Below are positions 1-64,000 of a stretch of DNA of 64,000 nucleotides, in pieces. The DNA comes from a virus (taxonomy: Duplodnaviria > Caudoviricetes), in IMG/VR virus record IMGVR_UViG_2558860250_000001, positions 32,001 through 96,000 of that record. One strand, 5' to 3'. The notes under the pieces are model-generated. The model was not told where the DNA came from, did not search any database, and saw nothing but the letters and a program-made list of their open reading frames with translations. How positions within the stretch are numbered: the stretch's first letter is position 1; each line of letters begins with the position of its first letter. A program made the position numbers and the translations under genes.

Positions 1-1582
1 GATTAAATCGCAATGAACCGTTTGACACCATCGGCTCCAACTCGGCGATACGGTCTTCTTTGGACTTGTTCTGTTTCGGTGGAACCTCTACAACCTTAGT
101 TCCATACACATTTCGGCGCTGCAATTCCTCTAACAACTGATCGTAGAACGAACCTTGATACGCAGTTGATTCTACGATAAACACTTTTGGACGATATTGT
201 TCGATAAAGTCTGCTGCCCGTTTCAACTGCTCGCTAACCTTCGCCTTGAACGGATCACAGTGAACAATGTACATGGCGCCGGACTCACTCTTCACAACAC
301 GACCAATAACGATGAAATCACCTTTGGCTTTACCACGAGCTAAGTCAATACCAGCCACATCTTGTCTGCAATCCGCAATGGCAATTTTATGTCCGTGGTC
401 GTATATGAACTCACCATCGAAATTCTCGTAATACGTGAAATTATCCTTGACAAACAGTTGTCTGGATTTGTCTATTGGATCATTTTGCTGCTCGGTTTGG
501 AATGCCAATGGATTGGTGATTTTTAGATCCATCAACATTTTGTAATCACGTTTTTCCGGCCACAATACAACAGCGCCTCTGTTCATTTCCTCCTTATTAT
601 CCTCGTAGAATTTCTGGCTTTCTGGCCCACGATTAGGGTTACTGAAGTCCTTTACAATAGTCTCATATTGATGCCATAAGTCCTGTCGGTCAGCGTCACG
701 AATCACAGCTTGCCAGAACAATGTTTCCCATTCATGTTGTCGTTTTGTGTATATCTGATGAAGCAACGAGTCGTACGCCAAAATAGTACCGGCATAAAAG
801 TATTTACTATTACGACTATCGCCCAATGGCATGAACTCTTTGTCGAACTTGTCCACCATTTTTTGTATAGCTTCGCGATTAGTAACGTTTTCACGATCTT
901 CTAAGTCATCGAAAATCAAATCTGGTCGAGATACTCCGCTACGCGCACCACGCAAAGGTGAGTCTGCGCCGTAACACTCGATGGTGATACCGTTTAGCGT
1001 TGTAATTGCGTCTTCTCTGTCCATGATGTTCCGTTGGGGAACTTCAGACATTAACTCGCCGAAATCCTCACGAAACTTTTTGTTATATTTCAGTACATCT
1101 TTAATGAACTTCATCAGACGGACAACGGTTGGACGCATGGCTGATATGAAAATTGTATAGTTGGTCAATTCATAAGCAATACTATGTATGATATTGATTT
1201 GCGATATGACGGCGCTTTTCGCGTGTTCGCGTGGCGCAATAATAGCCAGTCTCGCTACACCAGGTCTGTCCTTGACCTCCAACACCTTTTTCGCCATCTC
1301 ATAATGAAATGGTGGGGAAGGGGTCTCATTGCGCAATAGAAACTGTTCTGGATTACTGCCGCGTTCTTCGGATAGATATTCCTTGGCAAACTCCATCATA
1401 TCCCATCGGCACCGTTCAATGCGCTCCAACTTTTTCAATTCCGCATTGACAGTGAGCAACACCTGTCTGTCCACAGTTGACAAATTTTCTATCTTACCGC
1501 TGGCTTTCCGCACAAGTTTCTTCTTAATTTCCTCAAGTTTGTCGATGCGTTCGCGACGCTGTTTATCCTTTTCTGTTAACAT
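1..1582 (-). CDS. terL: Phage terminase large subunit (C-terminus runs off the window edge; missing from the ORF track)
   Basis: Manual translation from ATG 1582 (MLTEKDKQRR...). Walker A IIAPREHAKS, RG.R....RPDLIFDDLED Walker B region, GTIL coupling motif, RNase H-like VAGIDLA and KEDRIAELEP. Confidence 0.92.
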   Translation of the reverse strand, partial: MLTEKDKQRRERIDKLEEIKKKLVRKASGKIENLSTVDRQVLLTVNAELKKLERIERCRWDMMEFAKEYLSEERGSNPEQFLLRNETPSPPFHYEMAKKVLEVKDRPGVARLAIIAPREHAKSAVISQINIIHSIAYELTNYTIFISAMRPTVVRLMKFIKDVLKYNKKFREDFGELMSEVPQRNIMDREDAITTLNGITIECYGADSPLRGARSGVSRPDLIFDDLEDRENVTNREAIQKMVDKFDKEFMPLGDSRNSKYFYAGTILAYDSLLHQIYTKRQHEWETLFWQAVIRDADRQDLWHQYETIVKDFSNPNRGPESQKFYEDNKEEMNRGAVVLWPEKRDYKMLMDLKITNPLAFQTEQQNDPIDKSRQLFVKDNFTYYENFDGEFIYDHGHKIAIADCRQDVAGIDLARGKAKGDFIVIGRVVKSESGAMYIVHCDPFKAKVSEQLKRAADFIEQYRPKVFIVESTAYQGSFYDQLLEELQRRNVYGTKVVEVPPKQNKSKEDRIAELEPMVSNGSLRFN

Positions 1583-2112
1583 CTCACCAACTCACTTTCT
1601 GCCAAACCGAGTGACAATGCTTCATCCGCATATATGTACCATTCGTTCACTGTACCTTTAATTTGATCTAGCTGTTCTTGCCTAATTTTCGTCTTACTGA
1701 TTACGTAGTCGTCGTACATTTTCATCCAGCGCGTATCTTCTTTTTGTCGTCGCATACGTTCAGTCAAAGTGCCCCATGTGCACCCGTTCATGTCGTGGTA
1801 CATAAAAATGGCCAAATTATGTACAAATCTCTTATGACCAGATAGAAATATAAGCAACGACATACTAGCCACTAATCCCATTGCGACAGTATGAATCGGT
1901 GTTTCACTTGACTCTATAGCACCTACTAATGCAAATCCATCCGTAACGTTGCCGCCAGGACTATTGATAGCCAGTGTAATCGGTAAACGCTGATGGCCAA
2001 CCACCTTCAATACCTGTTCATCATCGTGGTTGTTAATCTCATTTATTTTCTCAATTAGTTTAGAAACTGTACCACTATTAATCTCATCAAATAACAACAA
2101 TCTCCGATTCAA
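1576..2112 (-). CDS. ClpP-like (Clp protease proteolytic subunit family) protein
   Basis: INSPGGNVTDGFAL, catalytic Ser in VASM, MYH His motif, EALSLGLAE C-terminal motif. Confidence 0.85.
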   Translation of the reverse strand: MNRRLLLFDEINSGTVSKLIEKINEINNHDDEQVLKVVGHQRLPITLAINSPGGNVTDGFALVGAIESSETPIHTVAMGLVASMSLLIFLSGHKRFVHNLAIFMYHDMNGCTWGTLTERMRRQKEDTRWMKMYDDYVISKTKIRQEQLDQIKGTVNEWYIYADEALSLGLAESELVRC

Positions 2113-2116
2113 CTCA

Positions 2117-2231
2117 TCACCACCTTTGGAATATACGTGCTACGTTCACCATTGCATCAGTGATTCCGATAACCAACGCCAACACAATCACCGAAAAAAA
2201 GATACGGGTGTGTCATTGCCCATAGCCACAT
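2117..2231 (-). pseudogene. Small membrane peptide gene interrupted by a +1 frameshift in a homopolymer
   Basis: Removing one base from the A7 run (2194-2200) gives MWLWAMTHPYLFSVIVLALVIGITDAMVNVARIFQRW*, whose stop overlaps the RBS of the next gene. Confidence 0.5.
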
Positions 2232-2802
2232 ACTGTTCACCCCTTATAATTCGTTGTTTGAGGCACCTAGCGTCCATTCTGACGGCTTTTGTATCATCGC
2301 ATGATAAAATGGTCGTACGCATCATATCCAAGCGTTAAATGTGCCAAGTTTTAACGTTTTTCTAATCTCACATTAAATATTTGTACCATGTCATCTGCCA
2401 CTTCCATTGGCATCAAATATTGTCGTGCGAATTCTTTCCCTTGTAATCCGCGACGATATGTAGCCATGACAGGATATCGTTTGCGTATCAATGACATCAC
2501 CTTACGATCCTCTGTATATCCAGCGATATGTTCATCATCGTACTTCCACAATCGATTATGTACGCTCATCATCGCATTCACACTCCTCGCACAATTCACC
2601 GCAACTACCACAACGGTCACATTCGCATCGACCTATCCATAGGTTGCATTGTTCACAACGCCTAAACCATTCACCGTCAATCGGTCGCCATCCGCAATCA
2701 GCACATCTGTAATCGTCCACCATATATCCACGCCCATCACGGTCGATGCCATCCAAATATGTATCGCACACTAAATCAGCATTGCATCGTGGGCATGTGT
2801 GG

Positions 2803-3066
2803 TCACTCAATATCATCACGTATTGTCAACTCATCAAACATCTCCTTATTGTTGGTATCTAGCGCATAGTCGATTAACATTTTGCGCACCAATTTCTCCG
2901 CATCCTTGGTGTCGCCTAGTCGTGGCGTAAATTCTTTGATGGAAGATATGTACCGCCTGTACATGCCGTTGTCATATGTAATTATCCCTTGTAGATGTTG
3001 AATGTTGTACTTGCGGCACAATACAAACAACTCTAAGAAGAATTTATTCATGTCTTCGGCATTCAC
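2803..3066 (-). CDS. IDEAL-domain phage protein
   Basis: C-terminal LIDYALDTNNKEMFDELT; GGAGG RBS before GTG 3066. Confidence 0.65.
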   Translation of the reverse strand: MNAEDMNKFFLELFVLCRKYNIQHLQGIITYDNGMYRRYISSIKEFTPRLGDTKDAEKLVRKMLIDYALDTNNKEMFDELTIRDDIE

Positions 3067-3205
3067 GATGACACCTCCAATTTGTTTTAATTTAATTATA
3101 TCGATTATATAATACAAAATCAATAGTTGCTTTGATATAAAAATGGCGGTATATTGTGTGCATAACTTCGCTATAATGATTTTAACGAAGCACATGGAGG
3201 CGATG

Positions 3206-4096
3206 ATGATGCTGACAACGAGTGTGTCGTCTGCGGATACAAATTATATCAACTTGTACTTGTCAATGTATGAAACGCAGAGCGTTGAAACGATGAAAGT
3301 GTACGAAAACACAATTTCTGGATTCGTTCGATTTGTTGGCAAACCACTTAATACGGTCACGGTAGGGGATATCATCGAATACCAGAAGTCGATATCACAC
3401 TTGGCTGTATCCACACAACGCCGGATGATTAGTACGCTTAAATCATTGTACAAATTTCTCGGCGGCCAACCAGGGTATCTTATCGCCAATCCATTCGCCG
3501 TATACAAATTGCCGAAGGAACAGAAGAATGAAACAATTGAGCGAGTGTTGTCGCATGATGAGGTGGAATTAATTCGTTCATATTTACGGTCGCACAATAC
3601 TCGTGACTGGCTATTGGTGACGATGTTGTATACAACCGGTTTGCGTGTTAGTGAATTAATCAACGCCACCTGGAACGATGTATATTATGACGAAGAAGGA
3701 CATTGCGGATTGCGTGTGGTGGGGAAGGGGAACAAAGTCCGCTACGTGAAATTGCAATGTGCTTTAGTCGATGCGTTACAACATTACCGTTCGGACTGTG
3801 GATTGGATGAGGTAGAGGATGCACCACTATTTGTTAGTCGACGAGGAACTAAATTGACGAAAGAAGCCGTAGAGCAAATGGTGCGCAAAACTGTCAAAGA
3901 GGTTGGTATTCATAAACGAGTCACGCCACACTGGTTTAGACATAGTGCAGCAACATCGGCACTGTATAACGGGGCGAATGTGCATCAGGTGCAACAATTA
4001 CTCGGCCACAGTGACATGCGCGTTACCAGTCGATACGTTCACACAATCAATAAGTTACGTGACTCGGCTGTGGATTTTATCAACGTGGAAATGTGA
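3206..4096 (+). CDS. Tyrosine recombinase (XerC/D-like integrase family)
   Basis: N-terminal SAM-like domain; catalytic residues intact: TGLRVSE, GKGNK, HWFRH, LLGH, SRYVH. Start placed after the GGAGG RBS. Confidence 0.93.
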   Translation: MMLTTSVSSADTNYINLYLSMYETQSVETMKVYENTISGFVRFVGKPLNTVTVGDIIEYQKSISHLAVSTQRRMISTLKSLYKFLGGQPGYLIANPFAVYKLPKEQKNETIERVLSHDEVELIRSYLRSHNTRDWLLVTMLYTTGLRVSELINATWNDVYYDEEGHCGLRVVGKGNKVRYVKLQCALVDALQHYRSDCGLDEVEDAPLFVSRRGTKLTKEAVEQMVRKTVKEVGIHKRVTPHWFRHSAATSALYNGANVHQVQQLLGHSDMRVTSRYVHTINKLRDSAVDFINVEM

Positions 4097-4172
4097 TCAT
4101 AGAACACTTAATGTTATATTTTGAACACCAAATTATAATATTTAAGGGTGGCCGTAATGACCACCCCCAATT

Positions 4173-5249
4173 TTATGCACTCAATTGGTCTTCGTTTCTC
4201 CTGCGTCCACGTGGGCGAGGAATCTTTGGCTGATACACCGGTGCATCATCAATGTGCTTCTCAAAATCGCGTATCATAACATTAATACGCTTTTGCACAT
4301 TTTCCTTTTTAGCACTACCGCCACGAGTGGCTTCGTTATAGGCGCTCCCATTTCGTTGCCGATTAAAGAATTGCTGTGCCCATCCGCCAAACTTTAATGG
4401 TGGCACTTCTAACTCCAATGCTTTCATAGCCACTATGAACAAATTGGGCAAGTGTGTTTTACGCAGGAATGTTTCGCGTTTAGCGCCTTCTACAATAGGG
4501 AACGCTTCACCCAAATAGTCGGTCACAACATTGATTGTTTCAGACACTTTATCTGATATGCCTGTGTCGCGTAACCACTTGACGAATTCTTTTACGGACG
4601 CACCACCGATATCAGCACCTGCGCCATCATTGGCTACCAATAGCATAATCTGTAAAATCAACTCTTCATGAGTGAATCGACTACGCATTGTCGATGTGAA
4701 ATTGACACTATCGGTGAAAAATGGCTTTGTTACGATTGACTCCACAAACTCAATTACATCCGACCCAGCCATAGCGCGCGTCAACTCAATTGGTTTTAGT
4801 GCAATACCACGGTTGAGACGGATAAAGGCCTCTTCAATCTGCTCCTCAGTCATGCCACGCATCTGCACAAACTCGATAGAAGCGTTGTTAAACCTTTGCC
4901 GAAGTATTTCTGGTAGTTCTTTATATGTCAAGTTAGCAATTTCATATTCCTCATCATCCAACTCAACGGAAGGTGTATTGTCGGCCAAAGCGTATTCTCC
5001 ATCAATGAATCCCAATATTGCCCTTGTACGTTGTTTACCGTTTAGCACCCACAGGTATGTGTCACCTTTGTCAACCGCATAAATGTCAGGCACAGGATAA
5101 CCTTGTGTCAACGAGTGGATAAGTAGGGACTTATCTTCTAGTTTCCATACGTCATTACGTTGAAATTTTATATCTAGTCGAATCTGCTTGCGTTCGAGAG
5201 CAATTTGTCCAACAGTCTTACTAACCCTAGATGTACTAATCACGTCCAC
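4173..5249 (-). CDS. DUF262 (GmrS/ParB-like) domain protein
   Basis: FQRNDVW..LIHSL..YPVP, VLNGKQR (DGQQR-like), F.RLNRG motifs. Confidence 0.8.
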   Translation of the reverse strand: MDVISTSRVSKTVGQIALERKQIRLDIKFQRNDVWKLEDKSLLIHSLTQGYPVPDIYAVDKGDTYLWVLNGKQRTRAILGFIDGEYALADNTPSVELDDEEYEIANLTYKELPEILRQRFNNASIEFVQMRGMTEEQIEEAFIRLNRGIALKPIELTRAMAGSDVIEFVESIVTKPFFTDSVNFTSTMRSRFTHEELILQIMLLVANDGAGADIGGASVKEFVKWLRDTGISDKVSETINVVTDYLGEAFPIVEGAKRETFLRKTHLPNLFIVAMKALELEVPPLKFGGWAQQFFNRQRNGSAYNEATRGGSAKKENVQKRINVMIRDFEKHIDDAPVYQPKIPRPRGRRRNEDQLSA

Positions 5250-5291
5250 ACTCTCCTTATGGAATTCTTAATTGCATTATACCACGTTTAA

Positions 5292-7730
5292 TCAAATTTT
5301 AGACCGCAATCTGATATCGCGTAATACGTCATTGATTGGGCGACCGTACCGTTTGCTGTGTTCACGTGTAAGTGCGCTGTTGTATCGTGTTTCATAACGT
5401 TTGTATACAAGAGGTGGCGCATGATATAAGAATGGTGTTTGATACTCGCCACTGGTATCCCGCCACACAGCTATAAACTGGAAACGCTTAACCTGTTCTT
5501 TCGCTTCCTCTGGTGTAAATGTAGGAGTGAGAACATCCTTGAGCCGTGTGAATACGTCGAGTGAACTGTTGTTGCCAAGATGCCAGTTGACGCCACTGGA
5601 CATTAGTACATCAGTGAAATCCTTCGTCAACTTTTTGAAGTCATAAAACGCGAATATTGGTGCGATGCGATATTTCGGCCCCTCATACAACATGCGCTGT
5701 AAAAATGATACAAGTCCAGGTGTTTCATATTGATGTGGTTCGTTAAAAATGCAATACGTACGCCCACCACATCCACTTATTTTCGTAAGGAATATGACCA
5801 ATGTCAGCCAATGCATAATTGTTTTCACCGCCATTGGTCCTAAGTCACGTGATGGTATACGAACAATTATCACTTTGTTCTCGTTCATCCATTTGCCCCA
5901 CGTAATTTTAGGATTATATCGTTGACCGAACAGTGGCTTGAGGAAGGCGTCGCGTTGTATCTTGTTTAAACGTGTAATGATTGGTGCAGCTACCGTTGCA
6001 CGCATACTGTCTGACGATAATTCGTTAAATTGCTGTAGTGCGTCGATAGCTTCCTCGTCGTTCAACTCGTGTAGTACCTTTTCGCGTAATTGTGCGTTTG
6101 TTAGCAATGACCGTATCATGACAGGATCGGCATTTGCCGCTTGTGCGAACCCTTGTAAATAATCTTCGGTACGATGTTCATCACCGTCGCCCATTAGGAA
6201 TGAGGTCAACTCTTGCGCGATTCTGTTGCGAATAATACGCGCTGATTTGAATGACGCAATATCTTGCAATCCAAGATATATCGGGTACTCGTAGTCACCC
6301 AAGTTCAAATCAATCACATCATCCTGATTCAGCGCATCGCGTACCGAATCAGACATACCACGTTCACCACGTTCATCAATCGCGTCTAATATGACAGTTC
6401 CAATATTATGTTTCTTCTTGGCTTCAACAATAAAGTTGACAATGGCCATATCCTTGCCTGCACGTGGAGATGCAACAAATGCACGAGGTGTAAATAACAT
6501 ATCATCATCTTTAGTGGGGAGGAAAACTGGTTTCGATTCTCCACGATATACGACATCGCCCATGTATATACCTTTATCATCCGTAAACACACTCGGCACT
6601 TCAACTTCAACGGTACGATTAGCCTCCAACACATCTTTATATTCCTGTTGCAAGTCTGATGTTGGCAATTGTACCAACTTACCGATCTCTTCGTTGCTGA
6701 GTAACACAGGATCACGGTCAATCACGTTGTATTGTAGATGATTACACATATCAACTATTCCAATGCGACGTGGTTCAATCACCAATTGATTTTTTCCATT
6801 CAACTCGACAAACGACGCACCAACACTCTGTATCAACATATCACGACGCACACGATCTTCTGAGTGAATCAATACGTACAATGACGATTTGAATACAGGT
6901 CGATTTTGTTTGTTCATCGTATCTGAACCTAATTCACCATCAACCAGTAATCGTTGTCGTTCTAAATCCTTTATCTCAAGACGCCCTATTGTTATTTGGT
7001 CTGACTTACGAGTGCTAAATACACTTTGCTCAATTCCGTTGACGACATCTTCTGTCATATCGACTATTTGATTCACCGTACCCGTCACAAGTTTGCTGGC
7101 TGATTGAACCGCATTGGCGGGTTTTATTTTATTGCGTTGCGGCACTTTATCGTTGTTCCAAATATGCCACGCGTAATCAGCCGAGCGCTTCCATTTCATA
7201 CGAGGATATGCTTCAAATCGCATGTGAAGCGATACTTTGTCGCCTGGTTTGAGTTGACGAATGACATCCATCAAATTGCGTAGTGGGGAAGTCTGTTCAC
7301 TGTAATTACATCGCAGGCTGAATATGTTGTTTCGTATCAATCTCAATTCGCCAACGGATGTATTGTTTGGTGTTACGTTAACGTCATCAGTCGATGCCTC
7401 TGTCAACGTATTGTTGTGCCATTGGTCGTGATTGGCGAGACGTAGTTTCAAGGTGTCATTAAATGTATCTGTGACAGCCATATAAAATTGTATCTGTCGC
7501 TGTTCATTTTCGTCGCACATCAACTGTACAATCCACCAAATATCATCCTTGTTGCGTACTTCGATATGTTTTCCTCGCCGTATTGTGCGTGTAGAAATGG
7601 GGGAGTAGAGGGACATTAATTCATGTAACACTAACCACAAACGTCTATTTTGACTGTTTAATACGGACTTGTGTGGCGTGATGCGATAAATGCGATGTGT
7701 GTTAGGGATGATTCGGATAGGCGAGTACAT
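5292..7730 (-). CDS. Large P-loop ATPase of the VirD4/TraG/HerA-FtsK superfamily type
   Basis: 812 aa; Walker A-like ASPRAGKD, Walker B-like CIFNEPHQY, KVIIVRIP..LG and GPKYRI segments typical of coupling-protein folds. Confidence 0.65.
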   Translation of the reverse strand: MYSPIRIIPNTHRIYRITPHKSVLNSQNRRLWLVLHELMSLYSPISTRTIRRGKHIEVRNKDDIWWIVQLMCDENEQRQIQFYMAVTDTFNDTLKLRLANHDQWHNNTLTEASTDDVNVTPNNTSVGELRLIRNNIFSLRCNYSEQTSPLRNLMDVIRQLKPGDKVSLHMRFEAYPRMKWKRSADYAWHIWNNDKVPQRNKIKPANAVQSASKLVTGTVNQIVDMTEDVVNGIEQSVFSTRKSDQITIGRLEIKDLERQRLLVDGELGSDTMNKQNRPVFKSSLYVLIHSEDRVRRDMLIQSVGASFVELNGKNQLVIEPRRIGIVDMCNHLQYNVIDRDPVLLSNEEIGKLVQLPTSDLQQEYKDVLEANRTVEVEVPSVFTDDKGIYMGDVVYRGESKPVFLPTKDDDMLFTPRAFVASPRAGKDMAIVNFIVEAKKKHNIGTVILDAIDERGERGMSDSVRDALNQDDVIDLNLGDYEYPIYLGLQDIASFKSARIIRNRIAQELTSFLMGDGDEHRTEDYLQGFAQAANADPVMIRSLLTNAQLREKVLHELNDEEAIDALQQFNELSSDSMRATVAAPIITRLNKIQRDAFLKPLFGQRYNPKITWGKWMNENKVIIVRIPSRDLGPMAVKTIMHWLTLVIFLTKISGCGGRTYCIFNEPHQYETPGLVSFLQRMLYEGPKYRIAPIFAFYDFKKLTKDFTDVLMSSGVNWHLGNNSSLDVFTRLKDVLTPTFTPEEAKEQVKRFQFIAVWRDTSGEYQTPFLYHAPPLVYKRYETRYNSALTREHSKRYGRPINDVLRDIRLRSKI

Positions 7731-7927
7731 ACGGACACTCCCTTAAAATAAATGCTCGATTATGTCATTCAACATATAAGCATCGAATGACCATAAACTG
7801 TGCGAATGTTGAAGTACCGATGCCAATTCGATCAATTGTATATCATTGGCATGTTTCGCAAAATCAATGAGTTGTTGCTTGTTGTCTGTATCAAATTGCG
7901 TTCCACCTATCACGACTACCATATTAG

Positions 7928-8575
7928 TCATCCCTTCACAAATATCATCCATGCAGCACCAATACCAGAAGCAATCCATAATCTAGGTGCCCAGACTTTG
8001 CTTCCGAACATCTTCAGAAATCCTCCAATAACCAACGTTGCCACAACGATATATGGCATCTGTTCGGTTAATTCGTGCACAAGCTCTCGCAAAAGCCCAT
8101 TGACGCCATCGCCTATTGCATTGCCAATTGAACTGAACCATCCAGACACAACTTTGTGTGACCAGTCACCACCACCATAGAGCACACTCGGTTCCATGAC
8201 TTGGTGTAAGTTGATGTATCGTTCGGGATTAATCCATTCGCCATGTGGGTCCATAATTCCGAGATGAAGGTGGGGTCCAGTGCTATGTCCACTATCCCCA
8301 CTACGCGCGATGATTTCTTGTACATATACATGGTCGCCTGGTTTGACATACACTTTGTCGAGATGCCCAAGTACAGCCGTGTACCCATCATTAAATTTGA
8401 GCCAAATTGCATTGCCGAATCCAGCATTGTCGTGTGTAACTTTGTCGACTACGCCACCCTCAAACGCCCGTATTGGTGTATCCATTGCGACACCAAAATC
8501 AATTCCTTGATGTAGGTGATCGGAGTGCGCTGCGTCATGTTCATGCCATCCACTCGTAATGCGCCAAGTTGTCAT
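7928..8575 (-). CDS. M23 family peptidoglycan endopeptidase with C-terminal membrane segments
   Basis: HQGIDF, GHLD, SGHSTGPHLH motifs; hydrophobic C-terminus. Confidence 0.9.
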   Translation of the reverse strand: MTTWRITSGWHEHDAAHSDHLHQGIDFGVAMDTPIRAFEGGVVDKVTHDNAGFGNAIWLKFNDGYTAVLGHLDKVYVKPGDHVYVQEIIARSGDSGHSTGPHLHLGIMDPHGEWINPERYINLHQVMEPSVLYGGGDWSHKVVSGWFSSIGNAIGDGVNGLLRELVHELTEQMPYIVVATLVIGGFLKMFGSKVWAPRLWIASGIGAAWMIFVKG

Positions 8576-8778
8576 GACGCCCCACGCCCACGCATCAATT
8601 TCACTTTCTGGCTCGTATCACAAATGAATTCATATGCACCCGTTACGCATTCGGTGGCGCCGATAGTTGCTAACAATGGTATCCAACCACCCATCATCCA
8701 AACAGGAATACTCGCAACCGTTGCAGCCATATATAGCGCCAAATCCGCTTTCGTTTCCGTCTTAGCAAAAAATATCAT
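8572..8778 (-). CDS. Small membrane protein
   Basis: Two hydrophobic segments; GGAGG RBS; overlaps the M23 gene start. Confidence 0.6.
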   Translation of the reverse strand: MIFFAKTETKADLALYMAATVASIPVWMMGGWIPLLATIGATECVTGAYEFICDTSQKVKLMRGRGAS

Positions 8779-8790
8779 CGCAATTCCTCC

Positions 8791-9099
8791 TTAGAACTTT
8801 AGTAACCAACGTATGATTTGGGGAGCATGTATTATCACCTCCAGTCCAATCGCCATGTCGAGTAGTCGTTTGATAGCCAACGAACGATTGCCGAACATCC
8901 ATAAGAACCCTGTGATGACTGCAATCGAAATAGCAGTCCAATCTGCGGCTTTAATCACTTCAGGCCAGATATCATCAAAATCGAAATCATGGTTTCGACT
9001 ACTCGCTGGAATCCCATCATCAAAAGAAGATGATCGTAAATTGGCGACGTTTGTTGAGTTATTAAAAAAGTCATTCCACTTTATCGTCTCCGCACGCAT
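8791..9099 (-). CDS. Membrane protein with two C-terminal TM helices (VirB2/TrbC pilin-like topology)
   Basis: ADWTAISIAVITGFLWMFGNR...MAIGLEVIIHAPQII. Confidence 0.5.
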   Translation of the reverse strand: MRAETIKWNDFFNNSTNVANLRSSSFDDGIPASSRNHDFDFDDIWPEVIKAADWTAISIAVITGFLWMFGNRSLAIKRLLDMAIGLEVIIHAPQIIRWLLKF

Positions 9100-9100
9100 A

Positions 9101-9340
9101 TCAATGACCTCCAGTTAGGGCATTTAATATTTCGGTCAACATCTCGTGGTGAGTCTGAGCCAATTTAATCAACTCGTGAATAGCCGCCGTACTTTGACCT
9201 TTTAGATTCGCCGCTTCAGCCTTAATTTGAGCCATTTCAGCTGCGTGTTCATTATTGATACGTGCGAGTGCCTTTGCTTTACGTGTCTCCATCGCACCTT
9301 TAACGATGATGCCCATAAGTCCCATTTTATTGACCTCCAA
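9101..9340 (-). CDS. Small helical hypothetical protein
   Basis: ORF within the operon; GGAGG RBS before MGLMG. Confidence 0.55.
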   Translation of the reverse strand: MEVNKMGLMGIIVKGAMETRKAKALARINNEHAAEMAQIKAEAANLKGQSTAAIHELIKLAQTHHEMLTEILNALTGGH

Positions 9341-9429
9341 TCGCAGTTAAAAACATATCGATTACGTCTTGTATATTGAGTTGTGTCGGCAAGTCCGATG
9401 GATTGACTTTGGCTAACCATTGCATTGCT

Positions 9430-9627
9430 TTAATCCACAGCACGCAACTTCACCTCTTTAGAGTATTGAACCAATGGGCATACATGTTGCGGTTGCTTAC
9501 GACGTTGCAATACGGCATATCCAACGCCCCAAATTGCGATAGGATAGGTGGCTGACAATATTGCGCATACACTTGCAGCACCAACAAATGTTGTAAAAAC
9601 AATTACACCTTTAATTTTAGGCGACAT
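9430..9627 (-). CDS. Small membrane protein
   Basis: MSPKIKGVIVFTTFVGAASV...; AGAGGTG RBS. Confidence 0.55.
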   Translation of the reverse strand: MSPKIKGVIVFTTFVGAASVCAILSATYPIAIWGVGYAVLQRRKQPQHVCPLVQYSKEVKLRAVD

Positions 9628-9628
9628 C

Positions 9629-9658
9629 GAATATTCACCTCTTTCTGCGGACACACTA
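9629..9658 (+). promoter_or_regulatory. Candidate forespore sigmaF/sigmaG-type promoter
   Basis: GAATA-N15-GGACACACTA, which also reads as GAATA-N18-CACACTA; fits the B. subtilis sigmaF/sigmaG consensus spacing. Confidence 0.4.
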
Positions 9659-9691
9659 CCCTCAACAAATAAACCAATTGGAGTGATCAAT

Positions 9692-9775
9692 ATGTTCGCG
9701 GAACCTTTGTACCTTTTCATCGGCGGCGCAATTGGAGCTGTGCTAAACGTGTTGGCCGGAGTGTGGCATTTTTAA
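9692..9775 (+). CDS. 27-aa hydrophobic micropeptide
   Basis: GGAGTG RBS; MFAEPLYLFIGGAIGAVLNVLAGVWHF. Confidence 0.5.
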   Translation: MFAEPLYLFIGGAIGAVLNVLAGVWHF

Positions 9776-9867
9776 TGGGATATATCATTGGAACCATTAC
9801 GCTATTGGGTATAACAATTTGGACTGCACACGATTGGGTGCATTTGGCACATGTACTGCACCCGTAA
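9775..9867 (+). CDS. 30-aa hydrophobic micropeptide
   Basis: TAATG coupling to the previous ORF; MGYIIGTITLLGITIWTAHDWVHLAHVLHP. Confidence 0.5.
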   Translation: MGYIIGTITLLGITIWTAHDWVHLAHVLHP

Positions 9868-10092
9868 TTAAATTAATCCATCCAGTATATCGTCGTCTGA
9901 TATGGGGACATTATCCATGACGGATGATTTGATAGTGGGTGCAGGCGGTGTGGTTGCTTGCGCCCCATTTTGCATCATCAACCGAACACGTCTCACACAC
10001 TCGCGTATACGACCAGCACGATTGGGCGCGGAATATATCCATTCTAAATCTGCGCGTTGTTCAGAATCGAGCACATTCCATCCGGTTGACAT
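9868..10092 (-). CDS. Putative ParR-like adaptor / small DNA-binding protein
   Basis: Directly downstream of the actin-like gene; ADLEWIYSAPNRAGRIRECVRR helix pair and acidic tail DDDILDGLI. Confidence 0.5.
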   Translation of the reverse strand: MSTGWNVLDSEQRADLEWIYSAPNRAGRIRECVRRVRLMMQNGAQATTPPAPTIKSSVMDNVPISDDDILDGLI

Positions 10093-10108
10093 AGTGACAA
10101 TTTCACAC

Positions 10109-10928
10109 TTATCGCTGCGTCTGTAACTTTTTACTGAGTAACCGGCCAACTGTATAGTATGACTTTGCATTCGCGTACACTCCTTCTTCGATGGACACAA
10201 CATCTTTCAATCCATATTCGCGTAACGCAACTGCTAGTATTTCGGCGGTACCGCCCATCGTGTACACTGGTCCATTGAATCCCCACATGTGTTTCATCAA
10301 ATCGAACGCAATCAATCGCGCTAAATCGTGAAACTCCATTTCCTTATTTAACACTCCGTATGGCAACGTACCCGACCGCAAATCCATCCATTTTCCATTT
10401 TCCCACGTTACATAATTTGTTGTCGCGCCACCCAAGTCGATCCCATGTACTATGCCCGATTTAGACGGAAGTAGATACACACAACTCGCACACTCCGGCA
10501 CCACATCCACTCGTTCAATTGTGATTTGTTTGACACGACCATCAACTTCAATAGCGTGTTGCCCCCAACATCAACCGTTTCATCCGTTCCTTTTCATCCG
10601 GTACATGGTTGGTAATAGGGTGACCGATGACTAAGTGTACCGGTTCCTCATGCGCAGCCAATCGCGATATCGCAACTAATCCCAATATGCGTGTATCGTC
10701 GATAGCCTTCGTCGCCATAAAGTTGCGGCGTCCGTCCCGTGACTCGTTCGCTATGTTTCCGACGTAATACCGTTTGCCGATATGTTCAACCTCCATATCA
10801 TCTGGCGTGCGCTGATATTCTAGTTTGAGTGGGCGATATGTCCCTATGATGGCTGGAAACATCGCACATTTATCGTCGGTGTACGCTTTGACACTGTGAC
10901 GCCCGACATCCAATCCGATTACCTTCAA
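10109..10928 (-). pseudogene. ParM/StbA-family actin-like ATPase split by a +1 frameshift at a G5 run (10562-10566)
   Basis: Phosphate-1 GLDVGR in ORF 10548-10928; VPE, phosphate-2 GIDLGGATTN, MGGTA and YANA in ORF 10109-10510. Deleting one G fuses them (...LMLG-QHAIEVDGRVKQITIERVDVVPE...). Confidence 0.85.
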
Positions 10929-11073
10929 TGCGATTTCCTCCTTCGTGATTACCTAGTTCATACCTATACAGAGGACAAAATCGCAATACATTGTCCTTGT
11001 GTGATGCGCAAAATTATTTTTGCGCGGACATCCAATAAAGGTGCGTACAAGTTTCGCGTCGAAATAAGCCCTT

Positions 11074-11298
11074 ATGGATACGATAACTCCACTTAAACGA
11101 ATGTTAATGGAACGCGGATTGAAGAATAGATGGCTGGCCACGCAGATAGGGATGGATGAATCCAGCTTGAGTCTCATCGTTAATGGCAAACGCAAACCAA
11201 CAATCGATACCGCCATACGCATCGCACGCGCACTCGACACAACGGTCGAAGATTTATGGTATTGGACGATAAGTAACGGCGGAGATACAGATTCGTAA
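11074..11298 (+). CDS. XRE-family HTH transcriptional regulator
   Basis: WLATQIGMDESSLSLIVNGKRKPTIDTAIRIARALDTTVEDLW. Confidence 0.9.
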   Translation: MDTITPLKRMLMERGLKNRWLATQIGMDESSLSLIVNGKRKPTIDTAIRIARALDTTVEDLWYWTISNGGDTDS

Positions 11299-11327
11299 TC
11301 AACCAGTTAACAACGGGGAGAAGGATA

Positions 11328-11402
11328 AACAAAAACCCACCTAGATACGTTGTCCAGGTGGGTGTATACACTATTGCCACATCGCCGGTCGGCACAAGTG
11401 CT
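11328..11402 (-). ncRNA. Candidate ~75-nt small RNA
   Basis: Upstream sigmaE/sigmaK-like AACATT-N14-CATACGCT; internal hairpin; ends in a CCCACCT..AGGTGGG-T5 terminator. Confidence 0.3.
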
Positions 11403-11490
11403 CGACACAGCGTATGCGAGAGGGTGGGTGAATGTTGCATGTACACGATTGTACAGATGAAATTTTATAAGCAAAATGTTTCAAGTATAA

Positions 11491-11949
11491 TCAAATATCC
11501 ATACGCATCGTCCTTCGGTGGTGCTTTTTATGCTTGTTTACCGGTTTAAGCAATTTATCTTCAGGCCACCCTTTGCGAGTTCTATAAAAAAGCACATTAG
11601 TCGGTATCCCAGTAATTTCTGACCATTCCCCTATAGACTTAGTTTCAGAGTTAATGGTCAAATAAATGGTTTTTCTCTTATTCCAATGTTGTTCTTTACG
11701 AGTTATCCATCTACAGTTACTTGGTTCGTAGTTACCGTTCACGTCTATTCTGTCGAGCGTTAAATTATCGGCATACCCATTGTTGAGCGCCCAATCAACG
11801 AACGAATCTATGTTCTCCATCCAATCGTTACATACGCGTATTCCTCTTCCACCATAGTCGGCAAAATCTTTGTCGTTTGGGTTTAAACAACGCCTCTTAG
11901 CCATATACAAAATGTTTACAAGTCGCTCCCTTCTCTTGTCTAAATACAT
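11491..11949 (-). CDS. Free-standing HNH endonuclease with C-terminal DNA-binding domain
   Basis: RC.NP....YGGRGI.VC..W, LTLDRIDVNGNYEPSNCRW motifs. Confidence 0.85.
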   Translation of the reverse strand: MYLDKRRERLVNILYMAKRRCLNPNDKDFADYGGRGIRVCNDWMENIDSFVDWALNNGYADNLTLDRIDVNGNYEPSNCRWITRKEQHWNKRKTIYLTINSETKSIGEWSEITGIPTNVLFYRTRKGWPEDKLLKPVNKHKKHHRRTMRMDI

Positions 11950-11950
11950 A

Positions 11951-12714
11951 TTACATTCCTCCGAAAAAAGCATCTGTCCATGGTTCAACCTCAACCACAC
12001 ATTCACGCAACCGTTCGGCCAGTTCAGTGATTTCGTGTTGTGCACCTCGACCTTTTCGACGTTTGCTATAAAAATCGAGCAAAGCGCGTAGATTAGCAGT
12101 CATCGTCAAGTTTGTTGCGGTTGCGTTGGGCAATATTGCGCGTGCATCTTCTGATGGAATGCCGTAATGCCGTAACATATCGTACACTTGCTGCAACCTT
12201 TTCATTGTTTCAACGAATATGTCGAGAGCCGCAGAATTGTTGATGGTTTCCGGCACAACATAATCGAATCCACCTGACTTATCACCGCTACCCAATTTCA
12301 CGTACCGTTGCGACTGTACACTGAAACTAAATCCGACACGATGACGCGTAAGTTGGGCGAGTAGGGCACGTGATACACCTTCTACGGCAAATGTGAAGGT
12401 AATATGCTCCATGGTGGAAGTGTGTTTAGATGCAACAATTTGACGAAATAGCCGATCTGCATCCGTACCCGTACCACCATCAGTTGCTTGTTTGCCGAAA
12501 TATTTATCACCTTCAACCTCTACAATTTCAGATGGTTTGAGTGGGGAATAGCATGTACGAATAGCTGATAATGCAACCGCCTGTCCATGTGTTGCATCAA
12601 TTGGTGGTGCAACATATGCATCGAATGGTTCGTCACACATAAACAATTTATCCCGCATTTGTTCAGTCAATTGCGTATGTGCTAATAGCGTAACCGACAT
12701 CGTTGTTTCAGCCA

Positions 12715-12715
<1 letters not shown>
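11951..12715 (-). CDS. thyX: FAD-dependent thymidylate synthase
   Basis: H.S.MEH, QLTRHR...FSVQSQRY, EDARAILP, NLRAL, AQHEI. Confidence 0.95.
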
Positions 12716-13254
<539 letters not shown>

Positions 13255-14195
13255 TCATCCTCCTCACGGTAACCCGTATTGCCAGGTGTATTCGGATGAA
13301 CATCCGTCACACCCGTCCACCAATCATCACATGTAACCGTTGGGCCAAACCATCGATCTCCTGGATAAACAGGTGCAGTCGGCGGATACAGTGGTAATGT
13401 AGGTTGCGTCGGCAATGGCTTCCCACAGTGCGGACAGTAATTATACAATTTATATCACCTCACTTATTTGTGTTCCGTCGAATATCCATCAACAAAGTGA
13501 CTATCCAAGCGCACATAATCGCGAATAGCACGTATATAATGTTGTTCGATGAAATCCACATTGCTAATCCCCATGCCGCTGGCAAAATCATATCGGTTAA
13601 CACACTTAACAACTTCATTTACCACATCAACCCCAATCCATATGTCCAAAATTCCACCTTAATCAATCTAAGCCCAAATGTAATCCCGAACGCTATGTAA
13701 ACATCACGGTCAACGAATACGCGCAAACGTCCATATGTACGATTGAACAGTGTGCGATACATATCCTCATTCCTCTCGTTTGCGGAATGGTTCGATGAAT
13801 AGCCAATTGATAAATTTGTACGCACCGATGATTATTACTACAACAGCAACCAACATTATCATCGCTTCAACGGTAATAGATAGCCAGTTATAGTTTGATA
13901 ATAACCATGCAAGTCCGAATATCGCCGTTGTAAATGCCGATGCAATTATGGCTATCACGCACGCGTCCTTTAACCGTTCTAGAAATTCATTCACTCGCAT
14001 CACCAACCAATTCTTCAATCCAATTTATCCATTGGTCATCCTCAACGTGAAATATGTTGTCCCATCGTTCTACGTCAGCTATGTAATATACGAGTTGTCC
14101 AAATTGCAAATCAGGGTGCATATGCCACAAATGGTTTAACGCGTCGGTGATACGATTGATGCGTGATAGGTCAGATTTCATATGTACATCTCCTC

Positions 14196-14441
14196 TCAAC
14201 TAATGCCGATATATCGACGATGTGCTTTGCTCATATAATCCTTACTCATCTCACGTGCCCATTCACGTATATGTGGTGGTACACGTGCATCGATTTCAAT
14301 CAGCGTTCCATATGTACGCTCAAACTCATCTCGTGTGGCTATGCCGTGTACAGTACGAATATGATTTAGTGATATGAAATCGCCAGCATATCCACATGCA
14401 GGACAACGTTGTAGAGTAGGGCGTACGAATTGATTAGTCAT
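14196..14441 (-). CDS. Zn-finger hypothetical protein
   Basis: CPACG...H....H. Confidence 0.5.
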   Translation of the reverse strand: MTNQFVRPTLQRCPACGYAGDFISLNHIRTVHGIATRDEFERTYGTLIEIDARVPPHIREWAREMSKDYMSKAHRRYIGIS

Positions 14442-14793
14442 GCAAGTCACCACCATTCGGTTTATAAATGTCAACTGGTTTGCCGCATTTCCGTGCAATA
14501 TCAATCGTATGTTTAGTTCCCTTGCTTTTACCGTCCCAAAATGCAACAACCTTGTCTGCGTAGTTCACAATATCTACATTTCTTCGATACCCAGCCGATT
14601 TTCCGTATTTATCCCAATCGGCGTGGAATACCTTGACTGTCATCCCGCGTTGACGCGCAAACGTTTCAGCGTATGAATCAACTCCTCGTGCGCCACCTGA
14701 TACAACAACGTCTTCAATGGGGAGTGAATTAATGTACCAAAAAATATCATCTTGGTTAGGATAGTTTCGCGAACCGACAATGGCGATATTCAT
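14434..14793 (-). CDS. SLOG/YspA-like (DUF2493) protein
   Basis: IVGSR, VSGGARGVD, AGYRRN, FWDGKSKGT. Confidence 0.85.
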   Translation of the reverse strand: MNIAIVGSRNYPNQDDIFWYINSLPIEDVVVSGGARGVDSYAETFARQRGMTVKVFHADWDKYGKSAGYRRNVDIVNYADKVVAFWDGKSKGTKHTIDIARKCGKPVDIYKPNGGDLHD

Positions 14794-16270
14794 TCAACCA
14801 CACCATCCCATCGTTCAAATTGTGTGATGCCATCGTTGTGTGCTTGTTGGGAACGTAATTGATTGACCATCATTTGCTCATATCCACGCACTGCTAACTT
14901 TGCAAACTCGACGTATCGACCAGTCCATTCATTGCGCTTATCCCATCCAGTATGCGTCCTATATACCAACTTCCATTTTAGGAATCGAGAATTACGCTTG
15001 ACGTAGACACGTGCGACAAGGTTGTAGAGTCTGGCGGTAACATACTTGTCTTCCAGGTCTACGTAATACTCACCAACAATGGTGGTAACAGGATACTTGG
15101 ATAACTTAACGGGTTCCATTATTATCACCGTCGCTTCCTTGGTTATAATTTGTGCGATTTTCGGATCAATGCGCAATCTATACACACACCGTTATGTACG
15201 ATGGTTTTTTCGCCACATTTGCAACATGCAGTAGTTGATGTCTGTTCGCCACCGTCCACATCACCATCAAGTCTGACCAATTGCAATGCCCATTCGTCGG
15301 CGGAGTAGATGGTGTATTCATAATCATACTCACTCCACAATTTAACTATTTCATCAAATGAATCCCACTCAGATCTAAGCGTGCCATCGCGTAAGAATAA
15401 CAAGCCTTTTGTGCCGCGTTTTGTCGATATGCACATAATTGGCTCGCCAGTAAACCATACAATTACATCACCAGCACGGAGCGTGCGATTCAGCGATTGG
15501 TTAGGTGTGATTAGTTGCATTGATTATTCATCCCCTTTGCGGTATAGGCTTCGGCATATGATAGGAAGATGTCATATGATCCATATATGCGTTCGCCAAT
15601 TACATATACCAGTATGTCGTCGTCGGGAATATTGGCTACGCGGTCAATTATGACTTCGACAACTTCGCCAGAATCAATGGTATAAACTTTGTCACCAATT
15701 TCAAACATTATTCACGGCCTCCATATAATCTATTGAGGTAACATCAATTGATATATGTACCACGTTGGATTGTGCAATTCTTGATAAATATTGATTCCGT
15801 TGATTATCAACACCACAGCGCCAGCAAACGCAAATAACAATAACACGCCATGGTATACTTGGCGACAATCGAATCAATGATGGAGATATTCATGTGATTA
15901 CTCATTAGTCAATTCAGATTCCAGATATGCTATGGTGCTTTCGATATTATCCAAATTATCCATTGCCTGTTTCAAATCGCGACGCAATAGTTCAGCACGT
16001 GTACGATAAATCATTTCAGAGGTCACATAATATTCTCCATCATCAGTAGAAATCCCATATTCGTAATATCTATTGAATTTATCAATCAGATTCTTTACGG
16101 TGACAGTTCCGTACAATTTAATTTCATAGTCGTCGTCCAAACGGAACACAAACCATACTGTTTCGCCTAATTGTGGTTTATACAAGTGGGCACCTCCTAT
16201 GTGATACAATACCATAATTATACTGATAACCATCCGATCACAGTGAACGCAACAGCCACAGCCAACCAAA

Positions 16271-16774
16271 TCAATATGCCGAGGATAGTGGTCCCTCCTT
16301 TAACAACTGTACATAATACCCGTAATCTCCATCATGTGTAGTGGAGTATGTACATGCGTCCAGACGGATATGGTCGGTTGAAACAAACCGCTTGAAATAA
16401 TCCAACTTACGCAGCGACGCATCTGATAACTCGGCATAACACTGCGCAAAGTAATCACGGCAATTGTGTGCGCGTACATATGCGTAAATTTCGCGACCGA
16501 ACCAATGTCGATTAAGCACGTATTCAATCCACACTAGCCCTTGGTACACGGAACGTGGAGTGGATTTGTTTGCGCCGTAATCGTGAACAATACAGTGATA
16601 ACCGAGTGCAAGGGACATGAGGAAATTATAGTCCAGTTCGCGAATAATATAGTCCCATCGATGTTGTTCGCAAGCTGTCGACTGGATACGGATAAACGCA
16701 TAGTCGGAGTTGAGCGATGGGATAGCTTCGATCCCATTGGTGAGATTGATAAAGTGCTTATCCAGTTCAATCAC
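16271..16774 (-). CDS. Phage hypothetical protein
   Basis: 167-aa ORF with RBS and an upstream TGATATAAT promoter. Confidence 0.6.
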   Translation of the reverse strand: MIELDKHFINLTNGIEAIPSLNSDYAFIRIQSTACEQHRWDYIIRELDYNFLMSLALGYHCIVHDYGANKSTPRSVYQGLVWIEYVLNRHWFGREIYAYVRAHNCRDYFAQCYAELSDASLRKLDYFKRFVSTDHIRLDACTYSTTHDGDYGYYVQLLKEGPLSSAY

Positions 16775-16809
16775 CCCCTTTCAACTTTATATCAATTATA
16801 TCATATAAA

Positions 16810-18309
16810 TCACATATACGGTTGAATGTATGTAGTATTTTCATTAGCCAATGATTGATATGTATTAGTCTCTTCAAGCATATGTACCAGTTCTCGTCCA
16901 ATGGCCTCAATCACAGGAACAGTTACCGCATTTCCTGCTAACTTATACAATTGTGTATCGCTAATGCCATCCGACTTCAATTTATAATAGTAGTCATCAG
17001 GGAACCCTTGTAGACGAAAACATTCAAGTGGTGTCAGTTTACGGATGCGATATGTAGGCTTAATAACCAACCATTGTTCAACCGTTTGTGTCGATGTCAA
17101 TGTATTCGCCACCTCATCATCTCTTTCAACCAATTCTTTACCACGACGAGGAGAAAAGTCACGTCCATATTTTTCACGATACTCACGCCGAATTTGTTTT
17201 GCTTCATCGGTACGACGTTCGGTTAATGCGCGCACCTCAATTACTGCGTTCTGCATCTGATTTCGATTCAGACCACGCCAATCCGATGCGTTAAGTGTGT
17301 GTGCCACATCAAGTTCTTTACCGATGCCAGTTTGCCGACTATATTCGACGACCGCTGTTCGTGCGCCATGATTATCGATACCCTTATGATAGTTGGCGTC
17401 AACACATGTCGATAACCCATCCATACGTTCGCGTAATTCACCATGATCTTGAACTACAATCTTCGGCTCCCGATTACCACCGCCCATCGTGGTTAATGTG
17501 AGGGAAATGCCTAGGGATGAATAGACTCGACGCGTACAATCTGCACCTTTGACATCAAGCATACCAACCATTTGCATATCACTTTGTTGATAATATGTAT
17601 CGTTCAACTGCTCTAACAACTTCGCTGCTTTCTCATCGCTTATGTAATATTTCTCGTCAACGTTATCTTCGAGTATATCGAGTAGGCGAGTGGTTACAAT
17701 GTTGTTAGTGGGATATGGGAAGTTGAACGTTCGTAACCCCATATCAGCCAATTTACGTTTAGCCTTAGTTACGACATCATTACCAGGTGGAATATCCCAC
17801 GGCACATGTTCATCAGTTCGTTTGCCAATGATAAAAATACGTTCGCGATTCTGTGGCACACCGAAGTATTTGCTATTCAACACGGCGAAATCCACAGCAT
17901 ACCCGATGTCGTTGAGCACGAACAACATAGTCTCCAACGTTTTACCTTTATCATGTGAGATTAAACCTTTCACATTTTCCATGAACACGAATGACGGTTG
18001 CTTGACTGATGCGATACGCGCTGCTTCGAAAAACAGTGTACCACGTGCATCATCAAATCCAAGACGCTTACCGGCGACGGAGAATGATTGACAGGGAAAA
18101 CCTCCCACAAGTATGTCGTGGTCAGGTACGAGTGATGCATCAATTTGTGTGACATCACCAGCCGTTTCGTGACCATACAACAACTTATACGCACGATTAG
18201 CATACTTGTCGATTTCCGATGCAAGCACACATTCGCCACCGAGACGATTAAGTGCTGTCTCGAAACCGCCGATGCCACTGAACAGTGACACATATTTAAA
18301 CTTGGGCAA
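16810..18309 (-). CDS. DNA (cytosine-5) methyltransferase with long multi-TRD variable region
   Basis: SLFSGIGG, GGFPCQ, ENVKG, PQNRERIF, RKLTPLECFRLQGF, AGNAV. Confidence 0.95.
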   Translation of the reverse strand: MPKFKYVSLFSGIGGFETALNRLGGECVLASEIDKYANRAYKLLYGHETAGDVTQIDASLVPDHDILVGGFPCQSFSVAGKRLGFDDARGTLFFEAARIASVKQPSFVFMENVKGLISHDKGKTLETMLFVLNDIGYAVDFAVLNSKYFGVPQNRERIFIIGKRTDEHVPWDIPPGNDVVTKAKRKLADMGLRTFNFPYPTNNIVTTRLLDILEDNVDEKYYISDEKAAKLLEQLNDTYYQQSDMQMVGMLDVKGADCTRRVYSSLGISLTLTTMGGGNREPKIVVQDHGELRERMDGLSTCVDANYHKGIDNHGARTAVVEYSRQTGIGKELDVAHTLNASDWRGLNRNQMQNAVIEVRALTERRTDEAKQIRREYREKYGRDFSPRRGKELVERDDEVANTLTSTQTVEQWLVIKPTYRIRKLTPLECFRLQGFPDDYYYKLKSDGISDTQLYKLAGNAVTVPVIEAIGRELVHMLEETNTYQSLANENTTYIQPYM

Positions 18310-18600
18310 TACTATAACACCTCCTATGTGTTTATATCAATTGTATGATATAAAGTTGGGTGCGTCAATAGTATAAAGCGAGGTTTCCGAAAAAATATTA
18401 TAATAAAAATTTGGACGGTGAATAATCAACCGAGGTTGGTGATGAGAGGCGCGTATAAGTTTGACGTGCTTTAGTATGCTAAAGCGATGTTTTCCAAAAT
18501 ACATATTATCGAGCTTTTAGGCTTGTCTGCGAAATTTAAACGAAATAACAATTATTACCAGAAGTTTGACCCCCACTACACTAAATGTGAGTAACTATAA

Positions 18601-18614
18601 CGAACGTATGTTCT
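18601..18614. promoter_or_regulatory. Bacillus-type LexA (SOS/Cheo) box
   Basis: CGAACGTATGTTCT (GAAC-N4-GTTC). Confidence 0.6.
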
Positions 18615-19137
18615 GTTGGACACACTTTTTGTCGCACTTATATAGGAAGAAACTCGTCATTTTTCGCATCGAGACCCCTGAATATGTCCACTTTTGTACG
18701 GCTTTTCTACTTCGTTAAAATACGATACAGCGAAGTTGGTGCCATTTCTCACTTTTTACTTGACAAATGTACGCACGTATGCTGCCTTGTATGTGTACGA
18801 TGCCGGTGTGGTTGACTATTACACATTGCTATCCCATTGCGGTGTGGTGCGAGGTTTTGACGAAACGAGGGCTGGCGCGCGCGGGAGCTAGACTTTTTTC
18901 ACCTTTTACACACTCATCATCACACTATGATTTACGCCACATACACTATACACAGGGTGAATGAGGCCATAGAGGGGGATACCTTGACGCCTGGTAAGCG
19001 TGAGGATTCGTGGCGGGGTAGGGGGTGATATACGCAACAAAAAAACCACTGGCTATTGTACCAGCGGTATTGATTAAAAATCAGTCACCCATGTGTATTT
19101 CTTCTTGAGTGAATTTCATCAACAATTCGCCAGCCTG

Positions 19138-19305
19138 TTACTCCAACGCTCTAATCATGCGTATTGCCATTTGTTCGACTGTCAATTTTGTATCGTCACG
19201 GTCGAATAATTCGAGATACTCGATTTTCAGGTTTTCTGCGTTCATCTCGTACGGATACGCCGAATTAAGTTTCAATAGTGCGCGTTCGATTAATTGTTGT
19301 TCCAT
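19138..19305 (-). CDS. 55-aa cassette protein
   Basis: MEQQLIERALLKLNSAYPYEMNAENLKIEYLELF...; own promoter and RBS. Confidence 0.6.
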   Translation of the reverse strand: MEQQLIERALLKLNSAYPYEMNAENLKIEYLELFDRDDTKLTVEQMAIRMIRALE

Positions 19306-19418
19306 CGTTCATCGCCTCCATTTGTTGTTACCATTGTATCAATTATATCAGCATCTGTCAACATTTTATATCATACAAAAGGCCACCAGCCGTAGCCGGT
19401 GACCGTATAGGTATCGTC

Positions 19419-19898
19419 TTATTGTATCTGTGGCAATTTAGCCATGCCACACAGTGTATCCATATCCACTCGTTCCAACGCTGCATCCATCGTCATGTTC
19501 CGTTTAGCCAGCCACTTGTTTAACTCGCCCGTAATATCGTCGTTACTCATATACTCTACCTGCATCGCCTCTAGTTGTTCCCATACTTTACTGTACCGTG
19601 TGATATCACCAGCTGCATAATATACGCCATTTCCTACACTTTCGCCTTCCCATACGATATCGCCAGGTAGTGGACGTTGCGCACATACAACTGTATAGGC
19701 GTCTTTTGCCACACCTTCGGGACGGCTGCTCTCGTGTGCTCGAACTGTCTCCATCGATGTTACTTGTTCGATTACATCTTCTTCAAACGGTACGATCATA
19801 TCGTGGAAATCGAAGTCAACCATGTCGCAGTATGCCATTGCCTCTTCGTATGTCTCGAATGCTCGGTTGCCAACTGTGTATTTCATCATGTTTATCAT
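19419..19898 (-). CDS. Acidic cassette protein
   Basis: Own promoter, GGAGG RBS and terminator. Confidence 0.7.
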   Translation of the reverse strand: MINMMKYTVGNRAFETYEEAMAYCDMVDFDFHDMIVPFEEDVIEQVTSMETVRAHESSRPEGVAKDAYTVVCAQRPLPGDIVWEGESVGNGVYYAAGDITRYSKVWEQLEAMQVEYMSNDDITGELNKWLAKRNMTMDAALERVDMDTLCGMAKLPQIQ

Positions 19899-20037
19899 CC
19901 TCCGTGTCTGTTGCTCTTTCTGTGTTCATTATATCAATTCAACTATACAGTATCAATGGTTTATACAATATAAAACACGGCAAATAGGCCATCGATTTTA
20001 CCCGATGACCGTTGTATCATCATATACGCGTTGTACA

Positions 20038-20400
20038 TTACATCACAGCCACAATTGTCTTAAATCCGCGTTCGATAGCAGCCACAACAGCCTCATCACG
20101 TGTATCGCGTACCGTATCAGCATATGCGCCGTTGCTATCAAAGAAGGATACCTGCCATACACCAATTGTTTTACTGCAACGGTGTACGATAGCCATACGT
20201 CCTTTTGCATCAACTAATTGAAGCGACTCAGCATCGGAAGGTAACGCGGCCACGAACAACTTAATTGCGTCTGTCTCGTACATAAATTTTTTCCCATCCG
20301 AGGTGTACATTTCACTTTCGTCGAGTAGAAACATGAAGCAGTCGCCATATTCGGCGATCATTTGTTGTTCATGTGTTAACTCTTCGAGTGTCATATACAT
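20038..20400 (-). CDS. Acidic cassette protein
   Basis: Own promoter, GGAGG RBS and terminator. Confidence 0.7.
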   Translation of the reverse strand: MYMTLEELTHEQQMIAEYGDCFMFLLDESEMYTSDGKKFMYETDAIKLFVAALPSDAESLQLVDAKGRMAIVHRCSKTIGVWQVSFFDSNGAYADTVRDTRDEAVVAAIERGFKTIVAVM

Positions 20401-20531
20401 TCGCGTCGCCTCCGTGTTTTGCTTTCTGATAATACTATATCACATATACAATCACATACGCAACAACAAATGTATATAAATGATATACACAACAAAACCA
20501 CCTACCGAAGCAGGTGGCTGTTATATCGTTT

Positions 20532-20741
20532 TTATCGTTCTAGCGTCAAACCATTATATGTGATTTCTATGAACAATGTTTTTACATATTCTTTAGCCAT
20601 TTGGCCGATTGTCATAGCGTCCAACATCGGGAATTTTTCAGCCATAAGCGGTGCGATTTTGTTTGTCATATCTTGAGCTAATTCGGTGATGTTACCACCT
20701 GCTTGAATGTACTGTGCTAACGTTTCCTTGTTGATCTTCAT
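20532..20741 (-). CDS. Small cassette protein
   Basis: Own promoter, GGAGG RBS and terminator. Confidence 0.7.
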   Translation of the reverse strand: MKINKETLAQYIQAGGNITELAQDMTNKIAPLMAEKFPMLDAMTIGQMAKEYVKTLFIEITYNGLTLER

Positions 20742-20895
20742 CTTCCATCAACCTCCGCTTGTGTTGTTCTTCATGTATTTATTATATCATCTATATCATC
20801 GAGTATGCAATATCGAATTTAAATAAATGATATACACAACAAAAACCACCTATCACTATGATAGGTGGCGGATTACCGTGTATTATCGATGCGGA

Positions 20896-21171
20896 TCAGA
20901 ATGTGTACACCAATTCGCCTTGTATTTGCTGTAAAACCGGCTGATACGATTCATACATCAATTGCTCATTAACACCTGTGTCTACCCAACCTTTGTAAAT
21001 TTTCAACTCGCTATCCTTGTCATATGTGTGCTTAAATCCACTGCGTTTTCCTTTCGGTTTGTGGATGACAATAACACGATCATGTTCCTCTGTAACGCTA
21101 ATAATATTCGTTTTCATTTCGTACATAATACCCACCGAGTTGAACGCTACAATTGTGTATTTACCTGTCAT
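20896..21171 (-). CDS. Small cassette protein
   Basis: Own promoter, RBS and terminator. Confidence 0.7.
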   Translation of the reverse strand: MTGKYTIVAFNSVGIMYEMKTNIISVTEEHDRVIVIHKPKGKRSGFKHTYDKDSELKIYKGWVDTGVNEQLMYESYQPVLQQIQGELVYTF

Positions 21172-21265
21172 CCCTCATCGCTCCTCGTTCCTTTTGATAC
21201 GATTATATCATCTATACCATGTACGTCAAGCGGTTTACATGATATAATTTAATCAAAGAGGAGGT

Positions 21266-22507
21266 ATGCATATGACAACTATACGCGTAGTTGACGCTTT
21301 GCCAGGTGCAGGTAAGACATCGGCAGCCATCAACATGATCAACGAAGATATGGATGAATTCGGTGATAGTGCCAACAATTATGTGTACATAACGCCGTAT
21401 CTTGATGAAGTTGATCGCATCAAACAATCTACCCACCGTAAATTTTACTCGCCAACGTTCCAAACTGTAAAAGGTGAGACATTCACCAAATTCGACTCAT
21501 TTCATGCTCTATTGGCAGACGGTAAGTGTATCGCATCAACACACGCACTGTTTCAGCGCGCGAATGACGAAACAAGGGAACTGATTCAGAATGGAAATTA
21601 CGTTCTGATATTAGATGAAGTTATGGATGTAATTGAACAGTTGGAGGTGAAAAAGAACGACATCGATTTATTATTCGAAAACGGTCTAATCAGTGTTGAT
21701 GATGATGGATTTATCACTTGGAATAAAGACAAAATGAACTACGAAACGCGTTACGATGACATACGCGATATGGCACTTAATCACACATTGATTTACTACC
21801 GTGACACTATACTGGTATGGGCATTCCCAGCAGACATATTCCGTGCCTTCAAACAAGTATACATATTGACATACCGATTCAGTGGACAAATTCAAGCATA
21901 TTATTATGACTTGTTCAATGTTTCTTATGAAATGTGGCACGCCGAAATAGTCAATGGTCGTTATTCATTCGTTCCTGGCCCCGCCGATGAGTCACATACG
22001 CGTGCGAAGCTACAACAATTAATCAACATATATGATGGTAAATTGAACGATATAGGCGACGCAGATTACAGCTTATCGAGCACGTGGTATGATAAACGCA
22101 GCGCACTAGTAATCCGTCAACTTAAAAATAACATCAGCAACTACCTGCGCAATATTGTTAAATCCAAATCATCCGATGCCATGTGGACAACATTTATCAA
22201 GCATCGTAATAAGTTAAAAGGGGAAGGATTTGCCCGTGCGTTTGTTCCATGTACAGCACGTGCTACAAATGACTATCGAGATCGTTCAAATGTCGTATAT
22301 GCTGTAAATCGCTACGTTAACCCAATTGTATATGGCTTCTTCCATGACAAGGGTATAACGGTTGACCAGGATGAATATTTTTTGGCGGAAATGATACAGT
22401 GGTTATTCCGTTCAGCAATACGCGACGGCAAGCCGATTAATTTATACATACCATCGAAACGCGCTCGCACATTGTTGGTGAATTGGTTATCAGATCATAC
22501 CCGATAA
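21266..22507 (+). CDS. SF2 helicase-like / DEAD-type P-loop protein
   Basis: VDALPGAGKTS, THALF, LILDEV, QWLFRSAIR. Confidence 0.8.
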   Translation: MHMTTIRVVDALPGAGKTSAAINMINEDMDEFGDSANNYVYITPYLDEVDRIKQSTHRKFYSPTFQTVKGETFTKFDSFHALLADGKCIASTHALFQRANDETRELIQNGNYVLILDEVMDVIEQLEVKKNDIDLLFENGLISVDDDGFITWNKDKMNYETRYDDIRDMALNHTLIYYRDTILVWAFPADIFRAFKQVYILTYRFSGQIQAYYYDLFNVSYEMWHAEIVNGRYSFVPGPADESHTRAKLQQLINIYDGKLNDIGDADYSLSSTWYDKRSALVIRQLKNNISNYLRNIVKSKSSDAMWTTFIKHRNKLKGEGFARAFVPCTARATNDYRDRSNVVYAVNRYVNPIVYGFFHDKGITVDQDEYFLAEMIQWLFRSAIRDGKPINLYIPSKRARTLLVNWLSDHTR

Positions 22508-22631
22508 AATTGCGTAAAAATGGCTCAACCACGCGGTTTATAGGGTGTTACCCTTAAAGAGAGACTATATTATATAAAAGTGTTGATCCGCGTTGATACA
22601 ATTGATATAATACAAACGGGAGGCGGTAACA

Positions 22632-23354
22632 ATGGAACGTACAGTAATCGACGCTATCAATGCTTATCCATGTCACGCACAGGAAGCACTCGCTAATGTT
22701 TATCGCAGCAAAGTGTTTGTTGTATCAATGGCAAATGGTGCAATCGTTAAATTTGCCAAGACTCGTCGTGGTGCAGAAGGGTACGTAAAACGTCACAGCA
22801 CAGCATACTATGACGAGTACACGCAATCCATGGTTTCGACCAGTTACGATATCACCGAAGTGGCTGCCAGTGAAATTGTTGATCCGACCACATCAATCAG
22901 CGTATGGTATAACTGGCTGAAGGATGTAAATGGTCACGATTACATGTACAACAATGTACTAGCGACAGCGAAACACATAGGTGTAAGCGAAGCAGTTATG
23001 GCATATGTGGCCAACACAATCAACGAAATGAAACGTGGCGAATGGTTGACCGTTATCGACGCATACGAATCCGCATTGGTTGTTGAGAAGCCATCTCTAG
23101 ACGTTGCCGAAGTAACCGCACCAACACACGACGTTACATATACGCCAGTATCCAACGTCATCGACTTCACAGCACGAAAACGACAACGTGAACAGGACGC
23201 CGAGCACAACGCATATATCGACTATTTTATCAACGTCATCCTGCCGAAATTAGACTTTAACGACTTGCAACGGTTGATTGCATCTGATGGCGACATGGGC
23301 AACGAGTTGATGCGGATTATGTTGGCTAAGTCGCTGGAGGAGATGAGGAGGTGA
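22632..23354 (+). CDS. Hypothetical protein
   Basis: 240-aa ORF; GGAGG RBS; sigmaA promoter; contains SNVIDFTARK. Confidence 0.7.
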   Translation: MERTVIDAINAYPCHAQEALANVYRSKVFVVSMANGAIVKFAKTRRGAEGYVKRHSTAYYDEYTQSMVSTSYDITEVAASEIVDPTTSISVWYNWLKDVNGHDYMYNNVLATAKHIGVSEAVMAYVANTINEMKRGEWLTVIDAYESALVVEKPSLDVAEVTAPTHDVTYTPVSNVIDFTARKRQREQDAEHNAYIDYFINVILPKLDFNDLQRLIASDGDMGNELMRIMLAKSLEEMRR

Positions 23355-24946
23355 CGCATATGTCCACCGTACCACCGTTTGAAGAGTGTCAACGCCGTTT
23401 TGTATTGTATTGCATCGCGCATGGTTTACAGCCTGGTGACGAGTGGAAACCATATAAATACATGGCATGGATATGCAAAATGGAAAGAGAATATAAAATC
23501 TCACGTGGTATACAAGGTAGATGGACACCAATCGATGATCAAGATGATTTTACGCTGTATATCGAGCAACATGTCCGCCAAAATTGATTGTATGGAGTGA
23601 ATAAGTCTGTGCGGAAATTGTATGTCATTTACAGGGAATATGGGAAAGTGTGGTTTTTAACTGAAAGCGAATCATGGCACGAGGAACTAGCATACGCAAA
23701 ACTTTATGAAAATATCACCGAAGCTTTACAGGATAGTGGGGAAATCGAAGATAGTAGAGTAGGAGAAGTGACGATGACATTTCACTTAACCCCATCACCA
23801 ATGCACATACACGTATAGATGTGTTGTCATGGGATATTGTATCAATTAAGGAGGTGCGGTAGATGCGACTGATAGTGAACGTACTATATGACAATGGCAT
23901 AGAACGTGAATATGAAAATTTAGTAGACAAAGCATTTAGAGAAAATATACACGCTTCAATCACTATACACGACTCTCACCATTGTCGAGTGATAAACGTA
24001 TCCAAGGTGTCCGACATCCACTTTTATAAAACGATATAGCTGCTACGGCATTTTATATCAACAATCATATTGACTTCGTTCGTTTTATATAATATAATCA
24101 TATCAACAAATCACACCGATGACGCCGATTGGCTGAGGTAACAACGGGAGGTACATATTATACACACACATCCGGCTATCACAATGGTCGCACTGGTGCA
24201 ATTGTGCACATCGATGGCCACGAGTACGCGTTTGAACGTGGTGAGTATACGCTGTCACCGGTGAATATGTCAAACAATGGAAAATAGATTACGGAAACGG
24301 GTATCACGGATACTTAAACGTGAAGGTGTTTGCGGAAAACTAATCTCGGCGGGAACATTTAGGCGTCATGATGATTATGGATATTGGTTTGTAATGGATG
24401 ACGGCAAGCGTGGCGAAATCATGATTAGCGATAGATGTGCAATTGTATTTAATTAAGGAGGTGTCGTGCTGATGTATGGTAAAAATGTCACACTAAAATG
24501 TGATTCATTTACGATTACTGTTTTCGTTTTGTGCAGTCCTTATGACACTAATGAGGATGTGATTGAACGCGCAAAACTTATTGTGGAGAATAGAATACGA
24601 ACGACGGAAGGAAGCGTGTTATGATTTCATTCATCGTCAACGCAGCCATTAACATTTACGCAGCTGTATACAACGCATTATCGTCGCTCCTATGGCCACT
24701 TAATTGGCGTATTTGGTGGGCAATTGCGGCTCACACACATCAACGTACTGATTTGGTCGAATCTGCATATAATATTGTGTTGTGGGAAATGTGCGCTATT
24801 GTCGTATTGATTGCATTGGCCGCATACATTGTGGTTCGACGGGTAAGGTGATTCAAATTAATGACGTGGCGGAATTTTATGTCGGTAAGGATAAAGTAGT
24901 CTTATGTGCCAATTGTCGCATGAAATTTTTCGGTAAGAAAAGTAAG

Positions 24947-27692
24947 TAGAATTCGAGTTTATGGAAAGGCGATGACGTGTGAAGAATAAGAAGTATTACA
25001 ATGCAGGCGGTGCGTTAGGTGTTATAGGAGTAGAAACAGCACACACCGATGGTGACTATACATTTTTGCCAGACCATGTAATGTCTAATCCTTGGATACG
25101 AACAGAAGATTTATACGACACCTACGAAGAAGCAAAGAACAATCCAGTAGCAAGGTTCTCAGAATGAAATGCAAGTTCCATGCGAGGGGAAATGTAAATG
25201 AAAACATATATAGTTGAAATCCCATTAACGGGATATGTATCAGTAGAGGTTGAAGCAGAATCAGAACAAGAAGCGATTGATCGAGCGTTTGAAGAGGCAC
25301 AATTAGAGCATATCGAAGAATGGGATCTACATCGTCAAATAGTTAGAGGAAATGTGTTTAGCGGTTTGCGAAATGAAATTCATGTTGAAGAAATTGATGA
25401 TGACGACGAAGATTGAACGAAACGAGACTTTCGTAGGAGTGATGCCGTTGGTAACGATTATAGTACCAAAGACGGTTTCCTTTAGTGAATGTTATGAACC
25501 TACATTATATGAAAAATTAAAAAGGAGAAGGGAAGGCATTAAACAGATTGTCAAATATTTAAGAGAACGAAAAAGTTCTCATGGTGACGTGTCTTTTACG
25601 CAAACAAAAGAGGAATTAAAGGTCTCAATATACCATAATGAGACTTGTGAACAAGCAAAAGAAATCCGTTCGAATATTCTTAGAATCAAATTTAAATATT
25701 GGCAATTAAGGCAAAACTTCATATAGGAGTGATGGATATGGATGAGATAGATCTGAACAAAGTTGAAGGTTTAATTGAAGAGCTATATTCCAAGAATCAT
25801 CATGACGCACAGCTTAGTTACGAGGATGCACAGCGTATTTTGAGTTCGGCTTCACAATTAGTTAAAAAAATTAAAGAACTAAGAGAAAAAATAAACAAAA
25901 ACATAGGAGGTTAAATAATGAACGATAAAGAAAAGACGTTGTTGCTAGAATTGATTCTGAGAGACATTAGAGCGAATTGGGCATTTGACCTAGAAAAACG
26001 TGTGAACGTTGCGTTGAATTTAGCAACAGAGTTGAAGCTAGAAAAACACATTGAACTGATTGCTGATTTCCAACAGACGATGGGTTCCAACTGGTGCGAT
26101 GGGCGTCATTTTAGAACAAGCGTTGAATACGGTGGCTATGAAGGCATGAGTTCTATGCATAACTTGGAGTACACCTACAATGACAAAAGTGAAGAATTTA
26201 AAGCTATGGCATATGAGTATATTACTTACCCTGAGTACGCATTTGAAGATTGGGAACAAATACAAAACACACTTTTATAAGAAGTGATGGGCATCATGAG
26301 AAAATATTGGAGGTAGATTAAATTGACAGAGGTTTATATGTCGCCAGAAACCTATTTAATTTATTTGCAGGAAGGTTGGTGGATTATTACAGCAAGTAAA
26401 TACCCTTGTGGGGAAACTATTGTCCCCGTTGCAATAGATGATGAAAAACTTGAAGATGTTTCGTTTGGGCAAGATTTGGTGGCGGTATTTAAAGACTTGA
26501 AATACTATTCACCTTCAGCGTTCAAGGAATAAAACAAGATTTGATATGGGGTGACAGTATGGCTAAAAAGTCGAAGAATCACGACAATGCAGTTAAAAAT
26601 GCTTATACTTTTCGAAAGCTATTAGAAGAAGAGAGGAACGCAGAATTAGCGTCCAAAGTTGAGGAAACGTACAAAGAACTATGGTGTGAGTGTCTTAATG
26701 AGAAAGCGCCTTGGACTTGAATAAAATCAAGAGTCTCATTGGAGGTTTGTAAAAAATGAATGCAAAACAGTTTTATGAACTAGTTCAATCTGGAACACGC
26801 CCAGTGATTGAAATTACGCAGGAATATGATGAGGGTGCAGACATTGGAATGCGTATGAGAGCATTATCGATCTCAATAGACGACCCCGAAAGTCAATACG
26901 CTTGCTACATTATAAAATGCGATTTAAAAGAATTTGAGAATTACAACGAACCATTTGAAAAGGCAAACTGGTATGACAAGAACGGACAACCAACGTTAAA
27001 ATGGAGAGAAACGGGTTTTTATCCTCGAGATGGAATTACAGAGTTGTATCTTAATGTGAATGATGTTGATGATATTGAAAGTGCATTATTTAAAGTGGTT
27101 GAAGAAAATACAATTTACAACGAATATGTACAGAGTGAAAGCAAATTGCCGTATGTTGTGTGGTTAGAGGATAGAGTGAAGTTGTTACAATTTTGTTGTA
27201 GAGAATTGGAACATAAGCAATTAAAAACAAAGGTTCTTTAAGGAGGCTAACAAAATGATTAATCCGTCCGAATGTAGTAAGCATATTATACTATTGTGCA
27301 AGGGGCACCATAAATTCGAGGATAATTTAACTGCGGTCAAGCACTTTATTGCTGAATGGTGCGATTTAGAAGTTAGTCAAGTATGTAGTTCGACTGTATA
27401 TGAACTTGTATTAGACGCGATGTGTGAAATTGTTGATAAACAAAAGATTAAGCATTTCATCAGAGATATTTTCAGGTTTCAAGAAAGTGTTCATTGCGAA
27501 GACGTAATTAGGCATATGATGGCTGTGATTGCAACTACGAAAGTTAAAGACGAACAGAAAATATTGATTAACCTGGATGTTGACGATAAAATTGTCCAGC
27601 GTATGTTGGAGAGAGCAATGAAATCACAGCAGACCCTCAGTTTAGAACCAACTGAAGGACAAAAACAATGGATGAGATTGATGAGTAAGTGA
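24947..27692 (+). other. AT-richer block of about 10 short tandem hypothetical genes (24979, 25198, ~25442, ~25732, 25918, 26323, 26559, 26756, 27255)
   Basis: Head-to-tail ORFs with RBSs; short AAA-N5/6-TTT imperfect palindromes at most junctions. Confidence 0.65.
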
Positions 27693-28926
27693 GTATTGAT
27701 TCCCCTTCCGACAAGTGGTAAATTACGCTTGCAACTAATACTAAGGGTGATGATATGAGCAATCTTCAATCAGAAATAGAAGCATTGAAAGATGAGATAG
27801 CCGAACTCAAAAAGAGTGATAGACGTAAGAATAAAAGTATCATGGAGAGTACGGCTTTGGGTACAATCTTTGTCATCGTATTGGCGTTAATTATTGGTTG
27901 TGCTGGTGGATATGCCATTGGTAAAGACGTGAATCAACAACGCTCGGTCACTTTAAACTTGCAATGAGATATTTGCCTCCGGCCACCATCAACACAGGTG
28001 GCTATATTTGCGTCCACATTTTCGTCACAAATTTTATATTATAAACCGTCTTTGTATGATATATAATAAGAGTGTACAATACGAAACAAAGGGTGATTGA
28101 TATGACATACGTCGAACGTTGGTATGCAACGCTAACTCCGCAGGCTAAACTAAAATTTGCAGCTTTGACCGCACTATACGGTCAGGAACGGATTGCCGAT
28201 GCATTGTGCGACATCAATGACATTGATCAATTGTTCGATCTAATTGCACAACGTGTGTATGGAGCAAATTGATAATTTAACGTATGCGCAAAGTTTTTAC
28301 ATATCATAGTTGATTTATATAATATAGTGTAGTATAATGATCCGTGTTGAGGCGATGACGTACGATTCGTACAGAGTCACAACAAATAACTTGAAAGGTG
28401 GCAATGATCATGGAGCAGGTAACGAATCGTTTCAATGCACGCGAAGCATCCCGCGCTATGGGAGCCGCAAGTGTAGAAAAGGTTATGTGGGGACACGATG
28501 AAATTTCGCATGTCTGTTTTACAGGCGGTACACGAGCACGAATGGCCATGATACATCTACATAAACACGATGATGGAACAATGTATGGTATGTGTCCTGA
28601 TTGCAAACGTTTTGTGTATGCAAATCCACGTAAGATGGTCGGTAAAGGGTATAAATCATTTGATACACGCACACAACAGCAGCCACAACGCCGATATGCG
28701 ATGGCACAGTGAGGAGGATGTATTGTGACAATGGCACCAGAGGAATTTAAAAATAAAATGCAGGAAATCGCCGATATCATGGATGAAGAAATATCACATC
28801 CTCAAGCAGACGATTTGATGTGCGAAGTGTTGGATTCATTGGGATATGGAGAGGGTATAAGTATATTTGTGAAGATGCCGAAATGGTACAAATAAATAGT
28901 CGACACACCCGCATCAATGACGCACA

Positions 28927-28955
28927 CACGGCACCTGGTTACGGGTGCTTTTTTA
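28927..28955 (+). terminator. Rho-independent terminator
   Basis: GCACCTG-GTTA-CGGGTGC-TTTTT. Confidence 0.75.
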
Positions 28956-29030
28956 TTTTCATCTTGAAAAGTGTATTGCATAATTATTTTGATAAATGTT
29001 ATACTTAAATCAAGAAAGGAGAGGGTTCTG

Positions 29031-29693
29031 ATGGTACAAAGCGCATTCGAACTTGGAAACGTAAAGTTGGAGGTGTTCGGGTTTGACACAAGGAATGAGG
29101 AAATAATCGATATCGCCAACATTGAAGAATTGGTGGAGAACGTGTTTGTGTCCGTCCGCGTAGATGGTGATTGGATTGATGCGGGTACACTGGATTGCTT
29201 CGACACGGACAACATGACATCGGATGAAGTTGTGGCACTCGAAAACTCTGACCTAGGCATACAGTCTTGGTTGGAATCCTTGATGAGTACAATCGAAGAC
29301 TTGCGTAAAGAGCGTGATGAGCAGGAAGCACTACAGGAGTTGTATCAAGATGAGGCTGAAGAATCCTTTGACCGTGAGGACGCCCGTATTCATGCGCTAA
29401 ATACCTACAAGACAATCTCGTGGGAGTTATTAGCCCAACGACACTATCCCAAGTGTCAAAACATTGAGGTTTTAGTGGATATCATGCAAGATAACTATCT
29501 CGACGGTGGTATCCTTTATCGAGACGGCATATCGGCAGACAACATTTACGCTGCGGTTGTCGCTCATTATCGACACAACCACACAGATTACGATGATGAG
29601 TTCATTTTGCGGGAGGATCGTCCCGATATACGCCGTGAATTTAATTCGGTAGTCCGTAACGAAGTACGTCAATTTTTGGGGATGGAAGCATGA
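29031..29693 (+). CDS. Highly acidic hypothetical protein
   Basis: AAGGAG RBS; strong TTGCAT-N18-TATACT promoter; very D/E rich. Confidence 0.75.
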   Translation: MVQSAFELGNVKLEVFGFDTRNEEIIDIANIEELVENVFVSVRVDGDWIDAGTLDCFDTDNMTSDEVVALENSDLGIQSWLESLMSTIEDLRKERDEQEALQELYQDEAEESFDREDARIHALNTYKTISWELLAQRHYPKCQNIEVLVDIMQDNYLDGGILYRDGISADNIYAAVVAHYRHNHTDYDDEFILREDRPDIRREFNSVVRNEVRQFLGMEA

Positions 29694-30173
29694 GTAATCA
29701 GCATGGAGGTAAACGTCCAGGGGCAGGAAGGCCAGCCACAGGTAGAAAGCCAACAAGGTCAATACGAATGACGGATAAAGAGTATGAACTTGTCAAGAAA
29801 TTTTTGGCTGAATTGCGGTCAAATAATGATACAGTAATTTCGATCAGTCTTTCTGACGAAGAAAATGAACAATTATGTGCAAGTGCAGAACGTCTTGGTG
29901 AAACAGTTGATGAACGAGCTAAAATGATCATATCAGCCTATCTGTCGGGGATCAGGAAGAAAAAAAACACGGCGTCGTTTCCCAGAAGGCAGCAAACTAA
30001 GAAGGCTACGGAATAACGCTAATTTGTCACTTTCAGATGTGGCTCAAAAAATCGGAATACTGGGAAGTTCTCTTGGCGATATCGAGCTTGGCAAAAAGAG
30101 ACCATCTGTACAGACGCTAAAAAAGTTATGCGAATTTTACGGTGTTAGTATGGAAGAAATCATGGATAACTAG
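29690..30173 (+). pseudogene. DNA-binding protein (GGKRPGAGRP + RHH-like) fused to an XRE-HTH domain across a +1 frameshift at A8 (29960-29967)
   Basis: The +1 frame reads RRRFPEGSKLRRLRNNANLSLSDVAQKIGILGSSLGDIELGKKRPSVQTLKKLCEFYGVSMEEIMDN* and has no start codon of its own ahead of the HTH domain. Confidence 0.75.
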
Positions 30174-30894
30174 TTGCATAATTCCCGTTATCCTATAAGA
30201 TATACCTTGCGATGGTGCCATTCCGTTCACTCCTGCTGGTTAGTGGGAGTTTTTACGTCCTCTACGCGACAATCCAGATATGCACACAACCGGTCGCATC
30301 AACCCCATCCAATATCGGACGGGGCTTTGCTGTGCTTTCGATTGCGTTGGAGTGGTCGTTTTCAATGACGATGTACGGAAGTTATGCGAAATTGTAGGCG
30401 GATCAAATGTCATTTGAATTGAGCGCGTCATCCTCGTACCATTCAACGTGGTCTGGATTATTGCGGTCGAGTAATATTGTACCGTCGTCCTCGCGTTCAG
30501 TTGGCCATATATCCGTATACTTCAACTTGCTAATACCGCGCGTAAGTGTGGTTTGTTCATTCCACTCGCGTATGTCCTCCGGCGTCATATTCACCAATTT
30601 AGATTTGCGTCGTTTACGATTAATATCCATCTCCGTTCACCTCCAAATATCTCACATACGCGTCACGTTGCCGTATATCCTTCGCGTTGGGTCTCGTTGC
30701 ACCGTGTACGTTTGCCATTGGCGTGTCATTTAGCATTACCTCTTTGCTTATCTATCCTGGGCACACGATTACTCAATATCTGCCGCAGCCTATCAGTTTT
30801 CTCTTGTGTAGATGGTTGACGCATTTCCTTGGCTATCTTGCGTGCTTGTTTGCCTGTTACAACAATAGGACGTGTGCGGAAAGGGATATTGTTG

Positions 30895-31293
30895 TTATTC
30901 ATTGCTCACCTCATTCACACTAACAGTGATTACACCCTTATATTTCACATCAACGTATTCGCCGCGCTTAAAAGTTGTATACTGCGTCTCGTCAATGTCA
31001 TATGTGTTGCCGTCATCCAATGTTAATGTGTATGTAGGCGGATTCCACACTACGGTTGATGTTTTTCCACTCGATACGTATGAATAAGAGCCAGGTATCA
31101 TATCCATTGATTTAATGGTGCCAACATCATCTCTAACTGGCTGGAAGAATGACCAAACCCATGCTCCAATATATACGACAACTAATAAAATGGTAGCACC
31201 TATTATTGCCCAAATTAGAGTGTCAAGTATTTTGGAAAAATAATCACGAAATGAATATTTCCTATTGTATCGTATCATCAGTATACATCCCAC
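30895..31293 (-). CDS. Membrane-anchored hypothetical protein
   Basis: N-terminal TM helix followed by a beta-rich domain. Confidence 0.65.
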   Translation of the reverse strand: MGCILMIRYNRKYSFRDYFSKILDTLIWAIIGATILLVVVYIGAWVWSFFQPVRDDVGTIKSMDMIPGSYSYVSSGKTSTVVWNPPTYTLTLDDGNTYDIDETQYTTFKRGEYVDVKYKGVITVSVNEVSNE

Positions 31294-31922
31294 ACTTTCA
31301 TGCGCTCAATATCGCCATCCTTTGGCAACTCAACCATACTCAGTTTGCCACGGAACACGCAGCCAGTGTCGACATATAGTTGATCGTGTACTAGTATCAC
31401 GCCATCCACTGGTGTATGCCCGTGTACGTTAACCTTGTCAACACCAACAGGGAGTTCGTGGCGACCCCATAGCAAATCATCACGTGTTTGTTCTGACACG
31501 GGTGTATTTGGCGCCATGTGCGCGTGCGTGAATATGTAATGGTCGGTTTCGTGATATAGTGGCAATGTTTTAAACCACGCGACATACCTGTCCAACTCGT
31601 ACATATACCCTTCAAACGCGTCCAATGTCGACCATCCGCCGTTCTGAACCCACAATTGCATGTCTAAGTATCCATCGAGTTGATTACGTGGTGATAGGGC
31701 ATTGATACACATGTCCTCGTGATTACCAGGGAGACAAATGGCACCATCCTTCTTTAGTTGTACGACACGCTGCAAGACATCGCGCACACGTGGCCCACGG
31801 TCAATGTAATCGCCAAGGAGAACCAATTGGTCGCAATCTGGATTGTAATTTGATTCGAGCAATATGGCGTCAAATTGGTCATAACATCCGTGTATATCCG
31901 ATAGAGCGAGTAGTCGTCCCAT
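31278..31922 (-). CDS. Ser/Thr protein phosphatase-family metallophosphoesterase
   Basis: SDIHG, LGDYIDRG, GNHE, NGG..T, HGHTP, DTG. Confidence 0.93.
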   Translation of the reverse strand: MGRLLALSDIHGCYDQFDAILLESNYNPDCDQLVLLGDYIDRGPRVRDVLQRVVQLKKDGAICLPGNHEDMCINALSPRNQLDGYLDMQLWVQNGGWSTLDAFEGYMYELDRYVAWFKTLPLYHETDHYIFTHAHMAPNTPVSEQTRDDLLWGRHELPVGVDKVNVHGHTPVDGVILVHDQLYVDTGCVFRGKLSMVELPKDGDIERMKVWDVY

Positions 31923-32268
31923 TTATTCATCTCCTTTTGAATGTTTGATCGTCCCATCCCATTCATTAAATTTGCGCTTAGAAAAGTTGATTAAATTGTC
32001 ATGATATATATGCTCAGATAATTGTTCCTCGTAATCTAATACAGCATCAATCGCCACTTTCTTGTAATCTATCTGATGTTCTTCCATACCATCGAAATAC
32101 TTAACATATGCCGGACGAGAAAATCGACTATTGCTGGTATGTACTTCAACGCCCAATGAACGGTAAGTAAATGTGTCGCCACAATATGAATTTTTACGCT
32201 TGATGTATCCAACAACAACTTTATATGTACCGTTGGGAGTGGTCACTGGATATTTAGACAAACTGTGT

Positions 32269-32523
32269 TTATTCCGCATTAATATCATCGCCATCCTTTG
32301 ACACACCGTATTCAACTTCAGGAAGGCCATTTGCAATAGCATATCGCGCATCGTTCCTAGATACTTTCACCGTGTTATAATCCCACCACACGCCGTAGTC
32401 GGGGTCGTTGCATCGTGTACACACGTCTAGCGGCACATTGCGTACGGTAACAACTTTCTTGCCGATACGGATTAATTCGTCACGATATTGTGTTTCGCAA
32501 TCTCCGCCACACATACACTTCAC
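32269..32523 (-). CDS. YgiT-type zinc-finger protein
   Basis: CMCGG...VRNVPLDVCTRC. Confidence 0.7.
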   Translation of the reverse strand: MKCMCGGDCETQYRDELIRIGKKVVTVRNVPLDVCTRCNDPDYGVWWDYNTVKVSRNDARYAIANGLPEVEYGVSKDGDDINAE

Positions 32524-34604
32524 TTATCATCACGTCCTTCTAATATCGTACCCGCAACACATATGTACACTGCAACTCCAGCTAACATATACGGCCAACT
32601 GTGGAAATGTACAGTCGCGTCTGCGAAGATTATTAGCAATGTAAGTAACAAAATCCATCCGACGAGTATTAAATCCATTACACTGGCACGTTTAATGCGT
32701 CGAATTAACGTTTGCATTCAATCGCCTCCACGTCGATTTTTATGTACTCCACTGGGTCATCGAACACAAATGCAACACCGCACACGAGTCCATACGTATC
32801 ACTCTTTCATATGATAAATTGTATATACGGTATATATAGCCATCAAAATTTCAATCACAATCAAAATGGCTCAATTATACCAATGCGAAAGTGAGCACAC
32901 CCATATCAGTAATCCCATTAAAAAGACTGTCCATATAGCGAGTATCCATTGATGCTTGTCCACACAATCGCCTCCTGGCACGAAATAGTGTCATCAATAG
33001 ACATTTATATCACTCCTTTAAAACGCGCTATTGTTACCGAGTTTAGTATTAAACGCACTACCGCAGCCGATGAAATTTAACATTGTGTAATCACTCCTTG
33101 CAATTTGTTATTTATCGTCGATTAAGCCACGCGCCATACACATTCCCCATGCTGCACGACCATCTTCGAATCCTTGTTTGTAATCGTCTGGTATTGCCGT
33201 TGGAGGTGAACTCCACTCCGTATATATAGAACCACATTCATGACCATAGAAACCATCGAAATGTCCGTCGGTATAATGCAAACTTAGTGCCATGTACTTT
33301 TCGCCATACAAATGTTCAAGTACATATCCACGGCGATCATTGTAACCGTATTTAGCATACACGACCGCCAACGTTGGTGGACAATATACTCCATCATATA
33401 CTCCTTTCCGCGACGGTTTTAGACCAGTTACTTCATAGGCATTGAGAATATCTTCCGGCAGTATGCGATTCATTAATTCATTCCTCCTTGTTAATTACAC
33501 TCGCTACACGTTCACCCTCGAGTGTCAACCATCCTAAATCTAACGTCACGCCATACTCATACCAGCCCTTATTCACCCATTTCTGCAACAGATAATGTGC
33601 GCGTTTATAGTGAATAGGGAAGGTAGGTTGATTGATAATGTCACGCGGTGTTATAACTGATACAGCAACTCTTTTTCATCCTGTTTCACACAATCACTCC
33701 TCGAATTTTGGCAGTTGTGCGATTAATCGTTGCATGTCATTTAGTGACGGTACTTCTTCATACAGAACCTCGTAGTCCGATTCTAACGTATCATCAACTA
33801 TCACTTCTAACCCATACAAATCGCGCACTGGAAACGCAATGATTGAATCACTTGTTATGCGAACCTGCGCCACATCTTTAATGACAGTGTTGATGAATTG
33901 ACTTTTACATTTTATAGCAACTGGTAATTGCATCCTTCTCACTCCTCCACACGTCGATGTTCCCAATTTTGCAATTCCCAGCCCTTCGTCAAATGGCCAT
34001 TGCAATCGACAGAGGCCACTGCGTAATCCTTAGTCACCAGCACACCGTAATCATCTCCATCGGGTTTATTAAAACGTATAACTAATACAATCGTGTTGCC
34101 GATCCGCGATGTCCAAGACAGTTGATCGGGAAATCTGTTCATGTTGCGCAGACACCATTGAATTTCATGGTTAATTATCTCATCGTCCACATCCCATAAA
34201 TGGTTACAATTTGTGAAGTCGGATGGATATTTGATATTAAACTTAGTCATATATATCACTCCTCGCACACTGGTTGAATAATTCTGTCGGACACATTTCC
34301 TCGCGCATCAATCAATCCAAGCTCAATCAACATCCCACCTTTATCCGTTGTTTGTGTTCGATTTCGTCGTATCGCACAGTCTTCAGAAGTTCTCTGGTTT
34401 CGCGGTCATAGATTTGAACAGTCTCGCCATGTTTAACATTAATCATGTGGGTAGCGCCAGCGTCGATATACACTTTACGAATCATATCATCACTCCGTGA
34501 CGTCCATTTTTATAGATAGTATAAAAACTTTTTACAGTATCAAATTTCGAGTTTTCCGTGTCATATCAACGCTTATAGGACTTTTTTAATGTACGTGGGT
34601 ACTA

Positions 34605-35117
34605 TTACTTTATACTATTGTACCGTTTAACTACTTCAGCATAATCAATGGAATATCCACGATATACAATTTGCGGATTCAACATCACATAACAATTTGT
34701 ACCGTGTTTAACACGTTTCAGATATTCCTTATCAGCCAACTCAGATAGCACTTTTGTAAATGTAGGACGACTCCAATCCATCAAATTCTGGATGTCTGTC
34801 AAATTCAGCGTCACCCCACGATATGTAGGTATGCAGTCGTAATTTATGTATGATTGTAATGTCCACATCAACGAACGCGCATTGTGTGATAACTTATGCG
34901 GATTTGGTTTACCGCTATACAGTGTATCTCGTGTATCACGTTGACAAGCATCTACACTTATCATCGTGAACGCGCTCATCAATTTCCTGAACAGTCTAGG
35001 TGTCCGTTTCTTTTCCTTGATGGTTTCATAATCAACCACCAACATTTTGTCTGGAAAAGTGGACGGCATATCATACGCTTCACCAGTCACCTTATTGACT
35101 AAAGCCCAATCACCCAA
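34605..35117 (-). CDS. RepL-like winged-HTH protein
   Basis: DIQNLMDWSRPTFTKVLSEL...YVMLNPQIVYRG. Confidence 0.6.
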   Translation of the reverse strand: MGDWALVNKVTGEAYDMPSTFPDKMLVVDYETIKEKKRTPRLFRKLMSAFTMISVDACQRDTRDTLYSGKPNPHKLSHNARSLMWTLQSYINYDCIPTYRGVTLNLTDIQNLMDWSRPTFTKVLSELADKEYLKRVKHGTNCYVMLNPQIVYRGYSIDYAEVVKRYNSIK

Positions 35118-36726
35118 TCACATCACCTCGAATTGAATATTTATACCATTTCACTGTTGAATATGTATAATTATTTCCCACGTTTTCTGCGTTGTTTGTC
35201 TGCCGTTGTCCATGATTTACACCACGTATGTTGGAGCAAATATGTAGCCCCGTACTGGTCACGTATCCAATAGCCAAGATCGCGTATATCCAATACTACA
35301 GCGCGCACACCATCATCACGTACAATGGGAGTACCATTTTGCCATGTCATCCATATCACCACCTTTAATTAAATTATATCATATAAAACATTGACAATCC
35401 ATAGTATAATTGATATAGTTGTGATAAAATATTGTTGTGGAGGTGAATCCGATGAAACGTAAACTTGTCGATATCGCTTTGTGGACAGGGATTTACATTA
35501 CGGCATGGGCTGCAATGGTCACGGCGTACTACATAATCAAGTATAACGGTGTGTGGGATACGTTATTTGGTTTCATTCTTGTTGGTGTTGCATTAGGGGC
35601 ATTCCCTCGGCTACGTAAATGGATAAGCGGGAGGTGAACATGTGGTTCCTGTATTTGTAAAGCACGTAGATGATACGAAAGATGTGTATGAATTTGCTGC
35701 ACGTGAAAATGTGCATGTTCGCAATATTCTTTGTCGTAAAGCTGGCTATGACGTTGTGTATACGTTACGCGGTGTAGGTACATATGCGAATATACCAGTC
35801 GGTCATGAGTTATATAAAGGTCAGGAGGCGTAGATGATGTCTGTTTGGGGTAACACGCCTATCGCGGCTACTGAAATATGTGATGCGTTTTGTCTATGCG
35901 GTGATTGTTGGAGTTACCGTTCGCTAGTTACAATCAAGCAATTGTCAAGTTTATTATACGAGTCATTGAGTGATGAACAGCGCGACAAACTGCCAGAGTG
36001 GACGCAATCATGGATGATATATGCAATGTATCAAAACGAGAGGATATGATGCTATGTTGCCGTGGCTGAAATTGTGAGCGTGGACTATGTTTGTATATTG
36101 GGGCGAAACGGGAGGAGAAGTGATGGAGTACACATTTGCAGGTTGGCTACATGTGCGTGATTACGGAGAAGCAATGGATGTTCTAATGTTGGATACTGGA
36201 CATCGGGATTACTATAATGGCGATCCGCTTGCTAAACGGTTGCAGGATGAATTAGATTTGCCATGTACGGCATCCGTACGATACTACATTACCAAGTCAT
36301 CTATGACACTGGAGCAGGCGCAGGAGGCATATATTCGCCAGTATTACCGATACGGGGATGTTGATGCCAAATATATCGACCGTTACAGCGAAATCACAGG
36401 GTATTTGTGGACGGATGAGGAGTTAAACGTTGGTGGACATGACTTACTTAGTGAACTGCGTACGTATGGGGGCAAATACCTAATATTAGTCGTTGAGGTA
36501 GGTGATACACAATGACCAATCACAATCCCATCATCGAACAATGCTTCAACTATCTATGCGGCCGTGGTGCTGTGACACGTGAGAGCTATGAGGATGTGTA
36601 CAAGGTGTTGCAGTGGGCATATGGTCGCGGCGTGTCGGATGGCAAGCTATATAAAGTAGTGACATGGATAACTGAAAAAACACCAAATGGTAATACAACA
36701 TATACGCTGAAGGAGTTGGATAATTA

Positions 36727-37155
36727 ATGCACGGATACTGCAATATGTGCGGAAAATGTTGCGAGGCAATACGTGTCAATGTGTCTCCAGAGGAGAAGGA
36801 ACACAATAAATACGTCAATAGCCGTGATTGGTCATTTATCGGCGAACACTGGCGAAATATTAGCGAGGACGAAGCATTTCATATAAATCCACTATTGCGA
36901 TTGCAAAAAGAAGTGGGATTGATTGACCATGACGTATGGTATTACGCGTGTGACATGTACGACAAATCGACTCACAAGTGTATGGCACATGATGATAGAC
37001 CGCCCGTGTGCAGTGAGTATCCATATTATGGACGTATTAAGCCGACGGAAACCATGACATGGTATAGCGCGACGTGTGGATACATAAACGACGAAACAGT
37101 TAGCCCAGGTGAGCGACAATTGATGATAGCGTTGGCAGAGGAGATACTGCGATGA
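36727..37155 (+). CDS. YkgJ-family cysteine-cluster protein
   Basis: CNMCGKCC ... C...HDDRPPVCSEYP. Confidence 0.85.
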   Translation: MHGYCNMCGKCCEAIRVNVSPEEKEHNKYVNSRDWSFIGEHWRNISEDEAFHINPLLRLQKEVGLIDHDVWYYACDMYDKSTHKCMAHDDRPPVCSEYPYYGRIKPTETMTWYSATCGYINDETVSPGERQLMIALAEEILR

Positions 37156-37554
37156 AATGGTTTAAAAGGTGCGACCACGAATATTATAAGGTGCTTGAGG
37201 TCGATGTGTACGATGGATATGCTAATCATGTACGTACTGACTATTACATATATTGTCCAAAGTGTGATAAACGACGTAAGGTTAAACCGTATCAATGGGA
37301 GGTGATTGAGCGGGAACAGAAAATCAAATCTGATTATATCAACAATAGACATTAACTATATGATATAGTTAATATAAAGTTAATTGTAAAGGAGGGTGAG
37401 GAAAATGATATTACAACAGATGATACATGACTTCACTTATTGCTGGTCGCACTGGTCATATCCTACGAATCTATACAAGATGACGATGATTGCGTGGGTA
37501 GGTGCAATGGCATGGCTGGTACGCAGCAGAAAAACAACGAGGGGGAATGTATAA

Positions 37555-38312
37555 TGGCTGAAAATATCACAATGCACGCGGGTAAACTCTATCAGGAATC
37601 GGGACCGATTGATATGGGCAACTTGGTCGAACTTCGCCAAATGGTAATTGACTTGACACGTCGTGTAGAGGCATTGGAGAGTAAGCATCTATCAATTGAA
37701 CAAATAAAAGCGTTATATGGAATGGGAAAAATTCCTTTGTTTGATAATGAAGCAGATGAACTGCGAGTTCGATCAGAGTTTGCGGCAACGCAGCAGCAGT
37801 ACACGCGCGAACAGGTGATTGAAATGGCTAAACGTGATGTGGATGAGTTGATGATGACACAACACTTACACTTTCTACGTGATGGTATCACTATCACTCT
37901 TTCATACGAAGATAAAATTGACTTTGTTGTTAATCGTGATAAACGTACTGTAGTAGCATTGATTAAGTCGTCAGGTAAAGTGTGGGCACGTGGAATTGCG
38001 AAATGTCAACCAGATGATTGTTTCAATGTACATATCGGTAAGGCGATTGCGTTATATCGCGCGTTGGGATTGATGGTGCTGAATATGTACTTGAACGCAC
38101 CACAACCGACGGAAGCGCAGGTAGGAGATGTAATTAAGTGGCCAACTACATCAGCTACATACGTAGTGAAAACTAAATATGCAAGTTCCGCAAATATCGA
38201 ATGTTTGTCTAGTGATAGATTTGTTTTTAGGGGCAAACGATACTACGGGCGTGATATCAGTGAAGCGGTTATCATTGACGACTCACACGATTTCGGTGGC
38301 GAGGTGATGTAA
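37555..38312 (+). CDS. Phage hypothetical protein
   Basis: RGIAKCQPDDCFNVHIGKAIAL motif, recurrent in Bacillus phage proteins. Confidence 0.6.
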
Positions 38313-38873
38313 TGTGTGCAAAATATCATCGCATTCGGTAATGCGCGCGAAGCAACGTTGGAATTTAGAGAAGGCGCGACACCCCGAGTCAATCATTGCT
38401 GATACATTTGCTGCGTCGGAACTGATTGGCGATTTCATCGGTGACCGTGGTGAAATTTTGCAAATTTTATTAGAGAAGCGCAAACAACGGGCGCTCGTAT
38501 ACGATCCTTTATCAGATACCGTGGTCACAGTCTACAGCACAAAGGGATCGCCACTGGCACCAACGCTATACGATTCGGTTATAACGTTACATAAGAAACA
38601 AATTGGCAAATTGGAACGTCGATATAAGTCTATATTCAAACGGTACAATTCTGAACGTGAAAAGTTGGATGACGAACGACGCCGCATTGACGAAGAGATA
38701 CGTAGGTTAAAGATGGAGCGCGACCACATTACGGCTATATTGGACAACTATCAAATTGATTTGTCGCGCATCAACAGTGAGAAGAAGTCGATTATTAAGT
38801 CGATGGCACATTACATGTCCAGTCCTGGCAACATGGATATGGAAGTCGAGTCAACTATTGCGGAGGTGAACTA

Positions 38874-39422
38874 ATGCAAGGTCAAGATGTGCTGTTTTCG
38901 TCAGCAAGCATTGAATGGGGGACGCCGCAGCATATATTCGATGCGTTGGACGCGGAATTCCATTTCACATTGGACGCAGCCGCTAATGTACATAATCACA
39001 AGTGCGATAAGTGGTATGGTACGCAATCTGACGGGACATTTATTGATGGGTTGGCGCAGGATTGGAGTGGGGAAACAATATGGCTTAATCCACCTTATCA
39101 GCGCAATGTAATCGATAAATGGGCACACAAAGCATATACCAGCGCACGAGACAATGGCACGACGGTTGTATTGTTGTTGCCAGCCCGACTCGACGTGAAG
39201 TGGTGGAACAAATACTGTGTGTATGCCCCTGAAATTAGATTTGTCGAGGGCAGGATCAGGTTCGAACAAGAGGGAAAGTATAACTCGGCGACGTTTCCAT
39301 CTGCAATCGTGATATTTAGAGGTGGCGTAAGCGATGTGCCATATCAATGTGTGAAACTGTGGAAGCAACCTAAATATACATGCGTGACGCAATGGAAACA
39401 GCCGAAGGGGATGATGGTATGA
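38874..39422 (+). CDS. Phage DNA N6-adenine methyltransferase (Dam-like)
   Basis: EWGTP, FTLDAAA, DGLAQDW, WLNPPY, LLPAR, GRIRF. Confidence 0.9.
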   Translation: MQGQDVLFSSASIEWGTPQHIFDALDAEFHFTLDAAANVHNHKCDKWYGTQSDGTFIDGLAQDWSGETIWLNPPYQRNVIDKWAHKAYTSARDNGTTVVLLLPARLDVKWWNKYCVYAPEIRFVEGRIRFEQEGKYNSATFPSAIVIFRGGVSDVPYQCVKLWKQPKYTCVTQWKQPKGMMV

Positions 39423-40273
39423 ACGAGTTAGCGTTGGTGGAAAGTCGCGATGTACGCGAGCGGTACATGGAACGAGTTGATGTGTTGGACAAGGTTAAGG
39501 CGTTGACGATGTTACCGGATGATATGCATGTGGCGGCGAAAATGGTCGCGGATTACTACGAAGTGGACTACAACAACGTCATTAAGCCAGTAATCCACCG
39601 TCACCGTGAAGAACTTGATTCAGACGGCATGGTGGTACTACGTGGCGAGGAGTTAAAGAGATATAAAACAGAGTGGCAAAATGCCACCCTAACTGCAAGG
39701 TCGAATCTTACGCTTCTCCCTCGTCGAGCAGTCCTGAGAATCGGTATGTTGCTGCGTGATTCGGAAGTAGCCAAACAGGTTCGTACATATTTACTCAACG
39801 TTGAAGAGTTGGCGGCACCGGAACATAAGCAAGAAGCAGTGGATATGATGGAAGTGCCGAAGACGTTCCTTGAAGCACTAAAATTGGCGGTGTATTTAGA
39901 AGAAAAGCGCCAGGAACTATTGCTTGAGAATGGCGAGTTGAAAAATACAATATCTGAGATGCAGCCGAAAGTTGATGTATATGAGGATTTGGTTAGCGCA
40001 GAAAATTACATGACCATCGCTACAGTTGCTAAGTCGATGGGATGGGGACGAAATAAATTGTTCGCACTTTTACGAGACAAGAATATTCTGCGACGAGATA
40101 ACACTCCATATCAACGGTATATAGACAATGGATATTTTAGCATACGCATGGTGCCTAAACGCGTAGGTGATAAAATAGAAAACTTTCCACAGACAATTGT
40201 GAGTGCGAGAGGGCATGAGTTTATATACAACATCGTGTGTAAGCATAACGTATTTTATTTGAATAAGGAATAA
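39419..40273 (+). CDS. Phage antirepressor (C-terminal ANT/KilAC domain)
   Basis: RAVLRIGMLLRDSEVAKQVR; PKTFLEAL; QPKVD..D; GRNKLFALLR; PYQRYIDNGYF. Confidence 0.88.
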   Translation: MNELALVESRDVRERYMERVDVLDKVKALTMLPDDMHVAAKMVADYYEVDYNNVIKPVIHRHREELDSDGMVVLRGEELKRYKTEWQNATLTARSNLTLLPRRAVLRIGMLLRDSEVAKQVRTYLLNVEELAAPEHKQEAVDMMEVPKTFLEALKLAVYLEEKRQELLLENGELKNTISEMQPKVDVYEDLVSAENYMTIATVAKSMGWGRNKLFALLRDKNILRRDNTPYQRYIDNGYFSIRMVPKRVGDKIENFPQTIVSARGHEFIYNIVCKHNVFYLNKE

Positions 40274-40291
40274 AATTTACATTATAATATC

Positions 40292-40321
40292 TTGACATTC
40301 ATATAGTATATATAATATAAT
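40292..40321 (+). promoter_or_regulatory. sigmaA promoter upstream of the guide-RNA locus
   Basis: TTGACA-N18-TATAAT. Confidence 0.75.
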
Positions 40322-40352
40322 TAATATAGAAGGAGGGTGGAGAACAATAAAT

Positions 40353-40509
40353 AGGGTGACTGGACACCCTTGAGCCGAGATTACAGTGGTGCGAATACAT
40401 AGGTCAACGATAATATCAACGCACAATACACTCGGCAAGGTGAAATATCACCATCGTTTCGCGCGAAATGTGCGGAACCGACACATACAAATACATATGA
40501 TACGGCAAC
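40353..40509 (+). ncRNA. tracrRNA scaffold A (Cas12f1-type)
   Basis: Stems AGGGTG/CACCCT, GCCGAG/CTCGGC, GGTGA/TCACC, TTCGCGC/GTGCGGA; anti-repeat 40477-40509 complementary to repeat A. Confidence 0.82.
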
Positions 40510-40510
40510 A

Positions 40511-40658
40511 GTTGCAACGTATAAATGTAGCATGTATGTGTTGCAGGTACGCACAATAATCAACGCTCCAACAGTCGGGATCGTTGTTGCAACGTATAAA
40601 TGTAGTATGTATATGTTGCAGGTGAACGTATATATGCGACACACGTAATAAACACAAA
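40511..40658 (+). CRISPR. Mini-array A: 2 repeats GTTGCAACGTATAAATGTAGYATGTATRTGTTGCAG(GT), each followed by a 36-38-nt spacer-sized segment
   Basis: Repeats start at 40511 and 40586 (2 mismatches, period 75). Confidence 0.85.
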
Positions 40659-40814
40659 CGGTCAGCCGGGATGAGCCGAAGCCGAGAAGTGACGCTAGTA
40701 CATAATGGTTGGTAAGTTAAATAAAGCGTCAACACTACAGGCAAGGTGCTATAGGCACCACCGTTCGCGCAAAATAGGCGTGAACCACTGTCATACATGT
40801 CACCGTAATTGTAC
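40659..40814 (+). ncRNA. tracrRNA scaffold B (Cas12f1-type)
   Basis: AAGCCGAGAAGTG, TGACGCT/AGCGTCA, GGTGC/GCACC, TTCGCGC/GCGTGAA; anti-repeat 40784-40814 complementary to repeat B. Confidence 0.82.
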
Positions 40815-40815
40815 A

Positions 40816-40986
40816 GTTGCAATGTATATGATGACTGTATGATTAGTGCGGAAACTCGTTCGATTCTTGTCGTCACTGCCACACACCTAGTTGCAATGTA
40901 TATGATGACTGTATGATTAGTGCGGAAAAATAGACCTAGGAATTTTTTTCGTTTCCTTTGTTGTTGCAATGTATATGATGACTGTA
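40816..40986 (+). CRISPR. Mini-array B: 2 full repeats GTTGCAATGTATATGATGACTGTATGATTAGTGCGG(AAA) + 1 truncated repeat, 2 spacers
   Basis: Repeats start at 40816, 40890 and 40963 (the last is only 24 nt); periods 74 and 73. Confidence 0.9.
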
Positions 40987-41050
40987 GCGCGAACCATAAG
41001 TGATTGCAAAATGCCCACACTTTCGCGCCGAATAGGGAGAGTATAAATAA

Positions 41051-42394
41051 ATGATTGTTAAAACGATGCCATATGAAATTATAAAGCCGTTGTCGTGTGA
41101 TTGGGCTGTATTCGGGGAAATGCTTCGTAGACTAAGAGATGAGTCATTTAGAATAAAAAATTCTGCGATACAATATTTTTACGAAGATGATATTAAAAGA
41201 CGGGAATTTAAAAAGAATAATGGTAGATTCCCTAAAAAAGGTGAATTCTATGGTTCTTCAGTATCCGTATATAATTATGTGCGCCCTGATGTAAAATATT
41301 CGGCGATGGGAAACGTTACCTTGATAAACCAATTAGTCAAAAGTGTATGGATTAAATATAAAGATGATGTTGTAAAAAGAAATATGTCTATACCTAGTTA
41401 CAGACCAAATAATCCGATTGAAATTAATGTTCAGTCCTTCAATTCGTTCGATTTTGGGCAAGCATGTGTTAACTTGTTGTCAAGAAAGGGAGTTGAAGAA
41501 CTCAAAAAGAAATTGTCGGAGGTAAAAAAGAAAAAGAATAAAACAGGTGGTGACGATAATCTAAAATTTACGCAAGAACAATTGAATGGCATATCAACAT
41601 CTGTCACATTTGCATTCAACCCTGGGAAAAACAATGCAAAACAAGTTTTAAATCGCATTATATCGGGCGAGTATAAATTATCATCGAGTAAAATCATATA
41701 CAATGAGCGTAAAAATAAATGGATGTTGGCGGTCGCTTATAAATTTGAACCTAAAACAATCGAGTTAGACAAAAATCGCGTACTAGGCATTGATATGGGA
41801 GTTGTATATCCAGCTTATATGGCAGTGAACTACGATAAATACTGGAGAGATAGCATTGACGGGGGACAGATAGAACAATATCGTAAAACTGTGGAGGCGC
41901 GCAGAAGAAGGCTGCAACGTCAAGCTGCTGTATGTGGCAATGGGCGTATTGGACATGGACGCAAGAAGCGAATGCAACCATTGGAGAAAATAAGCGATAA
42001 GGTGGCAAATTTCCGCAACACCGTAAATCATACATATGCGAAAAAGATTGTACAGAATGCCGTTAAATTGGGATGCGGTACGATACAAATGGAGGAACTG
42101 TCTGGTATAAATGAAAAAGAGACATTTCTAAAGAGGTGGACATATTTCGATCTGCAAAAGAAAATTGAGTATCGTGCAAAGGAATATGGCATAGATGTTA
42201 TAAAAATAAATCCCAAATATACATCACAACGTTGCAGTGAGTGTGGATACATAGATGAGCGAAATAGACCAAAGGTACCCGACCAATCGAAATTCAAGTG
42301 TTTGTCGTGCGGATACGAAACGAACGCCGACTTCAATGCGGCGCGTAACATAGCGACACCATATATTGATAAGATTATATCATTGAACAGTTGA
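41051..42394 (+). CDS. cas12f1: Cas12f1-like (type V-F / TnpB-derived) RNA-guided nuclease, 447 aa
   Basis: RuvC triad intact (GIDMG, IQMEEL, NADFNAARNI); Zn finger CSECG/CLSCG. YEIIKPL..DW..FG, MSIPSY, RIISGEY and GHGRKKR are collinear with AsCas12f1 as recalled; adjacent arrays and tracrRNAs. Confidence 0.9.
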   Translation: MIVKTMPYEIIKPLSCDWAVFGEMLRRLRDESFRIKNSAIQYFYEDDIKRREFKKNNGRFPKKGEFYGSSVSVYNYVRPDVKYSAMGNVTLINQLVKSVWIKYKDDVVKRNMSIPSYRPNNPIEINVQSFNSFDFGQACVNLLSRKGVEELKKKLSEVKKKKNKTGGDDNLKFTQEQLNGISTSVTFAFNPGKNNAKQVLNRIISGEYKLSSSKIIYNERKNKWMLAVAYKFEPKTIELDKNRVLGIDMGVVYPAYMAVNYDKYWRDSIDGGQIEQYRKTVEARRRRLQRQAAVCGNGRIGHGRKKRMQPLEKISDKVANFRNTVNHTYAKKIVQNAVKLGCGTIQMEELSGINEKETFLKRWTYFDLQKKIEYRAKEYGIDVIKINPKYTSQRCSECGYIDERNRPKVPDQSKFKCLSCGYETNADFNAARNIATPYIDKIISLNS

Positions 42395-42578
42395 TTTTAT
42401 ATAATATAATTGATATAATTAAATTATAGGGAAGTGATACATATGGAACGCGATGCGCTACTTCGCATATTAGGCGATTTGCTGTTTGCGCTAGATGATG
42501 CTGACACGAGGTATGTTGGCTACATCAACTCACTAATTGTCGAAACGAAGAAAGCAATTTATTTGATGGACACGGAGA

Positions 42579-43772
42579 GTGGTGCGATTGAGTCTGGAAC
42601 GCAAACCGGATGAATCGGTGTTTGAGTACAAACTGCGCATATGTCGCGAGTTAGACGGAGTGAAAACGTGGCAGGAGATAGCCGATATTGTCAACGATGA
42701 ATTGGGTACGGAGTTTGGAGAGTCAGCCATACGCAAATGGTACGTGCCGATTAGACAGTACATGGATTATCAACGTGACCATGGCAGCACAGACAATGAG
42801 TTGTTGCAACAGATTAAGGATGAACAGTTGCGACTGGAAAAGTTAAAAGTACAGGTGGCGGATGAACGTCGTGCATATAAGGCAATAGTTCGTGAGTCGG
42901 CCAGGTTTGATAATATCATCGACAAGTTGAAATCGTCATTTGATGAGTTGGCGACACTTAAGCCGTTGGAGTGGTCGAAGCCACAAACGTACATATCGAA
43001 TACAGATGGCGTGGTGCTATGGTCGGATTGGCACTACGGAGCATTCGCGGACAACTATTTCAACCAGTTTAACAATGATGTATTCAAGCGACGGTTGGAT
43101 AAGTTGATATCTAAGACGATACAGTATGGCACGTTTAATGGGATCGAGACGCTACATGTGATGAACCTCGGTGACAGTATAAGCGGCCACATTCACGTAT
43201 CAACACGTATTCAGTCAACGGAAAACGTGATTAGTCAGACACAGCATGTGAGCGAGTACATAAGTGAAGCGTTAGTTGAGTTATGTAGACACTTTGGCAA
43301 TGTAAAATATTATCATGTTCGTGGAAATCATGACAGAGTTAACCATTTATCTAAGGATACCAACATTAGCGCAGAGTCATTTTCGGATTTGATTCCGTGG
43401 TATGTGTCGGCACGTACAGGACATGTACGCAACTTGGAAATCATGGAGAACCCATACGATGATGAGATTGCAGTTGCTGATGTACAGGGTCATATTTGTT
43501 TAGGAATCCACGGGCACAAAGATAAGTTGAACAATGTGGCGGCTGATTTAACGTTGATGTTAGGTGTGAAACCAGCGTCGATATTCTTAGGACATTACCA
43601 TCACAGCGCTGAACGTGAATCAACTGGCGGAATTGATGTAATACAAAATCCATCGTACATAGGAACCGACGAATACTCGCGCAACATACGCAAGACAAGT
43701 AAACCGGCACAAAAGATGCTGATATACTCACGCGATGAAGGCAGGATTTGCACATATAACATCGGGCTGTAA
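42579..43772 (+). CDS. Calcineurin-like metallophosphoesterase/nuclease with N-terminal HTH and coiled coil
   Basis: SDWHYG, LGD, GNHDR, HGH, GHYHH. Confidence 0.85.
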   Translation: MVRLSLERKPDESVFEYKLRICRELDGVKTWQEIADIVNDELGTEFGESAIRKWYVPIRQYMDYQRDHGSTDNELLQQIKDEQLRLEKLKVQVADERRAYKAIVRESARFDNIIDKLKSSFDELATLKPLEWSKPQTYISNTDGVVLWSDWHYGAFADNYFNQFNNDVFKRRLDKLISKTIQYGTFNGIETLHVMNLGDSISGHIHVSTRIQSTENVISQTQHVSEYISEALVELCRHFGNVKYYHVRGNHDRVNHLSKDTNISAESFSDLIPWYVSARTGHVRNLEIMENPYDDEIAVADVQGHICLGIHGHKDKLNNVAADLTLMLGVKPASIFLGHYHHSAERESTGGIDVIQNPSYIGTDEYSRNIRKTSKPAQKMLIYSRDEGRICTYNIGL

Positions 43773-43787
43773 AGTAGGTGATCTCCG

Positions 43788-44091
43788 TTGTTATTAGACA
43801 CTCATATAAGCGTAAAATGGAACAGTTCTACTCGCTCGTGGTATCAAAGCAAAGGCTATACATTCACTAATTATGGAGAAGAATATCGCCGATTTAACTC
43901 CTAGCAGCAATCAAAGGATTAAGTTAGTATGTGATTATTGCGGGAAACAATACGACAAAAAATACTGCGATTACACCAAACAAAAACAAGTGTGTATTGT
44001 TGAATCTGATTCGTGTGTTAAAGAAACTATTAATAAAAAGTACGGATGCGACAATGTGTTTCAACTTGATCGTCGAAATACCGAGATATAA
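43788..44091 (+). pseudogene. Frameshifted, truncated remnant of a Zn-ribbon homing-endonuclease-like gene
   Basis: VKWNSSTRSWYQSKGYTFT in one frame, DLTPSSNQRIKLVCDYCGK...KKYGCDNVFQ in another; no nuclease domain. Confidence 0.6.
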
Positions 44092-44707
44092 GGAAAATAA
44101 AACGAGAAGACATCATTTGAGGTGAAGACGTGTTTCAACGACAGTATTCAATGGTTGTACTGTTCGGGCTGGTGATTGACACAACGATACATAATTGGTG
44201 GCTGCAATTGTTAGTTTTTATCGCAATTATATTGGCAGATGAAATAGGGTATCGATTAACGCGGAGGAGATAACATGTCATGACTTACAACTTTGATGAC
44301 GACTACAAGACGGCAATACATCAATTTCAACAGTACGTGGACGCAATTATCAATAATATAAATTTAGCACGTAAGAGTGGCACACCGATACCATTAGAAG
44401 AACGTTTGCGTCGAGTAGGTGAATTAACTGATGCGTGGATGGAACACAGTGTAAGTACATATGGGCCAGATGTGACAGATGAGCATCAACGTTTTACATA
44501 TACGCCACCAACATACCAATTAGACCGATTGGCGAGTGTGATATTGCAATGATGACGATAGGTGAACTGCGTGACCGTACCCGTGACATTTTAGTGATGG
44601 AAATTTCGAGTGGAAGGCCTGTAATTGATAATATGCACAAGTATTTTTCGCTATATTACGTATCATGTAGTCTACCAGGCACCCGCGAATACTTACAGCG
44701 ATGAGGG

Positions 44708-45499
44708 ATGATGATGCAACTTCGCCAAAAGGGGTATCAAATTGTTGATGATGAATCATACGCAGCATATCTCCAAGGTGAACGATTGGATGAGTTGGTA
44801 AATAATGAATACATAATCAACAATGACAAGGCGATGCGGTTCGACGGTGAAAACTTAATCAATCTGACATGGCCGACATTCAAGGATAAATTCAAACCGC
44901 GCAACCTGTTGCAGCAATGTGCGTTCGATTTGATGAACAACTTCGATATTCCCGTGAAAGTGTTGTGTGGATTGGCTGGCGGTGGAAAGACGAAAATTGG
45001 ACTTAAATTTGCGATGGAACATTTGCGTACGAATAAAGTTGATAAGGTGGTAATTGTACGCAATAACACGTCGATGGGAGAGGATTTGGGGGCGTTCAAA
45101 GGTAATAAAGACGCGAAGGTATTCAATTGGATGAAGCCGATTCGTGATGTTGCTCCCGATATGTTCCAATTCGATTACGAGAAGCCAACGTTTGATATTG
45201 AGTTCGAAGTCCCAGGGATGCTAATGGGAAGAGATTTCCAACGTACCGCAGTGTTGGTTGATGATGCACAACTGCTTACCACTGAGATGGTGAAAATGTG
45301 TGGAGAACGCATTGGCGAAGGTTCATATATAGTATTCTTGGGCGATTACAACCAAGCGTACAAGGCGAAGTTTAAAAAGGATAATGGCTTAGTTGCGATG
45401 ATTGAACAATTTTATCCACATAAGTTATTCGGCATGGTCGAGTTCAATAAGTCCGAACGTGGTGCCGTGGCAGAATTGTTTGCAACGATGGAGGTGTGA
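44708..45499 (+). CDS. phoH: PhoH-family ATPase
   Basis: PRNLLQ, GLAGGGKT, GRDF...VDDAQ, RIGEGS..VFLGDYNQ. Confidence 0.88.
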   Translation: MMMQLRQKGYQIVDDESYAAYLQGERLDELVNNEYIINNDKAMRFDGENLINLTWPTFKDKFKPRNLLQQCAFDLMNNFDIPVKVLCGLAGGGKTKIGLKFAMEHLRTNKVDKVVIVRNNTSMGEDLGAFKGNKDAKVFNWMKPIRDVAPDMFQFDYEKPTFDIEFEVPGMLMGRDFQRTAVLVDDAQLLTTEMVKMCGERIGEGSYIVFLGDYNQAYKAKFKKDNGLVAMIEQFYPHKLFGMVEFNKSERGAVAELFATMEV

Positions 45500-45505
45500 T
45501 GCGGA

Positions 45506-46189
45506 TTGAGTGAGATGTTGGGCGGCGTGATGCTAAATCGGATATATCAAATTCCGTGCGAAGATGGATTGAAATTGTTACCGGATGAAAGTGTTGATTT
45601 GGTGATCGCCGATCCTCCGTACGGTATTAAATTCAGAAGCAACATACGCAAGGTACGATTCGATGCAATCGATAACGATGATACATTCAATTTCGATTGG
45701 ATTGACGAAGCGTATCGTGTTCTCAAAGTTGGGGGGGCAATATACTGCTACACAAGATGGGATGTTTACCCACAATGGTTCGATAAAATCACCGATAAAT
45801 TCAAGGTAAAAAACACTATTGTATGGTACAAAAAGGGTGGCGGCCTTGGTGATTTACGTGGCGCGTACATGTTTAATCACGAATTTATCATATATGGTGT
45901 AAAGGGTCGGCACGTGTTAAATGGCAAGCGTACAAATGATGTGTGGGAGATACAAAAGGATAGTGTCAATTCATATGAACACCCGACGCAGAAGCCGTTG
46001 GCATTGAGTCAACGCATAATCGAGAAGTCGTCCAACGAAGGTGACATAGTATTGATACCATTTTGCGGAAGTGGTAGCGAGTGTGTATCTGCTACGACAT
46101 TGAAACGTAACTTTGTATCATTTGAGACAAATCCACAATACATAGAAATTGCCAATAAACGGTTAGACAACATTGAGGAGGCGACTTAA
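45506..46189 (+). CDS. Beta-class N4-C/N6-A DNA methyltransferase
   Basis: DPPY, HPTQKP, PFCGSGS. Confidence 0.92.
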   Translation: MSEMLGGVMLNRIYQIPCEDGLKLLPDESVDLVIADPPYGIKFRSNIRKVRFDAIDNDDTFNFDWIDEAYRVLKVGGAIYCYTRWDVYPQWFDKITDKFKVKNTIVWYKKGGGLGDLRGAYMFNHEFIIYGVKGRHVLNGKRTNDVWEIQKDSVNSYEHPTQKPLALSQRIIEKSSNEGDIVLIPFCGSGSECVSATTLKRNFVSFETNPQYIEIANKRLDNIEEAT

Positions 46190-46982
46190 TGGACGATGAC
46201 AACAAGTATCTACTGTCCGAGATATACATGAGTCGAATCAATAGCATTTTGTCATCGGTTAACAATGCAACTGAAGCGGTGAGTAATGCAATGGTAGCAC
46301 TCACACAGGCGATGCATAATGTGCACGTTGCTGTAGGATTGATGGATGCCGAATTGTCGGCTATTGAAGCAGAACGTACGACATGGGAAATAGAGTTTGG
46401 CGATGATGGCAGTGGAGGGATGATTAATTAGTGCGTGATGCTATGGGTGGATAGGGTGGGAACATGGATGAGGAGGTGATAGAGTGAATATTTTGGATCG
46501 TATCAACGAATTAGCAGACGGTACTGAACGTCCAATTATTGTGCTGACGCAGAATGAATATGATATGTTGGTTAAATATTGTAGTACGGACGATTCGGGA
46601 ACGTGGAACATAACTTCTATAGTATTGAAAGACGGGAGAATTGCAGACATCAAAATAATGGGAGGAGATGGATCAATGAATAACGCTAAAGCATATCGAC
46701 CATTGGGTGATGAGGTATTGAAGTATCACGTACCCACGGAATCATCCGGAAAGATTATCGACACTGTGGACAACATTTTAAATCTGGTATGGGATTTAGA
46801 TAGAGAAACATGGAGATTGAACGGTAGCGTTTATGGAGGATCTGTCAATTTTGATGGAGATAGTGGAAGTGGATTTCCAGTATCATTGCAAGATAAATTG
46901 TTATGTATCGAACGTGCGCTAAAGGAGACACGCAATACACTTGTAAATCTAGCTGACCAATTCGATGCAAGGGGATGATAGT

Positions 46983-49754
46983 GTGGCATATACATTTAAA
47001 AGTGACGTTAAATTTACACCAGGTGGATTGGATGAATTATTGGCGTTGGATAGGTATGTAGTATCTACTAACAACTCTAATGTTATTGATGTCGATGACA
47101 CAGTAGTTGTTTTGGTGGATAAACAAAAAGACATACGCAAAGTTGGCACGGTTGTACATAAAGGTACGAATACCTTCACAATTGAATCGCGAGAAGGTGA
47201 TACATACACGGTTGATGCGGAAATGGTATCTAAGCCTCTTGAGCATACACCTCAAGAATTATGGGAACGATGGTCATACGGGGCGGCAAGTGTAGAAACT
47301 GATGAAAAAGTTAGGATGGTAATGTTAGATCGCTATCGTAAATTGTTAGACGGATTCGGATATAGTCCAGGTGGTCGAATCCAATTGATGTTGGGGCAGG
47401 AATTACGAACAGGTGTTAAGGCGAATTTGACGGGGTACAATTGTTTCGTGTTAGGTACACCACAACCGTCAAATGTAGCGGTTGACCAATTCATCAATGT
47501 TTTGAAGGCTGCACATGAAGAAGCTATGACGATGCGCGTCGGCGGTGGCGTTGGGTTTAACATCAGCGAAATTCAAACGATATCCGGCGCAGGAGATATC
47601 AAAATCGAATTTAATCTCCCTGTAGACCATAAGGATTACGACGAGTTACAGGATAAGATTAAAATTGGTAAGTTTGCACATGTACATATCAATGATGAGA
47701 AGTATGGCGATTTTTATAGTTCATTGAAATATATTGTGGATGATAGCATCGAAGGGCTATTCACAGCGATGATCGATATGGTTAAATATGCGTATGAACG
47801 TCCATCTAAACCAATTACATTAGATTTTTCGCGTGTACGCCATCGTCGTGCTATCGTCAAAGGTGTAAATGGTAGGTCTTCTGGTGCAGTATCGTGGATG
47901 GAATTGTTTGACTTGATTGTATCGTTACTGAAACAAGATGAGATTGATGCGGTTGATTTTGCTGAAGTATTTAGTACCGTAACCAATTTAATTGAACAAG
48001 GCGGTTCGCGTCGTGGTGCGCTGATGCTTATCCTCGAAATGAGGCGTCGTGGCATTGTGCGTAAGTTTATTACGCGTAAACGTACAGTTGGCAAACTGAC
48101 TGGTGCGAACATTAGTGTTGGTATTGACGATGCGTTTATGGATCAACTGGACGCAGGTGACGAAGATGCAACAGAATTGTGGAATCTAATTACGGAATCC
48201 GCATGGTCATCTGCTGAACCAGGGATTGTATGGTTAGAACGGTGCAATGCAGAATCGAATAGTTGGTATTTCAATCCGCTCGTAGCAACAAATCCATGTG
48301 GTGAACAACCACTTCCACAATACGGTGTGTGTAATTTGGGGCATATTGTATTACCGCGTTACGCAAAGGGAGAACGAATTGGCCAATACAAAATGGACTG
48401 GGATGCACTCGAATATGCAGCACGCACCGGATTGCGTTTCCAAGATGCAGTGATTGATTATACTGACTATTTCTTGCCACAGAATCGAGATGTGCAATTA
48501 TCCGAACGACGTGTTGGCATGGGTACGATGGGACTCGGTACGTTGTTAATTCTACTCGGTATTAAATACGGCTCACCTGAATCTGTCGAGTTTATTGATG
48601 AATTGTATAGCAAAATTGCATATTGGGCGTATGATGAGTCAATCAAATTGGCAAGTGAAAAAGGTTCGTTTGCCAAGTTTGAATATGAGAAATTTATCCA
48701 ATCAGGTTTTATGAAGCGGTTAACTAAGCGCTATCCTGATTTGTTGCCCAAATTAAAAGAACACGGGATTCGCAACGTTACCATTTTAACCCAAGCGCCT
48801 ACCGGCAGTACGGGTACGATGATTGATAATTTACAAGGGTATGACACATCGACAGGCATTGAGCCATATTTCAGTTGGTCGTATTGGCGGGCTAGTCGCG
48901 GTGGTGGCGTGACGGAACAAGCGGTAGAATTGGTGGCTAAATATCGTGCCGAAAATGGCTTGAGTGATACCGATCCGTTGCCAGACTACTTTGTGACGGC
49001 GATGGAGTTGACACCGGAAGAACATGTGCGCGTACAGGCTGCATGTCAGAAGTGGGTGGACAGCGCGATTAGTAAAACGGCAAACGCTCCATCCGATTAT
49101 ACAGTTGAAGATGTCGATAAATTGTATAGGCTTGGTTACAAATTAGGTTTGAAAGGAATCACAATTTATCGCGACGGATCAAGGCAAGCTCAAGTGTTAG
49201 CAACCAATGAGGAGGACGCGAAGTTAGAATCGCATATTGAGGCTGAGAAGATTGAAGAGGCTAAATCAGGGGCAAGTGCTGACGATACACCACAACCGAA
49301 AATTACAAAGCGTCCAGCACGGCTATTCGGATTTACCGAGAAGGTACGTGTACCACTTAATAGTGACGGCAAATTCGGAAAGGTGTACATCACAATAAAT
49401 GTGGATGCGGACAATGGATTGCCGGTTGAAGTGTTTGTTAATGCAAATGATGCCGAATTAAGGTCGACTGGTGCAGCGTTAGGGCGTATGACAACACAAT
49501 TCCTGCGATTCGGATGTACCCAGGATAACGTTGAACAAGCCGTCAAACATTTGCGCAAAGGCGAACACATGGGTACATTGCCATTTGTTATTGCGTCGTT
49601 ACTTGAGCGTGTAGCATATGGCAAGATTGCATTCCCTGGTGTGCCGCAGCAGAAGCCAAAGTTGGCGTTGCGTGAATGTCCAAAGTGTAACGAGAACACA
49701 TACGACAAAGGTTCATGCGTGTGTGTATCATGTGGTTATAGCAGTTGTAATTAA
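46983..49754 (+). CDS. nrdJ: Class II (adenosylcobalamin-dependent) ribonucleotide reductase
   Basis: PGGR, NCFV, GGGVG, QGGSRRGA, TNPCGEQPL, CNLG, APTG, SAISKTAN, C-terminal CPKC/CVSC; no beta-subunit gene nearby. Confidence 0.93.
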   Translation: MAYTFKSDVKFTPGGLDELLALDRYVVSTNNSNVIDVDDTVVVLVDKQKDIRKVGTVVHKGTNTFTIESREGDTYTVDAEMVSKPLEHTPQELWERWSYGAASVETDEKVRMVMLDRYRKLLDGFGYSPGGRIQLMLGQELRTGVKANLTGYNCFVLGTPQPSNVAVDQFINVLKAAHEEAMTMRVGGGVGFNISEIQTISGAGDIKIEFNLPVDHKDYDELQDKIKIGKFAHVHINDEKYGDFYSSLKYIVDDSIEGLFTAMIDMVKYAYERPSKPITLDFSRVRHRRAIVKGVNGRSSGAVSWMELFDLIVSLLKQDEIDAVDFAEVFSTVTNLIEQGGSRRGALMLILEMRRRGIVRKFITRKRTVGKLTGANISVGIDDAFMDQLDAGDEDATELWNLITESAWSSAEPGIVWLERCNAESNSWYFNPLVATNPCGEQPLPQYGVCNLGHIVLPRYAKGERIGQYKMDWDALEYAARTGLRFQDAVIDYTDYFLPQNRDVQLSERRVGMGTMGLGTLLILLGIKYGSPESVEFIDELYSKIAYWAYDESIKLASEKGSFAKFEYEKFIQSGFMKRLTKRYPDLLPKLKEHGIRNVTILTQAPTGSTGTMIDNLQGYDTSTGIEPYFSWSYWRASRGGGVTEQAVELVAKYRAENGLSDTDPLPDYFVTAMELTPEEHVRVQAACQKWVDSAISKTANAPSDYTVEDVDKLYRLGYKLGLKGITIYRDGSRQAQVLATNEEDAKLESHIEAEKIEEAKSGASADDTPQPKITKRPARLFGFTEKVRVPLNSDGKFGKVYITINVDADNGLPVEVFVNANDAELRSTGAALGRMTTQFLRFGCTQDNVEQAVKHLRKGEHMGTLPFVIASLLERVAYGKIAFPGVPQQKPKLALRECPKCNENTYDKGSCVCVSCGYSSCN

Positions 49755-49878
49755 AACAATATATTACACTCTTGGGTACGTCGGTGATGGCGTACCTTTT
49801 ATATTATATAATGATTGCAATTGTATGATACAGTTGATATAATGAGTGTAGGAACAAATTACATATTGAAAGGGTGAG

Positions 49879-50237
49879 ATGAGATTAAGTTTCGCGCGTG
49901 GGATGTCCTCGACAAGCGGATGTTGGAGTGGGGTGATATATTCCACCTGCCTGCATGGGAAATCTTCCCTGGCACTCCAGAGCAACGGGCGTTTGAAATC
50001 ATGCAATATACGGGTTTGCGCGACAAGTACGGAAAGGATATTTACGAGGGAGATATTATTCGTAGTTACGACGAATTTGGTAAGCCGTTTCCTTGGTTGA
50101 GTGTGGTTTCGTATAGTACACAACAGGCGCGTTTCATGGGAATAGCCCCAGACTATATCAATCTACAAGAAGTCATCGGCAACATCTACGAGAACCCAGA
50201 CCTGTTGAGGAGTGAGGAAAATGAGAGTAACAGATGA
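49879..50237 (+). pseudogene. YopX-family protein with out-of-frame start
   Basis: EIKFRAWD, MQYTGLRDKYGKDIYEGDI, EVIGNIYENPDLL. The IKFRAWD frame is preceded by TGA and the ATG at 49879 is in another frame. Confidence 0.7.
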
Positions 50238-50396
50238 ACGACTAGCGGAAATTCAATCGTTACCACTTGTGCCGTTTGGCAAAGAAATATTAGACATCAT
50301 AGCAGACCTACAAGATGCCAGGGCGGAGATAGCGCGGTTGAAACGCATCGCGGATGGTGGTCAGTTACCAGATTTCGCCTGGGAGGATGAATTCTG

Positions 50397-50795
50397 ATGC
50401 CACAGTACGATTGGGAGACAATGACTTTTGAAGAAAAACACCACCTTCTAGCGGAAAAAGTGATGGAGTGGACAGTTGGAGAGCACCCTGAATTGCATGG
50501 AACTGGACAGATGATGGTGGAGTATGAGGAGCCTGTGTACTTCCGACAGGATGGAACATTCCTCTGCGAATGTGAATGGTATCCGACGGAAGACATATCC
50601 GCAGCGTGGGAAGTGGTGGAGAAGATGAAACAGGACGGATGGTTGCCAAGTATTGAATACTTCGAAAAGGCGATTAGAAAAGGGTACGAAGTTACGATGG
50701 GCCACATGTCAGAGGACGCTCAATGGGCTATATCTGAAACGGCACCCGAAGCCATTTGTCTCGCTGCCCTGCGTGCAAAAGGAGTAGATGTGTGA
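50397..50795 (+). CDS. Phage ABA-sandwich (BC1872-like) protein
   Basis: AEKVMEW, PTEDISAAWEVVEKM, TAPEAICLAAL. Confidence 0.7.
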   Translation: MPQYDWETMTFEEKHHLLAEKVMEWTVGEHPELHGTGQMMVEYEEPVYFRQDGTFLCECEWYPTEDISAAWEVVEKMKQDGWLPSIEYFEKAIRKGYEVTMGHMSEDAQWAISETAPEAICLAALRAKGVDV

Positions 50796-51470
50796 TGGCT
50801 AAACGCAAGGTCAGACAGCAACGTCGATTTTGGGAATGGCAATGGGTGTATCCAGAGCATGGCCCACGTTACATGATGCCGACATGGCAAGTTAAACGGA
50901 ATGGACGGTGACAAGTGATGGCACTTACACGAGAACAGGTGGAAGCCATAGTCACTATTGGAGAAAAGACAGGGTACGAGGACTTGGTTGAGGTAGCGCG
51001 GGATTGGTTGCAAAAGGACGAGCAGAATCGGCGGATGCGTGCGGCGCTGGAACAAATATCGATAACTACGGATGAGATATACGGGGTCGAATTTGCATCC
51101 GCGTCATCCATAATCGCACGCAAAGCACTCGCAGACATAGATGCAGACGTATGTACAGTGTGTAGCGGTACAAGGTTAGTCGAAGTTACGACGCGTGAAG
51201 GTCAAAAAGAACACGGTGAAATCATTCGCGTTCAAGTACCGTGTGCCAAGTGTAGCGGAGCAGACGCAGAAGATGGTGGTGTGGAATGAGTCATTTCCTG
51301 TACGAAGCAGGCTTATGGATACTCGTTATCGTTGAATGCTTCTTTGCATTGATTATGCTGGCATTCTTCATATTCGGCGGACGGATTAGGTGGTCGATTG
51401 AACTAAACGGGCCAATGCGATTTATGTCTGCCAAGAACCACGAGGACGATACAGAAGGGAAGCGGTCAGA

Positions 51471-51791
51471 GTGATTACATCTGACGGAAAGACGCAGGAA
51501 ACAGTTGTATATCGGCATTACAAAGGCAATCGGTACGTTGTAATTGCTGAAGCTCCTCACACTGAAACAGGCGAATTGTTTGTCATATATCACCGCGAAG
51601 ATGGAACTCCTGGTGTTTGGGCTAGACCATACGAAATGTTTCATGGATACACGGAATCGGGCATAAAACGATTCGAACGGATTTATGAGAGTGCGACAGG
51701 CGTGCCGTTGTGTCCTAAGTGCTGGAAACCAACTGTTACAAATGGTCAATATTGCTCTGTGGAATGCGCAACGGGCGGTGATTCGGAGTGA
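51471..51791 (+). CDS. DUF1653 domain protein
   Basis: YRHYKGNRY.V...A.HTETGE..VIY...WARPYEMF. Confidence 0.85.
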   Translation: MITSDGKTQETVVYRHYKGNRYVVIAEAPHTETGELFVIYHREDGTPGVWARPYEMFHGYTESGIKRFERIYESATGVPLCPKCWKPTVTNGQYCSVECATGGDSE

Positions 51792-51905
51792 CCGACGCAC
51801 AGCGGTTGGAAGAGATACGTGGAAGACATGGAATACACGCGAAATACCACGATACCGCACGTTGCAACCAGTGTTTCCTTCTATCGCAACTCGACGAAGC
51901 CAATC

Positions 51906-53647
51906 AGACGATAGCAGACTTACGCGAGAGCCGACAAGCTATTTATGACCGAGCTATCCAGCATGAGAACACGATAGCGGAGAAAGACGCCGAGAATCGT
52001 AGGTTGCGCGAGGCGTTGGAGTTAGCAGAGACAGCTATTCGAAACGGAGACCATCCAGAGCTTGTATTAGTACACATCCAGCAAGCGCTCGAAGACATAG
52101 ACGCAGGTAGATATGCAACGCCTCAACAATCGCTTGAGGATTCTTTGAAGCAAATGAAGAAAATTCGAAACGGTGAGTTGCCTAAGACGACATGGCACGA
52201 GTTTAAACGTGAGTTAGACGCAGAGGATGGTGATTCAGATTGACGTAATACAGACTGGAATTATCGTCAAAACGTGAATATTACATAGCGGTGAATGCTG
52301 TCAACGAGTATCGTCGACTTATATGGCAACGTGAACAGATTACTAAATTTCTTGAAAGCAAACAGTTCCACATGGGCGATTATGTCATCAAGAAAGGAAC
52401 GTCGTACTTTGATGGCGTGTTCGGAACTGGTGAAGGCGAGATCGGAAAGATCGTTGGCTGGGACTTCGAGAACAATTACTACAGGGTGTATTACAGCGAG
52501 CAAAACCCATATATCGGCGTTAGAGAAGAGAATCTGGAATTGTATGAAAGCGAAGTCCCGGAGCATTTGCAACGTTGTAAGCCATTTGACCCAGAACGGA
52601 TTTGGGTGAAAGTGTGTGATTCAGACGGATGCAGAGTCGGTATATAACGAACGAAAGTTAGCTGAAATTCGAGACAGACACGATGAATGGAGGGCGAACC
52701 ATTACTACCTAGATATCGGGTTCCTTCTCGCTCAACTCGACAAAGCCAATCAGACGATAGCTCGCTTTGAAGCGGACGATGAGCGCTTGCAGGCTATGCA
52801 TACCGAGTCAGAAGCAAGGTTGCGGCAATTGTTGGCGGAGAAGGACGCTGAGATAGAGCGGTTGAACGATGTGATTCGGACGTTAGGGCTGGCGCTGAAT
52901 TCCGCAGTCAAACCTCGAAATCCAGAACATCTTACTATCAAACTGTCTGATCACAGTGAGCCAGAAGGAAGTAGGTGACAACGTATGACGGATGCACAGC
53001 GATTGGAAGAGATACGTGAGCATTTACATCACAATCGAGTTTTGCATGAAAGTGACGCGCAGTTCCTTCTCTCGAAACTCGACGCAGCCAATCGGATGCT
53101 AGCGAAGAAAAATATGGAAATAAAACGGCTGCGCAAAGAACTAGAATGGATTCGCGATCATGTACTATGGGGAAATGCTGACATTACCTGTATAAAGGTG
53201 CATGACAGGGCTATTCTGGCACTCTTTGAGGCTAGCAGAACATATGCAGAGGATGGTGAAGTAGATGGGGAAACGGAGTAATCCAGAGGAATTTTGGCGA
53301 CACATAAAAACCAAAGGAGCGGCCAGAATGACGGACGCAGAATTGCGTAGGTTCATCGACGATAATGATGGCCTTGGGCCAGCAATGGCGCACAAGCTCA
53401 TGGATAAACTTGACGAAGCCAATCGGACGATAGCGGAACTAGAGAAACGGGCGCGAGAAAGCTATGCGGACGGATACCAACAAGGCCGTTTTGACGAAGA
53501 TATGGCATGGTTGTATGAGGGGAAACGCGACAAGACGATAGCGGAGTTACGCGAGAGCCGACAAGTGATTTACGACCGAGCTATCCAACATGAGAACACG
53601 ATAGCGAAGAAAGACGCAGAAATCGAGCGGTTGCGCGAGGCGTTGGA
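51906..53647 (+). repeat. 115-bp imperfect direct repeat (51906-52020 and 53533-53647) within mosaic coiled-coil genes
   Basis: Both copies encode TIA(D/E)LRESRQ.IYDRAIQHENTIA.KDAE..RLREALE. Confidence 0.9.
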
Positions 53648-54458
53648 AGCATTGGACAGACGTGGAGGACTAGGATACGAGTGGCATTACATGATAAGCC
53701 AAGCCCTTGCAGGCATAGAAGCAGGTAGCGGAGCAGACAAGGGGGAAGGGTGATGTGTAATGGGACTACAAAATGAGTTGCCCACGAAACTTGACTATGA
53801 AACAGAACGCTCAATCCCAGTCGGACTACACAATGTACTCGACTTCCAGCGACTTAGCGTGCGTTTGTGGAATCAGCCTAACCACACTGCTAGGGAGCGA
53901 AGACTGTTCGAAAAGTTGATGCAGTGGAACAACGTTTTGGTGGCACGAAAGAGTGGATACGTATGGTGTGGTTGGTGCAAGGATCGAGGGTATCGGTACC
54001 TACCTCGCGGTATCGTCACGTGTGAATGTGCTGCCACAGGTCACGCAGAGATGCGACGTCTAAAGTTCAGGGTTTTAGGCAGGAGAGCATACGTAAAGGA
54101 CGGTGACAAAGCATGACCGACGGGCGGGTGTTGAGCAAACAAAGCATTCGTCAACGCGAGAAGGATGCAATATTGTGGCTCGAATGCAATCCAGATGACT
54201 TGAAAACGAAGCGAGAGTTAGATTTATTCGCCACCATCCGTGACCTTCAATGCCAGTTGTCGGAGTTAAAGGACACAAATGAAATATTACGCGATAACAT
54301 GCACCAAGCATTCGGTTACATGGCACAGTGTCCCCAATGTCGCGGTATCTTGCCGGATCATGCAGATGGCTGCGCGTTATACGAGGCGATGGAGGCAACC
54401 AAATGAACGGTGGACCCGCAGAATTATTTATTGACGGTAATAGGATTGGTGAAGTCGC

Positions 54459-56663
54459 ATGATCAATTTACATAATCATAGTTATTATTCGCCACTTGAC
54501 GGTTTTAATAGTCCAGAACAAATTGTGGAAACGGCCAAAGCATTGAACCAATCGCATATTTCGTTGACGGATCATGGTCAGGTATCAGGGTTATACGACT
54601 TTTGGACTGCAGCACGTAAACATGGTATTGTGCCCATTCTTGGTGACGAGGTATATTTCGTGCCCGACGCTACGATAAAAGGTGATGATGTAGATAAGAA
54701 ACGTTCATTAGCTGAGGAAGAATATGACGAGGTTGATGAGTCGAACACGAGACGCAAAAAGAAATCGCGACCGAATCGGCACCTAATATTGTTGGCGAAG
54801 AATTACACGGGTTATCAAAACTTGTTGCGACTACATACCGAATCAAATCGGCCAGAGAATTACTATTACACTAATCGTGTCGATTTCAATTTGCTCGAAC
54901 AGTACAGTGACGGATTGATATGTACAAGTAGCTGTGTCGGTGGCCCCATTAGTCGTGCCATATTGGATGATAGATGGGAACTGGTTCATGAATACACGCA
55001 ACGGTTGTTCAATATTTTCGGAGATGATTTTTACCTGGAGATTCAACCGCATATCGTCGATAAGGATGGCGTCAACATCCAGCTGGTAGTGAACAATGGT
55101 ATTGTCAATTTGTCACGCGAGTATGGTATACCAATAATCGCAACGTGTGATAGTCACTATGCGCGTCCCGAACATCGACAATTTCAAGACGCGGTATTCT
55201 GTATCGGACAATCAAAGGGTAATCGACGTGTGACGATATACGACGAGAATCGATTGCGATACGGTGACAGTCAATTCATCATGAGCGCCGACGAGTGTAT
55301 ATCATATTTCGAGCGACAGGGATTTGATTTGACGATTGCACGTGAAGCGATTGAACGTACGCATGAGGTGGCCGCAAAGGTTGAATCGTATGACTTGCCA
55401 AGTGGATTGCCATTGATGCCGAAATTCGATACAGGTGGTGTCGATACAGAAGAATATATACGCGAACAGATTAATGTCGGATACCAACGTAACATCGCAC
55501 CGTATATTTCACCAGAACAACGTGCGCAATATCTCGCACGCATACGCGATGAGTATGAAGTTATCCGAACAGGTATGAACAATCAATCGTTCAGTGATTA
55601 CTTTCTTGTCGTGGCTGATATGATTCGTGCTGCAGAGGAACGTGGCGTACAAACTGGTGCTGGTCGTGGCAGTGTAGGCGGATCACTCATTGCACGTGCG
55701 CTCGGCATGACGAAGATTGATCCGATTGAGCATGGACTATACTTCGAACGGTTTTTGAACAAAGACCGCATCGGCCCACCAGATGTTGATTCCGATTTTG
55801 CCGAGCAGTTACCAGTAATTCGTTACTTGCAACAGAAGTATGGGTTTGACCATGTTGCACGTGTTAAGACGTATGTGTATTTGCAGCCTAAATCGGCTGT
55901 ATTGATGGCACAGAAGGCGTTGGGATTACCATATAACGAGATATCGAACGTCACAAAGTACATGAGCAATGACGATTTGGATATGCAATACAAGAACAAT
56001 CCAGAATTTCATAAGCTGTGTGATACGTATCCCGAACTGTTGCCACTAGCCAAGGGATTAGTCGGTGTAATCGAACACAGCGGGTTGCATGCTTGTGCCG
56101 TGGTTGTGTCGCCTGAACCTTTGACGTTGCACACCGGACTCGACTACAACAAAGAGGATAATGTATGGGTAGCGGAATACGAGTACAAAACACTTGAACA
56201 CATTGGTTTGCAGAAGATTGATGTGCTCGGACTCAATACGCTGTCCATCATGCGTGAGACGTTGAATCTGATTCGCGAACACGAAGGTATTGAGATTGAT
56301 TTGCAACGCATACCGACGGATGATATAAAGACGTTTGAGTTGTTTGGGGAGGGCAGAACTTCCGCTATCTTCCAATTTGAGGAAAGTTGGCAGCAACAAT
56401 ATCTACAACAACTCAAGCCGCACAGTATTGGCGAATTGTCATTTTTGACTGCGCTCGGTCGTCCTGGTGCCATGCAGTATATTGATGTGGCGATTCGACG
56501 CAAAAGAGGTCAGGAACCGATTGAGTATTATCATCCAGACTTTGAGCCGATTTTGCGTGATACGTATGGCATTATCGCGTATCAAGAGCAAACGATGCGC
56601 ATTGCACGAGATATTTGTGGATTTACTATGGGTGAGGCAGATATCCTACGCAAAGCAATTGGT
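54459..56663 (+). CDS. dnaE: DNA polymerase III alpha subunit, exon 1
   Basis: PHP motifs HNHSYYS, TDHG, DSHY; GRGSVGGS, FERFLN, PDVDSDF, KIDVLGL; ends ...ILRKAIG. Confidence 0.95.
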
Positions 56664-57882
56664 TGATTCTGGCCGTCCTATAGGGAAACTTATAGGATTA
56701 TCAGCGGGCAAAATCGGTGAACGCTAAGTTATCTCCAATGAAAATAGGTGGCATCGGAAAGGAGGTGTAATCATGGGCGGAAAGCCATTCACAGAACAAG
56801 AAATTAACTATATCATCGATCTTCATCTACAAGGCTATTCAACTGTCGAAATTGAAAGATTGACAGGACGCAACAATACATCTATCGGACGTTTGTTAGA
56901 ACGAAACGGATATAAACGTTGGAACAAAAAACGGCATATTCTCTTGAATGATATACAAACGATCATCGAAATGTATGCAGGAGGTCAATCGACAAAACAA
57001 ATCGGATCGCAATTTAATATTACCGGAAATACAGTCGCATCGATTCTTCGCGAAAATGGGATTGCCGTTAGACCGAGAGGTCAAGCGTGTCAAATCGAAA
57101 ACGAACATTTCTTTGATACTATTTGTTCTGAAGCACAGGCATATTTCTTGGGGTTGATAATAACAGATGGTAGCATTGTTGCGGACAGTAAAGGGCGAAA
57201 AACATTATCAATTATGTTAAAGGAGGAAGATGGGTACATACTTAATGAATTTGCTCGCCATCTTGGATTGCCGAAAGATCGTGTTAAAATTAGTAACCGT
57301 AATGAGGCGTATGTGCGTACCAGTTCTGCACATTTAATTGATTCGCTAGCGCAATATGGCGTAATTCCACGCAAGACATTCTCAACATATCTGCCAATGC
57401 TCTATGACACATGGATGCCTCATTTGATTCGTGGTATATTCGATGGCGACGGAAGTGTATTTACAACGGGCGGGCGTATAAAGGTCGCTCAGTATGGAAC
57501 ACACAGATTGTGCGATGAAATACAACAATACTTAAATATACATGCTAGTACATCTGTACGGAATGTGTTTGATAAGCCGACTGTGAGTTTTATCCAGTAT
57601 ACCACACGTTCCGATATAGCAAATTTCTACAAATACATTTATTCCGATGCCACCATATTCCTAACACGTAAGAAAGAAAAATTTGGGGATGATATGCCAA
57701 CACCGAGGTAACTGGATTATCGTCCAGTACCGTAACGCATAGGCGGTGAGCGTTAATGAGAGCAATAATCCGCCCACGAGTGTCCGCCACCGTAACGTTA
57801 CAGTCGACGGTGAAAATGTATGCTGAGCTTACGGGAAACCGTAAGAAGTAGAGGATAAAAAGCCTTTACGATAACATAACTG
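56664..57882 (+). mobile_element. Group I intron in dnaE (1219 nt) carrying a homing endonuclease
   Basis: Exon 1 ends in U and the intron ends in G; splicing restores LRKAIG|KKQADLL in frame. P1 (uggu/gccg) and P10 (uucu/agaa) pairings; structured flanks. Confidence 0.9.
56773..57711 (+). CDS. Double-motif LAGLIDADG homing endonuclease with N-terminal HTH repeats
   Basis: YFLGLIITDGSI and HLIRGIFDGDGSV. Confidence 0.9.
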   Translation: MGGKPFTEQEINYIIDLHLQGYSTVEIERLTGRNNTSIGRLLERNGYKRWNKKRHILLNDIQTIIEMYAGGQSTKQIGSQFNITGNTVASILRENGIAVRPRGQACQIENEHFFDTICSEAQAYFLGLIITDGSIVADSKGRKTLSIMLKEEDGYILNEFARHLGLPKDRVKISNRNEAYVRTSSAHLIDSLAQYGVIPRKTFSTYLPMLYDTWMPHLIRGIFDGDGSVFTTGGRIKVAQYGTHRLCDEIQQYLNIHASTSVRNVFDKPTVSFIQYTTRSDIANFYKYIYSDATIFLTRKKEKFGDDMPTPR

Positions 57883-58821
57883 AAGAAACAAGCCGACCTA
57901 TTAGCCAAGCAACGTGACAAATTTATTGAAGGTGGTATTCGTAATGGATATGACCGCGCTATGTTGGAACGTGTGTGGGATGACATAAGCAAATCAGCGG
58001 ACTATTCGTTTAACGCATCGCACTCTGTTGCTTATGCGACACTTGCTTATTGGTGTGGATACCTGAAAGCACATTATCCCGTTTACTACATGACGGCGGT
58101 ATTTAACAACACGGACAAGCCGGATAAATTGGTGAAGTATATGGACGATGCGCGTGCTATGGGTATTCGTATTCTACCCCCTCACATCAACAAGTCGGGT
58201 AAGAAATTTACCGTTGATAAAGACGGCATACGTTTCGGTCTGTCGTCGATTAAGTTTGTGGGCGATAAGGCTGTTGACGAGATATTGGAATTGCGACCGT
58301 TCACATCATACCTGAACTTCGAGGAACGTGTATCGAGTAAGGTGAACAGTCGTATGCGTGAGTCGTTGCGTGCCAGTGGTGCGTTTAGCGAGCTGGATGG
58401 TACAAAGGTCGATCCAAATGCACAGCAGCAAGTAACAGGAATGTACATAAGTGAATCACCTTTTACATTGTATAGGGACATTGTTAACCGTTTCAGTATG
58501 GATTGGGAAGCAGTACGCAATGCTCAGCCGAACGCAACGATTAAATTTTGTGCAACTATTGGCGCGGTGAAGAAGTCTAAGGTAAAGAAGAAAACATCAA
58601 AACAATATGGCCGTGCAATGGCCTTTATGAGTGTACGGATGGAAAACGCCGATGAACCGATAAGGTGTACTTTATTCCCTAACACATATGATAAAGTGAA
58701 GGACGTAGTAAAAGAGGGAGTGGCGGTGTATATTGTTGCTACTGTACAGAAACCGTTGGATGTATTAGTGCAGAATGTAATGCCATTAGAACAAATGAAA
58801 GACATGTTGACTATGATATAA
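57883..58821 (+). CDS. dnaE: DNA polymerase III alpha subunit, exon 2
   Basis: YSFNASHS.AY, YLKAHYP, ILPPHINKS, IRFGLSSIKFVG, OB fold. Confidence 0.93.
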   Translation, partial: KKQADLLAKQRDKFIEGGIRNGYDRAMLERVWDDISKSADYSFNASHSVAYATLAYWCGYLKAHYPVYYMTAVFNNTDKPDKLVKYMDDARAMGIRILPPHINKSGKKFTVDKDGIRFGLSSIKFVGDKAVDEILELRPFTSYLNFEERVSSKVNSRMRESLRASGAFSELDGTKVDPNAQQQVTGMYISESPFTLYRDIVNRFSMDWEAVRNAQPNATIKFCATIGAVKKSKVKKKTSKQYGRAMAFMSVRMENADEPIRCTLFPNTYDKVKDVVKEGVAVYIVATVQKPLDVLVQNVMPLEQMKDMLTMI

Positions 58822-58864
58822 AACGATAGTATAATTGATATAAAGATAACGAGGAGGTTTTCGC

Positions 58865-59368
58865 ATGGAAGTGAAGGTTAAACGTCTGCATCCGGACGCG
58901 GTAATACCACAATATGCACACGAATCTGGTGATAGTGGATTCGATTTATATGCGCTAGAAGATGTAATTATTGAGCCTGGACAAACGGTGAAGGTGCGAA
59001 CCGGATTGGTGTTTGAAATTCCAGAGGGGTATGAACTTCAGATCCGTCCTCGTTCCGGCGTTAGCGCGAAGACGAAGTTGCGCGTGAGTAATACACCAGG
59101 CACTGTAGATGCGAGTTTCCGCGGAGAAGTTATGGTCTTAGTGGACAACATTAAACCATGTGTTCAATCTGGACTACAATACAATATTAAAGAAGAAGTG
59201 GTTAATTGGGATGACAATTACGCACCTGATTCGTACATCATCCGCAAGGGTGATCGCATTGCCCAAGCCGTAATTGTACCGGTCATCCGCGCCGAACTGG
59301 TTGAAGTGGATGAATTGGGAACGACTGAACGTGGCGAAGGTGGGTTTGGAAGCAGTGGCACACGGTAA
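58865..59368 (+). CDS. dut: Trimeric dUTPase
   Basis: SGFDL, IRPRSG, GTVDASFRGE, DRIAQ, RGEGGFGSSG. Confidence 0.96.
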   Translation: MEVKVKRLHPDAVIPQYAHESGDSGFDLYALEDVIIEPGQTVKVRTGLVFEIPEGYELQIRPRSGVSAKTKLRVSNTPGTVDASFRGEVMVLVDNIKPCVQSGLQYNIKEEVVNWDDNYAPDSYIIRKGDRIAQAVIVPVIRAELVEVDELGTTERGEGGFGSSGTR

Positions 59369-59570
59369 GCGTATATATGGAGTTGTAATCAATGGTGTGC
59401 CGATGGTACGCATCGATGAGTTTAAATTTATCACATTGTATGATTATATCATGTCCGCTGATATAAAGTTGTCGCAAATCGCATCGTAGTTGAATATATT
59501 CCTGTATGTATGATATAATGGATGATGTGGCTTTGATTTACGGACATTATTGATACAGGAGATGATATAA

Positions 59571-60248
59571 ATGCGTGGAGTTACACCTGATTGGACCGAA
59601 GAAGAAATTAGAGATTTAGCCATGACCGCAATCAACGTATTGGCTAACGGTGGTAATATATCAGATGGGTTACGCGAGTTTGTGGCACACTCGGAATATC
59701 GAAACTTGGGCAGCGCGAGATTGAAATGGCAGACGCATATTAAAAATCAATATGCAGATGCAATTGAACATGCTCAACGGGCTGGTAGGGGTAAAAAGTA
59801 CATCCCATCTGATGAAGCGCGGGAACAATTCCCCGAGGTGTATGGCGAGAAAGAAAGTGTAGCATCAAAACAAAGTACATTGCTATTAGATGACGATGAC
59901 ATCGAGAAACCGATTAAGGATAATGTTGTAAAGAAAAGCGATGTTATCAAGCACATCAAGAGTTATTTAGAGAGTGTCACTATCCAAGACGACGAGGATT
60001 ACGAAGAAATCATTGCACAGTTGCGGCATGAAAATGCTATGGCGGCGAAACGTATCGCACAACTGAAAAAGGAAAACGAACAAGTCCATTTGTGGAAGAG
60101 GAAGTACGAAGAAGTCAAAGAAGAGTACGATGTGTTGTTGCAAGCGATGAATGTTGCACGACGCCACGCTGCAAATATAGATGATGTGCCGACGAATGTA
60201 CGTGTAGTGACGAACAATCGCGGTGAAGTGGAACGGGTGGAGCGTTAA
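59571..60248 (+). CDS. RsfA/GerR(YlbO)-like sporulation transcription regulator
   Basis: N-terminal SANT/Myb-like WTEEE..DLA...V...R...ARLKW...IKNQYADAIEHA; C-terminal coiled coil ending EEYDVLLQAMNVARR. Confidence 0.7.
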   Translation: MRGVTPDWTEEEIRDLAMTAINVLANGGNISDGLREFVAHSEYRNLGSARLKWQTHIKNQYADAIEHAQRAGRGKKYIPSDEAREQFPEVYGEKESVASKQSTLLLDDDDIEKPIKDNVVKKSDVIKHIKSYLESVTIQDDEDYEEIIAQLRHENAMAAKRIAQLKKENEQVHLWKRKYEEVKEEYDVLLQAMNVARRHAANIDDVPTNVRVVTNNRGEVERVER

Positions 60249-60497
60249 TCGTACCACTCGTACCCACACCGAACCAGATCTAATTTCATGCGAGGCGCCT
60301 CTGCCTCTGCTTTACATATTTAGTGCCTCCACTTCACTTTTGAATTGTGTTAGATATTTTTACGCCGTACTTATCCGTTCCGGACATTCCTTACAGCGAG
60401 TGATTTGTTGAATAATTCAATGAATTAACACTTTGACGCCGTAAAATAATGATTGCGATTACAGATCAAGGAGAGTAGAATGGTGGTAAATCACATA

Positions 60498-60511
60498 CGA
60501 ACACATGTTCC
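60498..60511. promoter_or_regulatory. Bacillus-type LexA (SOS) box
   Basis: CGAACACATGTTCC, a perfect match to CGAACRNRYGTTYC, immediately before the RBS of ORF 60532. Confidence 0.75.
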
Positions 60512-60749
60512 CGTGAAAGGAGAACGAGCAGATGTCAGATATGAAACAGTACCCAGAGGGCCATGTATTCAAACGTTGGACCGAACAGGTGTTGGATTAT
60601 CGCACAGGAAAAATGACGACGGCTCACTGCGAGCAAGTATGGAGATTTGGAAAGGTTGTGACGATAAAAGAAATATTCGGCGATAAAACGCTTGATGAGT
60701 GTTTAAAACATATCTTGTAGGTGGTATACTTAGCGCAGGAGGTATATCG

Positions 60750-61856
60750 ATGCCTGTTTGCGCTATATTTGGAAAAGATGATTATGAATTGCAGTATGCG
60801 GGGTTGTTCGCAGAACATATTCTGGATAATTCGATACCCATAGATAAGTACCGAGAATATAACAGAGATGTTGCGGTCAGGTATAATTTAGTTGTTGCTA
60901 AGTGTATGAGTCGTTACGTTGTAAATATGCGCGACGAAGTTACTTACCTAGAGTCACATAATGTACGCGTTATTAGTATCGATGATAGCTACGACACACG
61001 GCAATCCAACGCGCCGACACAAGACGTTTATCGTTCCTATTTGGCGCAATTTAACGCAGCTAAATCATCAACCGTTATCCGTTCGGGGCTTTTACAGACA
61101 ATAAAGCAGGGGAAGAGACCAGGGCGGACACCATTCGGATATAAGTTAAATGATGCTGGGCAACTTGAAATTGATCCAACCGGCGCCGAAATAGTTAGAG
61201 AGATATACCGACTATATATCGAGAATGATGGGGGTATGAAGGCTGTTGCAGATATCCTTAATGAACATGGATACAAAACAAAAACGAATCGTCGATGGTC
61301 TCCTTCTACTATACGTGAAATATTGACCAATCCTGTATTTATCGGCGTGTTGACATTAGGGGAAAATTTGCGAATCGAACACGCTCACGAACCGATAGTC
61401 GATTATGACACGTGGGAAAAGGTGCAGAAGTTAATTTACGCTAAGCGAAGAAACACAACGAAAAGAGTTAGCCGTAAATTACTTGACGATATTTTATGGT
61501 GCGGAGTATGCGGTAACGAAATGGCATCCGAAGAAGACAAATACGTATGTACCAATATTAAGTGTCCCAATATAGGCATCGACCGGCCTGAATTGGAATG
61601 GCTAGTCGTCGAAAGGGTGAAGGGGTATCTCGCTCGTAAGTACAATAAGTTGTCATTGCAAAGTTATATGCGTAAAGTGACCGACGAAGAAACGGTAAAG
61701 TATATTACTAAAGTCACCGAGAAATTGTATGTTATCGAGCGTTACAGCGCGATCAATCGGTACCGAAAAGAATTGCATGCTGTTGTCGAGAGAATTGAGT
61801 TCACGCCATACGGGAATACATGGGAAATGCAAATATGCTATAAATTCGGTATTTGA
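60750..61856 (+). CDS. Large serine recombinase-like protein with degenerate catalytic domain
   Basis: G..PFGY, AEIVREIYRLY, LNEHG.KT, W....I..ILTNP.FIG, HEPIVD..TW.KVQ, CGVCG; no YxRxS motif. Confidence 0.75.
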   Translation: MPVCAIFGKDDYELQYAGLFAEHILDNSIPIDKYREYNRDVAVRYNLVVAKCMSRYVVNMRDEVTYLESHNVRVISIDDSYDTRQSNAPTQDVYRSYLAQFNAAKSSTVIRSGLLQTIKQGKRPGRTPFGYKLNDAGQLEIDPTGAEIVREIYRLYIENDGGMKAVADILNEHGYKTKTNRRWSPSTIREILTNPVFIGVLTLGENLRIEHAHEPIVDYDTWEKVQKLIYAKRRNTTKRVSRKLLDDILWCGVCGNEMASEEDKYVCTNIKCPNIGIDRPELEWLVVERVKGYLARKYNKLSLQSYMRKVTDEETVKYITKVTEKLYVIERYSAINRYRKELHAVVERIEFTPYGNTWEMQICYKFGI

Positions 61857-62175
61857 CAGATATGCACGTATAGGTTATAATATTACCATGAAGGGAATAT
61901 ATTCATGCATTTCCTTTATGGTAAGTTGTTCAGTAAACACTGGTTGTTGAACAAAAAGTGAGGGTGGTCGTATGGAAGGACAAAAGATACCGTATCCGAT
62001 AATCCGCAAGATGTTAAAGGTCTGTTTCGAGGAGACAAGAACATTTGAGGCGGAGGATGATTCTGGTTTAACTGTTGAGGAGGTGAAGTCCTGGCTTAAC
62101 GATCACGTAGACGACACGTTTGATTGGTTGGTGTAACAACGATATAGTACATATGAAAAAGGGGAACGATATAAT

Positions 62176-63012
62176 ATGGCATTTAGAAACGACTACAAGT
62201 ATTTCAATAAGTGGTTTGTTGTTGGTACCGTCACAAATATTGACAACCAGACGCGCAACGCGGACGGTTCAAGCTACGGTGGGCAATTAACAATCAACAC
62301 GGGTTCTCCAAGTGGACTAGCCCGTGTTCGTATTCCTAACAATCGTAACGTGCCAATGGCATACGACGCTTTGGTTAATATGTTTGACATTGGTTCGCGT
62401 GTAAAGGTTGGATTCACGGGACAATGGTTGCGTTTGGATGAACGAGAATCGAACGGGCGAACATATCGCAATTTCACGCAATTTCATTTACCTGAGTTGG
62501 CCGAGCAGAATGACCATAATCGTATAGCTGGCAAGGTCACCGGAGAACTTATCTCAAAAGACATCATCGATGACTATCTGCGTATCACGGTCGAACAATA
62601 CGAAACGGATAAAGATGGGAATGAAATACTGCGAAACGGACGATCTGAACCTCACTACTTTACGTTCGTTGTACGCGAACATAAAGAGGCTGTATATGAT
62701 ATCCCACTTGGTACGAATATTGAAGTATCAGCGCGCTTCTATAATGATGTAGTACGTGATGATTTTGGCGATATTGTAAATAGTTTTAATGAGGTGCGTC
62801 TTGAGAAGTTTGTTGTACATAGTCAGCCGCAGGTGCAGCAACAACAACAAACGGTGCAATTGCCGCCGCAGTACACACAACCAGTACCAGCGCAATCACA
62901 ACCCGCATTCGTACCACATCAACAGTCGAGTAATCCGTTTGCGTTTCCGCCACAACAACAGGCAAGCGTACCGTTTCCAGGCGTAGGCAACGATCCGTTT
63001 GCCGATCAATAA
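62176..63012 (+). CDS. Putative single-stranded DNA-binding protein (tandem OB-like folds, Q/P-rich tail)
   Basis: Beta-rich halves; low-complexity tail ending DPFADQ; next to a Sak4-like ATPase. Confidence 0.55.
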   Translation: MAFRNDYKYFNKWFVVGTVTNIDNQTRNADGSSYGGQLTINTGSPSGLARVRIPNNRNVPMAYDALVNMFDIGSRVKVGFTGQWLRLDERESNGRTYRNFTQFHLPELAEQNDHNRIAGKVTGELISKDIIDDYLRITVEQYETDKDGNEILRNGRSEPHYFTFVVREHKEAVYDIPLGTNIEVSARFYNDVVRDDFGDIVNSFNEVRLEKFVVHSQPQVQQQQQTVQLPPQYTQPVPAQSQPAFVPHQQSSNPFAFPPQQQASVPFPGVGNDPFADQ

Positions 63013-63070
63013 CTTTATATGATATAATGATGATATAGATGATATAAAGTTTGAAATGGAGGAAATACAT

Positions 63071-63944
63071 AATGGCAGGTTTTAAGAAGGCGACGAAACA
63101 ACAATCTCGTTTGCGTATGGGGCTTATTGCACCAGCAGGAGCAGGCAAGACGTATACCGCGTTATCTATCGGGACTAATCTTGGTAATCGCGTGGCTGTA
63201 ATTGATACAGAACGAGGTAGTGCATCAAAGTATGCAGGTAAATTTGATTTTGATGTGCTCGAATTAGACACCTATAGTCCACAAAACTATATCGACGCGA
63301 TTCATTTGGCTGAAGCCAATGGATATGAGGTATTAATCATCGACTCTTTGTCTCACGCATGGATGGGCAAGGGTGGCGCTTTGGAAATGGTGGACAAGGC
63401 AGCGACGCGTTCACAGAGTCGTAATACCTATTTTGCATGGAGGGATGTAACACCACTGCATAACGCACTGATTGACGCTATTCTTCAAAGTCCCATGCAT
63501 ATCATTGCGACGATGCGCGCTAAGACCGAATATGTTATTGAAAATATCAACGGTAAACAAGTACCTAAGAAAATTGGACTAGCACCAATTCAACGTGACG
63601 GTATGGAATTTGAGTTTGATATTGTCGCTGATATTGACACTGATCACAATATGATTGTGACAAAAACGCGTTGTGATGAATTGGCTGACGCTGTAATCAA
63701 TAAGCCTGGCAAAGATGTGGTCGATACCATTAGAAATTGGTTGTCGGATGGCGTGGAAAATGAGTTGTCTTATGATGAATTGCTGCAACGGGCATTAAAC
63801 AATGTATATGCAAAAGGTTGGGCACAAGATGTGATTCTGACTAAATTCCAAGAGACAACGGGATATGCAGACCCGAACCAATTAAAAACCGACCCAGATG
63901 CGATCAATAAAGTGAAATTGTTCTTGGCTGCATCTCAACAATAA
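63071..63944 (+). CDS. AAA_24 / Sak4-like ATPase
   Basis: APAGAGKT, IDTERGS, IIDSLSH.W, HIIATMRAK, EFEFD. Confidence 0.85.
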
Positions 63945-63966
63945 GATTTTACATCAACGTATCGCG

Positions 63967-63992
63967 TCGGGATGGGGTTAATCCTGTCCCGA
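63967..63992. terminator. GC-rich hairpin after the ATPase gene
   Basis: TCGGGATGGG..CCTGTCCCGA. Confidence 0.5.
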
Positions 63993-64000
63993 CAGAAAGG

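Follow-up and report, generated by a model that had tools for sequence, protein, structure and literature searches.

A prophage-borne Cas12f module with two tracrRNA-array cassettes and a spacer matching a co-resident plasmid

The closest described relative of the locus considered here is AsCas12f1 from Acidibacillus (Sulfoacidibacillus), a type V-F1 nuclease (Karvelis 2020, PMC7229846; Bigelyte 2021, PMC8548392; PDB 7WJU and 8J12). In its native locus (L015), a single tracrRNA separates the gene from one long array downstream. The protospacer-adjacent motif (PAM) of AsCas12f1 is YTTN (PMC8548392), and the lack of cas1, cas2 and cas4 is the norm for its clade, formerly termed V-U3 (PMC7229846). 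CRISPR systems and mini-arrays carried by phages and viruses are known from conflicts between mobile elements, including the type I-F system of ICP1 and Cas12r of the Thermus Lalka-phage (bioRxiv 10.64898/2026.04.20.719267; reviewed in PMC11656645). The ICP1 system is a full class 1 system with adaptation, and Cas12r needs no tracrRNA. Small RuvC nucleases for which scaffold and guide can be one RNA are represented by TnpB, with its omega-RNA, and by TranC (PDB 9JFO, LaTranC).

Here, we focus on a locus in a stretch of 64,000 nucleotides (the window; positions 32,001 to 96,000 of IMG/VR record IMGVR_UViG_2558860250_000001). We read it, with a probability of roughly 0.6, as a prophage type V-F1 (former V-U3) Cas12f module that lacks adaptation genes, carries two guide cassettes and most likely serves in conflict between elements. 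Like the AsCas12f1 system, it has an effector of the same clade with the catalytic triad and a zinc ribbon, a long tracrRNA of the same family, and no cas1, cas2 or cas4. The T-rich 5′ flank at its sole known target is compatible with YTTN. Unlike that system, it has two tracrRNA and mini-array cassettes upstream of the gene behind one promoter, a trimmed scaffold subtype without the internal hairpin between AAGG and CC, only two to three repeats per array, and a prophage as its carrier. It shares with other phage-borne CRISPR systems a spacer against another mobile element of the same host, and with Cas12r a short array without adaptation genes of its own; it differs from these systems in that the plasmid it matches resides in the same cell as the prophage and its guides come as duplicated tracrRNA-array cassettes. 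TnpB and TranC are only remotely similar (E 1e-5 to 2e-6); the locus has no transposon setting, and it has real repeats and anti-repeats with guides upstream of the gene.

Layout of the locus and its effector gene

The locus is read on the + strand in the order promoter, scaffold A with mini-array A, scaffold B with mini-array B, and cas12f, with each scaffold running via its own anti-repeat into its own short repeat-spacer array:

40292..40321, + strand: promoter of the sigma-70/sigma-A type, TTGACA-18-TATAAT, 12/12 consensus positions
40349..40509, + strand: scaffold A, tracrRNA-like, anti-repeat A at ~40480-40509 (match to covariance model R1, and folds)
40511..40636, + strand: mini-array A, with two repeats, one spacer and a repeat-like remnant
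40655..40814, + strand: scaffold B, tracrRNA-like, anti-repeat B at ~40786-40814 (match to covariance model R1)
40816..40994, + strand: mini-array B, with two full repeats, two spacers and a shortened terminal repeat
40987..41050, + strand: cas12f 5′ leader, with the motif CGAACC..AAGYGA and then a ribosome-binding site (by reading of the sequence)
41051..42394, + strand: intact cas12f1 gene, 447 aa (Pfam Cas12f1-like_TNB, 6e-24; weak OrfB_IS605)

This is the layout that a preliminary description had proposed (one promoter, two scaffold-array units and an intact cas12f), and it is borne out by the perfect promoter, the located repeats and the folds; two diverged tracrRNA-array cassettes downstream of a single promoter are likewise supported. 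The promoter is the top-scoring site within 40100-42600, with transcription expected to start near 40328-40330, and no terminator-like site was found on the + strand upstream of cas12f. The single strong promoter would yield one primary transcript that runs through both cassettes and the cas12f mRNA. In assembled RNA-seq data from two studies, one contig of run X3 (40252-42281) covers the guides and cas12f, and one of run X5 (40374-40564) extends from scaffold A through repeat A1 and 17 nt into the spacer; neighbouring prophage genes have similar depth, so that DNA carry-over is possible, and contigs assembled from RNA libraries are no proof of transcription, ends or processing. The leader motif occurs at the same location in a related locus (L002) and in phage Mgbh1. 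A search of the genome with the sequence 3′ of the terminal repeat, taken as a guide, gave no above-chance target, and an Rfam search of 39500-43000 at E up to 1 matched no family.

The effector falls in the AsCas12f1 clade, with 45% identity to AsCas12f1, and its best PDB match is AsCas12f (E 1e-102 to 4e-105), with TnpB a much weaker match (E 2e-6). It has the features of a type V-F1 effector, namely a length within 400-500 aa, a split RuvC domain and a zinc ribbon, the last kept as CSEC and CLSC motifs. Residues D248, E348 and D427 align with the RuvC triad D225, E324 and D401 of AsCas12f1; because these are kept, the protein is most likely a cutting nuclease like AsCas12f1, as judged from homology. 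In type V-F1, dsDNA is cleaved under RNA guidance by a dimer of the protein on one guide RNA. The same conservation led us to reject a nuclease-dead Cas12f regulator. As had been proposed, a single compact nuclease is present: cas12f is the only gene in the genome with a TNB domain, in single copy. The sole Cas1 of the genome lies ~2.9 Mb away at C1:104875, beside a different array, and on this Cas1 search the locus shows the V-U3 hallmark of lacking an adaptation module. The reported absence of cas1, cas2 and cas4 therefore stands for Cas1 at the locus, but as the norm for the clade it does not distinguish this one.

Guide scaffolds and mini-arrays

The scaffolds were searched with a covariance model, R1, built from other loci only (the native AsCas12f1 locus included, the window locus excluded), and family structure was assessed on an alignment of 10 sequences (A6). 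R1 matches scaffold A at 40349-40482 with 34.2 bits (E 2e-6, whole window searched) and scaffold B, over the full length of the model, at 40655-40788 with 12.6 bits (E 0.016; second-best match in 5 kb, filters off). R1 recovers both scaffolds in the correct register, the score of scaffold B against the family model being weak. In the tracrRNA family, 91% of cells are paired, versus 25-43% with slid partners, and there are 174 two-sided changes versus 53 ± 6 in shuffles. A and B each have a long tracrRNA of the family type, including an anti-repeat able to pair with its repeat, as in type V-F1. An attempt with MAFFT and RNAalifold on three type-I scaffolds alone gave a shifted, unusable structure and was replaced by alignment A6.

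Scaffold A contains, in order, stem 1, stem 2 (CCGAG/CUCGG), the AAGG..CC hairpin, stem 4 and anti-repeat A. Scaffold B aligns with it at a mean column identity of 71%, and the two fold into an identical stem order that ends in a cis hairpin of anti-repeat and repeat (z -3.9 and -2.6). The order of stems claimed earlier is therefore shared, but stem 1 of scaffold B is degenerate and its stem 2 is bulged. Similarly, the claimed compensatory changes are truly two-sided for GGUGA/UCACC versus GGUGC/GCACC, but in stem 4 they are one-sided G-U/G-C/A-U changes.

Each anti-repeat does prefer its own repeat: the cognate duplexes are predicted at -27.7 (A) and -24.7 kcal/mol (B) and the cross pairs at -18.4 and -17.4 kcal/mol, a preference of 6-10 kcal/mol. 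The term 'orthogonal' goes too far for the cassettes, as cross pairings still reach about -18 kcal/mol and the two scaffolds belong to one tracrRNA family. The anti-repeat joins the first repeat after one base and, on prediction together with family covariation, scaffold, repeat and first spacer of each cassette can fold in cis as a natural single-guide RNA. Cas12f would bind this cis-folded guide, and the later repeats would pair with the tracrRNA in trans.

In both mini-arrays the repeats are 37-39 nt and the spacers 35-38 nt long, as in type V-F1 arrays. The copies of repeat A (40511-40547 and 40586-40622; 37 nt) are 95% identical, differing at 2/37 positions, and these two changes make A2 a poorer partner for anti-repeat A than A1 (-21.5 versus -27.7 kcal/mol). 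Spacer A1 spans 40548-40585. A second spacer had been assigned to this unit; since it opens with a 14-nt repeat-like piece (40623-40636) directly after repeat A2, the first spacer stands, the second is doubtful, and unit A may have just one true spacer. The copies of repeat B (40816-40854 and 40890-40928; 39 nt) are 100% identical. The boundary between repeat B1 and spacer B1 is ambiguous (repeat 40816-40852/4, spacer 40853/5-40889), and spacer B2 (40929-40962) is followed from 40963 by the partial third repeat already described, which is probably a shortened terminal repeat instead of a plain truncation.

These features also bear on a TnpB-type transposon nuclease with an omega-RNA, outside CRISPR altogether. 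The weak Pfam OrfB_IS605 match, the label 'transposase' given to relatives in the sources and the likeness of a guide-fused scaffold to an omega-RNA point that way. An IS200/IS605 element of this kind would have an omega-RNA across the 3′ end of the gene, transposon ends and usually several copies or a tnpA partner. However, the guide RNAs are encoded ahead of cas12f and not across its 3′ end, model R1 finds no scaffold match downstream of the gene, the repeat-spacer-repeat units are true ones, and the scaffold is a member of the AsCas12f1 tracrRNA family; with a single-copy gene whose best structural-sequence matches are Cas12f1, this origin is highly improbable.

Recurrence of the two-cassette layout

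A census with the covariance model found two scaffold-array modules per cas12f, in tandem or flanking, in 5/21 related loci (L002, L010, L014, L019 and L267), and a sixth case (L266) has arrays on both sides of cas12f. Characterised V-F1 loci had been described as using one tracrRNA and one repeat type; by this census the two-module layout is recurrent and not unique. No description of a multi-cassette layout was found in the literature searched. Loci with just one module and an array of the ordinary kind downstream (L003, L005 and L009) likewise have a tracrRNA abutting the first repeat; in the native AsCas12f1 locus the scaffold is ~100 nt from the array.

Both cas12f and cassette B have conserved counterparts in L002, where unit B has 76% identity to scaffold B over 120 nt; the upstream unit of L002 has a different scaffold subtype, and so the two loci have cassette B in common and differ in the promoter-proximal cassette. 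L019 contains a young cassette copy with 92% identity. On our reading, the second cassette arose when an entire tracrRNA-array unit was duplicated or recombined; such events recur in the clade, and may be how systems without adaptation gain or keep extra guides.

The comparison with L002 is also relevant to whether cassette B works alone, with A a spare or a duplicate in decay, transcribed yet not productive as a source of guides. It is unit B that L002 has in conserved form, the repeats of A differ from each other and A2 pairs less well, a repeat remnant seems to stand in place of the second spacer of A, and searches with spacer A1 of the genome, the phage and plasmid collections and 44 family genomes gave no target. 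Nevertheless, scaffold A scores far higher than B under the independent model and has all its stems intact, cassette A is promoter-proximal, and RNA-seq contigs cover it, including the one from X5; we regard a B-only module as unlikely.

The flanking genes of L002, L264, L267, L003 and L004 have no homology to those in the window, so there is no shared synteny to use. A megablast of the locus against the phage collection gave no match, and a protein search of that collection returned nothing beyond phage Mgbh1 and a single gut phage, at ~39%. A related-locus search of viral contigs with the single Cas12f protein returned nothing. A degenerate scaffold pattern run on viral and metagenome contigs proved too loose, with at least 120 chance matches in each and none with Cas12f.

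The prophage, its plasmid target and probable conflict between elements

The element that carries the locus is a ~105-kb myovirus-like prophage, a low-GC island with portal, sheath, tape measure, baseplate and integrase genes, which supports the phage setting proposed at the outset. Spacer B1 matches 37/37 bases (100%) at C2:20796-20832, with identity stopping exactly at the spacer edges. C2 is the second replicon of the same genome, a 125-kb plasmid with conjugation-type genes, whose plasmid-like content includes an Alp7A-type actin and a TraG/VirB4-type ATPase. Protospacers of type V-F1 systems are flanked by a 5′ T- or C-rich PAM. The protospacer here lies inside a DUF6744 gene, and TTTC immediately precedes it when the spacer is taken to start at 40853; this one protospacer (n=1) is compatible with YTTN, which is the PAM of another ortholog, AsCas12f1. 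The target is also present in a second species (contig of G014, 1 mismatch in the 30 nt searched), and cassette B would thus be armed against a plasmid family of the host genus.

The match of B1 supports the suggested use against competing mobile elements, and B1 is one of four spacer-like segments with such a match, the other three having none. Searches of phage and plasmid collections with spacers and repeats gave chance-level matches only, and exact 23-24-mers from three spacers had no match in viral contigs. Because B1 perfectly matches a co-resident plasmid, with a T-rich flank adjoining, the job of the module is most likely conflict between mobile elements.

Prophage, matching spacer and target replicon are found together both in a single complete genome and in RNA-seq runs from that organism. 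In run X16 (raw reads), the plasmid-like target is present and the prophage absent, with no strand or end information on the locus. Since target and prophage coexist, interference is probably conditional: it may occur only upon induction or fresh infection, or may be blocked in the lysogen. A perfect target in a cell with an apparently intact and apparently transcribed system counts against constitutive cleavage.

The same coexistence could mean that no cutting takes place in this host, the module being either a silenced or inhibited relic or one that represses through binding, so that the plasmid target is tolerated; the abundance of the target gene on C2 in RNA libraries (depth ~300) is in keeping with this. 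Yet the zinc ribbon and the residues aligned to the AsCas12f1 triad are intact, AsCas12f1, to which it is closely related, has been proven to cleave dsDNA and blocks plasmids (PMC7229846, PMC8548392), and L002 shares the conserved gene and cassette B, making a module that does not cut quite improbable.

Within the preferred reading of a conflict module, a bolder and tentative version, which we think possible and on balance doubtful, is that the memory unit of adaptation-less Cas12f1 systems on phages and plasmids is not the spacer but the whole self-contained cassette of tracrRNA, anti-repeat and mini-array, to be duplicated, swapped and stacked around one cas12f gene, with anti-repeat and repeat co-evolving and the B1 guide fired only on induction or infection, in a three-way fight that includes the host array. 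If so, co-evolution of anti-repeat and repeat would also shield tandem copies from recombination.

Cas12f1 is among the leading miniature genome editors, and engineering efforts centre on its long guide RNA. The locus offers natural, ready-made single-guide layouts and a trimmed scaffold subtype, and its two diverged scaffold and repeat pairs, presumably serving one protein, would aid multiplexing without repeated sequence. It also gives a concrete view of how CRISPR systems on mobile elements could keep or renew guides by duplication of whole cassettes. The conflict is testable in a culturable host with existing RNA-seq, with a prophage nuclease aimed at a co-resident plasmid and a host CRISPR near-match to the prophage: the host's own array includes a spacer that matches the prophage at 33/35 positions.

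The nuclease and its genomic setting

The locus is best read, with a probability of roughly 0.6, as a working adaptation-less type V-F1 module that is carried on a prophage, has two guide cassettes and counts a plasmid family among its targets; it bears on guide-RNA evolution, on engineering and on conflicts between mobile elements. The window sits in an island of about 105 kb with a GC content of 43%, that of the chromosome being 52% and that of the island flanks about 57%. Genes for a portal, head protease, tail sheath, tape measure, baseplate and serine integrase are found in the island, and the window carries genes for replication, ribonucleotide reductase, methyltransferases and an antirepressor. 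By this low-GC setting and gene content, the cas12f locus is phage-borne. The absence of cas1, cas2 and cas4 is usual for the Cas12f1 clade, formerly V-U3 (PMC7229846).

Elements of the locus
40292-40321: promoter, TTGACA-18-TATAAT, a perfect match to the consensus
40511 and 40586: repeat A, 37 nt, two copies, 95% identical
40816 and 40890: repeat B, 39 nt, two identical copies, with a partial third copy from 40963
41051-42394, + strand: cas12f, a 447-aa ORF with a Cas12f1-like TNB domain

Among solved structures, AsCas12f chains match the protein best (E 1e-102 to 4e-105), and it shares 45% identity with the characterised nuclease AsCas12f1. Residues D225, E324 and D401 of AsCas12f1 align with D248, E348 and D427, and the zinc ribbon is also kept. 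No other gene in the 4.35-Mb genome has a TNB domain. It is highly improbable that the locus is instead a TnpB-type element. The preliminary description of a phage-encoded, intact cas12f-like gene, of two copies each of repeats A and B with a partial third B, and of two scaffolds sharing ordered stems is upheld. For the scaffolds, this rests on a structured stretch of about 160 nt upstream of each array: the two units align with a mean column identity of 71%, and their predicted folds give the same stem series, the last being a long hairpin of anti-repeat and first repeat with one base between.

The scaffolds as probable tracrRNAs

The native AsCas12f1 locus was recognised as L015 (949-952 bits to AsCas12f chains 7WJU and 8J12), and its tracrRNA has been located experimentally between gene and array (PMC8548392). 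An alignment of ten scaffolds taken from loci other than the window, with L015 among them, shows two-sided changes in 21 of the 26 predicted pairs. A covariance model built from this alignment, R1, gave a single match across the entire 64-kb window, scaffold A (40349-40482; 34.2 bits, E 2e-6). With filters off over 5 kb, a second match was scaffold B (40655-40788; 12.6 bits, E 0.016), full length and in register. In an alignment of 22 scaffolds to the model, 91% of cells were paired, against 25-43% with slid partners, and 174 two-sided changes were counted, against 53 +/- 6 in shuffles, this alignment being fitted to the model and so biased towards its structure.

Both scaffolds are of a trimmed subtype: AAGG...CC forms the closing element of a simple hairpin and lacks the additional hairpin that is inserted there in most relatives; in scaffold B stem 1 is poor and stem 2 bulged. 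Each anti-repeat prefers its own repeat: computed duplex energies are -27.7 (A) and -24.7 (B) kcal/mol for cognate pairs and -18.4 and -17.4 kcal/mol for cross pairs, values that express a preference and are no proof of the orthogonality proposed for the cassettes.

RNA-seq contigs and the plasmid target

A scan between promoter and cas12f found no terminator-like site on the + strand. The locus is present in RNA-seq runs of the same organism. One assembled contig in run X3 (40252-42281) extends from the promoter region through both cassettes and almost to the end of cas12f, with a 74-nt skip that we attribute to the identical B repeats having collapsed. Pieces over both scaffolds also occur in run X5 and, from a second study, in run X9. 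These contigs fit co-transcription of the cassettes with cas12f, strand and ends not being visible in them and DNA carry-over being possible. An X5 contig (40374-40564) comprises scaffold A, repeat A1 and 17 nt of spacer A1; stable processed RNA species perhaps arise from the locus, contigs carrying neither end nor strand information.

Spacer B1 matches the second contig of the genome, C2 (124,737 bp, 46.6% GC), at 20798-20832 with 100% identity, or 37/37 counting two ambiguous A's, and identity ends exactly at the spacer edges. There is one protospacer; its 5' flank, TTTC, would fit YTTN, which is reported as the AsCas12f1 PAM (PMC8548392). The target lies in frame within a DUF6744 gene, with a sliding-clamp homologue on one side and MoxR/VWA genes on the other. 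C2 also carries an Alp7A-type segregation actin and a TraG/VirB4-type ATPase, and is therefore considered a plasmid with conjugation-type genes. In a second species of the genus (G014, contig L275:1500-1560) the target has two changes, both synonymous: TTTC to TTCC on the PAM side, and one at protospacer position 14. This variant, also found in run X16, may reflect neutral drift or escape, between which two sites cannot distinguish.

The suggested use against competing mobile elements or host genes is supported, for mobile elements, by the match to this one plasmid; the remaining spacer-like segments had no match anywhere searched. The matched spacer belongs to cassette B, and scaffold A is the stronger match to R1; that cassette B alone is productive seems unlikely. 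The target gene is abundant in the runs that contain the locus, so guide and target coexist. Since the lysogen tolerates a perfect target, cutting is probably conditional or inhibited. A system silent in this host, or binding without cutting, would also accommodate that tolerance; we consider it quite improbable and retain the working module.

The host has a CRISPR array of its own outside the window (chromosome C1:106491-106923), in which a 36-nt repeat, probably the Alicyclobacillus Cas12b (V-B) repeat, occurs six times. An adjoining 548-aa ORF matches Cas1 and, judged by its length, is presumably a Cas4-Cas1 fusion. The first spacer matches the prophage at 33/35 positions (L270:16076-16110, equal to C1:3109075-3109109); the host array thus nearly matches the prophage, and the prophage perfectly matches the plasmid.

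Layout in related loci

In the literature searched, no Cas12f was found described with a pair of tracrRNAs or of cassettes. The layout had been supposed near-unique, a view overturned by a covariance-model census of related cas12f loci. Two scaffolds are tandem and upstream, as in the window, in the closest relative, L002 (61% protein identity); they flank cas12f, one module each side, in L010, L014 and L267, and are tandem and downstream in L019, the copies 92% identical. Repeat types differ between the two modules of L014. In L266 a single cas12f lies between two long arrays with differing repeats (1-335 and 1990-2500); the upstream array continues past the contig end, placing any scaffold there outside the visible sequence. 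Two-module loci are scattered over the protein tree, and L009, a near-identical sister of L267, has one module only, which argues for frequent module gain and loss. Cassette B is common to the window and L002 (76% over 120 nt) and their promoter-proximal cassettes differ in scaffold subtype, which suggests cassette turnover at that position. In L003, L005 and L009 the tracrRNA directly adjoins an ordinary downstream array at its first repeat, and in L014 and L015 about 100 nt separate the two, so this 'natural single guide' geometry is common, not universal, in the clade.

Downstream of cas12f in L010 (2277-2440), a second scaffold is followed by one repeat-like element and no further repeat, a layout resembling that of a TnpB omega-RNA carrying a single fixed guide. 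Mini-arrays on the longer scaffold subtype (L002:408-495, L010:773-916) have a period of 55-61 nt; their spacers of about 20-25 nt are closer to mature-guide length than to a normally acquired spacer. The motif CGAACC-(two bases)-AAGYGA occurs at 40987-41010 in the window, at about 786-806 in L002 and at about 2470-2490 in L013. In all three loci, whose spacers are otherwise different, this motif follows the last degenerate repeat and precedes the cas12f ribosome-binding site. It is similar to stem 4 on its 3' side followed by the anti-repeat start, and no target was found for it. An AT-rich promoter very similar to window 40300-40345 is present in a distantly related phage-like contig (L264:2370-2430), where the leader ends in AGAAAGGAGG ahead of a scaffold cassette and again ahead of the next gene, suggesting from sequence likeness a shared phage promoter type.

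Follow-up and report, generated by a model that had tools for sequence, protein, structure and literature searches.

The main long RNA of a guide unit encoded upstream of the cas12f1 gene of a phage-like element is an uncut molecule of ~235-240 nt that runs from the transcription start, through a scaffold and the loop of a hairpin made with the first CRISPR repeat, to a guide of ~21 nt. The unit lies in the window, by which we mean the whole 64,000-nucleotide stretch of DNA that was analysed. The reading that we favour, to which we give a probability of roughly 70% as an explanation of the whole, is that the two tandem units found there are the guide-RNA module of a prophage-borne type V-F1 (V-U3-like) Cas12f1 and act as natural single guides folded in cis.

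The smallest CRISPR genome editors are Cas12f1 nucleases, and we know of none that has been used other than with a guide joined artificially. If a natural joined guide stays uncut in its native host, an active Cas12f can do without the split into tracrRNA and crRNA. Guide designers would then gain native solutions of loop and length, and active phage systems would be connected with the path by which dead relatives of Cas12f regained single guides and arrays of guide units. The interest lies mainly in the native RNA evidence for a joined guide and in the match of spacer B1 to the organism's own second replicon, which is new here; the architecture itself is common in the family. Because the B1 match to this resident replicon is perfect, the lysogen would be a native setting for asking what purpose a prophage-borne Cas12f serves.

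A Cas12f1 gene and its two guide units

The 447-aa open reading frame matches the Pfam families Cas12f1-like_TNB (PF07282, 6e-24) and OrfB_IS605 (PF01385), and the closest solved structures to its product are those of AsCas12f (8J3R, 8J12 and 7WJU; E ~1e-103 to 1e-105). Residues D248, E348 and D427 and both CxxC pairs are invariant among 22 homologues, and the gene occurs once in a genome of 4.35 Mb that is 99.5% complete. The protein sequence predicts a typical, nuclease-competent Cas12f1 of the AsCas12f clade, type V-F1 (formerly V-U3), and the features by which that type is recognized were found together, namely a small effector (~400-500 aa in this type) with a C-terminal RuvC and a zinc-finger/TNB domain, an adjacent CRISPR array and a long tracrRNA with an anti-repeat.

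What kind of element carries this gene? Its neighbours are phage-like and include a tyrosine integrase, ANT, Dam, an SbcD-like exonuclease, PhoH, a methylase, RNR, a DNA polymerase and members of many PHROG families, and no Cas1, Cas2 or Cas4 was found among the neighbouring ORFs scanned (ANT, Dam, SbcD-like exonuclease, PhoH, methylase and RNR). The HK97 capsid family PF05065 and the terminase families PF03237 and PF03354 have no match anywhere in the genome. The label of prophage is therefore based on the integrase, the DNA polymerase, the exonuclease, ANT and the many PHROG hits, with the tested capsid and terminase families absent, and the packaging genes of the element are of other families or lie outside those tested. 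Judged by gene content, this phage-like chromosomal element would carry a prophage-borne type V-F1 CRISPR-Cas12f1 system. A segment at 42396-42432, which precedes the SbcD-like exonuclease gene (phrog_284, 42579-43772), is 76% identical to the promoter region at 40298-40334, and the cas12f1 and exonuclease genes may share a promoter type.

The features of the locus are collected in Table 1. A repeat finder resolved two mini-arrays, A with two repeats and B with two repeats and a degenerate third, lying 50-540 nt upstream of cas12f1. The repeats of array A are 38 nt long; the first two of array B are identical when taken as 40816-40854 and 40890-40928, and the third has a degenerate 3' half. 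The repeat periods are 75 = 38 + 37 in A and 74 = 37 + 37 in B, which suggests that spacer B1 is 37 nt long. Units A and B are homologous along their full length, with 74% identity.

Table 1 Features of the cas12f1 locus in the window
Feature	Position	Strand	Remarks
Sigma-70 promoter	40292-40321	+	12/12 consensus, TTGACA-18-TATAAT; drives both guide units and cas12f; RNA-seq rise from 40322
Scaffold A (tracrRNA-like)	40335-40510	+	anti-repeat A ~40479-40509, junction A at 40510; homologous to scaffold B and both L163 scaffolds; top RNA-seq depth of the locus, ~90
Repeat A1	40511-40548	+	paired in cis with anti-repeat A
Spacer A1, 37 nt	40549-40585	+	RNA 3' ends pile up at 40569, giving a 21-nt guide; no target found
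Repeat A2	40586-40623	+	95% identical to A1; self-complementary
Inter-unit stretch	40624-40659	+	could serve as second guide of unit A; RNA-seq depth ~23; no target found
Scaffold B (tracrRNA-like)	40660-40815	+	anti-repeat B ~40785-40814, junction A at 40815; depth climbs from 34 to 81
Repeat B1	40816-40852	+	cis pairing with anti-repeat B; 3' boundary ambiguous by 2 nt (40852 or 40854)
Spacer B1, 37 nt	40853-40889	+	identical to C2:20796-20832 in own genome; 5' flank there TTTC
Repeat B2	40890-40926	+	repeat finder
Spacer B2	40927-40962	+	no target found
Degenerate terminal repeat B3	40963-41001	+	3' half differs; sequence and the motif after it conserved in L163
cas12f1 gene, 447 aa	41051-42394	+	RuvC D248/E348/D427 and two CxxC pairs intact; depth ~20-24 by read-through

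The initial annotation of this DNA, made from its letters, had described an anti-repeat followed by a single A and then the repeat in both units, with each pair closing into a continuous hairpin around a tiny loop, and both descriptions hold. Anti-repeat A ends at 40509 and anti-repeat B at 40814, each is followed by its lone A, and both first repeats open with GTTGCAA. Folded alone, hairpin A (40476-40548) reaches -23.7 kcal/mol with 25 bp and a 3-nt loop (z -3.2; none of 200 shuffles was as good) and hairpin B (40781-40854) reaches -23.2 kcal/mol with 27 bp and a 4-nt loop (z -2.9; 6 of 200 shuffles were as good), and both junction hairpins are recovered in folds of the entire 251-nt units. 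With the hairpin geometry imposed, random 45-nt windows of the locus equalled the pairing of the abutting flank with the repeat in 0 of 300 cases for unit A and about 1 of 300 for unit B. Each anti-repeat also prefers its own repeat, such that the cognate duplexes (-29.4 and -24.7 kcal/mol) are better by 5-10 kcal/mol than the non-cognate ones (-20.1 and -18.6 kcal/mol), and the anti-repeat and repeat sequences of the two units have diverged together.

The locus of the closest homologue (L163, on a metagenome contig, 61% protein identity) has the same layout of a promoter, two tandem units of scaffold and mini-array, and the gene (L163:150-2276). All four units of the two loci share an A+GTYGCAA junction, and their four scaffolds are homologous. 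Unit 2 of L163 has one spacer and, after it, a degenerate repeat that shares conserved sequence with the third B repeat of the window; with one spacer only, the cis-linked guide is the sole guide of that unit. RNAalifold, run on the alignment of the four units, recovered the conserved 5' stems and did not recover the helix between repeat and anti-repeat, because this hypervariable part was not aligned in register.

Could the inverted repeats be a chance product of A/T/G-rich low-complexity sequence? The repeats are indeed rich in GTAT-type motifs, non-cognate duplexes reach -18 to -20 kcal/mol, and a sliding-duplex search has a high background. The shuffle and geometry controls oppose such an origin, however, as do the identical junction in four units of two loci and the family-wide excess of junction pairing described below, and a chance origin of the hairpins is already effectively refuted.

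Searches with the locus itself returned nothing further: there were no Rfam matches within 40250-41100, and the DNA of the locus had no match in the phage collection. Read by eye only, a short pseudoknot candidate joins the loop of scaffold stem 1 to the 3' end of the repeat and covaries across units, at ~40359-40364 with 40543-40545 in unit A, at ~40666-40672 with 40849-40851 in unit B, and in the L163 units as well. The candidate pairs are CUG:CAG (unit A and L163 unit 2), CCG:CGG (unit B) and CUCAG:CUGAG (L163 unit 1), at the position of the pseudoknot in known Cas12f guides. Spacer A1 begins with 18 nt that repeat two parts of scaffold A: 40549-40558 is identical to 40419-40428, and 40559-40566 to 40415-40422. 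This may reflect partial self-matching or the way in which the spacer originated.

Joined RNA in the native host

A central question is whether the joined architecture survives in RNA. RNA-seq data of the same organism were taken from three studies, and four runs were mapped to 40260-41160. The depths given here are those of X14, a stranded raw-read run from one ordinary size-selected library with 353 reads at the locus, in which processed crRNAs of 40-60 nt are invisible and cuts amounting to less than one fifth of depth are not listed. Almost all of its reads have the orientation of + strand RNA, and the mRNA of the target gene on C2, which has the same orientation, confirms the strand assignment.

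Depth in X14 is ~2 up to 40321 and then rises from 10 to 92 over 40322-40476. Over junction A it is 80 and then 64, with no dip, and it stands at 55 in early spacer A1 before falling to 23 from 40570. A similar profile is seen in the second unit, where depth rises from 34 to 81 over 40694-40817, is 80 and then 72 over junction B, again with no dip, and settles at 14-24 over the remaining array and the start of cas12f. At 40569, which is 21 nt into spacer A1, 10 molecules end exactly, and this is the sole pile-up of ends listed. The length of the unit A RNA is that expected if Cas12f protects the scaffold, the repeat and ~20 nt of spacer. Unit B shows similar accumulation, with its 3' end hidden by reads from the identical C2 gene. 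Junction A is also spanned by RNA contigs of the two further studies (X7, 40345-40686; X1, 40260-40814). The X1 contig lacks 40815-40888, one repeat-spacer unit of array B; we do not count this as a real deletion, as it is most likely an assembly collapse in which words of spacer B1 were absorbed by the high-depth C2 contig.

These data bear directly on the proposal that anti-repeat, first repeat and first spacer lie on one transcript able to fold in cis, which is borne out by the uncut RNA ending ~21 nt into spacer A1. It had been proposed that regular cutting in the loop, or a promoter or terminator between tracr and array, would speak against it; no cut in the loop reaches one fifth of depth in X14, and neither promoter-like nor terminator-like sites are predicted on the + strand between either scaffold and its array. 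By analogy with engineered Cas12f sgRNAs, the uncut RNA likely functions as a guide.

Is the joined RNA then the guide, or the precursor of one? In an ordinary dual-RNA system, the joined RNA would be a precursor whose duplex is cut by RNase III or another nuclease, and the abutment of tracr and array would reflect compact gene order. There is precedent for this, in that AsCas12f1 and SpCas12f1 RNPs from E. coli contain a separate tracrRNA and a crRNA of 40-50 nt (PMC8548392), and in type V-K a joint tracrRNA-array precursor is processed later (PMC9938897). Small RNAs are invisible to the RNA-seq used, and the fall in depth from scaffold to repeat (92 to 64) permits up to ~30% cut molecules. 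A separate tracrRNA and crRNA may therefore also exist, and could be the active form, since small RNAs and minor cuts do not register in X14. Against such processing, most of the long RNAs that cover the anti-repeat extend over repeat and spacer too, their common, defined 3' end lies at the 21-nt guide length, as protection by the protein would give, and no ends pile up inside the duplex. Moreover, unit 2 of L163, with its single spacer, would have no guide other than the one linked in cis. For these reasons, we consider the precursor explanation rather unlikely, while giving it appreciable weight.

A different explanation is that the hairpins are no parts of guides and regulate cas12f from its 5' leader, for example as attenuators or stability elements. 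The cas12f mRNA does carry the hairpins in its 5' leader, and past each unit depth is about four times lower. This function is nevertheless very improbable, given that neither hairpin is followed by a U-tract, no + strand terminator is predicted, one arm of each hairpin is a CRISPR repeat that recurs with spacers, and the scaffolds are homologous to ones beside other cas12f1 genes.

Spacer targets and a proposed mechanism

Spacer B1 is identical over 37 of 37 nt to C2:20796-20832 (L162:6797-6833), where C2 is the second contig of the organism's own genome, 124.7 kb in length. The protospacer falls within a DUF6744 gene that is highly expressed. The cluster also encodes a DnaN-like clamp, a MoxR ATPase and a VWA protein, neighbours that have phage-family relatives. 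If the spacer is 37 nt long, the 5' flank TTTC fits the published PAMs TTC (Sp) and YTTN (As) (PMC8548392). From sequence, the prophage Cas12f seemingly carries a competent guide against a co-resident replicon. How do guide and target persist together? In the lysogen, 0 of 137 reads (run X14) depart from the target sequence, and run X13, from a strain that lacks the prophage, shows a single C>T substitution there. Guide B1 and C2 may coexist because activity is low at the temperature of growth, because an inhibitor is present, because the target is repaired from other copies, or because the role is regulatory.

No other spacer gave a comparable result. Besides the array itself, B1 is the only spacer with a match in the organism's own genome. 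No convincing target was found for spacers A1 and B2 or for the two tail sequences, all hits in the phage and plasmid collections being at E >= 0.5, and exact seeds of spacers A1, B1 and B2 found nothing in viral contigs. The target region of C2 likewise has no match in the plasmid and phage collections.

One promoter gives rise to a transcript of ~2.1 kb that contains two tandem guide units and then cas12f1, so that the guides sit in the 5' leader of the nuclease's mRNA. Each unit consists of a tracrRNA-like scaffold of ~175 nt whose 3' anti-repeat leads through a loop of 3-4 nt into the first repeat of its own mini-array, and the stem that a GAAA linker makes in engineered Cas12f sgRNAs therefore forms here in cis. 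We infer that a Cas12f1 dimer would take up the cis-folded RNA directly, using it as a natural single guide, that host nucleases would trim the unprotected 3' part, and that the complex would cut DNA bearing a T-rich 5' PAM.

Later spacers of a unit would need a tracr from another transcript, as had been anticipated for the downstream repeats, and anti-repeat A does pair with repeat A2 at -23.2 kcal/mol. Repeat A is self-complementary, and its second copy folds on itself in a way that would compete with tracr pairing in trans. Without Cas1-Cas2, new specificities would probably arise by duplication of whole units. Two tandem, diverged units of scaffold and mini-array are also seen in a distant phage Cas12f1 clade (L099:1800-2370; local alignment score 84 against 40 +/- 6 for shuffles), and whole-unit duplication has therefore happened more than once.

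We tentatively hypothesize that in the lysogen Cas12f1 is loaded mainly with unprocessed cis-folded RNAs excised from its own mRNA leader, that only first spacers are used efficiently and targets are gained by unit duplication, and that guide B1 is aimed at a persisting 125-kb replicon, suggesting control and not destruction. This possibility is held with much less confidence than the assignment of the module; if true, a nuclease-active Cas12f would here have an array of single guides without adaptation.

Other Cas12f1 loci and known systems

Is the abutment of scaffold and array peculiar to this locus? About 60 full-length homologues were collected from genome and viral contigs, and nearly all have an array beside the gene, at a distance of 150-300 nt and in the same orientation. 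In bacterial chromosomes the arrays are mostly long and downstream, and in viral contigs they mostly have 2-7 repeats and lie upstream; the tree on which this was viewed is a quick, unrooted version, so no evolutionary direction is drawn from it. An nhmmer search with a profile of the four scaffolds found related scaffolds in ~30 loci, always on the strand of the gene and filling the gap between gene and array.

A sliding RNAduplex search for anti-repeats within 700 nt around each array was discarded, as chance windows reach -20 to -30 kcal/mol, and junction-specific tests were used in place of this noisy search. Pairing up to the junction was scored when the best duplex of the 45-nt 5' flank with the first repeat had at least 12 bp and lay no more than 7 nt from the junction, with the flank at the other end of the array as control. 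Among the other Cas12f1 arrays, 27 of 49 meet this definition compared with 11 of 49 control flanks (Fisher p 0.0017), and the duplex energies also differ from those of the control (Wilcoxon p 3e-6). In many of these loci the first ~10 nt of the repeat are unpaired, which gives a larger loop, and the tight loop of 3-4 nt occurs in a subset (the window, L092, L090 and L111). A tracr abutting its array is thus the norm of the family in phage and chromosomal loci alike; its presence here is no surprise, and the idea that the layout is special to this locus is not supported.

The nearest characterized systems are AsCas12f1 and SpCas12f1 (PMC7229846, PMC8548392; PDB 8J12, 7WJU), whose tracrRNAs of 169 and 153 nt are encoded between gene and array and whose crRNAs consist of a partial repeat and a shortened spacer (PMC8548392). 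The effector of the window is ~42% identical to them, with RuvC and zinc finger intact, and the systems have in common a long structured scaffold, an anti-repeat that pairs with the repeat, a repeat that starts with GTTGCA, a guide shortened to ~20 nt, and a tracr that lies immediately 5' of the array and is oriented like it. Adaptation genes were not seen among the neighbouring ORFs scanned in the window, which agrees with the V-U3 type as far as that scan goes. The window differs in that its module lies upstream of the gene, in the 5' leader and under a single promoter, and in its two tandem diverged units and near-continuous hairpin with a loop of 3-4 nt. Furthermore, the RNA bound in the AsCas12f1 and SpCas12f1 RNPs is described as two molecules (PMC8548392), whereas the main long species of the window in the native host is the uncut joined RNA. 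In the literature searched, no nuclease-active Cas12f1 is reported to have a native single guide that stays uncut, which falls short of proving that there is none.

The order of scaffold, anti-repeat, small loop, repeat and guide is also that of engineered Cas12f sgRNAs (tracrRNA-GAAA-crRNA), which are active when joined by a tetraloop (10.1101/2023.07.03.547593; PMC12255294). Here, in contrast, the loop is genomic (CAG or CAGU), the full repeat of 37-38 nt is kept, and more repeats and spacers follow downstream. The type V-K CAST of Anabaena shares with the window a tracrRNA and array under one promoter on one primary transcript, a joint tracrRNA-CRISPR array precursor (PMC9938897), but its effector belongs to the Cas12k family. 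The "Cas12 hacker" preprint was rejected as a parallel since it concerns a different, larger family.

How does the locus relate to single-RNA ancestors and descendants? The functional split of the omegaRNA is seen as the decisive step on the way from TnpB to Cas12 (Jin et al. 2025, cited in PMC13565253). The TnpB omegaRNA and the TranC intermediates of that citation are similar to the window in having scaffold and guide on a single RNA with a TnpB-like nuclease. The initial annotation had taken the locus for something like an intermediate between omegaRNA and split tracr/crRNA, a view that the data do not support. The protein falls inside the Cas12f1 clade, and whereas the omegaRNA of TnpB overlaps the 3' end of tnpB with a guide read from DNA past the transposon end, the module here is 5' of the gene and has CRISPR repeats. 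Nor does the locus resemble an IS200/IS605 TnpB in other respects: such an element has ends and usually several copies, and here the gene is single-copy with no transposon ends seen.

The resemblance, if anything, is to the later path by which dead Cas12f guides were re-fused. For the nuclease-dead Cas12f lineage (Sigma-TnpB/dCas12f), Altae-Tran et al. describe how the array shrinks, the tracrRNA and half a repeat fuse to a new omegaRNA, and the unit duplicates into arrays (PMC10691335), and Hoffmann et al. found single chimeric guides in it (PMC12259090). Fusion and unit duplication are seen in the window as well. The dead lineage is marked by an inactive RuvC and a single chimeric guide with no separate tracrRNA. 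In the window a continuous RNA of scaffold, repeat and guide is likewise seen, and separate RNAs may exist beside it, but RuvC is intact, full repeats persist in arrays of 2-3, and a sigma factor is not associated with the locus. We therefore class the window as a standard Cas12f1 system that, in its compact phage form, produces the first guide in cis.
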